A stretch of 62,644 bases of DNA, counting the filler, from Globobulimina sp. (lineage: Eukaryota): assembly GCA_003354225.1 (NCBI GenBank). It is 43 parts of 43 records of this genome, joined end to end, with 100 filler letters (N's around TTAATTAATTAA, not from the genome) between each part and the next. Parts side by side here need not be neighbours in the genome. Positions count along the whole stretch, not along the records: positions 35,036 to 36,394 come from PIVH01017980.1; 42 more parts are not named here. One strand, written 5' to 3'. Position numbers and translations under genes: made by a program. This document shows, piece by piece, positions 1-62,644 of this stretch (the stretch's first letter is position 1; each line of letters begins with the position of its first letter). The notes below the pieces were generated by a model, which did not search any database, had not been told where the DNA came from, and saw only the letters and a list, made by a program, of their open reading frames with translations.

Positions 1-563
1 ATATCGTTTTGCAGGCAGCCCAAATCTCTCATTTCGTAACAGGTTGAATGACATATTTAACAGGTTGAATCTCTCATTTCGTAACTTGAACAGGTGGAGA
101 TCCAGAAAAACACAAAATGAACAACAGATTTCGTAAACAGAAAAACAGATTTTGATACAGATTTTAGGTAGAATGACTTGAACGAATATTGTTGTTTAAA
201 TAGTATTAAATACATTAATTATTATAAAATTGCAAAGCATCTTGCAGTGCAAAGTTGGTTTTATGATGCCATTTTTTAATAATGTTTACTGCTCTTACTG
301 CACATCGACATGCTATGCTTGATGTGCAGATTTCCCTAGATCACGTTTTTTTAGTAACTTAAATCTTTCAGTGCCAGAATTGCTCAGTGTTGCTATATTT
401 ATGGTGTTTCATTGTGGGAAGCAATAAATATCAGATTGAATAAATATCAGATTGATTGAGTGGAGAATTTGATATTGATTTAAATTAAATTTGATGAGAT
501 ATGCAAAGGATTTGAAGGGACGTTTTATAGGAGGGGTATATTTGGTGTGCGCTTTAAATAGAA

Positions 564-1126
564 TAGTACGGGGTGTACTATTTGTGTCCCTCAACGAACC
601 TGTAAAAAAAGAAAAAGAAAGGGAAAAATGCTCCAGTTCCTGATGTAAAAATATGCATAACTTATTGCAAGGCGTTGTATTTTCATAAGAAATATATAAA
701 AAATTCATTTTTGCTAAGAAACGCTGCATCTTTTTTATGCATCCTTGCACTTTATAACTATTAGCCCCTAGCATCCTTGCACTCAACGATATATTCCAAA
801 AGATGCCCTCCCTAAGTTGTATACATTTAATTCAATTATCTGAGAAACGCTTTGCAAATCCAGAAACGGTTTTCTATAGGTTAGTCTTTGGTTTGTTCTG
901 TGTTTGTTATAACTTTGTGTTGGGTTTGCAAATCCAGAACAAAGTCAGAACAAATTAATAATTGAATTTTCGGTATACAAAGGGGGGGGGTTATCTTTTG
1001 GAATATATCGTTCAGACATATATAAGAAAAAAAGATGCATATTTTTCCAACCACCGGCGCATATTTCCCCCCTTTCTTTTACCCATTGAGGTGTAGCTCC
1101 TACACAATATATTACACCGTGTACTA
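564..1126. mobile_element. Degenerate long inverted repeat (old non-autonomous DNA element) enclosing a smaller foldback
   Basis: Left arm TAGTACGGGGTGTACTATTTGTGT...GTAAAAATATGCAT aligns with the reverse complement of the right arm (TAGTACACGGTGTAATATATTGTGT...GGAAAAATATGCAT). Confidence 0.45.
785..1012. mobile_element. MITE-like element with terminal inverted repeats
   Basis: Perfect 20-bp IR AACGATATATTCCAAAAGAT (785-804) / ATCTTTTGGAATATATCGTT (993-1012), extending imperfectly to ~55 bp. No clear TSD. Confidence 0.6.
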
Positions 1127-1361
1127 CTAAACGGTTATTAATGTAAACTAACTTTTTCTTAAGTCTCCAAACTCAAAACTTGAGTTTAATGTCACACAAA
1201 GTGGAATAATGGGAATATTGCGAAGAATGAGGAATAGTGTGAAACAATTGTTAGAATTATAGATTAATCGAAAGATGCCTCTCTTACTAGTATCTCATTA
1301 TTATTTTTATGCTGATATCTCGCAATCCATCCATCCATCCAATGGTGACAACGGTGTGTCC

Positions 1362-1461
1362 NNNNNNNNNNNNNNNNNNNNNNNNNNNNNNNNNNNNNNN
1401 NNNNNTTAATTAATTAANNNNNNNNNNNNNNNNNNNNNNNNNNNNNNNNNNNNNNNNNNNN
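1362..1461. other. Artificial contig linker (first of 42 identical linkers)
   Basis: 44 N + TTAATTAATTAA (stops in all six frames) + 44 N, recurring every ~1,460 nt. Flanking contigs decrease from 1361 to 1358 bp. Confidence 0.99.
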
Positions 1462-1511
1462 CCTTCCATTCCTATTAAACATTAATAAGTCCTCTGATAC
1501 ACTGTCAACCA

Positions 1512-2821
1512 GTGACTGTCGAACGGGTACAAATACACAAAATGTACCGGCCATATCCGGATCTGCCGCCAGATTTATCCATCGATGATGCGCCAGTCAC
1601 ACCGGTCAAAGCCATAAATAATAAGAAAGGTGCCAGTCCCTCACAAAATGAATTAGAATTCCCAGCGGGCGATGCTTTGGTATTTACAACGTTAACCCAA
1701 TGGGAAAGCGACATTGCCGATGATCCATTATTGGCACTACCAAACACCAGAGACTCTGCGAAACCACTACAAAAACAACCGTCTAAACCCACGGTACCTA
1801 CAAAATTATTCATTGGGTCAATAGCAGACTCCGTTAAACGACGACACCGCAAGAAACCTGGACAAAATCACAAGAAAAGACGGTGTCCGCAATACAATCA
1901 AAAGGACAATGATGAAGACGAATTTTTAGTTTCTCAGTTACGGAAACGGCGGAAAAAGACGGTCGAAAATGCCAGTAATGGCATATTGGCCCTTCAAGAC
2001 GTTGAATGTGATGAAACATTCATTGATGACGCAGCATTTGCAGCGAATATGGACGTTGATGATGACAATAAACAAAATAATATTATTAAAGCGAGTTAGT
2101 TGAAGAAGAAAAGCATATTAATGATGATATCGAATGTAATAAATGTGCGGAAAAATCGAGCGACCCATTGTTGTGCTGCAGGAAATGTCACATTGCAGTT
2201 CATGTGAAATGCGGCAATTTATTGAAAAATGAGCAAGTTTTTATTGATTCATTTGTATGTAATTCCTGCACCGATCGCACATCGAGAACGACCTACAAAT
2301 GTGACATCGCAGACTGTCCAATGTTTAGTAAGTCGTACAAATATCGAGGTGTATTCATAAAGCATTTTATTCGCCATTATGAGTCGCACAAAGATAGCAG
2401 CTTCAAATCTGTATTTGGTTATATTCAGTGTCATGGCCATGAATGTAACAGAATAATTAAACAAAATGCAAATTTAAATATGTGTTCGTTATGTTACAAT
2501 ATCCACACTTTCCAATCATTGAACCACTGCGACGATTACATCCCATTACAATGTGATGACTCAGCAACATTTTCAGATGGAAAAGAAGAGGAAAAAGGTG
2601 TGGTTTTGGAGGATAATGACAGCGCGATGACCAATGAGCAGTTATTAGAAGATGTGGCAAAGACAAATATTTATAAAACCGAGAATTTCCCGGATAAGCA
2701 CGTCGTGCAAATTGGCCAATTATTCGTATCAATTTTAAAACAATGTATTAATAAAAGAACGCAAAATAGTTTGATTCCTTGGATCAAATTTTTTATGTTA
2801 TTTAAAATATTCCGACAAAAA
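1512..2821 (+). mobile_element. Probable non-LTR (CRE-like) retrotransposon ORF N-terminus with PHD and Cys/His fingers; frameshift near 2090; 3' partial
   Basis: Low-complexity ORF 1512-2099. The frame from 2093 encodes a complete PHD finger (CNKC...CRKC..HVKC...CNSC) and a C2H2-like finger, ending in PWIKFFMLFKIF, which resembles the pre-RT motif of CRE elements. Confidence 0.45.
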
Positions 2822-2921
2822 NNNNNNNNNNNNNNNNNNNNNNNNNNNNNNNNNNNNNNNNNNNNTTAATTAATTAANNNNNNNNNNNNNNNNNNNNNNN
2901 NNNNNNNNNNNNNNNNNNNNN

Positions 2922-3089
2922 GATTTTAAAAGGGATAAAACACATGATAAAATACAGGAAATCGTTCCAAAGGAATTTATGTATGATCTTCATGTGAATT
3001 TTGTCATGCATGGACGAAATGTGTGCACTTCTAAGACTCCACGCTGTAACCTCTGTGTTATTAGTGATTTATGTCCATACCATAAATGA
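2922..3089 (+). CDS. nth: Endonuclease III family C-terminus (bacterial, 5' partial)
   Basis: LHVNFVMHGRNVCTSKTPRCNLCVISDLC: HGR plus the C-x6-C-x2-C-x5-C 4Fe-4S motif. Not in the ORF track. Confidence 0.85.
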   Translation, partial: DFKRDKTHDKIQEIVPKEFMYDLHVNFVMHGRNVCTSKTPRCNLCVISDLCPYHK

Positions 3090-3616
3090 TTAACATCAGC
3101 AGGCTGAAACATAACAAACAGTGAGATGGACTGTTCGTGATATCCGTAACGTTAAAATCTGAGATCACCAAATCATATACCAATAATTTTCCGGAAACTC
3201 ACCACCTGCATATTTTCATTTAATCACAGGTCGCTGATAAAATTCATAGATTACAGACTACTTTAATGTACATGCAGTCCTGAAAATTAAGGCTTCACAC
3301 CAGATTAGATTTCCTAATCTCAACAATTGCCGGATAATTTCTGAGAAATTAAATTCCTTCCATATCATGTCAGAATATATACAACGGGCAGCATACGGTA
3401 GGATTCACAGCACATGCAAGAGACAAATTTGATGACCATTTTGACGTTAAAGCCTTGCCGACAGAGAATATAGCTTATTTTCGAAGGGCAATAATTAAGC
3501 TAAAACAGACACTTAGCATTTTTTGTTAATTTTTTTTTCAGAAACTCTGAGCGGAATTGAGTTTATCCGCTATAATACCAATAGGGAACAAAAAATATTA
3601 ATTGCGAGGTGCCAAA

Positions 3617-3916
3617 ATGAGAAGGGTTGACAATAACATCAGGGGGAAAAAACAATTAAAAAACGAAAAAGACTTTTATGCAAAGAAACAGAAAGTGAAA
3701 TTTAAAAATTTGAGGGCGCTTTCAATTGAATATTCTATATCGGTCGTCACACTTAGAAAATTTGTGAAGTTGGGATTGCCTCATTACAAAGTGGGCAGAA
3801 AAATTCTGGTTAAACCGGAAGACTTTGAAACATGGTTTGAACAATATAAAGTCTGTCCAGTTGATGAGCGCAGAAATTTAAAAAGAATTTTTGAAAAAAC
3901 ATTTACGGAAATGTAA
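3617..3916 (+). CDS. Excisionase-like HTH DNA-binding protein
   Basis: SISVVTLRKFVKLGLPHYKVGRKILVKPEDFETW is an excisionase/HTH_17 pattern. GAGGT RBS upstream; directly precedes an integrase-like ORF. Confidence 0.8.
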   Translation: MRRVDNNIRGKKQLKNEKDFYAKKQKVKFKNLRALSIEYSISVVTLRKFVKLGLPHYKVGRKILVKPEDFETWFEQYKVCPVDERRNLKRIFEKTFTEM

Positions 3917-3998
3917 TAGTATTATTGAAATCAGCCGACTCCTTTGTTACTCTGCTCCCGCAATTATGCGCCAGGGTTAATTAAAGGAGGTAAATTGT

Positions 3999-4281
3999 AT
4001 GCCCTGGAGAAAATACATGCCCAAAGATGGGAAACATGGTCCAATTTACAGTATAGTCCGCGGATTACAGGTTAGGCTGTCTTCCAAAGGCAAATGGACT
4101 GTTTTTTTCGAGAAAAACGGACAACGGATGAATAAGACTATCGGAACTGGTAGAGAAAATCTTGCAATTGCTATTAAAATGGCGGAATCTTTTGCAAATG
4201 AGATTGCTAATGAACCTTTTATGCAGGTTCCGAGAATCCAAAAAACAGTATCACCGTTATTCGATGATAAAAGCAAGGAAT
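3999..4281 (+). CDS. Tyrosine integrase N-terminal arm-binding region (3' partial)
   Basis: AAGGAGG RBS at 3984-3990; KGKWTVFFEKNGQRMNKTIG...AIKMAE beta-sheet/helix arm domain pattern; follows the excisionase. Catalytic domain not visible. Confidence 0.65.
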
Positions 4282-4381
4282 NNNNNNNNNNNNNNNNNNN
4301 NNNNNNNNNNNNNNNNNNNNNNNNNTTAATTAATTAANNNNNNNNNNNNNNNNNNNNNNNNNNNNNNNNNNNNNNNNNNNN

Positions 4382-5418
4382 CGGCGCCCGCCGCTCGCTC
4401 CAGGCCTTTCATCGCCACTTTGTGTTGAACCACTGAGCCCAATACCACCCGAATAGATTGTATTATGTTCAAAAATATTAAAATCTCCGCCTGGGGCTCC
4501 ATTAGCACTATTAACCTTAATTGCCTTATTATTGACACCCAAAACATTATCATGAACATTGGCATAATTGCAATTTAAATCCATGGCGTTTCTGCCCGTA
4601 TTCTCAATAAAATTATATGCTATTTCCAAGTCAGTTGTATTATCTCCATCAGCATTTTGGTGTTTATAATAAATACCAATTGGGAAATTACTTATTTCGT
4701 TATTTAATAGTTTGATATTGTTGACACTTTTCAAATAGATTCCACATGTATTTTGATGAATTTCGGAGCCAAATCCGGGGCCATTGAGTTTGCAATTTTC
4801 TATAGTTGTATACTCGCAAAGTGATCCAATCAGTTTTATTCCTGCTGCATTATCTCCTCCACGATTTCGGGAAATGTTTAAGTTGCGGAATGTGCAATGA
4901 AAAGCCCCTGCATTTTGTCCTACCGAAAAAACGATGCCTGCATTTATAAAAGTTATTTCTTCCCATATCCAATAATCCCTGCCATCAAGCTCAATGTAGG
5001 TGTCTAGCAATTTGCAATCTACAATCACCTCTTCGTTTTGGTAATTAGTGAAAATAACTGGTTGTTCTTCCGTACCGCTTTCACACTCAACTAATTCGTC
5101 AGGATTTCCACCATATTCCCTTCTTCCATAATCCCATCTGGGGAAAAGTTTATACTTTGGAGTATAAGTGCCACCTCTCACATAAAGAACATCACCTTGT
5201 TTAACCTGATAAACACCATGCTCGATGGTTGCCCATGGATGGTCGATATCATTGTCTTCATAAGTAATACTATTGTCGCCATTAATTGCAACAAATAGTT
5301 CTTTGTGAACATTTTGATAGTTATCAGTGTCAATATCCGGGTTTGCCGAATTTTTATCGCAGGCAGAAATATAAGCCAGGAATGAAATGATTAGTGCTAA
5401 TTTTAAGATTGTTTTCAT
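4382..5418 (-). CDS. Bacterial lipoprotein with right-handed parallel beta-helix repeats (3' partial)
   Basis: Lipobox signal (LAYISA-C); PWATIEHGV...GDVLYVRGGTY motif; repeated I.NC/NN.I beta-helix rungs. Confidence 0.8.
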
Positions 5419-5918
5419 ATAAGTGCTAGTTGGTTAAAATAATCAATAGGGTCAAATTTTCTTAAATATATTGCAAGTTTTTGTCTCTTTTCAGCGTGAA
5501 TAATTTGCAACAAATGCTGCAATTGAGGCATTTGTTCTAAATGCACCTCATTATTTTGCTCTAAAGTGGGATATTTTCCTCAATTAAAGAAATAAATCTT
5601 GCTTTTGATAAATAGTTCATTTTCAGTAACAAATAAATGAATATGAGTTTGTAAAAGGTGATAATTGTCATTGATTTTAAATCATTGCAGGTGAGCACAA
5701 TATGTAGTACGTTTGTATTAGTCAGCACATTAATTCATCATNNNNNNNNNNNNNNNNNNNNNNNNNNNNNNNNNNNNNNNNNNNNTTAATTAATTAANNN
5801 NNNNNNNNNNNNNNNNNNNNNNNNNNNNNNNNNNNNNNNNNTGTAATTCCGCCATTTTAAACATAAGCGTATTGGATTCTGATAGTATATCTGATGAAGT
5901 AAATCTGTTTGCTGTAGT

Positions 5919-6497
5919 ATGTTGCTTTCATTTCCTTTGTATTGTTGTACTCTATGTTTGCAAATATGTGACTATGAAAAGGGTGCATGTACGCTGGGAG
6001 CTGATGCTTCCGGAGATGATATCTCACAGAAAATGGAATGTGTAGATGGTGAGATATTTCAATACGTCTATGCCAATGCAAATTGCAGTGACGAACCATT
6101 TAAAACCAACCATGACGATATTGTAGGATATTGCGGTGGTACTGATTGCGAGGAATATGCACAAATAAAAACCTATTTAAATCCATCAAATGGCTCATGT
6201 TCAATTGTCGACGGATGGCTTATTTTGCCACTGTTAATGTCTGACTGTTATGAATATAGCTTTGGTCAAAGCCAAGCGCAATCATTTAAATTTTTATGTG
6301 ATATGGAAACGGTGAATTTGGGTATATTTGACAGCAATGATTGTTCAGATGGAAGATACACTGCATATCAAATATATAGACATGAAAAGTGTGTCGATGG
6401 CGAATATTCGGAAATTTTAGAATGTCCTGAAAATGTTGCTGCGAAACTGAGTGTTCAGATTTGTATCATTATGGTTGTCATAACATTGGTATTTTAA
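5919..6497 (+). CDS. Cys-rich secreted / surface-anchored protein
   Basis: Hydrophobic N-terminus, many Cys, hydrophobic C-terminal tail (GPI-like). Confidence 0.65.
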   Translation: MLLSFPLYCCTLCLQICDYEKGACTLGADASGDDISQKMECVDGEIFQYVYANANCSDEPFKTNHDDIVGYCGGTDCEEYAQIKTYLNPSNGSCSIVDGWLILPLLMSDCYEYSFGQSQAQSFKFLCDMETVNLGIFDSNDCSDGRYTAYQIYRHEKCVDGEYSEILECPENVAAKLSVQICIIMVVITLVF

Positions 6498-6641
6498 TTT
6501 GTTTTTCTAATTTTCTTTGTGTTTAATTGTATGTTTTTCACTTATTTTTATTTTTCTACTCTTTTTTTTGTTTTGTTTTTTTTTTTTTCATTAGAAGTCC
6601 GTTTAAGTCCGTTTTTCTTGCACAGCACAAACATTTCTGAT

Positions 6642-7112
6642 TTACGGATTCATAGCAATATATTTCATGTATTTAGGATTATTAACAAGATAATCGGTAG
6701 GTTTTCTGCAGTCTCTTGCTGATTTTTTTAATTGAGCAATAAACTTAGCTTTCCTTCGCCTTCTGATTGCTTGTATCACTTCATTTTGCCTCCTTCGGCT
6801 TGCTTTTACTTTCAAATGGAATCGATTTGTACTTTTTCTGTCTTTTTTAGCTCTGCATCTAACTAATCTACGATGCATTGCTGACGATATACAGGTGTAT
6901 GATTTATAGCGTATTTTAGGAATTCTACATTTATCATAATATGATGCATCTTTCAAGTCTTTCTGTGCTGAGGGATCACAAATATTTCGAGTTAAATACT
7001 TTATGATTGCTTTATCTTTGGGTACAACAGCTCCAGATATATCACAACGTACATATTTGTTAGAACCTCTGTTGTGTCTGCATTTTCCTCCATTTTTTCT
7101 TTTCTTTGTCAT
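6642..7112 (-). CDS. RPS26: 40S ribosomal protein eS26 (divergent, basic C-terminal extension)
   Basis: MTKKRKNGG...VRC...VPKDKAI...RNI...PKI...C...AMH..VR.R..KDRK matches the eS26 signature. Confidence 0.93.
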   Translation of the reverse strand: MTKKRKNGGKCRHNRGSNKYVRCDISGAVVPKDKAIIKYLTRNICDPSAQKDLKDASYYDKCRIPKIRYKSYTCISSAMHRRLVRCRAKKDRKSTNRFHLKVKASRRRQNEVIQAIRRRRKAKFIAQLKKSARDCRKPTDYLVNNPKYMKYIAMNP

Positions 7113-7672
7113 GTTCCGATGGTTTTTTTTTAGTTAGCTTTTATTAATATACTTACTATAAAAATATTGTATACATTGTACAAGAAACTCAACACGCAAT
7201 GNNNNNNNNNNNNNNNNNNNNNNNNNNNNNNNNNNNNNNNNNNNNTTAATTAATTAANNNNNNNNNNNNNNNNNNNNNNNNNNNNNNNNNNNNNNNNNNN
7301 NCCATAATCAAAATTTTCGAATAACAGATGCCCCGGCTACCCTGAGTGTGAAAATTTAGGTAGTCGTGCAAAGCTCTCAAGTGCGTCCAGCAACAAAAAT
7401 GGGAGAAAAAGCCAAAAACTTAGCTCAAATTTGGGCCAATAATCTTAAATTGGAATGAAGTTATCAGTAAATTTCGGCCGACTAAGAAGAATAGACGAAA
7501 AATAGTATAATTGGATTAATTATTGGTTAAAAACCAGGAAAAAAAGAATACTTTTACCTTATTTCTAACACAAGTTTGAGGTTTAAACAAAATTCTATAT
7601 GAATTACAAGAAAATCAATAATCATTGGGGTTAATCAAAAGTTTTTGAAAGATAAATAAGGATTGAAAAATA

Positions 7673-8661
7673 ATGTGCGGTATTAATGGAATGATAAAAT
7701 ATAATGGAGCTGTCGACTTTTCTGTTATTGATGATATGAATAAGACCCTTAATCACAGAGGCCCAGATGGAACCGGCAAATATATCAGTAAAAATCATAT
7801 TTGTGCATTGGGTCATGTGCGTCTTAGTATCATAGATGTTGAAGGAAGCGCCCAACCGATGTGTAATGAGAATGAAAAAATTTGGATATCATATAATGGT
7901 GAAATATATAATTATCGGGAACTTAAAAAAGAGCTTATTGAAAAAGGACATACATTTCGCACGAAAGGTGATACTGAGGTTTTAATACATTTGTACGAGG
8001 AGTATGGCACTGATATGTTAAAGTATTTATATGGCATGTTTGCTTTTGGAATATGGGATGAAGAAAAAAACATATTATTTCTAGCGCGTGATCGTATTGG
8101 TGTTAAACCTTTGTTTTTTTTTCTTAAAAAGGATGGCATTACTTTCTCGTCGGAACAAAAAGGAATTTTTAAAGATCCGGAAGTAACAAAAGAGATAGAT
8201 GAAGAAGGCATTTGGCATTATTTAACATTTAGATCTGTACCGGCCCCTAGAACACTTTATTCCGGTGTAAATAAATTGTTGCCGGGTCATTACCTTTTAT
8301 ACAAAAAAGACAGTATTAAAATTAAAACCTATTGGGATATCCCAATAACCGGAACCAAATTGACAGATAACAGCGATTCAGACCTCATAGAAATGACCGA
8401 AAACATACTTAAGAAATCGATCGAGCGTAGGCTGATAAGCGATGTTCCTTTGGGAGCGTTTTTGAGTGGTGGGGTGGATTCTAGCCTAATCGTTGCCTTA
8501 ATGAGTCAAATGTCAAATGAACCGGTTAAGACATACTCGGTTGGTTTTAAAAATTATCGGGATTCCGAAACACCATATGCGAGAATTGTAGCTGAACAGT
8601 ACAAAACCGATCACCATGAATTGAATTTAGATGAAGAAATTTACTTAGATAATTTATCAAC
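7673..8661 (+). CDS. asnB: Asparagine synthase (glutamine-hydrolysing), bacterial, 3' partial
   Basis: MCGI N-terminal nucleophile; HRGPDG; RLSIID; NGEIYNY; ARDRIGVKPL; LSGGVDSS. Confidence 0.96.
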
Positions 8662-8761
8662 NNNNNNNNNNNNNNNNNNNNNNNNNNNNNNNNNNNNNNN
8701 NNNNNTTAATTAATTAANNNNNNNNNNNNNNNNNNNNNNNNNNNNNNNNNNNNNNNNNNNN

Positions 8762-9634
8762 TTTGTGCTGCTCTCTCCATTTTCGTTGTTGTCGCACAAA
8801 TTGATCCGTAATCTGAGAGAATTTCACAAAAACCGCATCTAAAACGCCTTCAATATCGCCTTTTTTCTGTAATTTAATACAATCCGTTTGATCATCAATG
8901 AAATCCAGTTTAATTTGCTTAAATTTGATCAAAATCATATTTAATTTATGCCGTAGTTTGCTTTCGATTTTAGTTAACAAACTATGATCTTTTCGTAAAC
9001 AATTACGCGATTTTCTCAATTCCTTATTTTCTGATTTCAATCTCTTTAATAATGCGTTATCATTAATATTATTCTCATCCATATTCATATCGTCATCGGA
9101 TACCAATCTCTCTCTGTTTCGTGAGACGGAGTGGCTTCGTTTTGTAGCTTTTTTTTTAGGTTTACGTGAATGAGTTGGTATTGGTGCCGGTGTACTATTT
9201 ATATTATCATTGTTATCCGAATCAGACTCGGTTTTATTATCATCGGTATCATTGACATAAGCCTCATAATCTATAAATTTATAGACAGAGGAACTATTTG
9301 TTCGTGCATTTGCTTTCTTTCTTTTTCGTTTCGATGGTGATATTGGCTGCGACATTCTTGTTCGATTTGAGAAACGCGGCGAATGCCGTATGAGTGAGGA
9401 TGCTTTGATTATTGATTTTTTTTTGGTTTTATTTGATTTTGACGATTTCGATGATTTTCGCGCCGATTTACTTGGCGATATAGAAGTTACGCTCTCTTCG
9501 AGACGTACTGGATTGACTGGGAATGATTTCTTCTTTTTTTTTGTTGTTGATTTTTTTTGTTTTTTGATGGTAAATGTTGCTCCAATTCGATCCATATCAG
9601 TTGACGGTCTACGACGAGTAGAATCGGTTGACAT
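8762..9634 (-). CDS. Lys/Ser-rich low-complexity protein with coiled coil (3' partial)
   Basis: Open frame from ATG 9634 to the contig end; no recognisable family. Confidence 0.6.
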
Positions 9635-9718
9635 TATGAGCTCTTTTAATAACAGAAAGCAGAGTGGTTCAAACACAAATAAAAAACTTCACTCAACACA
9701 TTTTCCTTTTTGTGCATA

Positions 9719-10121
9719 ATGTGTTTGTGTTGTAAACAGAGAACTATTGATCCATCAATTCAATACAGTGAACACGCACAATCACTATCAGCACATAAAC
9801 CATATTACAGCTCATTTCAAGTGCTAATCTTTTATGTATTGTTAACCATATTTGGCATTGGATTGTTGGGATTATCCTATTATTTTCTTACATGGTTAAC
9901 ACCCTGGGATTGGAAGGGAACACCATCACAATTATGGGGTGCTACATTGTATACATTTCTATTTCCATTGGCATTCATGTCTACAGTGAGTGGTATTTGT
10001 GGCATGATCTTAATACAATAAATACCTGCGAGTACACGTGCAATGATCATGTGTTTCTTTGCTGTTCTATGTCTATTCATTAGTATTTTCTCTTTATGTC
10101 CTCCCATGTTTAACGGCTATC
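9719..10121 (+). pseudogene. Multi-pass membrane protein interrupted by an in-frame TAA (10019-10021)
   Basis: Hydrophobic helices continue in the same frame after the stop (IPASTRAMIMCFFAVLCLFISIFSL). Confidence 0.5.
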
Positions 10122-10252
10122 NNNNNNNNNNNNNNNNNNNNNNNNNNNNNNNNNNNNNNNNNNNNTTAATTAATTAANNNNNNNNNNNNNNNNNNNNNNN
10201 NNNNNNNNNNNNNNNNNNNNNAAAAAATGTTAATTATTTCCAGAAAAGAATA

Positions 10253-10558
10253 ATGAAAGGACAAGGATATATAGAATATTCATATGTTTATAATTCTGGA
10301 GAAAAAACCTATACCAGTACTGTTAATTATTATTGTTCTCATGTATTATGTGGCGGTGATGGAAAAGCAATAAGAAAAACGATTCAAACTTCGATCTATG
10401 AGGAACAAAACGAATTTCCTAAAGGTCTTTACTTCAGATTTGAATCTGATTTTATTAAACATGTATACGAAGAACATTATAACGAAAAAATTGTTCAAAA
10501 ACCTTACGTAACTGGATTAGATCAAGAAATCGATTGGTATAATTTTTATTTTATATAA
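10253..10558 (+). CDS. Hypothetical protein, probably degraded
   Basis: AT-rich ORF; coding-like sequence continues in another frame to ~10744. Confidence 0.3.
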   Translation: MKGQGYIEYSYVYNSGEKTYTSTVNYYCSHVLCGGDGKAIRKTIQTSIYEEQNEFPKGLYFRFESDFIKHVYEEHYNEKIVQKPYVTGLDQEIDWYNFYFI

Positions 10559-11016
10559 ACAAAATTTATAAAAAAGGAATTTTAGGTTTTGTTCTTCTTA
10601 CTTGTCGAAAGTCAGAGTCAATGATTATTCTACAAATCTAAATGATATGTTTCGTATGACAGAATATGGAAATATTTGTAAAACATTTCAAGAACCAGAA
10701 GATGTGTACGATTTTAATTTGAATAATATTTTTGGTGATATATGATATAGTTTTTGATTAAAATGATCTAGGTAGAAAAAAAATAAATGGTATATTTGGG
10801 GAAAAAAATAACTGAGTAAAATTAAAAATATGATAGTTTTGTTAATTGTATCGTATAAATATTATTATATTTAATAAATATAGAATAATTCTGTATTACT
10901 GATATAATGAAAGTATTGTAAAAAAATATTTTAAAAAGAAAACTCGCGTGAGAAGAAACTGAACCAAGAATAAAATTTTTTTGATAAGCAAGTATCGTGA
11001 AATAATACTCTAACTA

Positions 11017-11569
11017 CAGGGTGCGGCACCTAAGACTTCACAAAAGTAAAACATTCCTATTCACCAAGGAAGTGAGCGATTGTGCTGAAAGTTGAAAGGT
11101 ACACTCTCTGAAGGTACAATTTTTTCGTATTAAAATATCAGACCTCTAGCTCAAAGGGTTCCCGAGGTGTGTACATGAAGGTTAAATTTTGAATTTCGAA
11201 CGTGAAATGTGTTTTAGAAACCAAATATTATTTATTTCATAAAAGTTTCAATTGCTTGGTGAGACATGATTTTTAATACCGAAACTAATATCACCAAACG
11301 AATTCTTCGTCAAAAGTTGCAATACGCTTCCTAAGTTCACTTTTTATGGTCAATAGCCTACATTCTGCACAGATTTCTGCGCAAATAGCAGAAATATCCA
11401 TTTTTTCAAATGCTCATATGTCAGCATCGTTTTGATATACAGATTCAATATTTTAACACGATAAAAGTGTGTGTTCCACGAGTCTGGGTTTCAAATTTCA
11501 CCCAAATCGTATGCTTCGTTGGCGAATGAGAATGTTTTACTTTTGTGAAGTCTTAGGTGCCGCACCCTG
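11017..11569. mobile_element. Complete non-autonomous Tc1/mariner-type element (MITE), 553 bp
   Basis: Perfect 40-bp TIRs CAGGGTGCGGCACCTAAGACTTCACAAAAGTAAAACATTC (11017-11056 / 11530-11569); TA target duplication on both sides; imperfect subterminal IR for ~100 bp more; no ORF. Confidence 0.92.
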
Positions 11570-11681
11570 TATTTCAAAGCGNNNNNNNNNNNNNNNNNNN
11601 NNNNNNNNNNNNNNNNNNNNNNNNNTTAATTAATTAANNNNNNNNNNNNNNNNNNNNNNNNNNNNNNNNNNNNNNNNNNNN

Positions 11682-13035
11682 AGTCAAATTAAAAGAGGCA
11701 TATTCATCAAAAATATTCGATTTCTTCGAGTATGGCAACATTGATGGATCTAAATTCCGTTCGTATTCGGATGTGGAATTCGCGCAAGATTTGGAAGATT
11801 TTATTAACGACAATGAATCGGAGGGAGATTTATATTATAAACTGCGTGATTTATATGATAAAATCAACAATATTAATATTGTTAAAGTAACCACATTTTC
11901 AGTGGTACATACTCCGTATAATCACAATGCGAACCATCAGATTTCCTCATTATATGAATGTAAACTGCCTCAAATATGTTACATTATTATCAATATTATT
12001 CTAAATACCAAATCATTTCGCAAATTGATAAAATATAGAAATAAAATCATAGAATATATGGTTGAAAACAGAATCGATGGCGCTGTATTCGAGCGGATGA
12101 CGCGGCCGTCTTTCATACAAGGTTTAGCGCAATACATTGGCGCATTTAATACATTGCAATCTCTGGCACCTTTGATCGAACTTTATTATGCTATCAGGGA
12201 CCAAAATGTTAACCATATGTCACAAATAAATGTAAACAGTGAACAAGATCTATATATTGAGCTGGAACAACTTGTATGTTCTATAGCAATTATTTACTTT
12301 TTATATATCTTTATTTTGCTCCTTTAGAATGAAGAGGAATGGGAATGGTGCAAAAAAACCAATTTTACAAACATTTGTCGTGTTGGCTATATCCATGACG
12401 ATGGAATAATATCCATTGCGAATGTTGTAGAACAAAATCAAAACCATTTGACAGTGCAATTAGCATCAAATCATAACAAAACAGTCACACTGACTGTACC
12501 TAGCAAATCATTATGCGAACCGAACAAAGATTTAGTGGAAGAATCACATCGTACGGAATATAACAAATGGATTGCAATTTTAGTCTCGAAATATGAATGT
12601 CAGTCTGTATTTGAAATCGGTGTATTCAAATATATTGTAACTATGATAGAAAAGCACGCCGCAATTTTATTTACGATACAAAATGATAATTACAGTGCGA
12701 AGCTATTAGAGAAAACATACGACGATATTTTGAAATCTCTTATTGGTTATTTATTTGCAATAAAATGCGAACAACATCGCTGTTCTTCCAACGCAAAGTT
12801 AAAAATTGACTGTTTTTGTCCTGTGGATGAATTTCAATTATATACTTATGAATTATTAATGAGTGTAATCCAGCGAAAAATGAAAGTTATTGCCGACGAA
12901 TCTAAATTGTACCATGCTGATTTTGTTTGTGATAATGCGCATTATTCCGATGAAGATAAAACTGAGTTATTAAAGGCAACGACATTGAGTGAAACAACAA
13001 GTTGGAGCACTAAATCATCTCCGCGATTCAGTTAA
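11682..13035 (+). CDS. Hypothetical protist protein with two SAM-like (N.IDG..F) repeats; intron 12274-12327; 5' partial
   Basis: A 54-nt GTATGT...TTTAG intron joins ORFs 11773 and 12448 in frame; repeats YGNIDGSKF / ENRIDGAVF. Confidence 0.65.
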
Positions 13036-13141
13036 AAATATNNNNNNNNNNNNNNNNNNNNNNNNNNNNNNNNNNNNNNNNNNNNTTAATTAATTAANNN
13101 NNNNNNNNNNNNNNNNNNNNNNNNNNNNNNNNNNNNNNNNN

Positions 13142-13791
13142 ATCATTTAACGCGTGCAATTTTAGAATGTTTGCTAAATTACCCAACTTTTGGGTATTTC
13201 CGAGAGAAATATTCGATTTATACCAAACGAACAGTCTCTCAAAAAACAGCAGTAACGAATGCAAATAGTAAACATCCATTCATTCGGAAATATCATTCAG
13301 TTCAACATATTAATGACATCGGTTATCAATTTGGATTAATATTTTTGATTCGTGACCCCATCGAAAGTATCATTTCTGAGTTAAAATCACGTCCGTTTTT
13401 TTGGAAAGATTATGAAACAGAAACGAAACAATTAATAAACTTAGCAACGTTTTATGTAAATTGGACGAATACCAACACGAAATTGTTGCTTTTTTATGAG
13501 GATTATTTTAATATTTCAGTAAAATGGATAAATTTATTAAAAATACAAACATTTTTTGGTAAAGATATCATATCGGATAAGCAGTTAAATTTTTGTATTG
13601 ATAATTTTGAGAATGTTACAAATATTGGATTGGAAGCGTTGGAAAGAAGTGCTGCTGGACATACAAATTTGCATCATTACCGAGACTCGCATTATACAAA
13701 AAATTCACTCTTTTGGCCTGTAATTGAAGTGCCGTCGATTGAATATAATCAGGTCTTTTATAAATATGAAAATGTCAACTCTTGTTCATGA
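13142..13791 (+). CDS. Sulfotransferase-like protein (5' partial)
   Basis: LIFLIRDPIESIIS (3'-phosphate-binding RDP..S motif) and LLLFYED. Confidence 0.6.
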
Positions 13792-13848
13792 TATTTAATT
13801 AATTGAGCTGTTCTTCTTATTTTGACAAAGTAACAGTTTTACTAACTG

Positions 13849-14501
13849 ATGGAGTACACAATGTCTTCTCTTTATCATACATTCCAGCAAACTCATCATG
13901 TAACATCCTTGATAGTTATAATTGCAATTGGCATAATTGTCACGTTTTCAATACCAATCTATTTACTATTGTCCAAATGCAGAAACAATAAACCAAACAA
14001 AATACTATTATCTTCAAACGAAAACAACGACAATAGCGATGATATTGCATCTGATGTCATCACTGAATTGGAGTTATCTCATCCACCCACACCAAGTATT
14101 TGAGCATATGTTTAAATATTTTATATTGTTCCGATTGCAAACAATTAACATATACACAACACAGCAAAACCACATATACGAACTGATGAATCAACGCAAG
14201 AATTCGAAAAAATAAAGTCTTTGGAACAAGCATTATCGGAACAAAAATTATTAAATCGTTTAAGTAAAGTTAGACTACAAAAGAAAGAAAAAGCATGTGC
14301 AGAATTACAAACATTTGAACAAAATGCACAAAAAAGAATACGTGAGTTAATAGAGGAAAATCGCTCGATTTCAAACAAAAATTCGCAAGTAATGAAATAC
14401 TGCAAAAATAACGCAGATGGATGCCGTGAGGAATATGATGAATCACAGAAAAAATTGTTTATTGCAACGGAGAAAAATAGTATTTTGGAAAAGGAAAATC
14501 T
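13849..14501 (+). CDS. Single-pass membrane protein with coiled coil; intron 14096-14164; 3' partial
   Basis: A 69-nt GT...CAG intron joins the TM ORF (13849) in frame to the coiled-coil ORF (14221). Confidence 0.65.
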
Positions 14502-14601
14502 NNNNNNNNNNNNNNNNNNNNNNNNNNNNNNNNNNNNNNNNNNNNTTAATTAATTAANNNNNNNNNNNNNNNNNNNNNNNNNNNNNNNNNNNNNNNNNNN
14601 N

Positions 14602-15641
14602 AATTCGAATTTCGTGCTGGTAAAAAAGTTAATTTAGCATTCCTGGATTCTATGATTAATCGTGTCAACACTGATCAATACAGCGGATGTAAAGCGCATA
14701 GCAAAAACGACGCGGGTATTCAAAGAAGAATTCACGAGGAATACCCTGCGATTAAACGACAAATGGTAGCATGGATTACGGGTCAAGCACAGCTGAAATG
14801 TGACTATAAAGCAACGGTAATGCATCATGCTATTCATTCCACTATGAAACATAGAGGATGTGATGAAGGGAAAATATTGGAACGAGAATATTTATCAAAT
14901 GATGATGGAGCGAGTTTATTTGATTTACATATTAGTGGACATGACCATGCTATGGAATATGGTGAATTGCTATGGCGAGGGTTTAAACATGCAATAATTG
15001 GTAGTACACGATATTGTGACGGATTGACAAATGTTGCCAAAGCGAAAGATTTTTTTGCTGGTTTGCTGCTGGGAAGACATGCTCAGAAAAGGAAACAATA
15101 CAATCACCAACGATGGAAGAAGGACTATCTTGATTATTATTCTAATGTGTTTCATGACAGTACGAGTGGATGGAGAAACTGTAAAGATGGCGGATTTGCT
15201 GAATTGGTGTTAACGGATCACGGAGAAGGTCGTGAATTGGGTGCTGTAGTGACATATTATAATGCAAATGCTGAGATTCAAAAAGAAGAGTTGTTTGCGA
15301 TGGGTGTATCAAGGCAAAGGACACGGAGAGAAATGGCGAGGATGAATGGTGAGACGGCTGGAATGAGTGGTGGTGATTTGACAGATTCGACAGTGTTTGT
15401 AATGGGAGAAGGAATATTACCAAAAGAGTCAGATCAATGTATTGATGGTTTACAATATGAACGTTGGATGGAAAAACCTTTAAATGTAGCAGGTGTAAAA
15501 GAAAAATGGATGGAATGGATAGGAAAAACTTATCATGGAACACGTAATGATAGTTTCGAGAGAATGGATGTTAGTGTGTGGTTTGGTGGCGATCAGGGCG
15601 CTGTGATGGGAAAAGATCCTGGTCACGTTTGTAGCCCATGA
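14602..15641 (+). CDS. Purple acid phosphatase / ACP5-like metallophosphoesterase, C-terminal part
   Basis: VMHHAIHS..H.G, DLHISGHDH and GGFA motifs. Confidence 0.75.
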
Positions 15642-16061
15642 TATCAATTTAACATTTAAAATGCTTATTTCGCATAAATTTTTTTCTGATTAATAGTCTA
15701 ATTTTTGAGTTTAAAAGTTGAGGTAAATCGTGGTAGACTAGTCGATTACGTTATAAAATATTATATTTATGACGTAACTATCATAACGTTACAACTTCCA
15801 TCATTTTATTCGTTTTTTGTTGTGTGTACTTGTTGTCCCCAGTTTGTTAACATTTTGCTTGGATACCAGTTAGTAATACTGTTACTGTTGCTAGTCATCT
15901 ATTTAGTATTCTTGCTAAATGTAGCCTACTGCATAGCAGCAAGACCAAAAACGTCACAGTGNNNNNNNNNNNNNNNNNNNNNNNNNNNNNNNNNNNNNNN
16001 NNNNNTTAATTAATTAANNNNNNNNNNNNNNNNNNNNNNNNNNNNNNNNNNNNNNNNNNNN

Positions 16062-17269
16062 TTGCAGGTTATGTTGGGTCAGGCATTCAATGTGCAATAT
16101 TAAATAAAATGGGTGAAATGGGAAACAAAAATAAGAATATTAATAAAAATGGAAAATATATTCGTAACTTAATGGATGGCCGTTCGCTCGATGACCATTT
16201 AAATAAGAAAACAGATGAAGAATATCCAACTGTTATGTTTGTGCATGCTTTGAATCCATACGGAATGCATTATGCTGTCGCCTCAAATGAAAACAATGTT
16301 GAATTAAATAGAAATTTAAAAACGCAAAAAGAATGGCAACAATTTAATAAATATCAACACAAAAATGCTGACATTGATACGTTTTTAAACCCGGAATATG
16401 GTGTAATAGATATGGTTATTAATACAGATAAATATATTATTGGCTCGCAATTCTTTAAAATGAATTGGATTATACAATATATTTGGTCGTATATAATTGA
16501 TTGGTATTTAAAAACTGTATTTTATGGATATTATATGCTTGAATATAACGGGGAGTTTGATTATAATCAATTGTTCGAGAGATTTGTCGTTGGACAGAAC
16601 TATGACTCAAATGGTTTGCGATATGTTGGTGATAATAATAATTTGGAGAAATCACATCTTGTTTTTATGGATTTTTTAAAGAGAAAATTTAAAGAAAATG
16701 AATGGGAAAAACAGTTTAAGAAAATAACAATAATTGATGTACATTCTGGATTTGGTAAATATGGATCAGATACGTATTCATTACTTGTTAATAATGACAA
16801 TTATTTGGAACAGATTCAAAATATTGGTAGGAAATATAGAATCGGTGCAATGGTTGAAAGCAGAAATTATAAAAAGAATGAGTTTGCAAATGGTATTTAT
16901 AAAAATGTGACAGGAATGGCCTATCAATATATTATGGATTTTATTGTTAACGATGCAATGAAAATGAATGATAATTCAGCAATAAATGTTGATACATTAG
17001 GATTGTTGCAAGGTTTTAGCACAGATTCAATGGAATATATGTTAAATGCAATGAGATTTCACCATTCATATCACAGAGAATATAAAGAATATGTAAATAA
17101 TATGGATGACAATGATCCGGAGCAGAAAAGAATTTTGACATTAATTGAATTTGTAAAAGAATATTCAGGCAATACTTTAAAAGATGCTGTTTATGCTAAA
17201 GATCTGAAATGGAGAAGAAAAGTTATTGACGCTGGATATGACCTTTTTGTTGCATTATATCGGAGATAA
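16062..17269 (+). CDS. M14-like metallopeptidase (DUF2817 type), 5' partial
   Basis: GYVGSGIQ, VHALNPYGM....NENNVELNRN and IIDVHSGFGKYG motifs. Confidence 0.8.
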
Positions 17270-17521
17270 ATATAAATGTTTGGACATTACACTTGCACAA
17301 AAGTTACCGGTTTAGATATTACAAACAAAAAAAACTTAAAGCAATGTATCCTGCTCATTGTTATCAATTTTCATATGTTTAAATGCAATTTCTTCCTTTT
17401 TAGCAAGACGATACAAATTAANNNNNNNNNNNNNNNNNNNNNNNNNNNNNNNNNNNNNNNNNNNNTTAATTAATTAANNNNNNNNNNNNNNNNNNNNNNN
17501 NNNNNNNNNNNNNNNNNNNNN

Positions 17522-18881
17522 TGTATGGTATGCACCAACGACTGCAACAACGCCGCTAATTTCTTATCCTCGTCGTACAAATCCGTATTCTCACTCACTT
17601 TGCCACCGTTATGGATCTCTGTATTCCTGGCCGCCACATCGTGGATATTCCCGCTTCGGTTCCGAGGCTTATACGGCGTGATCGCCTCATCGTACAATGT
17701 CATATTAAACGGTTCCGGCTGGTCGTGCGAGGCAATGAAACTCGGCAACATCGGGTTAATATCCACGAACTGCAATTGTTGCGTGGTCAGATACACATTG
17801 CCTCCGCCAAAGAACTGCGCGTATTGATACAGATATCGCTGGCGTTTATACACCGCGTCGCTGTTATAAAAGGTGAATTTGAATGGATTCTCCACGCCGT
17901 TCTGCGTCGCCCTCCCTGCGGCTGTGGTGGATTTGGGTTTGGACGACAACAACGACAAAGGCGAGGCGTTGCCATTGCAGGTCGTGGCCGTAAGTGAGGG
18001 GGAATATTGGTATAAAGGATTGAATTTCTGTCCCACTGCAGCTGTAGTGCCGCTGTCTTGAAACAGCGTATGTGGCGCATAAAATTGATACATGTCATAC
18101 TGTGCCTTGCCATCCACGCATTCCATATACAAGCCACTGTCGCCGAAACCTATATGCGTGCCTACGTTCATCTGGTCGTGGATCTCGTTTTCGATCTCTT
18201 GCATGATATCATCGATGTCGTAGTCGTCGTCGGTGTCCATGTCGGTGGTGGCGGTGCTGTGGCTGTCCGTATCTGTGGGCGTGTCTTCGTAGCTTTGTGT
18301 GCTGGCATCGGGAGTACGGAGGTCAGTGTCGTTGCTGATGGGCGTATCCACGATGTTTAGCATCATCGAGTTGGATATGCCAATGGGCGAAGTGTCCATG
18401 CTTATTTTGGGCGATTGTAGCGGTATATCATTGTTGTTGTTGTATATGTTTTTGATGGTTTGTAATTTGGATTGGATGGAATGTAGCAAAAGTTGCGCAA
18501 TGTCGTGCTTGGCATAGGTGGCTTTAGAATGCGTGAATTTGGTGGTGTAGAATTGGTGGATGATGGGGTTGAATTCGGTGAAGTGAATGGTGAGTAGTTT
18601 GTGGTGGGAATGCGGCGTGTTTGGGGATTGGGGTTGGAGCAAAGTGAATAATTGGTTGGTTTCGGTGCTTGTATCCCCGTATAAAGCGAATTTGTCTTCG
18701 ATGAATGTCACGAAAGTGTGTGCGTCCATGGATTCGTTTTCGTGCTCTTTGTACGAGAGGTTTGATGAGTTTTTGGTGTTGGTGCTGTGTTTGGAAATGT
18801 TGTCGTTGAATTCGCAGAATAAGTCTCCTAAATGATGTATGGCTGCACGCACTACATCACATTTTTGGAAGGAGTCCGCTG
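17522..18881 (-). CDS. Hypothetical protein (internal fragment, higher GC)
   Basis: Frame open across essentially the whole contig; acidic/Thr-rich linker; no family recognised. Confidence 0.6.
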
Positions 18882-18981
18882 NNNNNNNNNNNNNNNNNNN
18901 NNNNNNNNNNNNNNNNNNNNNNNNNTTAATTAATTAANNNNNNNNNNNNNNNNNNNNNNNNNNNNNNNNNNNNNNNNNNNN

Positions 18982-20341
18982 TTCAGTTTATTTGATGTAA
19001 ATAGATCCAAAATTATTCCACATGCACAGTACCAATCACTTGCGTTGCTATTATCCTTTTTATGTTTATACTGAATGTTATCACCGATGTTCCAATTTGT
19101 GTTCACATCTTTTTCTTCTTCAATACTTTTTAATTTACCATCTTTAAACAAACAATAATTTGGTTGAAGAAATCTAAATTTATGCTGATCAATAGTATGA
19201 TTAGCATCATATTTCCATTCCATTTCATACAATAAATATTCACAAATATCATCACAATTTCCTAATATATTCACATCGAATTCATATTGCGATAGGCCCA
19301 CAATTTCACGATTGATTAAAATTAATGGAATATTTTTATCTAACAAATTAGGGATAGATCCAAACGGATCGACTAACATTGATGTGCCAATCACCAACAC
19401 CAAATCACAATGCTCCACATCCCAATATATCATATTTAATGAATGTTTCTTCAACGATTCACTGAAAAATATCGCGTTTGGTTTAAAAGCACCGTATGAT
19501 TCAAATGATTTTAGCCATTTAATTATTTGACCTCTCACTTGATCCAAAACAAAATCATCATCGTGGCGAAGCTCTAAAATATCAAACATTTCCTGTTTTA
19601 TATCTGCATTTATTGAATGCTTCAATGACAATGGATACGATTTTAGAATATTTGTTTTGCGTTTTAATTCTGGAATTAATAATGATGGGATTCTAATTTG
19701 TATTACATTTGTAAAATCATCTTTTTCTTCTTTACAAATATTAAATCCATTTGAAATAATATCACTTTGAGATAACTCAATTTCGTTATTTAATGTATGT
19801 TGCTCTCTACATTTAATACAATACGGAATAGATTTAGTTTTTAAATGTTTCTGGATAAAATTCGATGCTGTTTTGATGGTAAAATTACAATTAACACAGG
19901 AATATGATGCTGTTGTACCATGACAATGGTTCATTTTAGCTGACAATATTCCACATTTTAAACCTAATCCATCAATATTTTGTGTTGCCATTCGAAGTAA
20001 TTTATTGTTATCTTGTAGCGTTTTGATAAAATAATGTGTTTTTGATGGATTATATTGATGAGTATTGAATAAGTTATCTGTGCCATATAAATAAAATAAT
20101 TTTGGTCTTTTTTTTAAGAAAAAATCTAAATCAAAAATATCAGATGGATCGTTTGTTTGTTGTTTAATTTCGTCATTGTTATTGAATTGTTGATAAATAC
20201 CGTTTTTTGATCTAAAATCAGGAATATTGCAAGCTGTTGAAATTCCGGCACCAGTTAATATTAATATTTTTGAGCTTTGTTTAATTAAATCAACGACATG
20301 TTTCATGTTATAAATGTTTGATAATTTATGGCGATATTGTT
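18982..20341 (-). CDS. Class I sirtuin NAD-dependent deacylase (partial at both ends)
   Basis: TGAGIS...IPDFRS, TQNIDGL, HG, CVNC/CIKC zinc pairs, KP..IFF.E, IGTS, LINRE, LGNCD. Confidence 0.93.
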
Positions 20342-21235
20342 NNNNNNNNNNNNNNNNNNNNNNNNNNNNNNNNNNNNNNNNNNNNTTAATTAATTAANNN
20401 NNNNNNNNNNNNNNNNNNNNNNNNNNNNNNNNNNNNNNNNNCGCATTGTGGAGCATTTAATTGACTGACAACAGTGTATAATGACTATCGCCGTGGTTTA
20501 AATAAATAAAAAAACATACAAAAAAACATTGTTATTATGCGAATATGCGATGGCTGTTGGAGTTGTCGAGTAACTGTTGGGTGCAACTCCCATCAACTCC
20601 GATGTTTGTGTTGTGTCAAACCCATATTGTATATGGTTCAATGCACTCATTATTATGGTTCGTGTCTGCAACATCTGCCTTTAGGCGGACGCACGACATA
20701 TAATATTTATTTGTGTCTTTTTTTTGTCTGCAACAGTTACCGCGAGGTAGCGCATGACATATAATATTTATTTGTGTGTGTCAGCAATAGCTACCGCAAA
20801 GTAGCACGCATGACAATGAAAATTTGGATGGATGGAACAACTGTTAAACCCAATGTTTATTATACAGCAAACCCAAAATTAATTTTTTGGTGTATTTTAA
20901 AAATAAATTGGTTGTTGTTTATAATTGGTTGACTTTTTTGGGTTAGCTTCTTCATTCACCACTGTTTATATTCTTTCATAAGGGCTACTTGCGCGGCGTA
21001 AACCAGTTTAAATCGCAAAACTTTTTCCCTGCGATTTTCCCACATTTTCCCTGCGATTTTCCCACCACATTTGCTTTAGTTGCCATCAGATTATATTTGA
21101 CTTTCGCAGCTTCGAATACTTCAATCTGTTTACAATATAAATAATATAATATGGTTTTAAATATAAATAATATGTTTTGATCGTTTTTGAAAAATGGATT
21201 TTAACACAATATATATTTTACAAGTACGGAAGGTA

Positions 21236-21801
21236 TTATTTATTTGAATATTTCCTGGCTTCACCACAAACGTTACACTCTATGAATTGATAATTATTAA
21301 TCAATGTACAAATAGCACACTGCCAATCCTCTTGTTTGTGCGCATGCGGTTGCAATGGCTGTTGGTTTCCACCTGAAGTTATATTGTAATCGTTCATTAA
21401 TTGTTGGATATTTTGGTGATCATCGGACCAATATCCATCTGTTGGCTCATTGATATTGTAGTCATTAATGGCAAAGCTGTGATAAAATCATCATTCTCCT
21501 CATTTGCATAAAATATGGATGAATTTAAAAATATTTGCTGCAACGAGGGAAATACATCGCTGCCTCCTGTGAATAAATAACCATTGTTGCTATTGCTATT
21601 GTTCTTGTTTTCTGGTTCTTGTTTGATGCGGCAGTCAATATTAAACATTTGAATGCATGGATTGTAACATTGCGGAGGGAAATTATTCAATGATAAATGT
21701 AGTGATTGCAAGTTTGGCATTTTACAAAGAACTGAACATAATTTGGTTACGATTAACACTGACTCTGTGATTGCTTTCTTCCTTTCTTGCTCACTGCTAT
21801 T
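21236..21801 (-). CDS. LRR-containing protein with C-terminal RanBP2/NZF zinc finger; 1-nt frameshift near 21412
   Basis: MPNLQSLHLSLNNF LRR. The shifted frame gives WQCAICTLINNYQFIECNVC ending at TAA 21236. Confidence 0.6.
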
Positions 21802-22269
21802 NNNNNNNNNNNNNNNNNNNNNNNNNNNNNNNNNNNNNNNNNNNNTTAATTAATTAANNNNNNNNNNNNNNNNNNNNNNNNNNNNNNNNNNNNNNNNNNN
21901 NGAAGTAAGGAACACTATCATCCAAATAAAAAAGTATATCAAGCGAACACGAAATGACAACGACCCTAAATCTATGCTATAATATTGTGCTATTCACATG
22001 ATTTGATTATGGGAATAAAATAGTTTACAATATAAATTATATTTCTTATGTTAAACCGTAAGCTGTTTTTGAATGCACATATATATGTCTTGTACAGTAT
22101 GTATTTTGTCAAGAATTTTGCGTAAAGAGGAGTATCATCAAAAAGAACAATATTATTTTTTCCCAATACCGACGCGCCTTGATTTGGTACAGCAGCAACA
22201 GACATAATATCATAACAATTTGAAATATATACAATAATATTATTATGTCGCAATGTTTATAAGTCGACA

Positions 22270-22618
22270 CTCGTCATAAGTCGATACATTTAATTTTTAT
22301 TTTTAAAGCAACAGATCTCCAAATTAAAGCACATAACAAATCATTTTCTTTTTTATCTCCAGATATTTACATTTACAATTTCTATTAAGAAGTATTTGAA
22401 ATAATTGACACTTTCTCATTTGATTCTGTATTATTTTCCTCTTTTTGTTCAGTTAAAATCAATCGAATGCATATGACATTACCATTCTCTTTATCAAAGT
22501 TAATAACAGCTCCACAGTTGCGCATGCGATTTGCATCATTTGTTACTAATTTATTTTACATTTTCAATTTATCCACTTGTTCAATATCACTCACCAATTC
22601 TAACGCGCTTTGTTCCAT
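22270..22618 (-). pseudogene. Degraded ORF divergent from BMS1
   Basis: ATG 22618, in-frame TAA after 20 codons, coding-like continuation, then frameshifts. Confidence 0.35.
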
Positions 22619-22677
22619 TATTTTTTCTTTCACTTAACAAAACTTACTTAAAGTCTTAAACAGTAAAACGTCAAACC

Positions 22678-23261
22678 ATGGCTTCCTGGACTCCCAAGGT
22701 ATTTTCATTAATGAAACCAATACTGGCAATCGTTGATATAAAATAATAATTCTTTTTGTTTACAATAGCGTGCCTTACCAACCAGTGCCGTACAAGTGAA
22801 TCATAGTCATGGCAAACCCGGCAATTCAGTCTCTTCTCGTAAGAGAGAAGCCGCAAGAAATAAGAAACTCGGCATCTCCAAACCAGCCGCATTTAACATC
22901 AAAGCAAACACACAAAATAATTACATGGCAAAATGGAAATATGTGAAAAAATTAATGGATCGAGAACATCGTAAACATCATGCTTTAATGAACAAGCGCG
23001 TTACAGCGGATATGATGGAACCACCGATATTCGTGGCTGTGGTCGGTCCACCGGGCGTTGGCAAAACAATGTTGATCCGCTCCTTAATAAAACACTACAC
23101 CACCACGAGAATCACAGGTATGAAGCTATGCAAATGCATATGATTCATCATCAAATTATCAATAATTATATAAAAACACATTGTGAACAGATTGCAGAGG
23201 ACCAATGACCATCTTAGCAAATGCAACGAGGCGTATAACGTTCTTAGAATGTCCAAATGAC
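22678..23261 (+). CDS. BMS1: Ribosome biogenesis GTPase BMS1, N-terminus; introns 22699-22768 and 23118-23190
   Basis: EPPIFVAVVGPPGVGKTMLIRSLIKHYT; after splicing ...RGPMTILANATRRITFLECPND. Confidence 0.92.
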
Positions 23262-23444
23262 NNNNNNNNNNNNNNNNNNNNNNNNNNNNNNNNNNNNNNN
23301 NNNNNTTAATTAATTAANNNNNNNNNNNNNNNNNNNNNNNNNNNNNNNNNNNNNNNNNNNNGCCGGTCACAACATGTACATGCATTTATTTTTTGAAAAA
23401 AAAACTTTTGAGGTGAAAGAGATTTGATCCGGAAAAAAAACGAA

Positions 23445-24323
23445 TTATTGCAGATCAAACACAAATTTAACAGTATGTGCAACAGGAGTTATATCCATCG
23501 AACTGTTTATATAGCAAACACCACTTTTCTTATGATTGATAATCCCATTTTCATCGTGTACGTGACCAAATAAATGCACATAAGGTTTTATTTTTGTTTC
23601 AATTGCTGTCCGTAAGCTGTTTGACCCCCAATGATCATATAATGTATGAACCTCATTACAAATAACACAATGTTTCTCATTTTTAAATTTTCTCTGCCAG
23701 GCTCTATCCAATATAGCATATGGCGGTTGATGTGTAATCAAAATGTCTGTATCGTCTGGAATTAAACTCCATTTTTTATGCAATTCTTTTTCTTCCCCAC
23801 CAAACGCATATATTGTGTCATATATATGTTTGGTCCACGGCGAACCATATATCTTTAATCCGTATATTTCAACAAAAGAATCTTGTAAATATATACAGTT
23901 TGATAATATTTTTTGAACGTTATCCTTTCCTAAACCTTCCAATGATAATTCATGATTTCCAGCAATTACAATCTTATGTTTGTGTTTTAATGTTGCGAGC
24001 CATGCATTAAATTCCATGATCTCTTTTGGTATTTCTTTAGTGTTTCTATTAAATGTTTGCGGAGATTCGGAGAGAAAGTCACCGGAATGGATCAATATGT
24101 CACCTTTTGGTATATTTCTTGCTCTAAATTCATTGTGAGCTAAATGTGTATCACTGATATGAACTATTTTTATGGATGGAAATGCCTCTTTTGCTTCTTG
24201 CTTTATTTTCTTTTTCTTTTTCTGTGCTTCTATCATTGGTTTATACTTTGAAAATAAGAGATGAATATCACCATCGCCTAATTCGTCTGGCGTTTTTTCA
24301 TCTTTTTGCTGGCTTTGATGCAT
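23445..24323 (-). CDS. MPPED1/2-like (239FB) metallophosphoesterase
   Basis: ISDTH, GDILIHSGD, IAGNHE, YGSPW, DILITHQPP, FGHVH. Confidence 0.92.
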   Translation of the reverse strand: MHQSQQKDEKTPDELGDGDIHLLFSKYKPMIEAQKKKKKIKQEAKEAFPSIKIVHISDTHLAHNEFRARNIPKGDILIHSGDFLSESPQTFNRNTKEIPKEIMEFNAWLATLKHKHKIVIAGNHELSLEGLGKDNVQKILSNCIYLQDSFVEIYGLKIYGSPWTKHIYDTIYAFGGEEKELHKKWSLIPDDTDILITHQPPYAILDRAWQRKFKNEKHCVICNEVHTLYDHWGSNSLRTAIETKIKPYVHLFGHVHDENGIINHKKSGVCYINSSMDITPVAHTVKFVFDLQ

Positions 24324-25107
24324 TAGCTTGAGTCGACTGCGAAAACAGCAACAAACGAAGGTGTCCTAAATAGTTTAATTTTGAAACAAAATGTGATCGA
24401 ATGTATGCGTGAGAACGTCCAAATTAATTAAAAGTATATCAACAAACAAACAACAATTAACAACAAAAAATCGAAAAATAAAGAATAAGTTAAAATTAAA
24501 ATGATAAAAAACAGAATATTTAAGTTAAAATAAAGAATATTAAAGTTAAAATAAAACATATTAACATAAAAAATACATTTTGAGAGCTAGAGAAAAATTG
24601 CAATAATTATATAACATATATTTGGATTTTATATCATTGATCGTGTGGATGTTTAAATGATGAGGTTCTTTTCATGTGATTCTTATTCTTTTTCTCTTTT
24701 TTTCGTTTCTCTTTTAATCTCNNNNNNNNNNNNNNNNNNNNNNNNNNNNNNNNNNNNNNNNNNNNTTAATTAATTAANNNNNNNNNNNNNNNNNNNNNNN
24801 NNNNNNNNNNNNNNNNNNNNNCAATAACAAACGCACAAAGCAAGAAAAATGACGACAGAGTTAGTGTGCTGATGCCTAATTTATGGGAAAAAATGAACAA
24901 TTCTACCACGTCAAATATTATTGTTAATTAATTCATGGTGCTTCTGGTGAGTGCGTACGCCCTCTTTCCGACGTTTGTGCATCCCAATATTTCAATATTT
25001 CTTAGTTACAACTTACAAGTTACAAGTTACTACTATATAATATATGAGAATGAACAAAATAATTTATTACAAGATTTTTTTTTCAGGTAGAAGGTCAGTT
25101 TTTGATT

Positions 25108-25905
25108 TTATAAATTAAGTTTTCTTGGGTCCAAAGAAGTGTTTCCAATCAGATCCCACATTTTTACAATGTGACCCACATTTTTATTTGGATTTAGATG
25201 GTGCACATGATGGTATTTTGATGTGATGAGACCAATTTTATCAAAACATTCAAAGAATGCAAGTTCCCTTTTATTATGAATCATGGTCGTCCAAAATGCA
25301 GTGAATAATCGACTGCAAAGCATTGATGCAATGAATACTTTTCTACAAAATAAAAGATGCAGACCAAAACCACATATCTCTACCAACATTCTTCCCAATC
25401 CATCCATAAGCGACGAATCTTTGGAAACAAAGATATTTGGATCCCTCATTCGATGATGTCCTTTGTGTTGAGTTATTTTTCGGAACCAAGTGATAGAATG
25501 TTGAGCATAATGATATAAATACAGCAAACCATCAAATGTCAAAATCATTGTAATTGATTGCATGAATACAAGTAACCACTCACTTGATTGCACACAATTA
25601 AACTCAAACTTTTTTGGATCAATACACAAAAAATAAAAAAAAACATGAATCGTACTGGTAAATATGAATCGTACTGGTCGTTCTGAGCGATAATTGTTTT
25701 GTTGATCTGTTCTTTTGTCTCCATACAAAATGTACATAATAGTTTGAGGAATTAGTAAAGATCCAATCAATACCGGTATTGTGAGTACAGCCAAAAATGA
25801 AATAAAACGACCAAATGCAGAATCATCACCAAATAAACTGTAAGAGGTAAGCATTAATAAAAGAAGTGGAAGTTCATGAATGATCTCTTTAATTTCAACT
25901 TTCAT
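25108..25905 (-). CDS. Fatty acid hydroxylase / sterol desaturase superfamily protein
   Basis: His boxes YLYHYAQH, HKGHH, IH, HHVHH; N.G...MWD..G C-terminal motif. Confidence 0.88.
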   Translation of the reverse strand: MKVEIKEIIHELPLLLLMLTSYSLFGDDSAFGRFISFLAVLTIPVLIGSLLIPQTIMYILYGDKRTDQQNNYRSERPVRFIFTSTIHVFFYFLCIDPKKFEFNCVQSSEWLLVFMQSITMILTFDGLLYLYHYAQHSITWFRKITQHKGHHRMRDPNIFVSKDSSLMDGLGRMLVEICGFGLHLLFCRKVFIASMLCSRLFTAFWTTMIHNKRELAFFECFDKIGLITSKYHHVHHLNPNKNVGHIVKMWDLIGNTSLDPRKLNL

Positions 25906-26562
25906 GCTGTAAATCTAATGTGTCACTGTCACTATGTTTAGATTATCTTAAAAACTTTGGAGCGGTTTTTCTCTTAAAAACTTTTATTTTTGTTGCGTGC
26001 ATTTCCCTCATATTCGTATCCCTTAGTTAGTTTTTATTTATTTAGTAATACTTTATTTTGCACCAACTTTCTGAAATTACTTTCAGTGCCCACCATAGCA
26101 ATAAAACAAAATAAAATACAAATTACTTATCTCAGCTTTAACACTGATGCCCAGAGACTCCCGTCACTTTAGTACTGGTTANNNNNNNNNNNNNNNNNNN
26201 NNNNNNNNNNNNNNNNNNNNNNNNNTTAATTAATTAANNNNNNNNNNNNNNNNNNNNNNNNNNNNNNNNNNNNNNNNNNNNATTTGCGCAAAAAGGCATC
26301 GGTGCAATAATATCCAGTGGATTTGCGTCAAAAGGCGCGGATGCAATAATATTCATTTGAGTTTGTGTTTGTTTTTTTGTGTGTGTTGTTGTTTGAAACC
26401 ACTATCCATTTTGTGTGCCTTGTTAACAAATAAAAAGTAGGCAGTCTCTGTTTGTTTACAAATAAAAAGTAGGCCTACTTAAAAAAAAGTAGGCGTTTAT
26501 ATTTACTAAATATGCAAATAATAAATATAAAAGCAAGTGAAATGTGAAAATATTAAAAGAAC

Positions 26563-27640
26563 TCAATAATTTTTGTTGTTACAATTATTACTTGTTTTAT
26601 TATAATTTGTAGAATTTTGATTAATTCGAGTTGTTAACCAAAATGTTACATATTTTTTCCACCCATTTGCATCAGGAGTATGTCTACGATTTCGTAAACA
26701 TGAAATATGATGTTTTCCAATTTTTTCTGGCCCTTGAGCTAATTCATCCGTATTTAGTCGCAATGCGGCATAATCATCAATGCATTCTTGACTTGTTTTT
26801 TTTGGTTTAATTAATGCATCAAAATCTGTCATTAATAAACATATTTTAATATCTTCAGCAGAAACATAATTTTTAGTTGTTAAATCAGTATTTTCTTCAT
26901 ATTTCTTTTTTAAATCTTTTGTATGTTTCAATCTAAGACCATCACAATTTCTAACAATTTTCCCTGGCAAAGATTTAATCCAATTAAATGTCCAAATATC
27001 TCCACGCAATTTTTTGTTACTTGATGTAAACATTGGCTGATTCTTTTCCCATCGAAAGACTGATTCTTCCAATTGATTTGACAAATAATCTGAACGTAAC
27101 GCAGCTTTTTTACAAATTAATGGACCATATTTCCATTTATTATCAAATAAATAAGAATTTGTTTTTGGATGATATGATTCACTCAAAATCATACCATTTT
27201 TGATAGGTGAAGAAAAACAAAAATTAACTGGATTTCTTTTAGGAATTGTAATAGATCCGGCTGGTAGTTTACCAATTGATTGTGGTAGGAATATAGTAAT
27301 ATTTGCTGACCCAGAATGAAAAAATAAATTGCATGAATAAAATCGGCAAATTTCATCAAATTCCCATGACATTTTTGGTAAAATCTTTGGTGGATTAAAT
27401 TTATTTTTTGAATACATTCCTTCAATGCGCTCATCAAATAAAAATTTGTTCAAATCTGTATCTTCAATCAAATTATATTCTTTTAATTCAAATAAAATGC
27501 ATAAAATATTAATAGAATCCGTCATTTCATCGCCAGTCGTAGCTTCAATAAAATTGTTTAAACCATTCAGCGCTAAACTTTTTATCAATTTTCGTTTTGC
27601 TTGTGTTTTAAATGTTTTATCGTTATAATCAAAATGACCA
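26563..27640 (-). CDS. Hypothetical protein (5' partial)
   Basis: Long ORF open from the contig edge; no family recognised. Confidence 0.55.
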
Positions 27641-29199
27641 NNNNNNNNNNNNNNNNNNNNNNNNNNNNNNNNNNNNNNNNNNNNTTAATTAATTAANNNN
27701 NNNNNNNNNNNNNNNNNNNNNNNNNNNNNNNNNNNNNNNNTTGTAAACATTACTGTATTGTCAACATTGAAATACCCGGAATTGAAAGTTGCCTGACATT
27801 ATTTGCAGTGTCAGATACGAATCAAGATTTGTTAGTTATTCTACAAAACTGTTTGTGTCTATTTATCAGGAATAAATTGCTTATTTTAAATTGCATTTTG
27901 ATATATGTTATAACGAGAAAAGTTTCCATGACCATGACAGTGTACAATTTTTAGGCTTTGTTATTTTGGAGCACACGCTGAATTGATTTTGTTCTAATTT
28001 TTATTCAAAATAGTAATATCAAATAACAATCATATTATGTCATTAAATCGTTGAGCGCCGATCCATATGGAAAAAAGGCATGGATTGGAATCAATTCAGT
28101 TATTATGTTGCCTGGTTCTTATAGTGAATTTGAATTCAAACTCAAGTATAACTTGGTTTGCAATCACAAAATTGACTAAGTCTTCGATTGTTTCTTTGAC
28201 AATGGAGTATATGTCCCATGCTGTGTAGGTCCAAAATGCAATGATAGCTGCTGCAAACAGGAGCCACTAAATGTTCCAAAATCTTTGTCAACTATACAAA
28301 CGAATATCTGTTTGTTACCTTAAATTGAATTAGCAGATGCTCTTTCAATATCAATCTAGATTTTGCTTGCCATATGGAACAAACTTCCAGGAAAAAATCT
28401 ATTCCTGTGGTGCGTACACGTTTTGGTTCAGCAGTTTCTTGCTCCAATTCCAAAGCTTCATAGACACAGTCATGAGCTGGACAATAATTTTCATTGAATC
28501 TCGACAAATTAGTGCATGCCAATGACAGGAGAATACTCTGATTTGGTTGAGGATTATAGTTAAGCTAAAGCCATTCTGTTTTGCTACATTTTCATTGAAA
28601 CAAACATTAAGTATGCAGTACTTACGGCTCTATCTCTATGAAAGCGCCAGTGTCTCTCTCCATACATACCCCAGTTCCACCTTGTCGGAGGATGGCGGCG
28701 ACAAATGAAAATAAAGAGTGTAAATGTAGCGATGCCCACAAAAATCATTGCCACACGGGGTCCGGGTGGCAGGGCAGGAGCGGCCCTTGGCCTCGATTTA
28801 TGGCCAACCATTGTTCCGCTTCCATTCCGCTGCTTCTGCTTGAAACAAAGTAAAACAACAATGGATGATATTTAAGGTTACCATGCACAACAACTGTAGA
28901 TAATATGTAGCAATTCACTGGTAATAACCATAAAAGGAATGAAAAGACAACTTCATAACTTTATTTGTTTGCTTCTTTCTATTGTGCCTAGCTGTTTTCG
29001 CATATAAATCACTGTGCACAAATTGCTAACATAGTTTTGTTGGTTGACAGTACAGTACATTGTTAATCATTGAGCTATTCTGTTCCCTCTTCGTGCCACN
29101 NNNNNNNNNNNNNNNNNNNNNNNNNNNNNNNNNNNNNNNNNNNTTAATTAATTAANNNNNNNNNNNNNNNNNNNNNNNNNNNNNNNNNNNNNNNNNNNN

Positions 29200-29680
29200 T
29201 TATTTACCAAGAATATGCGTATTGGCGACAAAGATGAAGCATCTAAATTGTATGCTAAACAAATACTCGATATTGGTAATGGTATTTATCCAACGCACAC
29301 TATCAATGATGTTGATAATTTGATTAGAATTCCTGATGATTGGCTATCCAAGTCCAATAATGTAGATGATTTCATTGACGAAATATATGGTGATATTGTA
29401 GATAAATATAAGGAGACACATGGCAAATATTTTGCTAACCGTTCGATACTAACACCGTTGAATGAGACAGTCAGAGATATTAATCAAAGAGTACTTAAAA
29501 AACTTCCAGGCGATGTGATTGAAAAGTTGAGTGACGATAAAGTGATTGATGACGCGCATGCGTGGGATTATCCTGCTGAACGCTTAAATGATTACAATAC
29601 AGGCGGCTTTCCACTACATAAACTGAGAATAAAAACGTATGCGCCTGTCATTTTATTACGAAATATTGCACCACGTAACG
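29200..29680 (+). mobile_element. Helitron-type Pif1 helicase fragment, truncated
   Basis: NMR...LDIGNG, RSILTPLNETVRDIN, YPAERLN...GFPLHKLRIK..APVILLRNI; the expected GLCNGTR is missing. Confidence 0.88.
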
Positions 29681-30012
29681 TCCAATTATTACGAAAAAAC
29701 ATTATTACGAAATATTGTCATTTTATTACGAAATATCATCAAATGGTCAATCATAAATTGAATCTGTGGTTGATTTTTCAATGATTATGTCACCGTTATT
29801 CCAACCATTGCTTGCATTAATTGTATAATTTGTCAAGTGTCAGGAAACTACTTGATAATTGGAGCATTAATTTAACATATAACAGCGCATCCAGTAATCG
29901 TTAGGGGTCCTAACCTTCACTAGCGACTCAAAAACTTGTGTGACGGTTATATGTTTTGACACGAATCTACATTTTTAAAGCACAAAAAGAATTTTATGTT
30001 AACATTGTTAAT

Positions 30013-30558
30013 TTACCATCGATGATATGTATGTCTGTTTTTACCACGCAACAAAAATGATAATTTACCATGTTTTGAACATCTGAATTTTGGTTTTTTC
30101 TTTTTATCTTTTTTATCTTTAACTTTTCTTAAAATCACAGCTCTTTTCCTCAAATTTAATTCAAATAATTCTGATGGCGGCAGGTTTATGGAAGTGGGAC
30201 AGTTACTCGTTAAGTATTTTATAATTTGTTGCTCCGATAATATATCTTCGTCGATAGTGACTGTTCGACCGTTATACATTGCAGCTCTATCATTAGATGG
30301 TATTTTGGCATCCAATATATCATTAACCTCAATATGTACATGATCACGTTGATTATCTTTTTGTTGTAGTGATATATCAATGTCTGCTAAACTTAGAAAT
30401 GCAATCGATGACTCCAATTGAGTGATGACAGCATCTTGATTCTCATTTACATTCAAATTAGTAAATTTGTTTGGGAGTATACGTTCTGTATCAGTGTACC
30501 GGTTAATTACTTCCATTATACATAATGATTGTTTAAACGTCATTAGACTATGCTCAAC
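30013..30558 (-). CDS. Hypothetical protein
   Basis: 176-aa ORF with a basic C-terminus. Confidence 0.4.
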   Translation of the reverse strand, partial: VEHSLMTFKQSLCIMEVINRYTDTERILPNKFTNLNVNENQDAVITQLESSIAFLSLADIDISLQQKDNQRDHVHIEVNDILDAKIPSNDRAAMYNGRTVTIDEDILSEQQIIKYLTSNCPTSINLPPSELFELNLRKRAVILRKVKDKKDKKKKPKFRCSKHGKLSFLLRGKNRHTYHRW

Positions 30559-30658
30559 NNNNNNNNNNNNNNNNNNNNNNNNNNNNNNNNNNNNNNNNNN
30601 NNTTAATTAATTAANNNNNNNNNNNNNNNNNNNNNNNNNNNNNNNNNNNNNNNNNNNN

Positions 30659-32002
30659 TTGTGTAATGCTCAATTATCAATATACACTGCTATCACAATT
30701 GTATCATGTTTTCAGCTTTCATTAATATGCATTTTCTTTGGGTTTACTGAAATAAATCAAGTATCATATTATCCTCGTTCGGCTGTCTTAATTGTTTTGA
30801 TTATATTTGTGCTTATTACGGGTTGGAATGATGTATATAAAGTATGGCTTTTCAGTATTTTGCTGATACATTACATTAATTTACATTCTGGTGATTTTGC
30901 AATCCCAACAACAAAAACTCCAAATCAATATCAAAAACTCCCAAGCAAAAGAAAAGATGTTTTTCGGTCAATGATTCAAAGTGGGAAACACCAACAATAT
31001 CAAAAACTTACATGGTTTAATAAATACTCTGCAGCTGATACCCAGGATGACTTTGAGGGATCATGTTATTGTGAACCAGAATTATCCAATGCAAATGGCA
31101 ACATTTTCGCCGCAAATCTGCATTATAACGGAATTAAGTTTGATTGTTTGGATTTATATTTGAAGAATCTTTACAATAACAATGAATTGATTATCAGCCA
31201 TAATCAGCCAACAGATGAGAAATTAGCGAATGCAAATTCAAATTACTTAACGTTAAGTCATGAATATGAATCCAACCAATTGTATAATTTTGATATTGAT
31301 TTGTTACGTATGATTGGCGAAGATGCAAATTATTATCAATCTCTTGCAAGCAATAAATACTTTATTAAGCAAGAAATTGTTTCTTTAATTATATTTGTAA
31401 AATTTGCTACATTCCGCTCGTTATTCAATAAAAGTGTGTTAGAACACGAATCATCGCATCCATTTCATTTTACTCATTTTCATAGAATATTATCTGATAT
31501 TGCATGCTTATCAGGTTTTAAAAATCGCACTAAGACAGGATATACAGTGTTGAATTCACAGATTTCCTCCAGAACACCAATTATATTTTCGTCCAATTTT
31601 AAGACAATGTTTGATTTTGGAAAATTAACCAACAATAAATACCAAGGGATCCCATTTATTGTAGAGGTTTCCGGCATATTTGTGCCAATTTCATGCTTTG
31701 GTGCTGCATTTGATGAGATATTTATTTGCATTCCAACAAATATACAAATAGCAACTTTTGAGAGTTGTGATGATCTGATATCGATTACGGCGGCTCAACA
31801 ATTACGAGATTTATTGAAGCTGAATGACATAATATTTGCAAAACATATGAAATTTGAAATGAATGAAATCAACACAGTAAATACTAGGCGACATTCAATG
31901 CATAATATTAATGACAAAGCAATGGATAATATTCAAAGAACAATGAGTACAGACAACATTCATAAAATGTATATTGATCATGATATAAAAGAGGAAAAAT
32001 AG
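30659..32002 (+). CDS. Hypothetical protein with N-terminal TM helices (5' partial)
   Basis: 447-aa ORF; no family recognised. Confidence 0.55.
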   Translation: MCNAQLSIYTAITIVSCFQLSLICIFFGFTEINQVSYYPRSAVLIVLIIFVLITGWNDVYKVWLFSILLIHYINLHSGDFAIPTTKTPNQYQKLPSKRKDVFRSMIQSGKHQQYQKLTWFNKYSAADTQDDFEGSCYCEPELSNANGNIFAANLHYNGIKFDCLDLYLKNLYNNNELIISHNQPTDEKLANANSNYLTLSHEYESNQLYNFDIDLLRMIGEDANYYQSLASNKYFIKQEIVSLIIFVKFATFRSLFNKSVLEHESSHPFHFTHFHRILSDIACLSGFKNRTKTGYTVLNSQISSRTPIIFSSNFKTMFDFGKLTNNKYQGIPFIVEVSGIFVPISCFGAAFDEIFICIPTNIQIATFESCDDLISITAAQQLRDLLKLNDIIFAKHMKFEMNEINTVNTRRHSMHNINDKAMDNIQRTMSTDNIHKMYIDHDIKEEK

Positions 32003-32117
32003 GAAGATGAAGAAAGGNNNNNNNNNNNNNNNNNNNNNNNNNNNNNNNNNNNNNNNNNNNNTTAATTAATTAANNNNNNNNNNNNNNNNNNNNNNNNNNN
32101 NNNNNNNNNNNNNNNNN

Positions 32118-33444
32118 TATGTTTTACAATAATTTTCTTGTACTTTATCGGGTTTTGAGTCAATGAATTCCATAAATATGCAATAACGTGTTGTAAATAC
32201 TGCTCCTCACATTTGTCCCGTTGGGAATATATACACAAAACATCCAAAATAAGTTGCGCTAAAAAAGCAAACTCTTTATGTTTTGTTACAGAATTTATAA
32301 TATCAATCACATCGTCATATAACTCAATAAAACTATTAATTTTTTGTATTTCCCTCGTGTCGTTATTATTCGGTTCATGTGTTTTGGTTCTAATCCAATT
32401 TTTGAACGAAGATACCAAGCCCTTTTCATTTGGTAACGTTTTCTTAATTATTTGTAGAATATCATACAACTTATTTGCTAATTTCAATTCAATATATTCT
32501 GCAACAAATAGTACTGCATCAAATCGAAGTGTCTGAGCAATCAATTTCAACGCCAAATGAGTTAAATACTGTGCCCAATCCGAGTCAATTCCCTTTATAC
32601 AAATGTCCAACACATTTAAAGTAATTTTTCTCGCGATGCTCATATCCAAAACGTGGCTCAATGTCTGATATTTGGAGGAAAATACGCGTTGAATACCAAT
32701 ACAAGATTCCGCGAGTACTGTTGAAAAACATTTTTGTTGCTTGTCGAACTCCGGCTGTGTTTTATGTCGACGTCTCTTATTCAGAAACTTATCCATTTTC
32801 TTATTCATTTTAGTTCGATTCGATAAATATTCGTAACCAACAATCACTGTCCAATCGAAGAATAAATGCAATACTTTGCGAGTGAGCTCGTGATTTAATA
32901 TTTTATTCACAGTGTCGTCCACGGATTTATATCTGTAAAATGTGGAAAGAGACCATATTGACATCGCTCTGAACGACCACACATTGATCGGCGCACTCTC
33001 TGCTTTCTGGATAAAAATAGCCTCTTTGTTCAATACTTTGATCATGAATGGAATGTAGTTAATGTTATGTGTCAACGCTAACTTCTTCCACTTATCCTGC
33101 ACTGTATTTTGATGCGCTTTGTCTTTGGATATCACATAATTGCCCACCACACAAATAAGTGAGCGGCAAACCCGATATTCTTCTTCGACTAATTCTGCTC
33201 GTTTATGCAACAAATTGTAGATTGCGTCCATGGTAACATGGATGACATTATATTGTGTAGCAAAGGTGCATAATGTCAAATATTTCTCTCTGATCTCATA
33301 TTCATTCGTCGCGAATAAGTTCGCTAATAATATAGCAGCGTTGTGTTGTATTCTCCAATCTTTGTGCTGTAATAATCGAATTATTTGCGTCATGGTGCAG
33401 ACATTGGATAGTTTATCATCAGACATTCTGTCCACTGCAAACAT
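32118..33444 (-). CDS. Armadillo-repeat protein (divergent importin-alpha-like)
   Basis: IQHNAAILLANL, ICVVGNY and SIWSLSTFYR are ARM helix-3 patterns. Confidence 0.6.
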
Positions 33445-33717
33445 AGATTAATACAATTACAATATGATGCATTTTGNNNNNNNNNNNNNNNNNNNNNNNN
33501 NNNNNNNNNNNNNNNNNNNNTTAATTAATTAANNNNNNNNNNNNNNNNNNNNNNNNNNNNNNNNNNNNNNNNNNNNAATTATATTGGATTTTTTTTTGTG
33601 TTTTTTGTATTTTATGTTAAGTAAAACAGTGTAAAATATATCAGAGCTTCAACAAACGCTACGAAACTGTCTTAAGTTGATTCGTGTAATTTGGTCAAAA
33701 CTTCAATATCATATGCA

Positions 33718-34935
33718 TTATAATTTTGATTTCTGTTTTTTAAGCAATTTATGAATATATTTTTTTTCACCATTCTGATATTGTTGAACGCAATCATAAT
33801 CATTTGAATTTAAAATCCATTTGGTAGTTAATAGTCCATTGATTCCCACAGGGCCCCTACTATGAATTCTATTCGTTGATATGCCAACTTCCGCACCTAA
33901 ACCAAATCTATACCCATCCGAAAATCTTGTTGATGCATTGCAAAATACGCACGCTGAATCTATCATATTTAAAAACAATTTCCTATTCACATCATCCTCT
34001 GTTATTATACTGTCCGTATGGTGCGAGCTATATTTATTGATATGATTTATTGCATCAATCACATCCGACACAATCTCAACACTCAAATCTAAATCAGAAT
34101 ATTCAATCACATACGATTTACTTAATGCAAATCTAGCGGTCAACTTTGGAAACAATTGTTTCATTTTTGCTCCAACAAAAATATTCACATTATTTTGATG
34201 CAACACATTTACAATCTCACTGATATATTTATTTGCAAATTCAACATTAACTAACAATGTTTCCGTCGCATTACAGGCCGCGGGATAATTACACTTTGCG
34301 TCAATTAATATTTTCAAAGCTTTCTGTAAATTGGCATGTTTATCAATATATAAATGACAGAGACCGGAGGAATGTCCTAACACTGGAATGACTGTATTAT
34401 TTTCAATGTATTTTACAAATTGCATGCTTCCCCGCGGTATTATTAAATCAATCACATCTTTGTCTAAACTCAACAATGATTTGATATCCTTTCTGGTTTC
34501 AATTAAATGCACAATACGATTCCCAACGATTTTATTCTTTGTACAGACATCGATTTCCTCACAGATTATTTTATATAAAATTGCATTTGAATATGTAGCT
34601 TCAGAGCCACCTTTTAATAACAATCCATTTCCCGATTTTATGGATAAGGCAATGACTTGCGGCAAAACATCGGGGCGCGACTCAAATATCACTAATATGA
34701 CACCAATCGGTGTGCTAATTTGCTTTAAATTCAATGTCAAAGAGACCTTCATCTCCGATAATGTCCGTGCAATTGGTTCAGAATAGTTTGCAATTGGTCG
34801 AATGCCACGGATAACGATATCTAATTTCTCGTTTGTCAGTGATAAACGATGCAATAATTGTTTATTTAAATTGATCTGTTTTGCGTTTACTAAATCGCGA
34901 TTATTCTCAGATAATATAATCTCTTTATTTCTTTC
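33718..34935 (-). CDS. Gamma-glutamyl phosphate reductase (ProA / P5CS C-terminal domain), 5' partial, ending in SKL
   Basis: PIGVILVIFESRP, KSGNGLLLKGG, IIPRGS, YPAACNATETLL, NASTRFSDG.RFGLGAEVGIST.RIHSRGPVG. Confidence 0.96.
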   Translation of the reverse strand, partial: ERNKEIILSENNRDLVNAKQINLNKQLLHRLSLTNEKLDIVIRGIRPIANYSEPIARTLSEMKVSLTLNLKQISTPIGVILVIFESRPDVLPQVIALSIKSGNGLLLKGGSEATYSNAILYKIICEEIDVCTKNKIVGNRIVHLIETRKDIKSLLSLDKDVIDLIIPRGSMQFVKYIENNTVIPVLGHSSGLCHLYIDKHANLQKALKILIDAKCNYPAACNATETLLVNVEFANKYISEIVNVLHQNNVNIFVGAKMKQLFPKLTARFALSKSYVIEYSDLDLSVEIVSDVIDAINHINKYSSHHTDSIITEDDVNRKLFLNMIDSACVFCNASTRFSDGYRFGLGAEVGISTNRIHSRGPVGINGLLTTKWILNSNDYDCVQQYQNGEKKYIHKLLKKQKSKL

Positions 34936-35035
34936 NNNNNNNNNNNNNNNNNNNNNNNNNNNNNNNNNNNNNNNNNNNNTTAATTAATTAANNNNNNNNN
35001 NNNNNNNNNNNNNNNNNNNNNNNNNNNNNNNNNNN

Positions 35036-36394
35036 TATACTCAACCAGAAGGAGCATTTTTATCACTCCTATTAACAAGAATCGAAGCTCACATACTACA
35101 AATAATAATCCAAGCAGTCAATGCAACTTTCAAAACTCCGAAAAATAAACAAATTGCAGTACTATGCTTTGATGGCATTATGCTCCCAAAAAAACACTGG
35201 AAAAATGAAAAAGAGCGTGACCAATTTATCAAATTCCTGGAACAAATTATCACCAAAAAACTAGGTATACAAATCAACCTCATCAGCAAACCATTAAACC
35301 ATACATTATTAGACAAAATAAAAAAATACCATCAAAATCACCCAAACCTAAATATCGAAAACAACACTAACCACACCAACCATTATCACAACCAGCTTAG
35401 TGAAAAAATGGAAATTGATGAATATAACTCACTCAACTACCTTCAAACCAACAATAATAATTCCCAAACAAACAATATGAATGAACAACCACCACATCCA
35501 GACATCATAATGCAAGACCTAACACAAGAACAACTAGAAACCAACCCTCCAATAACACAGAAAGAATTTCAAGCATATATTATCAAAAAAATAAACACAC
35601 ATAATCTCCAACAACTACACCCCCAACATCCACTACAAATAATCAACTTTTGTCCAGATAAATGGCAAACTTTCCAACTAATTGATGAAACAGCCACAAA
35701 AACTTCAATAAAAATCACACACCTTCGACAATACAGAAAACTATTTTACAATTTTGGAAATCTAGCAAAACATATGGAACAACACAATACATGTAACCTT
35801 TGCCAACAATATATAGCACCAGACCAAAACACAATTGAAAAACATATCATCCTCTCATGTCCACATCTCAACAAACTCCGTAAACGATATTGGATACAAG
35901 CACACAATGAATTAGCCAAAATAAGTAATAAACCAAATCACACACACCAAACTAGATTCTCACAACACACACTAAAAACTATTCGCGCATTCAATAGCGG
36001 TAAATATAAAGAATTTTGGAAATTAGCAAGTGGGGCAAATCATATAATAACACATAAACAAACAGAAAAAATAGAACTAAAACATATTAAACTTACATGG
36101 TACGATAAAAAAAGACAACAACAAAATCAAGAACAGCACACTCATCACTTTTACACACAATTAATATCAAAACTTGCAGAATGGTACCACATTACACATC
36201 GAATAACACTAGACCATTATAAAAACAATCCACAGAAAACCACAGTAACCACAAAACTCAATAAATATAAACAAACTAAATATAACTATACATACCATGC
36301 ATGGTGCCCAACAAGAGCAGATTGGCAAAAATATAAAAAACAAAATAAAATTACACAAAATGACATAGTTATAGCAACAGATGGAAGTGGCAAA
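35036..36394 (+). mobile_element. Mobile-element polyprotein fragment: family-A/TV-Pol-like C-terminus + CCHC knuckle + RNase H start
   Basis: One open frame over the whole contig: EGAFLSLLL..IE..IL...VLCFDGIML; C-x2-C-x13-H-x4-C; IVIATDGSG. Confidence 0.65.
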
Positions 36395-37162
36395 NNNNNN
36401 NNNNNNNNNNNNNNNNNNNNNNNNNNNNNNNNNNNNNNTTAATTAATTAANNNNNNNNNNNNNNNNNNNNNNNNNNNNNNNNNNNNNNNNNNNNTTTCAG
36501 TATTTCTTCTTTCAAAATAAATGTTGTCTGCTTTTAATATATGTTTCAGTGAAAACTCGTTTGTACCGCATGCAGTACATATTGTTTTATCATTTCGTTG
36601 GTTACATTTAGTGCATTGATATGTGGCTTTTCTTAGATTATGGGCAGATGTAACGACATGCGAATAGCCGCCATATACTTTAAATACAGTGGCAGTGCCA
36701 TTTTTAGTTATTTTATTCTTGTTTTTGTCCGTGAATTGACAAATTAATTTACCAATGCACTCTGTGATGCGCGTATTTTTGATGTTGAATTGATGGGCTT
36801 ATTTTTATTAACAAGTATGCCTTGTTCAATTACATCATCTGACACATGTACAGAGTCGATGGCAAGTTCTGATTTCTCATCGTATTTGATATCTGACTTA
36901 TTTTCATTTGCCATATTTTGTGACTGCGGTTTTTAACGTTTTTTAATCGGATTGTTAATTCATTTTAATCTTATCCCACCACTCACGCGTCCTGAAACAT
37001 GGTGGAAGTTTTATCACATTACGAATAATTGTCAAAGGGATACACAACTCGAAACTTGCAACAAATACACAACTCATTTACAAAGGACTACACAAAAACT
37101 CAATGTGGCCCCTTTTCCCATAATTTGTCCAATCATGACTTATTAAATTATATACAAAAATG

Positions 37163-37211
37163 CACATGATACACAAGTGCACATGGTCCATGTGCACTTG
37201 TGCATCATGTG
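37163..37211. repeat. 49-nt near-perfect palindrome
   Basis: CACATGATACACAAGTGCACATGG-T-CCATGTGCACTTGTGCATCATGTG, one mismatch. Confidence 0.9.
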
Positions 37212-37657
37212 TAGCTATGTGTTCATATGTGCATTCATGTGTTTTTATACTATGATATCCAATGCATTTTCACCATAGGATTAAAGATGTAGTTTCTAGT
37301 GAGTCAAAGTAAAGTTTAAATTAAATTAACACAATGGTCACAATGGCGTCGTCGAAGCAATTAAAGTCTGTATTATGTGGGATCGTTGGAATCAATATCC
37401 AAATTATTATGACATCCATCAATATAACATTTCTTATACGTCACGAGTGCTCTGCAATGTGTAGCATCACTCAGTCGCCACGAGCATCATACCCTCGCGT
37501 GATATCCCTTTATATACAACGGATCCCTGCAAAAATTCAAAGACCCAATCACCAATAACCAGATTAAAGACCCTATCACTGAAACAAAACAAAAAGGAAA
37601 TTATAACAATGAAACTGCTCCAAATCCACACAATGTATGAAATATGTTTTTGTTTAT

Positions 37658-37689
37658 TTGTTTGCGCCCGAAATTTCGGGCGCAAACAA
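37658..37689. repeat. 32-nt perfect palindrome
   Basis: TTGTTTGCGCCCGAAATTTCGGGCGCAAACAA. Confidence 0.95.
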
Positions 37690-37953
37690 CAAAACTAATT
37701 TGTTTACTAAAATTTGTTTGTGTTTTTGACAAACTGCAATCAAACATACACAGTCATTGCATTATGGGCAAGTTGGTGGTGGTCAATTATTATTAGACCA
37801 TAACGCCACCATTAAAGCCCTCAAAACACCGACATGGAATAGAAACATTTGGTNNNNNNNNNNNNNNNNNNNNNNNNNNNNNNNNNNNNNNNNNNNNTTA
37901 ATTAATTAANNNNNNNNNNNNNNNNNNNNNNNNNNNNNNNNNNNNNNNNNNNN

Positions 37954-38975
37954 CAGTATTGCAAGTTTGCAAAAACCTGTTTTGTTAACAGCAAGGAACG
38001 CATATCGAAAATAGTAAAAAATCTCAACCATTTAACCTGTTTCGCATTCAATTGTTTCAAATATTTATTGACCGCATGACAAAAAACAGTCATTACAAAA
38101 TCATTGACGGTCCCTCCATATCGTTTAGTTAATTTTTTTATTTCCACCAATGGCAAACATTTAGAGATTGCAATTTGAAACTTTCTGTTTTGATTTTCTT
38201 GTTTACCAAAATTGTTATACGTACAATGCACAGCACTCTCAAATGGAGCTGCTTCGAATATAAATAATGATAATAAGTCAGTCACTGCAAATGGTAGATA
38301 TCTCAATAAGTGATATACGCGCATTGTTAACGATTTTGGTGTGATTGGTCTCCGATTTTGCCATGTTTTGCAATGTTTGGAGTTTTTGGACTGTTCCATT
38401 GTTATTATTTTGTTCAACAAAATGCCATCACCTAAAGCATGATGAAAACGCGCATAGGCAACGGCCTCATTTTCTTGTTGTGCGAAAGTGATATAATAAA
38501 CTTCCCAAAAAGGGAGATTTGGATCGAATGGATGGTTCAACTTTGAGTCATTCAAAAATTGCGTTAGTTTGTCTTTTGAGCTAAGTTGAATTTTTTTGAT
38601 TTGTTTACTTGGATCAAACTCTGTCTTTTCGACCCAAAACCATTTGCCATTCGTTTTAATTGGAATACATCGGAAATTGATATATTTTTTGCCAAAATTG
38701 GACCAAAATGACAATAAAAGTTCAAATGGATCGGCATTTAAACTGTTAATGTTTTCAAATGTTACGGTTTGGAATGCATGGATGGTTGGAGCATTATTTG
38801 TGTCGTACATAATCTGCCACAGTTCACTCAATAAACCCATTCTGCGAACATTGTGCTTTCCGAACTTCTTCTGTGCTGTTTGCAGTGCTATACGGTCCTG
38901 ATAACGTCCATATAACATCCATACAATTAAAAAGGTCAATAACATCAACGTAACACTCCAGAACAACGATACCAT
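37954..38975 (-). CDS. Wax ester synthase / diacylglycerol acyltransferase (WS/DGAT), 3' partial
   Basis: P.PFWE, RFHHALGDG (HHxxxDG catalytic motif), GGTVNDFVM; N-terminal TM anchor. Confidence 0.9.
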
Positions 38976-39027
38976 GTTTCATTTATAGTTCAGTAAAAAT
39001 CTTTTAATTTTTTTCCTGCGCTAAACC

Positions 39028-39312
39028 ATGTTTATATTTACAATGTTTACCCTTCTTATCAGTATGTTTACCTATACTTTATCTGCACAGTAAACAGTAA
39101 TCTCCAAATCTAGCAACAGTACCAGTAATATCTGCCACTTACCATGTTTCGAACCATTCTGGTTCGGATTACGAATGTCAAGGTGGCCCGAATACAACCT
39201 GCACAATTCATTGTGATGAAGCAGACATAACCAATGGATACCATTTCAGCTGTGGTGATTCTGCCGACTGTTATATCTATTGTGACGCTAAAAAATGTGC
39301 AGAATTTGCGAT
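39028..39312 (+). CDS. Secreted Cys-rich protein N-terminus; intron 39062-39113
   Basis: Spliced MFIFTMFTLLITTVPVISA signal peptide, then CQGGPNTTCTIHC...CGDSADCYIYC. Not in the ORF track. Confidence 0.7.
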
Positions 39313-39641
39313 NNNNNNNNNNNNNNNNNNNNNNNNNNNNNNNNNNNNNNNNNNNNTTAATTAATTAANNNNNNNNNNNNNNNNNNNNNNNNNNNNNNNN
39401 NNNNNNNNNNNNCTCATATCTTCTGATTGGTGATCACTGTGCGTGTGTAACTGAAGGTTGAAAACCACTCTAGTCTCTAGCTAACCCAAAAACCTTGCCA
39501 ATCGTTGAAATGAAACGAAACTAAGCCAAAAAAGTTAAATGTCATGCTGCAGGTCATTATACTTGCAATAAAACTGTTTAATTAAATGCATTCACATGAG
39601 TTAATATCCACTTTCTATGAATTACACAGATGGCACAAGTT

Positions 39642-40190
39642 TCATGTCATGATTGTACTGATATGAAGCAAGGATATTACACGGTTTTTTGTTGGATTGA
39701 GGTTTGTTATTTTTCTCTTTTTAAGAGGAACATGTACAGTTGAATTCGAATTGGTTTCTGCAATTTGTCTTTTATTTCCTGTTCTGTGCGACTCCGACAA
39801 TGGGATAATTCCATTCTTTGTGCTTTTCATCTTCTGCTTTTGTTGTTGCACTATATATTTTTCAATGTTTATACCAACTTGCAATTGATCTGCTAAATCT
39901 ATATCTGTATCATTTCCATCATTGCAATTATTGTGTGCTTGTTTGTTGGGAATGGGAATCGATATGTTGCAATTGCCAATGTGCTGTGTAAATCTTAATG
40001 ATGTTAAGCTTTTCTTTTGATTTCTTCTGCTGAAACGATCTTGATTTAACATTCTTGGTGGTTTGGCGTTTTGTGATGCAAAAAGAATAATTTTCTCTAC
40101 TTCATCCAACTCATTGCCTCCATCATTTGTATTATCAATCTCCATTATAAAGTTTTTAAAAAAAAAACAGTTCGTTGTACTCTCTAACAT
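39642..40190 (-). CDS. Hypothetical low-complexity protein
   Basis: 182-aa ORF with a KKRK NLS-like motif; alternative ATG at 40145. Confidence 0.45.
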   Translation of the reverse strand: MLESTTNCFFFKNFIMEIDNTNDGGNELDEVEKIILFASQNAKPPRMLNQDRFSRRNQKKSLTSLRFTQHIGNCNISIPIPNKQAHNNCNDGNDTDIDLADQLQVGINIEKYIVQQQKQKMKSTKNGIIPLSESHRTGNKRQIAETNSNSTVHVPLKKRKITNLNPTKNRVISLLHISTIMT

Positions 40191-40220
40191 CTAAAATTTC
40201 ACAGATCGAATAGCTTAAAA

Positions 40221-40754
40221 ATGGGTGAAGAAATAATCCTTTGTTTTTCAAATCCTGCTGCGACAGATTCATTATCTCTGTGGATCGTGATGTTGTTTTG
40301 TGCATGTTTTGTTTGCATATTTGGCGCATATTTTATATATTTAATATGGACGAAAATGGAACGAAATTCATCAATAGCAACGATGGTACAATTAGCATGT
40401 ATCGCCATTGCTGTTTGTTTCATGATAAGTTCTGTCTTATTCTGCATTCATGTGGCAACCAGCATGTTTTGTATGTATGATTATGATATCTTGGAGTGGA
40501 TCAAGCTCGCAATTGCGGCAATATTTTTTAACCAATTTGGCTTATCATTGATGTATTTATTATATGTCTCCCGTTTAAGTTTTCCATTCCAAGGCACCGT
40601 ATTAGCAACGTCTAAATTATTGTGGATAATATTTTTTATTGGTTTTATATTGATACTCGGGTTCGGCACCGCATTTTTATTGGTTTTAGCCTTGGCTCCC
40701 CCGGAAAAATGGGGTGTGTCTGGGGAAGGTGTAAAGAGATGTTTGTGTATGTAG
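40221..40754 (+). CDS. Multi-pass (7TM-like) membrane protein, N-terminal helices
   Basis: Four TM helices; LLYVSRLSFPFQGT at the end of TM3. Confidence 0.6.
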   Translation: MGEEIILCFSNPAATDSLSLWIVMLFCACFVCIFGAYFIYLIWTKMERNSSIATMVQLACIAIAVCFMISSVLFCIHVATSMFCMYDYDILEWIKLAIAAIFFNQFGLSLMYLLYVSRLSFPFQGTVLATSKLLWIIFFIGFILILGFGTAFLLVLALAPPEKWGVSGEGVKRCLCM

Positions 40755-41726
40755 CAATTGGAAAAATAGTTNNNNNNNNNNNNNNNNNNNNNNNNNNNNN
40801 NNNNNNNNNNNNNNNTTAATTAATTAANNNNNNNNNNNNNNNNNNNNNNNNNNNNNNNNNNNNNNNNNNNNTGAACGCGTATCAAGCTTGAAATGCATTG
40901 TGTGAAATATACACAATCGGATCTTATTTGCGGGATACATGAATTAAAAACTGCGCTCAAGAATTTGTTGTATCTGGGAGTCACTGTTTGTTTGGTATTT
41001 TCACTCTTTGGTGGTAGTGGTGGTAGTGGTGGTTTGCTATGGGTCCGATTGTGGTAAGATAATAAGTTTCTGCTTCTGCTGCCAGTGCTATGTTGCAATT
41101 GTTCCATAGAATTGTCCATGTTGGGTATGCTGCAACATGTATTTCGCGGACAAAATACGCACATTGCTACAAAAAAAACAAAAATCATTCGTAGCCACGA
41201 ATTGAAATGATATTAGTACTCTAAACTAAATGAAAACATTTTCAAAGATTTTTGAGCCTAAAAGTACATGACATGACTTTATTCGTTTATTTATTGTCAG
41301 TAATGCTGAACCAGAATCATGCCCTGCTTTGTTAGAACCGACATCATCGGCAGATGAAGGTCCATTTTATAATATATTAATATTGACAAAAAATGTATAC
41401 AATTCGAGTTCTGAAAAAAACTGCAAGCCATTTCATCAATTTCCAAAAAAACGAAAATTTAAGTATTAATATAACACAATAGAAGAAAAAATAAAATAAT
41501 TTAAATAATATTATACAAAAAAAAACATGCGAGATATATATGTACATATACACATACAAAAAAACAATATACACATAAACAAAAACAAAAACAATATATA
41601 TACAAAAAATATATATATATACGTGTATAAAAAGATATATATGTACCTATCATAAGGAGCATGTCTTACATATTTAAATTAAAAGTTAGATTTATTTTAA
41701 TAATAATTTATTTTTCTTAAACATCA

Positions 41727-42230
41727 TTATTGGAGAATATCTGGACAGTATTTTGTGATCGAAGCGGGATTGGTGGTGGATGTGACAGTGTGTGTGGTTG
41801 GAGTCGAAAGATTAGTAACATTATTTTGTTCACTTTGAATGGATAATTCCATCATTTTAGTATTTTGCACAGATTCTGCATCTGAATTACAATTGCATTT
41901 CGCAACAAATTCCCGGTTTATTCCCATCATAAAGAAGCAACAGGAACTATTAATAAATGGGTCAACTAAACAAAAGCACCACATCCAACCACCAGTCATG
42001 GGCGAGATACACAGTGAGATTGCACTCGATATGGTGGCGGTAAATGTCAATGCAACATCCCACTTCATCGCATTTGTGATTTCTCGATCCGGGGTTTTTG
42101 TTAATTTTAATATTTTACGTAACGGAATAACGAAAGCGAGAGTGGCTACGATAGAATTCATAAAATCTATAAATGAACATACGATAACAAAGCGTAATTC
42201 CCATGTTTTAAAGGCGCAAAATGAGATATG
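41727..42230 (-). CDS. Multi-pass (7TM-like) membrane protein, C-terminal helices
   Basis: Three TM helices, DPFINSSC in the last helix, Cys then a Ser/Thr-rich tail. Confidence 0.6.
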   Translation of the reverse strand, partial: HISFCAFKTWELRFVIVCSFIDFMNSIVATLAFVIPLRKILKLTKTPDREITNAMKWDVALTFTATISSAISLCISPMTGGWMWCFCLVDPFINSSCCFFMMGINREFVAKCNCNSDAESVQNTKMMELSIQSEQNNVTNLSTPTTHTVTSTTNPASITKYCPDILQ

Positions 42231-42330
42231 NNNNNNNNNNNNNNNNNNNNNNNNNNNNNNNNNNNNNNNNNNNNTTAATTAATTAANNNNNNNNNNNNNN
42301 NNNNNNNNNNNNNNNNNNNNNNNNNNNNNN

Positions 42331-42541
42331 GACTGTGCAAGTGCCACATCGAAGTGACGTGACCTATGATCGAAAGAATGTGTGCTGGGAATTTAACACT
42401 TATTTTGGCTGTAAAAAAGGCGCAAAATGTGCCTGGTCGCATCAGTATTTAGTCAAAGACGCAACGCATCCGTTTACCGGGGAGACATTGGACGGAATGG
42501 CGGTGCGCGAATTTCGACGCAAAATGAAGAGAGTTGTGTAA
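42331..42541 (+). CDS. CCCH zinc-finger protein C-terminus
   Basis: CWEFNTYFGCKKGAKCAWSH (C-x8-C-x5-C-x3-H). Confidence 0.8.
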
Positions 42542-43357
42542 ACTATGACTGATTTTTATTTTTTGTTTGTTTGTGTTGTGCCATATTGCGATTTTTTTGT
42601 ACCATATTTGGATGCATATGGAAGCTGAATGGATATGGGCTGTATACATATGACGCGATGATGGATATAAAGGTGTGAATAAACTAGCGAATGTTGATAA
42701 ATTTGTGTGTACCAAATGTGTATAAAGGGAGGGCGGGAAAATAATATATGGGGAGCTTAGAATGGGAATATTATTTAACTAGTTTTCTTAATTTGGTATG
42801 CACAAATTTATACGGGATTGGTTAGTTTGTTTGTTTCTGGATATTGTATAAATTTGTAATGCCGATTATGGTACAAAATTAATGTGTAATGTTGGTTGTT
42901 ATTTTAAGATTTAATTGGAGACCAAAATCAACATTTTATACTTTGTTATTCAACGTTTCGTATTCTTGTCGTACAACCACGGCACCACAAGATGTGCGGA
43001 TTTGTGTGTTTTTGTCAAATCATGAAAGTTTTTTGAAACTGAGTTACTGAGTACGTTACATTTGTACAACAACGATTGTTACTGAGTACGATTGATATAA
43101 TATCTACAACAACGATTGTAATGATATTTTTTATCCATTTGTACACTGTGATTACATTTCGTTTCAGGTCATCTGCAGCATCAAGAATTAGCAAGCATAT
43201 CAAGCGCATTAGAGACATTTGTGTTTGTTGTCAACAACTAATTGTACAATCCCAATCTCGAGCTCTCTGCTCAAAAAGATTTCTTAATTTATTTAAGTTG
43301 TTTTTAAATCACAAACCATTGCTGCGTCCTGCAACCAAATTTAAATAGTACTATAAT

Positions 43358-43689
43358 ATGGAGGTCGACTCAGATTCAAAAGAGGAGAAAAAGGTTGAAG
43401 CACTTGCCAGCACGAGCAAATTGAATGAGCTTACAATCTGGAAAGGCAAATGGAATAAGAAAGAATACGCAGTTTATTTTGATGCATATACTTGCATTGC
43501 TTACTTAAAAGAGCAATTAGAGGATGACACAAATGTACGAAAGGAGAAAATAAAATTAATCGGGCTCAAATTCAAAAAAAAATTCAAAAAAAATAACAAT
43601 TTGATTACAGATAGCACCTTAGTCCACAAATTAGAATGTAAATCAAAAAAAGGCTTTCTTATCATTGGCACTCTCGACAAGAATAAATT
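43358..43689 (+). CDS. Ubiquitin-like domain protein, UBLCP1-like N-terminus
   Basis: KWNKKEY...LKEQL...TNV..EKIKLIGLK...IIGT. Confidence 0.7.
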
Positions 43690-43789
43690 NNNNNNNNNNN
43701 NNNNNNNNNNNNNNNNNNNNNNNNNNNNNNNNNTTAATTAATTAANNNNNNNNNNNNNNNNNNNNNNNNNNNNNNNNNNNNNNNNNNNN

Positions 43790-44782
43790 GTGTCGGCTGT
43801 GTCTTTGCCGAGTTGTTGTGTAATAAGCCGATCTTCACCGGGAAGAACGAGATGGAGCAATGGTTTCAGATCATTGAGGTGTGCGGTTGGAACAGCAGTC
43901 ATCACGTTTCGTGGATGAATACTTTGCGGGACAAAGATAATTTGATTGCAAAAATGAAAAAAAAGAGCAAAGTGTTTAGCAGGAAATTAAAAGCGAAGTT
44001 TGTCAAGTTTTTGAGTAAGAAAACTGCGCCGAATGACAAGTATTTGGATGAGCATGGTTTTAATTTATTAGATTCGCTGTTGACTATCAATCCAAATAAG
44101 CGCTGTTCGGCCAAAGAAGCGCTTCAATCTGAATGGTTTCGCTCTGAGCCCTTCCCTAAACCGCCACAGTTTTGTTACTATCCTTGCTCTGCAACTGCAC
44201 GTATTACATATTACATATTACATTTACACATTTTGGCATAGATTGGATCGTATTCAGCCATCGCATGACTATGAGCAGCGACAGCAACGCAAGAATCCAA
44301 ATTATAGGAACCATCACAGCAACAATAATAATAATAATAGCAATCGACGCTATCAATATTCGTATAATAATAATAATAACCACAGCCATGGTAATACTGC
44401 GCGAACTAAGCGTGATCGGTCAAGGTCCAGATCGCGGTCACGCTCTCGGGACAGAAATAAGTCAAATAATAGCAATGTGATTGTGGACAGGAGTCGAAGT
44501 GGTTCATTTGATACGCATACGCATGGTAAGGATAACAGTGTGTCATTGCCGCCGCCTATACAGCGGAAGCCAAGTATCCATGCACCGTTTGGTAATGTTT
44601 CTGATGTAAAGCAGGTTGTGACGTTATCTGCGCCGAGCTTGCGAGCAGTGAGTACTGTGAATGCAGGCAATAGAGTCAAACATGAGACTATTATGCCGAA
44701 AAATGGCTGTGTTGGAAGTGGGTATCGAGGTGGATATAATCCGGATAAGCCACAGACGTTTTATTCAAGATTCAAAAGTTGA
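43790..44782 (+). CDS. Transcriptional CDK (CDK9/CDK12-like), C-terminal part; intron 44169-44241
   Basis: VGCVFAELL..KPIF.G..E.EQ...I...CG, LL.INPNKR.SAKEAL..EWF; spliced PSHDYE; RS-rich tail. Confidence 0.85.
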
Positions 44783-45584
44783 GTGTGGGCTTTGTTTGTT
44801 TTTGATATCACATATTTTATTTTGTATATAATATTGTTTCAGAACTGGATGATTTAAAAGGAAGATCCCGATTTTAGCCGATATTTTCGTATTAAACAAC
44901 TATAAAAATCTGACATTTCATTGTATTGTTCATCGTTTACCGTTCATTTGTAATATGTGGATATTTGAAATTGTTTCGTAGTTCGTATAAATTAAATACA
45001 TCCAATAAAAAAAAGTAAATATTATCAATTTAGAGATTCGTTTTTCGTTTCGTTTTGTGTTGTTTTTTTGTTTACTTTGTATTTTGGTGCTGGCCGCTTT
45101 ATCTATTTCTTTTTTACAAAAAATGATGTGATGTGATGTCGTATGTCGNNNNNNNNNNNNNNNNNNNNNNNNNNNNNNNNNNNNNNNNNNNNTTAATTAA
45201 TTAANNNNNNNNNNNNNNNNNNNNNNNNNNNNNNNNNNNNNNNNNNNNCATTTGCTTTATCGAGTTCAAATTGTACAATTAATGGTTGTGTCGAACATTG
45301 GGATTTAAATTGTGATGAATGTGATGCAAAACAACTTCTCGTTCACAAACAAGACTATTTAGATAACTTATATTAAATTACATTATAAAACCATGATTTC
45401 TATTATCATAATCAGCAAATATTAGCTTTAAAAAACTTATATTTTTAGTGTGTGTGTTTGTGAATAATCATAGACAATGTCGTATTTTTTTAATTTGTAA
45501 ACTTCCAAAAATTTTAAATCCAAAATACTAGCTAGCTAGTATGTAACTTCACAGTTTTAGTTTTTCAAAAAACTTTTTGGATTA

Positions 45585-46606
45585 ATGTTGTCGAGTTTGT
45601 TTCTGTTGCTTTTGATATCAATGGTTGATATCATCAATCCTCAACTCATACATTGCAGAGGCAGTGATTGTAATTGTCCTACCACAACAACAACACCTGG
45701 AGAAACTTGTATACTTAAGTATGATACTAGCTATATATTAATTTGCCATCACAAACCAATATAAAAGTTACAATATACCACATATGTTTTTAGTTGTGGA
45801 GAAGAAGATATTTGTAAAGAACAAATATTGCACTGCCGAGCTGGTGATCCGTGTCAAATATTATGTAATGGAAAAGCAAGCTGTGCTGCCGGAACCACAA
45901 TAAATGCAGGAAATTCAACTGATGTTGAAATAATCTGTGGATTCCATGATTCCTGCAAAGATTCCATGAATATTAAATGTGGAACGGGTCGTTGCAAATT
46001 ACATTGTAATGAATCTACGAGTTGTGAGAATTGGGGGAATATCGATGTATCTTTATCAGAGTCGTTTGAATGTACTGGTATATGTCCACCTACATTACCT
46101 GCAGCATTTAGTGCATCACCAACTGCCGCACCCACTGCAAACCCAACATTTTCTCCGAGCAACGCTCCTACAAACCACCCAACATTATATCCATCCAAGT
46201 TTCCTACAGAAAGTCCTAGCAATGCTCCTACAAACCATCCAATATCCAATCCAACGAAGTTCCCCACAGCAAGTCCTAGCAATGCACCCACAAACCATCC
46301 AACACCATCACCAACAAACACACCCACTTCAAATCCAACTAACGCTCCCTCTCAATCTCCAACATTGGCACCTTCCAAAGCACCCACTGTGCCAACTAAC
46401 TCGCCTTCATTATCACCAACAAAAACTCCGACACCAGCACCTACTTCAAATCCTACATACATTCCAACAGCAGATCCCACATTGGAACCAACTACAAATC
46501 CAACCATAAATCCTACCACAGATCCAACCACAAACCCAATCAGGTCAAAACAGAAAAAAAAACCAAAATCTAATGATAAAAAACCCAAACCCAGCGAAGC
46601 ACCCAA
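45585..46606 (+). CDS. Secreted Cys-rich protein with Pro/Thr mucin-like stalk; intron 45719-45793; 3' partial
   Basis: Signal peptide, repeated C-x3-C units, then PT.xP tetrapeptide repeats. Confidence 0.85.
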
Positions 46607-46706
46607 NNNNNNNNNNNNNNNNNNNNNNNNNNNNNNNNNNNNNNNNNNNNTTAATTAATTAANNNNNNNNNNNNNNNNNNNNNNNNNNNNNNNNNNNNNN
46701 NNNNNN

Positions 46707-48064
46707 TAATTGATTTATTTCCAATTCCTCCACCAATCTCTCTAACACTGTCTTGTGGTGTTTTGAATAACGATCCAAATTATAATATTTTGTTAATTTA
46801 TGCAAAGATGGATGTTTCCTAACCATTGATATCAATTCATCATTACATATATCAGTTAATATAAGCTTTGCATATTTACAGAATGAAGATTGTGGAGTAA
46901 TTCTGCCAGTCTGTGTTTGTAATCTCTGCATTAAATAATCAATTCTAATGCTATCTTCATCCAATAACTTCCGCCCTAACTCTAGATCTTCACTCAGTTG
47001 TTTTTGCATTTTGATATCTTCTAAAAACGATGGATGTTTTTTAATCATCGATATTAAGTGAGGATTGTCATGAATTGTAAACCCAGTGTGTTGCCAAAAT
47101 AGACCCAAACATGTCTGCGTTTGTAGCCGACGTAATAAATATTCAATTTTGGCTTTATCATCATCCAATAAATTTAGGTCAAGGTCATCAATCAACTTTG
47201 TCTTTGTGAGATGTATTGTGAATGAAGGATGTTTTTTTATCAATGATATTAACTGTGGCTGATCATGCACTGTAAAACCAATCTTTCTCCAAAACATGCT
47301 TGCATCGCTTATTGTGTCTCCAAATTGCAATCTAGCAAATAAATAATCAATTTTACTTTTATCATCATCCAATAAATTTAGATGGAACTCTTCAATTAAT
47401 TTCATTTTGATGGGGAAATGCAGATAGTCTTTGAGCTGTGGATGCTTTTTAATAATGGATATTAATTCTGAATTATCGGAAATTGAAAAGCCAATTTGTT
47501 TAAACAATGAATGTTTGTCCTCATCAGTTTTTAGTTCTTGATATATTTGCAACGCATCAAATAAAGTTTCAACTTTCGTCAAATTATTATAATCTGATGA
47601 TAACTCTGTAATTTCTAACTCTTCAAACAATATATGCAATAATAATGTCATTTTCTTGTTTTCTGTTTGATATTTTGATTTAGCAAATATTATTGGCAGT
47701 GTTCTGATAATTGATATCAATTTTTCATCATTATTCCATACAAAACCAACTTGTTTCCAAAATATATTTTGATGCGTAACTTTTTGATCACGTGTTTGTA
47801 ACCGAAGTAACATGGCATTGATCCTCTCCATTGTTTCCGATTCAAAATATTGTTTCAACACATTGTTAAGTTTTAATTCTTCGATCAATCTCTCAAATAA
47901 TAATTTATAATCCGTGTCTTGATCTGGTTTATATTCTGAACGCGTATGATTGAGTAATAATGGATGGTTAACGATTTTTGATATTAATTCATAATCATTG
48001 TCATTGACTGCAAACCCAATTTGTTTCCAAAATACTTGACGATCACTAATTTTCTTTTTATAAA
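46707..48064 (-). CDS. Helical tandem-repeat protein (internal fragment)
   Basis: Six copies of FW.Q.GF...D...LIS.I.KHP in a frame open across the contig. Confidence 0.75.
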
Positions 48065-48164
48065 NNNNNNNNNNNNNNNNNNNNNNNNNNNNNNNNNNNN
48101 NNNNNNNNTTAATTAATTAANNNNNNNNNNNNNNNNNNNNNNNNNNNNNNNNNNNNNNNNNNNN

Positions 48165-49015
48165 AGGACTTACCAGGTTTGGATGAAGAGAGCTGCATTA
48201 GAAATGTCACCAATAAATCTGCACATAACAAAGACAAAGAAATGATAGAAATCACACCCTATCTAGGTCCGGCTATGCCCCCTGAAATTAAAATGGATTT
48301 GGCGTCCATTGCAGATGAAGCTGTGCCGAATTTAAATTTAGACGATGATGATGATGATGCACCACATTCACCCCATACACCGATAGAGGTCATTGTTAAA
48401 ATGGATTTGTGTGCAAAAGAGGTGGCTGAATCACCAAAAACGGTCCGATTCCATGACAAGGATAGTAATGATAATCATATTAAGCCCAGGTTTAGTAAGG
48501 AACGCTCAGATTCGCGCGCCAAACGGTACATGACCAGAGCGAGAAGTATCTCTCGTTCAATATCCAATTATACGATAAGTCCGAGACAATCAAAAGCTTT
48601 TATAAGAGCCAAAAAAAAATTTGATGAACAACAGTTGCTATTAATAAATAGCATGACGAGACTTGGATTGTTGCTCTTTTTATCATCATTGACGAGTTTA
48701 ACCTGTTTGATTTATATTATGTTTACATTCCAACATTACGAATCCAATGATGTCAACGATTATCAGTATGAATATGATTTAAATAAAATAAATATTATTG
48801 CCTATTATTATTTGTATTGGAATATGGGTATTTCTTCGTTTTTGAATGCTTTATCGCTATATTTATCCTTTGCGTTCGCGCAATGGTTTTATCACAGACT
48901 ATGTAACAAAATACATAAATGGTTGGAAGCGTTTTGCCTTATTCTTATTGTTAAACGATTGAAGAAAACTAATCCGAATCTCGATGACAATTGTCATCGT
49001 ATCACAAGAATTTAA
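48165..49015 (+). CDS. Multi-pass (7TM-like) membrane protein: long cytoplasmic loop and last two helices
   Basis: Hydrophilic loop, two TMs, FLNALSLYLSF.F...Y.RLC...H. Confidence 0.6.
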
Positions 49016-49661
49016 CAATTAAACCTTTACACAGCGCCATCATGCAATATTTTATACCAAATTTGTAGGATGGTGCTGTGGAAACGTTTAATTTAATATA
49101 CAAATTCTCCTCTTTTTTTTTGTGTTTAAAATGTGTATATGTGAACTTTCAAATTCTCCGTTTTTTCTTTTTTTGCGTCAGTTATCACATTGTTTACAAT
49201 ATTATTTATCTGATCTGACAGCAATTACCAGATCAAAAGTACTAATCTATCAATTACAGATCAACGTTTTTCTAAATCTGTATAAACCCTTAACAGAACA
49301 CAAAAGCATTTCTGTGCAATTCGAATGATAACATATTACATATACATATATACAGTATACAAACAATACAGTATGGTTAAGATTTGTCTTTGGATTTGCT
49401 TTTAGATTAAAACCAGCTTAAATGAATGATTTTGTCCTTGACTTGCATTAAAAGCTCCGACAACAAATAAATAAGGGCAGAAACGTTGCTGATCTCACTT
49501 TTAAATCAATCATACACAAACANNNNNNNNNNNNNNNNNNNNNNNNNNNNNNNNNNNNNNNNNNNNTTAATTAATTAANNNNNNNNNNNNNNNNNNNNNN
49601 NNNNNNNNNNNNNNNNNNNNNNTTGTTAAATTTTATGTCACATGAAACAAATCAATATCTC

Positions 49662-49701
49662 TGAAATTATAAATATGTGCATGATCATATTTATAATTTC
49701 A
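49662..49701. repeat. 16-bp perfect inverted repeat
   Basis: TGAAATTATAAATATG - 8 nt - CATATTTATAATTTCA. Confidence 0.85.
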
Positions 49702-49780
49702 AAAATATCACGGGAATATTATTTTTTATTATCATGCTCCGATGGATTCACTGTAGGGTCTTTTTTTGGGTAAAATATTG

Positions 49781-49860
49781 TAACCATATTCAGTTGGTAT
49801 CTTGACTGTGTAACGTGTTTCCAAAACGTTACCCAGTCTCGATATTACTGAATATGGTTA
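49781..49860. repeat. 80-nt imperfect hairpin
   Basis: TAACCATATTCAGT/ACTGAATATGGTTA outer stem; inner GACTG/CAGTC and GTAACGT/ACGTTAC. Confidence 0.85.
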
Positions 49861-50170
49861 AAATACTATTATTATGCGTTTAAATAATAATCAACAAAAG
49901 CAAAAAAAGAAAGAAGTATATATAATATGATTGCGTTTGTGAGACATTGTCCAATCATTTTACTTTATACCTTTTGAGGCTTTTCGATTAAATTGGATTA
50001 CTTTTAAGTTGAGTTATTAATGCACGCGATTATTATGAATGCACACTGTCGTCTATGAGGCCGGGTGAGAACTGATATTAAGATTTTCTTCAAGTGAGCT
50101 AGCTAGTCTCGAACAAGTAAACTCAAAAATTGTGGATGAATTATTAAGTAATACATAACAATATTAACAT

Positions 50171-50980
50171 TCAGTCTGATTGCAGTCGCACAGAGTTCGG
50201 ATTCATACAAATCTCATCCAAGTCCAACAAGTCTACATCACAGTCGTTTCCATTGTTATCATAGTCATATATTTCCATTCCAGGCGTACACGTTTCTGTT
50301 GCCAGCACACCTTCATTTGTACAATTATTAACATCCGTATTTACTCCTTCGTCACGATCACCTGTTGGGGTTAGGACCATTGCTGTTTCTCTCTTATAGT
50401 TACTCTCCACATTCATCGCAATGGGTGCGTTTGTTCCAAATGTATTTATGAATTCAGTTTGTGCCAATTCGATGCTATATTTTGCCATTGGTTCCACCGC
50501 ACTCAGTGCAGAAACGGATTCCACATATTGCAATTGAGCAGGCGTTATATGATAAACTTGAAACGGATCATGAGGGGATTGAGAACTTATACTTCTCACC
50601 GCATCCAATTGCAAATTATGTGCTGAGAATTTAGGTGTATGGCCGGTCTCTTTTTCAAGTGTAGCTGCGGATGAATGTGGTACTTTAAACCTAAGTTTAA
50701 TATAAATTAACACACTAAATAATAGCAGTAAACATAAAATTGAAATTCCAACAATTCCTAATATGACAACTAAATTATATTGTGCTGAATTACCGAGATT
50801 TGCATTATTTTTATCTATCTCATTAGTTGCCGTCGTATCGTCGATAACATCCTCATTGGCACTCGCCATTGCTTCAATAGTAGTGATTATTGTTGTAGTT
50901 ATTGGTGGTGTTGTTGGCTGAGATATTGTTGGCTGAGCAGTTGTTGGCTGGCCAGTTATTGGTGATAGTGTTGGATATGT
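50171..50980 (-). CDS. Type I membrane protein with Pro/Thr stalk (5' partial)
   Basis: QPTT repeats, single TM, cytoplasmic tail. Confidence 0.7.
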   Translation of the reverse strand, partial: TYPTLSPITGQPTTAQPTISQPTTPPITTTIITTIEAMASANEDVIDDTTATNEIDKNNANLGNSAQYNLVVILGIVGISILCLLLLFSVLIYIKLRFKVPHSSAATLEKETGHTPKFSAHNLQLDAVRSISSQSPHDPFQVYHITPAQLQYVESVSALSAVEPMAKYSIELAQTEFINTFGTNAPIAMNVESNYKRETAMVLTPTGDRDEGVNTDVNNCTNEGVLATETCTPGMEIYDYDNNGNDCDVDLLDLDEICMNPNSVRLQSD

Positions 50981-51080
50981 NNNNNNNNNNNNNNNNNNNN
51001 NNNNNNNNNNNNNNNNNNNNNNNNTTAATTAATTAANNNNNNNNNNNNNNNNNNNNNNNNNNNNNNNNNNNNNNNNNNNN

Positions 51081-52438
51081 CGATGCTATCGGCTCCACGG
51101 CCTTGTTGACTGTGATATCGCCCATATCCTCGACGTGTGCCGCGTTTGTTTGGATGCATTTTGGTTTTATAAAGCTGTCGTTCGAGAGTTTGTTGTCGTG
51201 TTTATTAGCTGGCTTGGTGTCCATTACTGGCATGTGCCATACCTGTGATATTTGGGAGGCGTTCATTACTGGCATATTAGCGTCGGTCGTGTATTTTTTT
51301 GCGGCGCGGTTGGTGCGGGTCAAATTGCGTTTGGACGGTGTGTTATTTCATGAAATGTCAGCCATTCTGTATATCTGTAATAATCTGTTTGACAATTTAG
51401 TTAATTACCAGATTCAGTCAGAACTCTGGTAATTAATAATTTCTATATAATAAGTACAGCAGAAACGTTTTAGATTGGTTGTGTTGTACATATGTTACAT
51501 TGACAATGTTTAATTACTTTGTAGCAGAAACGCGTGTTTTTTTGATAAATAATTAGATCCGTTGCAAGTTGTGGCCATTCATTTGTTCTGTGGTGTTTAT
51601 TCCGGAATCGCTGAAGGTATCGTTGGGAATAACGTTTATGGAACACCTGGTTTAATACATGGCACTTTCGGGCATTTTTTTGTTCAGCTCGGCGGCACAT
51701 TATTTGTTCTCGCCTTTAATTTCGTTGTCTCGTTGTTTTTGTGGGATATTGTTTTACTAAAAGTGCTATTTCGTAACCAAGACGTTCGCGTATCCATTTT
51801 AGACATTTATTTGGGAACAAGGTATGATATTTTATGCAATATGCCCTATACACAAATTAAACCTCACAAATCAAGATTATTTGACCAAAATTATGATATG
51901 GCGTTAGATGAAGTGTTGAGTTGTAAATCGAATGCGGGCAAAAGAATGTTGTTCCAATTCCATGAATATGTTTGTGACCGATATGCGTCGGAACAGTTAG
52001 ATTTTTTAATTGTGGTGAAAATCTTTGACAATTATCTAAATAACAAAGACATCCATGATCATAGAACCGTCGCTAAATTCATATTGCAAATCATCGACAC
52101 TTATATCTCCGAAAAGGGCACGCAGTGTATTAATATTTCAGGCACACAAAGATCGATTTTAATGAAGATTCAAAATCAATTAATTTCTGAAATAAAACAT
52201 AGTGAGACACCCGAAAAACTGGAGAAAAAAGAAGAAGGCGACAACTCATTGTCATTGATTTCGTTCCAACCCGGTTTTTATAGTTACGTTATTTTCTTCA
52301 TCGTATAAAATGACGATCAAATCAGTGACAATTCGTACAGAGTCCGGTGGCTGGGATATTCGTAAAGAATCTGTATTTAAACCGGTGTATAACGGGGTGC
52401 GGCGAATTGTGGTTCCTCATTTTACGCAATTTTTGCGA
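51081..52438 (+). CDS. Ammonium transporter (Amt/Mep) fused to a C-terminal RGS domain; introns 51338-51556, 51822-51875 (probable), 52274-52340; partial
   Basis: LLAGLVSITG...KLRLDDPLQVVAIHLFCG...QLGG...VRVS (Amt C-terminal helices), then LDEVL...FHEY...ASEQLDFL..V...IIDTYI....QCINIS..QR and VF...Y..V.....F.QFL (RGS). Confidence 0.85.
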
Positions 52439-52575
52439 NNNNNNNNNNNNNNNNNNNNNNNNNNNNNNNNNNNNNNNNNNNNTTAATTAATTAANNNNNN
52501 NNNNNNNNNNNNNNNNNNNNNNNNNNNNNNNNNNNNNNCAGCGCCACATGGTTTTAACTAATTCTTATATAATGT

Positions 52576-53832
52576 TCAATAATCGTTGTATTTCCAATTC
52601 TTATCCCTCGACCATTCCTCGACGAAGTTATACAAATCTGGACATTTTGGAGCAAAATCTTTGAGGGTAGGGCTTCTTTGAGCAATACTGGAACTAATCG
52701 AAACATACATGTGAAATTCTTTTTTATAATTAGGGTTTTCTATACGACGTCGATTTTTGACGAATTTCCAAATATTACCGTTTCCTCGCAGACTATAGCT
52801 GACCGTCGGTTGAATTCCTTCACTTTCAGCTTCAGAACGTATTTCACTATTCCACTCATAAACCTTTTTAGCTCTTTCTTTAATAATATCTCTTTTGTTC
52901 TTCGACAAATCGGGTCTGATACCGAACCTGATGTACAAACGTTCTTGATGGCTAACACTTTGTTTGAAGAGGACATTGGCCGTTTCGGGAATGAAGCAAT
53001 CCTTGGCATGGTTTCGATGGTATTCCATTATAAGTCTGACAGACCTTACATTGTTTAAAGTTACTTTGATTAGACGCTTCAAATCATCCCTTGGTCGACC
53101 AAGTCGTACAACATCACGAATATCGGTTTCGTCAATTGTAACACCACCCTCAGGTACAAGACCGTCAATGAGATTCGATATCAAGTTATAATCTTTGGCA
53201 ACAGAGCCCGTTTCAGGTACACGAGAGAAAATAAGCACCTTGTTCGCGTCAATATCATTTACGGCGGATTTGACTGTTTCTTTCATTGTCCTAGTCATAG
53301 TTTGTGACATTTCTATGTTTTTCTTTGCAATATCAGCATATGATTCTGATTTGGTATCAAGCGACGATTTTATTTCTTTAATTTGAGAACCAATGTCAGT
53401 TATGACCGATGTTAAAGAGGCAATTTTGGACATAAACTCGTCTTTTGATACGTTGGTAGATGGGTCAGCAGAGGCAGGCGAAACCTGGACATCCATTGGT
53501 GACAATACACGACGATTAGTCAAATCGTTAGTACAGGTGGGACAGAGATATTGCCAGGCATAAGCCGGACTTGTTGAGACCACACATTTATAAAAATTCT
53601 TCTTCTTTTGAGCCATTTTTCCAGCGAACATATTATGACCAGGAAACATATCAAATGCACAGTCAACGCAAACCCAATATGAACAGCCGAGACATCCTAT
53701 CCATTGTTGGTTGAAGGATTTACCCAGTTTATCACAAATCGAACATTTTTCATCGTCCGTCGGAGAAATAGAAAGGGAGGCGACGGGGGGAAAAGGTGGA
53801 ATTTCTTTGTCTATAGAGGGACTTTTTGACAT
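52576..53832 (-). mobile_element. LINE (CR1/L2-like) ORF1 protein with PHD-like finger
   Basis: CSIC..WIGCLGC.YWVCVDC..YLCPTC, coiled coil, SYAD, VLIFSRVPE...RLGR...RLIKV (RRM-like), IRPDLS. Confidence 0.8.
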
Positions 53833-54035
53833 TTTCACAATAATATTGGATGATTTTAGGTCGTGTGAATCGTTTTTAAATTATAACAAGGTATTTNNNN
53901 NNNNNNNNNNNNNNNNNNNNNNNNNNNNNNNNNNNNNNNNTTAATTAATTAANNNNNNNNNNNNNNNNNNNNNNNNNNNNNNNNNNNNNNNNNNNNACTT
54001 AAACTTTAAAGTTTTGAAAAGCTTTAACTAGCATA

Positions 54036-55354
54036 ATGACAACCAAGTACCATGGAAGACATGATTATTCAACATTTTCAGCATCAACAATCAGTACATG
54101 GAAGTTAGAGGATGGTGGAGGAGAGGAAATAAATAGAAATAAACCTTTTTGTTTTTTTGTATTTCATCCCGTCGGACCTTTTAAATGCATTTGGGATATG
54201 TTTGTAATGTGCTTGATTTTATACACATCGATCGAGATACCATACTCAATGTCATTTGGCCAATTAGCTATACTCCAATCAATTGGCTTATTTGTTGATG
54301 GTTTCTTATTGATTGACATAATTATAAATTTCCATACCGCATACTTTGACAAATATGACAATTTACGACTAGTTACCAATAAGCGATATATTTGCAAAAA
54401 GTATTTCTGTGGATGGTTTTGGATTGATTTTGTAACCTGCATTCCCTTGGAATTAATGTTTCAAGATTCTACACAACACCAAAATGATAGCAACGATACA
54501 CAATCCAACGCATTTACATATTTTAAATTACTGCGTATATTCAGATTGTTAAGGATCATAAAGATATTACGCTTTATCAAAATGTTGCGCATATTTGATG
54601 CATTTATGAAACAATTTATGTTTCGGGAACTTATTATATTGATGAAAGTGGCTAAAATTATATTTGGCATGTTGCTCTTCGCCCATTTTGCTGCGTGTTT
54701 GTGGTGGTTTGTTGGTACAAAAACTGAGCCGTCGTGGATTGACAAGCAAGCATTAAGAGATGATCACATATCATTGTTTACGAAATATTCATATTCATTC
54801 TATTGGGCTGTAATCACTTTGTTTACCACTGGTTATGGGGTTAAGTGTTCTGCTTTTCTTCGACATCTGTTGTTGCACACTTTGGCAAAATAAATAAGGA
54901 CATTACGGCAACCAATACTGTCGAACAATGGGTTTGTTCCATAGCTGTTCTTATAGGAACTGTTTTTTTCGCATACTTTATTGGTACATTGACTGCATTG
55001 ATAACCGAAGGCGATAAAATCAAATCATATGAATTAGAAAAGTTAGAAGAGGCTCAATCTTTTTGCGAAAAGAAGAAATTACCAAAAGAGTTGACGCGGG
55101 CAATCCTTACTCATATCAGATATTATTGCAATTACAATTACATCTTTGATGAAGCAGATCTGTTAAATATGTTACCCTCATATTTGCAGCATGACATTCA
55201 CGCTTATGTTTCCAAACAATTTTTATCAAAATTAAAAATATTCAGAAACGAATTTATCCAATTACCTGATTTTATAATTGGTTTAATTGCAGTTAACACA
55301 AAATCACTTTCGTGCAATCAACCTTATAATTTATATGATGTTGGCGACCTTGCC
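54036..55354 (+). CDS. Voltage-gated K+ channel of the cyclic-nucleotide-binding-domain family (KCNH/HCN-like); intron 54840-54898; 3' partial
   Basis: WD...D..INFHTAY, WFWIDF..CIP, S4 with periodic R/K, spliced TTGYGDI filter, C-linker LPSYLQ. Confidence 0.93.
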
Positions 55355-55454
55355 NNNNNNNNNNNNNNNNNNNNNNNNNNNNNNNNNNNNNNNNNNNNTT
55401 AATTAATTAANNNNNNNNNNNNNNNNNNNNNNNNNNNNNNNNNNNNNNNNNNNN

Positions 55455-55878
55455 GTAATGACAGGTTTTGCTGTTGACATTTGAGAACCAATTTTTACTC
55501 TTTGTGATCGATTTTGTAGATATGACTGAAACCAAGAAAGAGTTGTACCTTGTATACCATATTTGGAGAGTTTCGACAGTAGAATAGAATGACGCACACA
55601 GTCGAAGGCTTTACTCATATCCAATAGCAGCAGGGTTGTCAATTTCTTATGTTCCATTCCAACATGAATAAAATCACACACTTTAAGCAAGGCAGTTTCA
55701 GTCGATTTTCCACTTAAAAATCCAAATTGACATTTAGAAGCCAAACGCTCAAAATATGGACGAAACTGGTTAAACACAAGACGTTCAAGAATTTTTCCAA
55801 ATAACCGTAGAAGAGCAATAGGTCGGAAATTTGATGGAAGATCAATTGCACCAGCCTTGTGTAATGGCTTTATAATAG
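55455..55878 (-). mobile_element. Non-LTR retrotransposon reverse transcriptase fragment (CR1/L2-like)
   Basis: NFRPIALL..FGKILE, QFGF..GKSTETALL, LLLDMSKAFD, WFQSYL.NRSQRV. Confidence 0.93.
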
Positions 55879-56532
55879 GGGTCTAACTAATCTCAGTACA
55901 GTATAGCAGTACAGTACAGTATAGCTAAAACTAATCTCAGTACCGCCGTATTCTCAGTATCGCAGCTTTGTGGACTTGAAATGGTCAAATTTAATTTCCC
56001 AATTACAAATTAAAAAATTAAAATATTCAGAAATGTATTTGCGTTCTAACGCCAACGCGAAACGGGATATTTCCTGATTACAAAATTGCGGAAGGACAAT
56101 TTGACAACCAGTCGAAATACCGAAAAACTTTGACATCAAAAAAACACACTTTTAACGAATTTTTTCGAAAAAAATAACTGCACAATCGTGTTTGGGATGT
56201 TCAAATTATGCAAAAAACGAGTTTTTTATAAATTGTTAAGGGTAAAAGTTATAGCTTCTAGTATGTCAGAGACCAAACGGCAGTGACACTTAACGTATGT
56301 TCTAGTGATATGACTGAGAAACATAGTCGATCGGTTTGAATATTTATTTCAGCTAATAAAATGTCCTTAAATACACCGAATACTAGATAACTGGACACGA
56401 GGATGACATTTCTGACAATTATATCCATGCAAAACTTTTAGGTTATTAGTAATTAACGATTATGTTATTATTATCGATTTTTAAGCCTAAGCCTAAGCAA
56501 ATTTGAATTGCCGCGTTTACTTTGATTGAAGA

Positions 56533-56749
56533 AGTATAGTAGGGGCCTTTTCAGGTACAGTACATACAGGTGAGCGACCCGACACGTTAAACATAGTGGT
56601 CATCGTTTGGAGTAAATGCGAGCCGGTCGTCCGCTAAAGGTCCTATCTTTACGTGTGAACCGGCTGGCATTTACTCCAAAAGACGACCGCTATGTTTAAC
56701 ATGTGGGGTCGCTCACAAGTACTGTACCTGAAAAGGCCCCTACTATACT
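56533..56749. mobile_element. 217-bp foldback element (MITE-like)
   Basis: 31-bp perfect terminal IR AGTATAGTAGGGGCCTTTTCAGGTACAGTAC plus ~58 bp of near-matching inner arms. Confidence 0.85.
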
Positions 56750-57328
56750 ACTGATTGATAGGATATATTACGATTTGTACCGCGAAGCCATCTGGCCCCA
56801 TGGGGTCTTTTGNNNNNNNNNNNNNNNNNNNNNNNNNNNNNNNNNNNNNNNNNNNNTTAATTAATTAANNNNNNNNNNNNNNNNNNNNNNNNNNNNNNNN
56901 NNNNNNNNNNNNTTCAACGCAACAAAAATTAGAAAAAAATAAACATATGAATTTGTCCGTTACATATTTGTGTAATGGCGTTTTTTCTATATAGATTTTA
57001 GTGTTTCTCAAAAACTGTTTTTGAGAAACATGTTTATAATATAATACCGTTCCAGAAATATACCGTACAGTTCCATCTAAAATAAGAAGTTAAACGTTTC
57101 TGGTTTGTCTGATGACTCTGATCGATGGTTAGCACGGTGCACTGTGTACAAACTTGTGAAAATGTTGCACTTCTTATTTCGAATAAATGGTGTCGGGATT
57201 CAGTTGGGGCAAATATGTTTCAAAATTTTACCGCTGGTGTGCTTCTTTTGGAAGAGTTACTGCCAACGCTTACTAAACAAATGTCTAAAACTGAAGCTAA
57301 AGAAATGTAATTAAATGTCATATTGCTT

Positions 57329-58270
57329 TTATTTCAACTGCGCAGATGTCGAATCCATTTGTCTAGCGACTTTTATTAATACTTGTCCTTCATCCACAGA
57401 TTCCTCAGCAGACACCACAATATCTGTTATCACGCCATCACACTGTGACCAAACCTCATATAATTGTTTCATGGATTCCACAGATCCCATCATCTGTCCC
57501 TTGCTCACCACATCTCCCACATTCACCAATATCTCAAACACCTTGGCCTGCATTGGCGACTTATGCGTAATCACTGGCGAATCCTCATCGGGTTCAGGCG
57601 CAATCACAATGCCACCTTTTCCTTTCACAAACTCCGGCGCAAATTGCAAATTCACATGTGGTGAATGTGTATAATCATAACGCGTTCCATCATAAAATAC
57701 AGTCACTTTATTATCATAAAAACTAATATTACAATTCACATATTCATCATTCAATTTTACTAATAAATTTTTATTATCCTTACTCAACACCGCATCATTG
57801 ACAATTAATACATTCTTGTCCTCCATTTCAAGCACATACGTATCACTTTCGCCTCGTTTAACCACTGTACAATAACTAACATCATCATCTTCCTTTACAC
57901 CAAATAATCGAATGCATGCTCCACCATTCGAGCCAGTAATAGTACCATTTGTGGTATATCCAATCAACGCATTGTTGTCCAGATTTTGATTATAATATAA
58001 CAAATATCCCAACGATGCAATTGCTGTGCCTTTCTGTAATCCGCCACCAGCGATATCCGCTTTATAATGAAACAAATCATCCTTATAAGCCGGTATAAAA
58101 TCGGTAGTTACACCACCTTTTATAAACGCATCGTGCTTTAACACACGTTTCAAAAATTCAATATTTGTCTGCAATCCAGACACTTCAAACTGCTCCAAAC
58201 AATCATGCATTAACTGCAACGAAGCTCCCCTCACATCATCGTCATTGCCATCGACATGCGTTATCAATTT
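57329..58270 (-). CDS. Biotin-dependent carboxylase alpha subunit (MCC/PCC-like), C-terminal part with biotinyl domain
   Basis: VSGLQTNIEFL...H..F..G.VTTDFI; SPM..KV....V.VGD.V.KGQ....VESMKQ. Confidence 0.88.
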   Translation of the reverse strand, partial: KLITHVDGNDDDVRGASLQLMHDCLEQFEVSGLQTNIEFLKRVLKHDAFIKGGVTTDFIPAYKDDLFHYKADIAGGGLQKGTAIASLGYLLYYNQNLDNNALIGYTTNGTITGSNGGACIRLFGVKEDDDVSYCTVVKRGESDTYVLEMEDKNVLIVNDAVLSKDNKNLLVKLNDEYVNCNISFYDNKVTVFYDGTRYDYTHSPHVNLQFAPEFVKGKGGIVIAPEPDEDSPVITHKSPMQAKVFEILVNVGDVVSKGQMMGSVESMKQLYEVWSQCDGVITDIVVSAEESVDEGQVLIKVARQMDSTSAQLK

Positions 58271-58370
58271 NNNNNNNNNNNNNNNNNNNNNNNNNNNNNN
58301 NNNNNNNNNNNNNNTTAATTAATTAANNNNNNNNNNNNNNNNNNNNNNNNNNNNNNNNNNNNNNNNNNNN

Positions 58371-58823
58371 GGATATGGAGAATTTGACAATTTTAATGAG
58401 TATGTACATTATTTTGATGTCTATGCATTGGATTTAGAGAGTTGGTTTGTAGAAACTGATATTTTTATAGAATGTAGCGCACAAATCGAGGATTTACCAT
58501 TTAAAATGTGTATGAAAGCAGTGAGTGATAATGGTGATATTGAGATATTTTTACACTTTGAGAAAGATGTGAATGATATGTATGAGATTGACGAAACATA
58601 TTCGTTTCAAATAAAGGAATATATTGATAATGCATTTGAACATAATACATTTTCATTTTCTGAGGATGCCAATTGGGATGAAATTAGTGTGATATATTTG
58701 AATGATAATATGAAATGGATTAAAAAATGTAGTTACAAATTAATAATCGCTAAAGTATGTATTGAACAATTCGACGAGGAACATCACACTGCGACCATAC
58801 AATTCAAATCAAAACATAATTAA
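58371..58823 (+). CDS. Acidic hypothetical protein C-terminus
   Basis: Open frame from the contig edge; convergent with the PTH gene. Confidence 0.45.
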   Translation, partial: GYGEFDNFNEYVHYFDVYALDLESWFVETDIFIECSAQIEDLPFKMCMKAVSDNGDIEIFLHFEKDVNDMYEIDETYSFQIKEYIDNAFEHNTFSFSEDANWDEISVIYLNDNMKWIKKCSYKLIIAKVCIEQFDEEHHTATIQFKSKHN

Positions 58824-58909
58824 TTTGTTTTTTGTGTATTATAAAAATCATAAATTGTTCGATTTTGTGTGGTATTATCCTTGCACTTTACTTTGTTTTT
58901 TTTTCAAGA

Positions 58910-59728
58910 CTATTTTTGTTGATCAAATCTGGGATCAATTTGCTCATCCTCTTTGGAACCAGGCCAATATCCCTCAGCCGGTAGCAAGTATGGTTTATAA
59001 TATTTGAGCTGTGGATCATTTTTAAGCGTATCCGCATTTATAGGCACATGTTCTGTTTCTGCCAACACAGTATTTAATAAATGAAATAACATTGAATCGA
59101 AAACATCCGAATATAATATCTGTTTTTCACGCAATGTCCATGGATTTGTGATATATTTTGGCAACAATTCATGACGCGGCGGTGTGCCAATTCCAATTCT
59201 AAATCTATAAAATGAATGACCACAGTATTCCATAATGGATGCAATGGCCGGATGTCCGCTGTTTTTGTTGCGGTGTAAGTTATAATTGAAATTTCCAATA
59301 ATTTCACATATATAAACATACCACGAACCAAAGCCTCTCTGATGTCTCCAGGTTCCAAATTTTGTAAACAAACAGTCCTGAATGAAGACACAATCTCCAA
59401 TGGATAGTTCCATTTCATTCATTAACTTTGCAATGGTCGGTCCGTACATATTCATGTAACGGCTTGGTTTCACCAACAGCATTTTCCCGTTATTAAAATA
59501 ACTCAATTCACATTCTAGCTTTTCATTTTTGGTCCATTGCAGATTCATTTTATTTGCAAAGAAATCAATCCAATCTCTACCGACATTGTGACGAATATCC
59601 TTATAGTTATCGCCAGGATTTCCGACTCCGATGTATACTCTGGGCATATTTTGCAAAGGTTTCCATATTCGTTTCTTTGTTCTGCCGCTGATGCCAGTCT
59701 TCCAACGAATGCCACCTCGCACAGAAGA
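58910..59728 (-). CDS. Peptidyl-tRNA hydrolase (Pth1 type, probably mitochondrial); intron 59259-59321
   Basis: GVGNPG..Y...RHNVG, KP..YMN, RFRIGIG.P; removing the 63-nt intron restores GSCGH; basic N-terminal extension. Confidence 0.88.
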   Translation of the reverse strand, partial: SSVRGGIRWKTGISGRTKKRIWKPLQNMPRVYIGVGNPGDNYKDIRHNVGRDWIDFFANKMNLQWTKNEKLECELSYFNNGKMLLVKPSRYMNMYGPTIAKLMNEMELSIGDCVFIQDCLFTKFGTWRHQRGFGSWYVYICEIIGNFNYNLHRNKNSGHPAIASIMEYCGHSFYRFRIGIGTPPRHELLPKYITNPWTLREKQILYSDVFDSMLFHLLNTVLAETEHVPINADTLKNDPQLKYYKPYLLPAEGYWPGSKEDEQIDPRFDQQK

Positions 59729-59828
59729 NNNNNNNNNNNNNNNNNNNNNNNNNNNNNNNNNNNNNNNNNNNNTTAATTAATTAANNNNNNNNNNNNNNNN
59801 NNNNNNNNNNNNNNNNNNNNNNNNNNNN

Positions 59829-59972
59829 GAATCCTCAAAATCCGCACAATTCAAAATCCTCACAATCCACAAAATGCACAAAATTCCTAAAGCCTCAAGA
59901 TTCGCATAATCCTCAAAATTCGCAAAATCCACACAATTGCAAAATCCACACAATTCGCAAAATTCACAAAAT
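59829..59972 (+). repeat. Degenerate ~9-nt tandem repeat (AATCCNCAN)
   Basis: AATCCTCAA AATCCGCAC AATTC... repeated roughly 15 times. Confidence 0.7.
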
Positions 59973-60442
59973 ATAAAATAATATAATCATTATAATCATT
60001 ATTCCACATTATTCCAGTATAAGCCATATACATATATTTAATTTCAAAAAAACTTTTTACGCTTTAATTTCAAACTAAATCTTGACAAAGGCATTATTTT
60101 GCAGAAACGTCGGTTTTCAAACTCGTACATATACTGATTCGAAAATTAGCCATCTCTAGAAATCACCAAAACAAATATATATATTAAAAAAAAAAAAAAG
60201 AGATGGTCACTTTTCTCCTGATTAAAAAAGAGATGGTTGTATACTTTGAACGAATGAATTTTAGAAATTCATAAACTATATCGCATGGATTTTGACTTGG
60301 TTGCTGTGGCAGTTGTTTTGGTAATTTGCCGTTAGTCATCCATCCTATCACACAGTTTTTGAAAATTTACATAATTCTTCACAATCTCCTTCCTTCTCAA
60401 TCTCCACCTAACAACAGCAACACATTCGTGCCATATAAAATC

Positions 60443-61186
60443 ATGAGCAAGAAAGGGAAGAAGAAAGGTGGCGGCGAAGCAGTTTATGTCAAGATCGCGG
60501 AGAAATTGCTTGCCTCCGATTGGGAGTCAGTGTATAAAGAATTAGACGCTGGTTCCAAGAAGAAATTATTTGTCGTTTTAGATAAAAAAAAAGAGATCTT
60601 AAAGAAAAGAAAAGCCGCCGCCAAAAAGGGCACCGGCCAGAAGAAATCCAAAGGCGACGAGAAGAAGGACGATGGCGGGCGGCGCGGTCGCAAAATTATG
60701 TACAATTTCGGTTCCCGTAAATTACAAGTCTTGAAGCCAAGCCGTGGTTATCCCGACAAAAAGACCGCTAAACGCTCCGTGGAGGGCAAATTAAAATTAT
60801 TTTACGCGCATGGTTACAGCGGCAATTTTGACGAGTCGCGCCAGAACATTTATTTGTCGCAAGATGGCAAGTTCTTGTTATATTATATCGCGGCGGTAGT
60901 GATCGTGTTTGATTATGCCGCAAATACGCAACGTTTCTTCACCAAGCACAACGACGACATTACGACCATTTGCATCTCTCCCACCAAAACGTGGTGTGCT
61001 TCGGGCCAGAAAGACCCCAAAGACGAGCCCGGTAAAGGCAAGGATTTGCCCAAGATCTATGTGTGGAATTACAAGACGCTTAAAAACGTGCAGTTGCTCG
61101 ACAACATCTGTTGGGGCAAAATCGCGCGCGTCCAATGGTCGAAGCCGTCGACTTATTTATACTGCGTTTGCGGCGATGCTGACCAG
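60443..61186 (+). CDS. EML/EMAP-like microtubule-associated protein (HELP + WD40), 3' partial
   Basis: LKL.YAHGY.G...RQNIY......YYIAAVVIV.D....QRFF..HNDDI. Confidence 0.9.
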
Positions 61187-61286
61187 NNNNNNNNNNNNNN
61201 NNNNNNNNNNNNNNNNNNNNNNNNNNNNNNTTAATTAATTAANNNNNNNNNNNNNNNNNNNNNNNNNNNNNNNNNNNNNNNNNNNN

Positions 61287-62628
61287 AAATGTCTTGTGCA
61301 TTTGTGTTTTTAGATTGCATAGTTGCTTCACCCTGCATGACCCATGACATATTGTGCATATTCACTTCATTGTTTTCAGATTGTTCAGATTCAGTTTTCT
61401 CAGAAATATCAGACAAAAGATTCATATTAAGAAATGATTTATCAATAGAATGCATTAAGGATTTATCATAAATAACGTTGGATACAGTAGGTACATTCAA
61501 TACATTATCACCAACATTAACATCATCAATAACTAAAGGCATTGTTTCAATTTGCATTGGAAAATCTGTACCGGGTGCGGGCGTTGAATCATTTCCGCCA
61601 TCTGGCGCTGTTTCAACGGCGCCGGGCGCGGTTTCAATATTTTCGGTGTCGAGCGTCGATTCTACTGGAGCGTCATGCGTCGAATTCCATAGTGCGTCAT
61701 CATGCGTCAAGTCCATTAATGCGTCGTCATGCGTCGATTGCATGTCATGCGCCGAATCTGATTGACTGACTACAGTACCCGTGTGACTACTGGGCATCGA
61801 TTCTGTTGAGCTATTTTCAGTCCCAGTGTGACTGCTACGACTACTTTCACCCTCTGCGCCGTTTCCCTGCTGCCGATCACCACTTTCCTTCAACAAATTC
61901 TTTTTATTTTTCCTTTTTAACTTTTTGGCTTGATTTTTACTAAGTATTTTAGGTTCAAATATTTTGGGCAGCACTCCTCCCCCATTTTCTGTTTCTGTTT
62001 CAGGTTCTGCGCCAATTGATTCATCTTTTCGATCCCCATCACCATTTTTTTTCCAATCACCATCCCCAATTTCACTAAGTGTTTGTTCACCGAAAATTTT
62101 GGGCAGCACCCCTCCTCTAAAAATCTGTTTCTGTTCAGAAGCTGGACTTCCAAGTTGATCACCCTCACCATCTCCACTATTTATAGAGGGGTTTCCCAAA
62201 GGTAAAACCAATGGTACTCCGCTGGCCTCTGTTTCAATTTGATCTCCATCACCAATCACCATATTTATAGAGGGGTTTCCCAAAGGTAAAACCAATGGTA
62301 CTCCGCTGGCCTCTGTGTTGACTTGATCACCATTACCAATCACCATATTTATAGAGGGGTTTCCCAAAAATGGTACTCCACTGGCCTCTGTTTCAAGCTG
62401 ATCACCATCACCAATCACCATATTTATAGAGGGGTTTCCCAAAGGTAAAACCAATGGTACTCCGCTGGCCTCTGTTTCTGTTGTTTCACCATTTCCATCT
62501 CCACTATTTATAGAGGGGTTTCCCAAAGGTATAACCAATGGTACTCCACTGGCCTCTGTGTTGATTTGATCACCAATACCATTTTCTTCCATTTTCTTCT
62601 CCACTGATGAATTTTCTTTTTCTGCCAT
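61287..62628 (-). CDS. Acidic low-complexity protein with five ~28-aa tandem repeats (3' partial)
   Basis: TEASGVPLVLPLGNPSIN repeats (four 84-nt units, one 75-nt unit) at ~62150-62560, plus THDDA repeats. Confidence 0.7.
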
Positions 62629-62644
62629 TTTTCTGCAATATTTC

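Follow-up and report, generated by a model that had tools for sequence, protein, structure and literature searches.

In I, Tad and allied APE-type clades of non-LTR (LINE) retrotransposons, the C-terminus carries a CCHC knuckle followed by RNase H; among non-LTR proteins, R2 and L1 ORF2p have solved structures. A reverse transcriptase (RT) and a DNA-directed priming or polymerising domain are united in one protein in the prokaryotic RTs fused to archaeo-eukaryotic primase (AEP) domains, but these fusions differ from the LINE form considered here in having the AEP fold, not that of family A, in their prokaryotic hosts and in not being target-primed.

The features of TV-Pols and their fusion to D5 were described by Iyer, Abhiman and Aravind in 2008 (excerpts of PMC2579912). 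Like the TV-Pol-D5-like SF3 helicase proteins (Sputnik V13, Polinton-like viruses) as portrayed in excerpts of PMC2579912 and bioRxiv 10.64898/2026.06.19.733378, the domain analysed here has a predicted exonuclease-less core of thumb, palm and fingers with two palm Asp residues and a fingers Lys, and its nearest non-LINE relatives carry the same helicase fusion, Sputnik V13 itself being compared by description. The LINE form differs in that it has no helicase, the domain being placed between the RT and the CCHC/RNase H region of a retrotransposon polyprotein. In the excerpted text of PMC7581432, CCPol of SCCmec elements is an active exonuclease-less family-A DNA polymerase that extends primers, and primes de novo with MP; it resembles the LINE domain in belonging to a mobile element and in being a family-A polymerase that lacks an exonuclease, but is bacterial and stand-alone and has a partner, whereas the LINE form has no MP-like part. 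CCPol was absent from the PDB sequence and fold match lists for the domain. With APE-type non-LTR elements the locus shares, as seen in its best relative, an endonuclease-like N-terminus, an R2-related RT, a CCHC knuckle and RNase H; the difference is about 465 extra residues that form a second palm domain, of predicted DNA-polymerase type. In the literature searched (subscription journals and supplementary files lying outside it), no paper joined retrotransposons with TV-Pol, and none joined 'non-LTR' with 'A-family polymerase'; within that literature, the combination of a LINE with a virophage-type family-A polymerase is undescribed for retrotransposons.

Reading frame and LINE framework

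The window, that is, the whole 62,644-nucleotide stretch of DNA that was analysed, filler included, consists of about 43 short contigs joined together; N...TTAATTAATTAA...N linkers occur 42 times in it against 0.1 expected. When the window was searched by tblastn with three relatives of the locus (P0002, P0041 and P0030), no contig other than that at 35036-36394 was matched. The whole of this contig (1359 bp) is a single frame of 453 codons, open at both ends, and no ORF above 75 aa is present in its remaining frames. The initial annotation had the frame open for 48 codons before its ATG and had called the strand A/C-rich; both descriptions held (frame 1, with the ATG at 35180; GC skew -0.48 and AT skew +0.38 over 35001-36000), and the peptide strings that it quoted are all found in the translated contig. 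The DNA carrying the frame has a G+C content of 32% and is even in composition along the whole contig, with an A/C-rich strand bias unlike that of most contigs in the window.

The encoded protein (P0001) is colinear with the 1899-aa P0002, residues 5-451 aligning to 1266-1723 at 44% identity (E 2e-117). P0002 has RVT_1 at 485-700 (E 2.1e-29), YCDD at 659, a CCHC knuckle at 1531 and RNase_H at 1714-1857 (Pfam). The best PDB sequence matches of its RT are R2 retrotransposon RT chains (E 2.8e-22), and its first 200 residues are like Exo_endo_phos clusters in the Atlas, which is a lead only, with no Pfam endonuclease match at E ≤0.1. The layout of this best relative comprises an endonuclease-like N-terminus, RT plus C-terminal extension, acidic linker, TV-Pol-type domain, N/H-rich linker, CCHC knuckle and RNase H. 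Only one relative in the LINE family is named, and its source is a foraminifer. The contig is best read as a piece of the large ORF that an APE-type non-LTR (LINE) retrotransposon carries in an AT-rich protist; of the polymerase-like domain it holds only the last third, and of RNase H only the first ~12 residues. As noted at the outset, there is no RT on it, the RT of the colinear P0002 lying ~570 residues upstream.

The same colinearity bears on a reading that takes the N-terminal segment for the last part of the RT of the element itself, with motifs B to E (Q-G..LS.LL, F.D., LG.xIN). There is a superficial by-eye likeness to these LINE RT motifs, but the segment aligns to P0002 1266-1350, far from RVT_1 at 485-700 and YCDD at 659, so the first ~91 residues are not RT; moreover, its homologues include helicase-fused proteins that have no RT, and the whole domain folds in the model as family A, with Z 4.9 for the best RT chain listed. 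Given the colinearity, the RVT_1 position and the family-A fold, the RT reading was rejected, its probability being negligible.

The first ~91 residues belong instead to the end of the insert of about 465 residues. In a 13-row alignment, this insert lies in P0002 between KWIPNW (~986) and KLTDDMYKAY (~1452) and is absent from eight LINEs of the same family (P0030, P0007, P0018, P0039, P0006, P0009, P0046 and P0017). Other proteins do carry the domain: P0075 (930 aa) has a complete polymerase domain, linker, CCHC knuckle and full RNase H, P0076 (591 aa) has the C-terminal region of a LINE RT and then the polymerase domain, and P0029 is an additional fragment. The initial annotation had allowed that the junction might occur only once or be an amplification chimera. 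A contig of only 1359 bp in a very fragmented assembly, with no contig of sequencing run X1 spanning the whole stretch, would leave room for an assembly or amplification chimera, or for a DNA element that had landed in a dead LINE copy. However, the LINE/polymerase junction recurs in the same order in four diverged sequences (the window protein, P0002, P0075 and P0076) that are 34-60% identical to one another and each in one unbroken frame, which argues that it is not a chimera. The uniform composition of the contig, the separate clade formed by LINE-borne domains, and the lack of a helicase or other DNA-element gene beside the domain in P0002, P0075 and P0076 likewise make a chimera or chance insertion highly improbable.

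Several further parts follow the domain in the contig. The N/H/Q-rich linker recognised at first reading comprises residues 106-166 (35351..35533, + strand) and is disordered in the model (pLDDT <50). Residues 170-252 (35544..35791, +) are a conserved LINE region preceding the knuckle (LHPxHPL...INF, YRKLFYNFG) that is common to the insert-free relatives P0030, P0007, P0018, P0039 and others. The CCHC zinc knuckle begins at 35792, as claimed, and reads directly as C253-x2-C256-x13-H270-x4-C275 (35792..35860, +); in the 13-row LINE alignment, each of the 12 rows that cover the knuckle block has its C, C, H and C residues. Between knuckle and RNase H is a folded, mostly helical spacer (residues 276-441; 35861..36358, +; pLDDT mostly >90), whose fold matches, at Z 6.1 to the C-terminal part of R2Tg and at Z 5.7 to that of human L1 ORF2p, are weak and both lie below the tool's noise level. 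The contig ends in DIVIATDGSGK, as originally stated, and its last stretch (NDIVIATDGSGK; 36359..36394, +) is the start of RNase H, its first ~12 residues, cut by the contig end. The identity of the sequence after TDGS had been one of the points in doubt: this end aligns to P0002 1714-1723, at the start of the Pfam RNase_H domains of P0002 (1714-1857) and P0075 (744-884), and both relatives have RNase H there.

Identity between LINE copies is 38-44% in the domain, 27-29% in the linker and 28-50% in the CCHC block. Sequencing run X1 contains near-identical contigs; of the 40 listed differences that separate the contig from these, 23 are synonymous and 17 non-synonymous, with no stop codon among them; the synonymous share expected under random change is ~19%. 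Among the sequencing runs searched, the contig was found in one, X1, with 0.54 of its words; runs X2 and X3 showed nothing of it, and no RNA run was listed with it, which is uninformative on expression. The 41 pieces of run X1 on the stretch are all short, none spanning the whole of it, and 24 are only 95-99% alike; these near-identical variant contigs suggest several copies. An open frame and an excess of synonymous differences would also be compatible with a host gene family, and hence with a domesticated gene derived from such an element in place of a mobile copy. We consider domestication very unlikely: 24 of 41 pieces at 95-99% are what a repeat family would be expected to give, the assembly breaks inside the ORF at both ends, the strand bias sets the contig apart from most others in the window, and the relatives retain endonuclease-like, RT and RNase H parts.

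Fold and motifs of the polymerase-like domain

An AlphaFold model of P0002 1001-1420 (pLDDT 78, pTM 0.76) was compared with 48,161 chains by VIA-align. Klenow was the top match (Z 15.5, rmsd 4.2, 289 residues; segment model 34-349 aligned to Klenow 521-926), Pol theta came next (Z 14.6), and ranks 1-17 were family-A DNA polymerases or T7-type RNA polymerases only; other folds had Z ≤7, with the palm alone covered. Foldseek with the insert model gave family-A polymerase in all rows listed, at E ≤0.001 in three. By its model, the P0002 insert is thus a predicted minimal family-A (TV-Pol-type) core consisting of thumb, RRM-like palm and fingers, the fingers of this fold being an insertion that follows the first palm strand, with no exonuclease.

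In sequence searches, Pfam gave nothing meaningful for the P0002 insert and only a sub-threshold RovC_DNA-bd match for the window protein; the PDB sequence search returned no chain for the window protein and nothing meaningful for the insert; NCBIfam and PHROGs placed no family on the domain; and the DNA_pol_A HMM (PF00476) had no match in either of two virophage records. Since no sequence profile ties the domain to family A, the assignment rests on predicted structure and motif order. The Atlas clusters nearest to the insert are unnamed viral ones, a DNA_pol_A-bearing cluster scoring 0.83 only, to be taken as a lead, not as evidence. Two other matches were set aside: a helicase-type 'Primase' chain found in the PDB with the profile of mixed alignment A1 was matched only through helicase columns, and a FosX match for P0076 (E 4e-4, 20 bits versus a cut-off of 170) was taken as chance.

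In the contig, HMM, alignment and model assign residues 1-91 (35036..35308, +) to the C-terminal third of the TV-Pol-type domain. The segment aligns to P0002 1266-1350, and a domain HMM made without the window sequence matches it at positions 151-230 of 231 (E 1.4e-16; 94 sequences). Its elements are the long helix before motif C (EGAFLSLLLTRIEAHILQ), the motif C β-hairpin VLCFDGIM and, at the end, a helix and the strand IQINLISKP; between the window and P0002 models, H4-32 equates with H265-293, the hairpin E42-44/E47-49 with E303-305 and E308-312, and H58-76 with H319-337. When residues 1-86 were modelled alone, the fold search returned only matches of a general RRM/ferredoxin-like kind (Z ≤6.1, under the noise level of the tool). 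The TV-Pol-like palm that the initial annotation saw in this segment is nevertheless upheld by the HMM match, the Klenow-like fold of the P0002 domain and the helicase-fused relatives; a segment devoid of PolA/TV-Pol similarity, the outcome that would have spoken against that annotation, is not what was found. We are highly confident of the LINE architecture and the family-A identity of the domain taken together.

The motif C Asp is Asp46 of the window protein (codon GAT at the hairpin turn; 35171..35173, +). Of the Asp columns in the domain alignment, its column alone is invariant; the residue is equivalent to D1307 of P0002 (D307 of the segment), present in 30 of 30 rows; D1150, D1152, K1202, N1210, G1267, E1278, F1306 and G1308 each occur in at least 90% of these rows, and the GR before motif A is also conserved (ERR in LINE copies), its Arg being a candidate for the template-contacting β-hairpin Arg that precedes the palm in TV-Pols. 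The two palm Asp positions predicted to bind metal (motifs A and C) are kept in all LINE copies that cover them.

These motifs bear on whether the captured domain might persist as a non-catalytic module, such as a DNA/RNA-binding clamp or an RT-RNase H scaffold, that does not polymerise. Dead polymerase domains have usually lost their metal ligands, yet here every covering LINE copy has the palm Asp pair, the Lys of the fingers, an NGG motif and an FDG-type motif, although identity is only 38-44%. Some positions do vary in a way that favours a non-catalytic module. The Arg of the fingers motif R1198-x3-K1202 of P0002, which occurs also in mollusc forms, is missing from P0075 and P0076, and from P0041; P0002 has Phe in place of the near-invariant His1157; and the residues beside the motif C Asp change, to CSDG in P0076 and CYDE in P0029. 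The excerpts of PMC7581432 likewise give no known activity for the helicase-fused/LINE-borne subgroup. On balance, a module that has given up polymerisation seems unlikely.

Relatives outside LINEs

A representative search with the window protein gave 46 matches, only two of which cover the N-terminal segment; one of these, P0041, runs on into a D5_N/SF3 helicase. Further relatives numbered 26 in one set and 19 in another, ten of each having helicase families in precomputed Pfam annotation. The parts attached to the domain in non-LINE relatives are D5_N, DUF5906 or a P4-type primase C-terminal helicase, and in the closest of them the domain is N-terminal to a D5/SF3 helicase. Among viral contigs, 26 loci encode the domain. 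One of them (L004) lies in a complete Sputnik-like virophage genome of 21.4 kb, in which the major and minor capsid proteins are of Sputnik type and the domain is joined to D5_N in a protein of 816 aa. Searches elsewhere were negative: tblastn with the virophage domain found no match in the phage collection, and neither the 55 pattern matches of P0075 in metagenome contigs nor the four of P0077 in viral contigs included a relative.

In a quick tree of 41 rows, the three LINE domains included form one clade (SH-aLRT 99) that is sister to the helicase-fused P0077 (SH-aLRT 89), which suggests, as far as sequence comparison goes, a single origin of the LINE-borne domain. Most likely, a single capture took the domain from a virophage or a Polinton-like virus, in which it was part of a TV-Pol-SF3 helicase gene, and it then diversified with the element.

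Possible role in second-strand synthesis

Taken as a whole, the locus is probably best explained as a LINE with a captured TV-Pol-type domain, which may serve second-strand synthesis. In the mechanism that we propose, the endonuclease and RT would make first-strand cDNA through target-primed reverse transcription, RNase H would remove the RNA from this strand, and the built-in DNA-dependent polymerase would then make the second DNA strand on the cDNA as template, possibly acting also as primase, as has been proposed for TV-Pols. That the domain is used catalytically in this last step is a more tentative proposition, to which we give a little less than an even chance. LINE RTs can copy DNA themselves, which leaves no evident need for an additional polymerase. 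As to priming, CCPol, in the excerpts of PMC7581432 the sole biochemically characterised TV-Pol, requires a partner protein, and no MP-like priming partner was seen in the LINE sequences. The fullest version of the proposal, in which a LINE lineage has its own DNA-dependent polymerase or even primase-polymerase from a virophage or Polinton-like virus and uses it to prime and make the second strand after RNase H action, is conceivable but, in our view, somewhat doubtful.

How the second strand arises has long been an unsettled question of target-primed reverse transcription in LINEs, one for which a dedicated family-A polymerase beside RNase H would be a natural experiment. The LINE-borne and helicase-fused domains make up a compact, exonuclease-free polymerase subgroup known from sequence and models. 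With the LINE-borne form, a polymerase would join the few enzymatic domains known to have been captured by LINEs, and this would be a case of gene flow in which a replication module of a virophage or Polinton-like virus passed to a retroelement. If the proposed role is true, this would be the first retrotransposon independent of both its own RT and host polymerases for its second strand.

A retrotransposon fragment with an additional segment

At 62.6 kb, the window comprises ~43 unrelated contigs of ~1.36 kb each, ordered by size, and is not a single locus; they are joined by N runs around an all-frame stop linker, TTAATTAATTAA, of which there are 42 copies (0.1 expected). Because positions 35036-36394 (+) are exactly one joined contig, the ORFs that flank it are uninformative, as is gene neighbourhood throughout the window (1-62644). 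The reading frame for its protein, P0001, is open through all 453 codons and past both contig ends, and the DNA (~32% G+C) contains no ORF above 75 aa in any other frame. The open frame, peptides and N/H/Q-rich linker reported in the initial annotation are all present in P0001, as are the CCHC knuckle (C253-x2-C-x13-H-x4-C275, starting at 35792) and the terminal DIVIATDGSGK; the coding strand is A/C-rich as described, with a GC skew of -0.48 and an AT skew of +0.38.

Among the window ORFs near this contig are an aldehyde-dehydrogenase-family protein, an asparagine synthase (7667-8665, +; GATase_7 E 3.2e-46, Asn_synthase E 3.2e-29) and a fragment of a Pif1-type helicase (29200-29784, +; Pif1_2B_dom E 7.9e-5, slightly short of the curated cut-off), which may derive from a Pif1 gene, either Helitron-like or host. 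A 434-aa ORF (52579-53880, -) with Cys/His-rich, PHD-like stretches matches nothing in Pfam at E ≤1e-3 and by eye is like retrotransposon ORF1-type proteins, and a secreted-looking protein (4381-5433, -) also has no Pfam match. Two ORFs are made of internal repeats (46707-48068, - and 61231-62643, -), the first without a Pfam match; one of the pair has ~60-aa units with FWKQIGF…LISxIKKHP and the other has units with ETEASGVPLVLPLGNPSINMVIGDGDQ.

The search with P0001 turned up one long relative, P0002, a 1899-aa protein from a 6455-bp contig (E 1.5e-108). P0001 5-451 is colinear with P0002 1266-1723 at 44% identity, and Pfam places RVT_1 at residues 485-700 of P0002, with YCDD at 659, and RNase_H at 1714-1857. 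Given this colinearity and these positions, the first ~90 residues of P0001 correspond to a region ~570 residues downstream of the reverse transcriptase (RT). A by-eye guess that the N-terminal segment represents LINE RT motifs B to E is refuted by the same alignment and RVT_1 position.

With P0001 as query, 1.84 billion representative proteins yielded 46 matches at E 1e-3 or better, among them P0005 from the foraminifer Nonionella stella. All except two were confined to residues 114-453 (pre-knuckle block, CCHC, spacer), and several of these 44 are RT-CCHC-RNase H proteins such as P0030 (1203 aa; RVT_1 and RNase_H). In a 13-row alignment, the RT C-terminal extension (…IPSPxxRW…, …KWxP) of eight LINEs (P0030, P0007, P0018, P0039, P0006, P0009, P0046, P0017) almost directly adjoins the pre-knuckle block (…LHKxHPF…), whereas P0002 has ~465 extra residues, at roughly 986-1452. 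As judged from these sequences, the extra segment is specific to a LINE sub-lineage.

The initial annotation had asked whether the domain order recurs. It does: the junction between LINE and inserted domain occurs in four diverged sequences, namely P0002 (full layout), P0076 (591 aa; RT C-terminal extension, then domain), P0075 (930 aa; domain, linker, CCHC, complete RNase H) and the window contig (domain end, linker, CCHC, RNase H start). The source of P0076 marks it as partial and assigns it to a bacterial metagenome-assembled genome (Aestuariibacter sp.); it is 60% identical to P0075, and its contig is probably eukaryotic and misbinned. Identity between LINE copies is 38-44% in the domain, 27-29% in the linker, 28-50% in the CCHC block and 58% in RNase H.

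Only one public sequencing run, X1, contains the stretch (0.54 of the words), and X1 may be the assembly's own source. Its contigs cover the stretch in 41 short pieces, 14 of them at least 99% alike and 24 at 95-99%. The 40 differences listed of 48 comprise 23 synonymous and 17 non-synonymous changes and no stop, versus a synonymous expectation of ~19% if every single-base change were equally likely. This suggests several recent, selected copies, with the proviso that contig depth in X1 is not copy number.

Conserved motifs and predicted fold of the inserted domain

In a 30-row alignment the domain is compact (~250 residues) and has seven conserved blocks in the order GR…SLQ…IR, YYDIDMKNAHP, YIxNR, KxxxLxxxNGG, NxEGxxxNxLxCxxENxxL, LVFDGxMIYK and a final strand ending in K. 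In P0002 numbering, D1307 never varies, and D1150, D1152, K1202, N1210, G1267, E1278, F1306 and G1308 occur in 90% or more of the rows. With P0001 and P0029 (a 111-aa fragment) left out, the domain-covering rows yielded an HMM that matched P0001 1-91 at positions 151-230 of 231 (E 1.4e-16, 94 sequences). The polymerase domain had no hits in Pfam, PHROGs or NCBIfam, and two virophage records searched with the DNA_pol_A HMM were also negative. The relationship of the domain to family A thus escapes sequence profiles, which fits the wording 'weakly detectable DNA polymerase A' in the available text of a 2026 preprint (bioRxiv 10.64898/2026.06.19.733378).

An AlphaFold2 model of P0002 1001-1420, made from the 30-row alignment with no templates, had pLDDT 78 and pTM 0.76, with residues 131-360 mostly >90. 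Among 48,161 PDB representatives, VIA-align ranked the Klenow fragment first (Z 15.5, rmsd 4.2 Å, 289 residues aligned); model residues 34-349 aligned to the entire polymerase domain of Klenow (521-926). Pol theta scored Z 14.6, and ranks 1-17 were without exception family-A DNA polymerases or RNA polymerases of the T7, mitochondrial or N4 type. At Z ≤7, and with the palm alone covered, came family-B polymerases, RTs and generic ferredoxin-like folds. All Foldseek rows listed were family-A polymerases, only three of them at E ≤0.001. In the model, D1150 and D1152 are at the end of strand 148-153, R1198xxxK1202 is in helix 198-209 and D1307 is at the turn of hairpin 303-312; the conserved residues are, in this prediction, at the places expected for family-A motifs A, B and C.

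The model of P0001 itself (56 rows, pLDDT 82) has a helix (4-32), a hairpin (42-44 and 47-49) with D46 at the turn, and a second helix (58-76), all three also present in the P0002 model. These precede a disordered stretch (106-166) and a confident, mostly helical domain (170-453). Its best fold match, Z 6.1, falls short of the noise level given for the tool; the top rows, at such Z, included R2Tg (model 173-401) and human L1 ORF2p (193-409), each matched in its C-terminal part, and residues 1-86 had sub-noise matches to generic RRM/ferredoxin-like palms. Because this search was indecisive, the fragment was identified via homology to the complete copies.

Relatives of the domain and its probable TV-Pol membership

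Of the 46 matches to P0001, only P0029 and P0041 cover its residues 3-110. P0041 (703 aa) continues into D5_N, and its residues 236-684 match phage 'DNA primase' helicase families (E down to 6.7e-47). Queries with P0041 1-215 and P0075 40-300 retrieved 26 and 19 domain-bearing proteins, respectively. Besides the LINE copies, the domain is found N-terminal to SF3 helicase parts (DUF5906, D5_N, VapE-like, P4-type primase C-terminal); near the N-terminus of P0087 (1046 aa, domain at 55-314) and P0091 (1088 aa, domain at 132-374), upstream of a long non-SF3 part that in P0087 matches the precomputed Herpes_ori_bp family and NCBIfam CyRepA1 (E 6.5e-29); and directly upstream of a protein-primed family-B polymerase part in mollusc-type proteins.

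The mollusc-type proteins (P0054-P0071) are encoded on contigs up to megabases long, one named Mytilus coruscus. In them the domain adjoins, on the upstream side, a part matching DNA_pol_B_2 from profile position 80 onward, and longer forms have an Endonuclease VII-like HNH motif and an exonuclease-like N-terminus upstream of the domain. Unless gene-model error is to blame, these proteins would represent another unusual composite, with a family-A core inside a protein-primed family-B polymerase.

Viral contigs encode the domain at 26 loci. The one examined, L004, lies in a 21,415-bp record that has terminal repeats and a completeness rating of 100%. The record encodes a Sputnik-type major capsid protein (E 5.6e-52), V18/19 minor capsid proteins, collagen-repeat proteins and a protein of 816 aa with D5_N after the domain. 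This is the V13 layout, as described, in a Sputnik-like virophage.

As far as its accessible text goes, PMC2579912 (Iyer et al.) defines TV-Pol as a minimal family-A core (thumb, hairpin Arg, two-Asp palm, RxxxK fingers) without a nuclease domain, frequently joined to a D5-like helicase as in Sputnik V13. The initial annotation's TV-Pol reading agrees with the modelled fold, the two Asp residues and the helicase-fusion layout, the comparison with V13 and CCPol being by description only. The RxxxK Arg is variable in the present family.

A quick, midpoint-rooted maximum-likelihood tree was made from 41 of 49 HMM-matching proteins, leaving out partial domains (P0001, P0029, P0041, P0055, P0071, P0090, P0092, P0093). 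The three LINE domains formed one clade (SH-aLRT 99), with helicase-fused P0077 as sister (SH-aLRT 89). This pattern fits a single capture from a helicase-fused viral gene, without proving the direction of transfer.

Possible role in the LINE

These results uphold the composite retroelement proposed initially. In the searched literature, which stops short of subscription journals, Repbase-type databases and supplementary files, we found no paper joining retrotransposon and TV-Pol, non-LTR and A-family polymerase, or non-LTR retrotransposon and Reticulomyxa; among the matches listed for foraminifera, retrotransposon and reverse transcriptase together, none concerned such a composite by title or abstract, and one was about adenine methyltransferases. 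The components are known and their combination appears new, with prior description possible outside that literature.

By its modelled fold, the LINE polyprotein holds a second right-hand polymerase domain, of DNA-templated family-A type, besides its RT. The domain lies a few hundred residues before RNase H and its predicted metal ligands are conserved; the main rival reading, that it is retained as a non-catalytic module, seems to us improbable. According to the text available from PMC7581432, CCPol, then the sole biochemically characterised TV-Pol, is a DNA polymerase that depends on primer and template and, once bound to its partner protein, can prime de novo. We tentatively favor, at somewhat less than even odds, a role in second-strand synthesis: target-primed reverse transcription would come first, RNase H would clear the RNA, and the family-A domain could then copy the cDNA into a second strand, which it might even prime itself.
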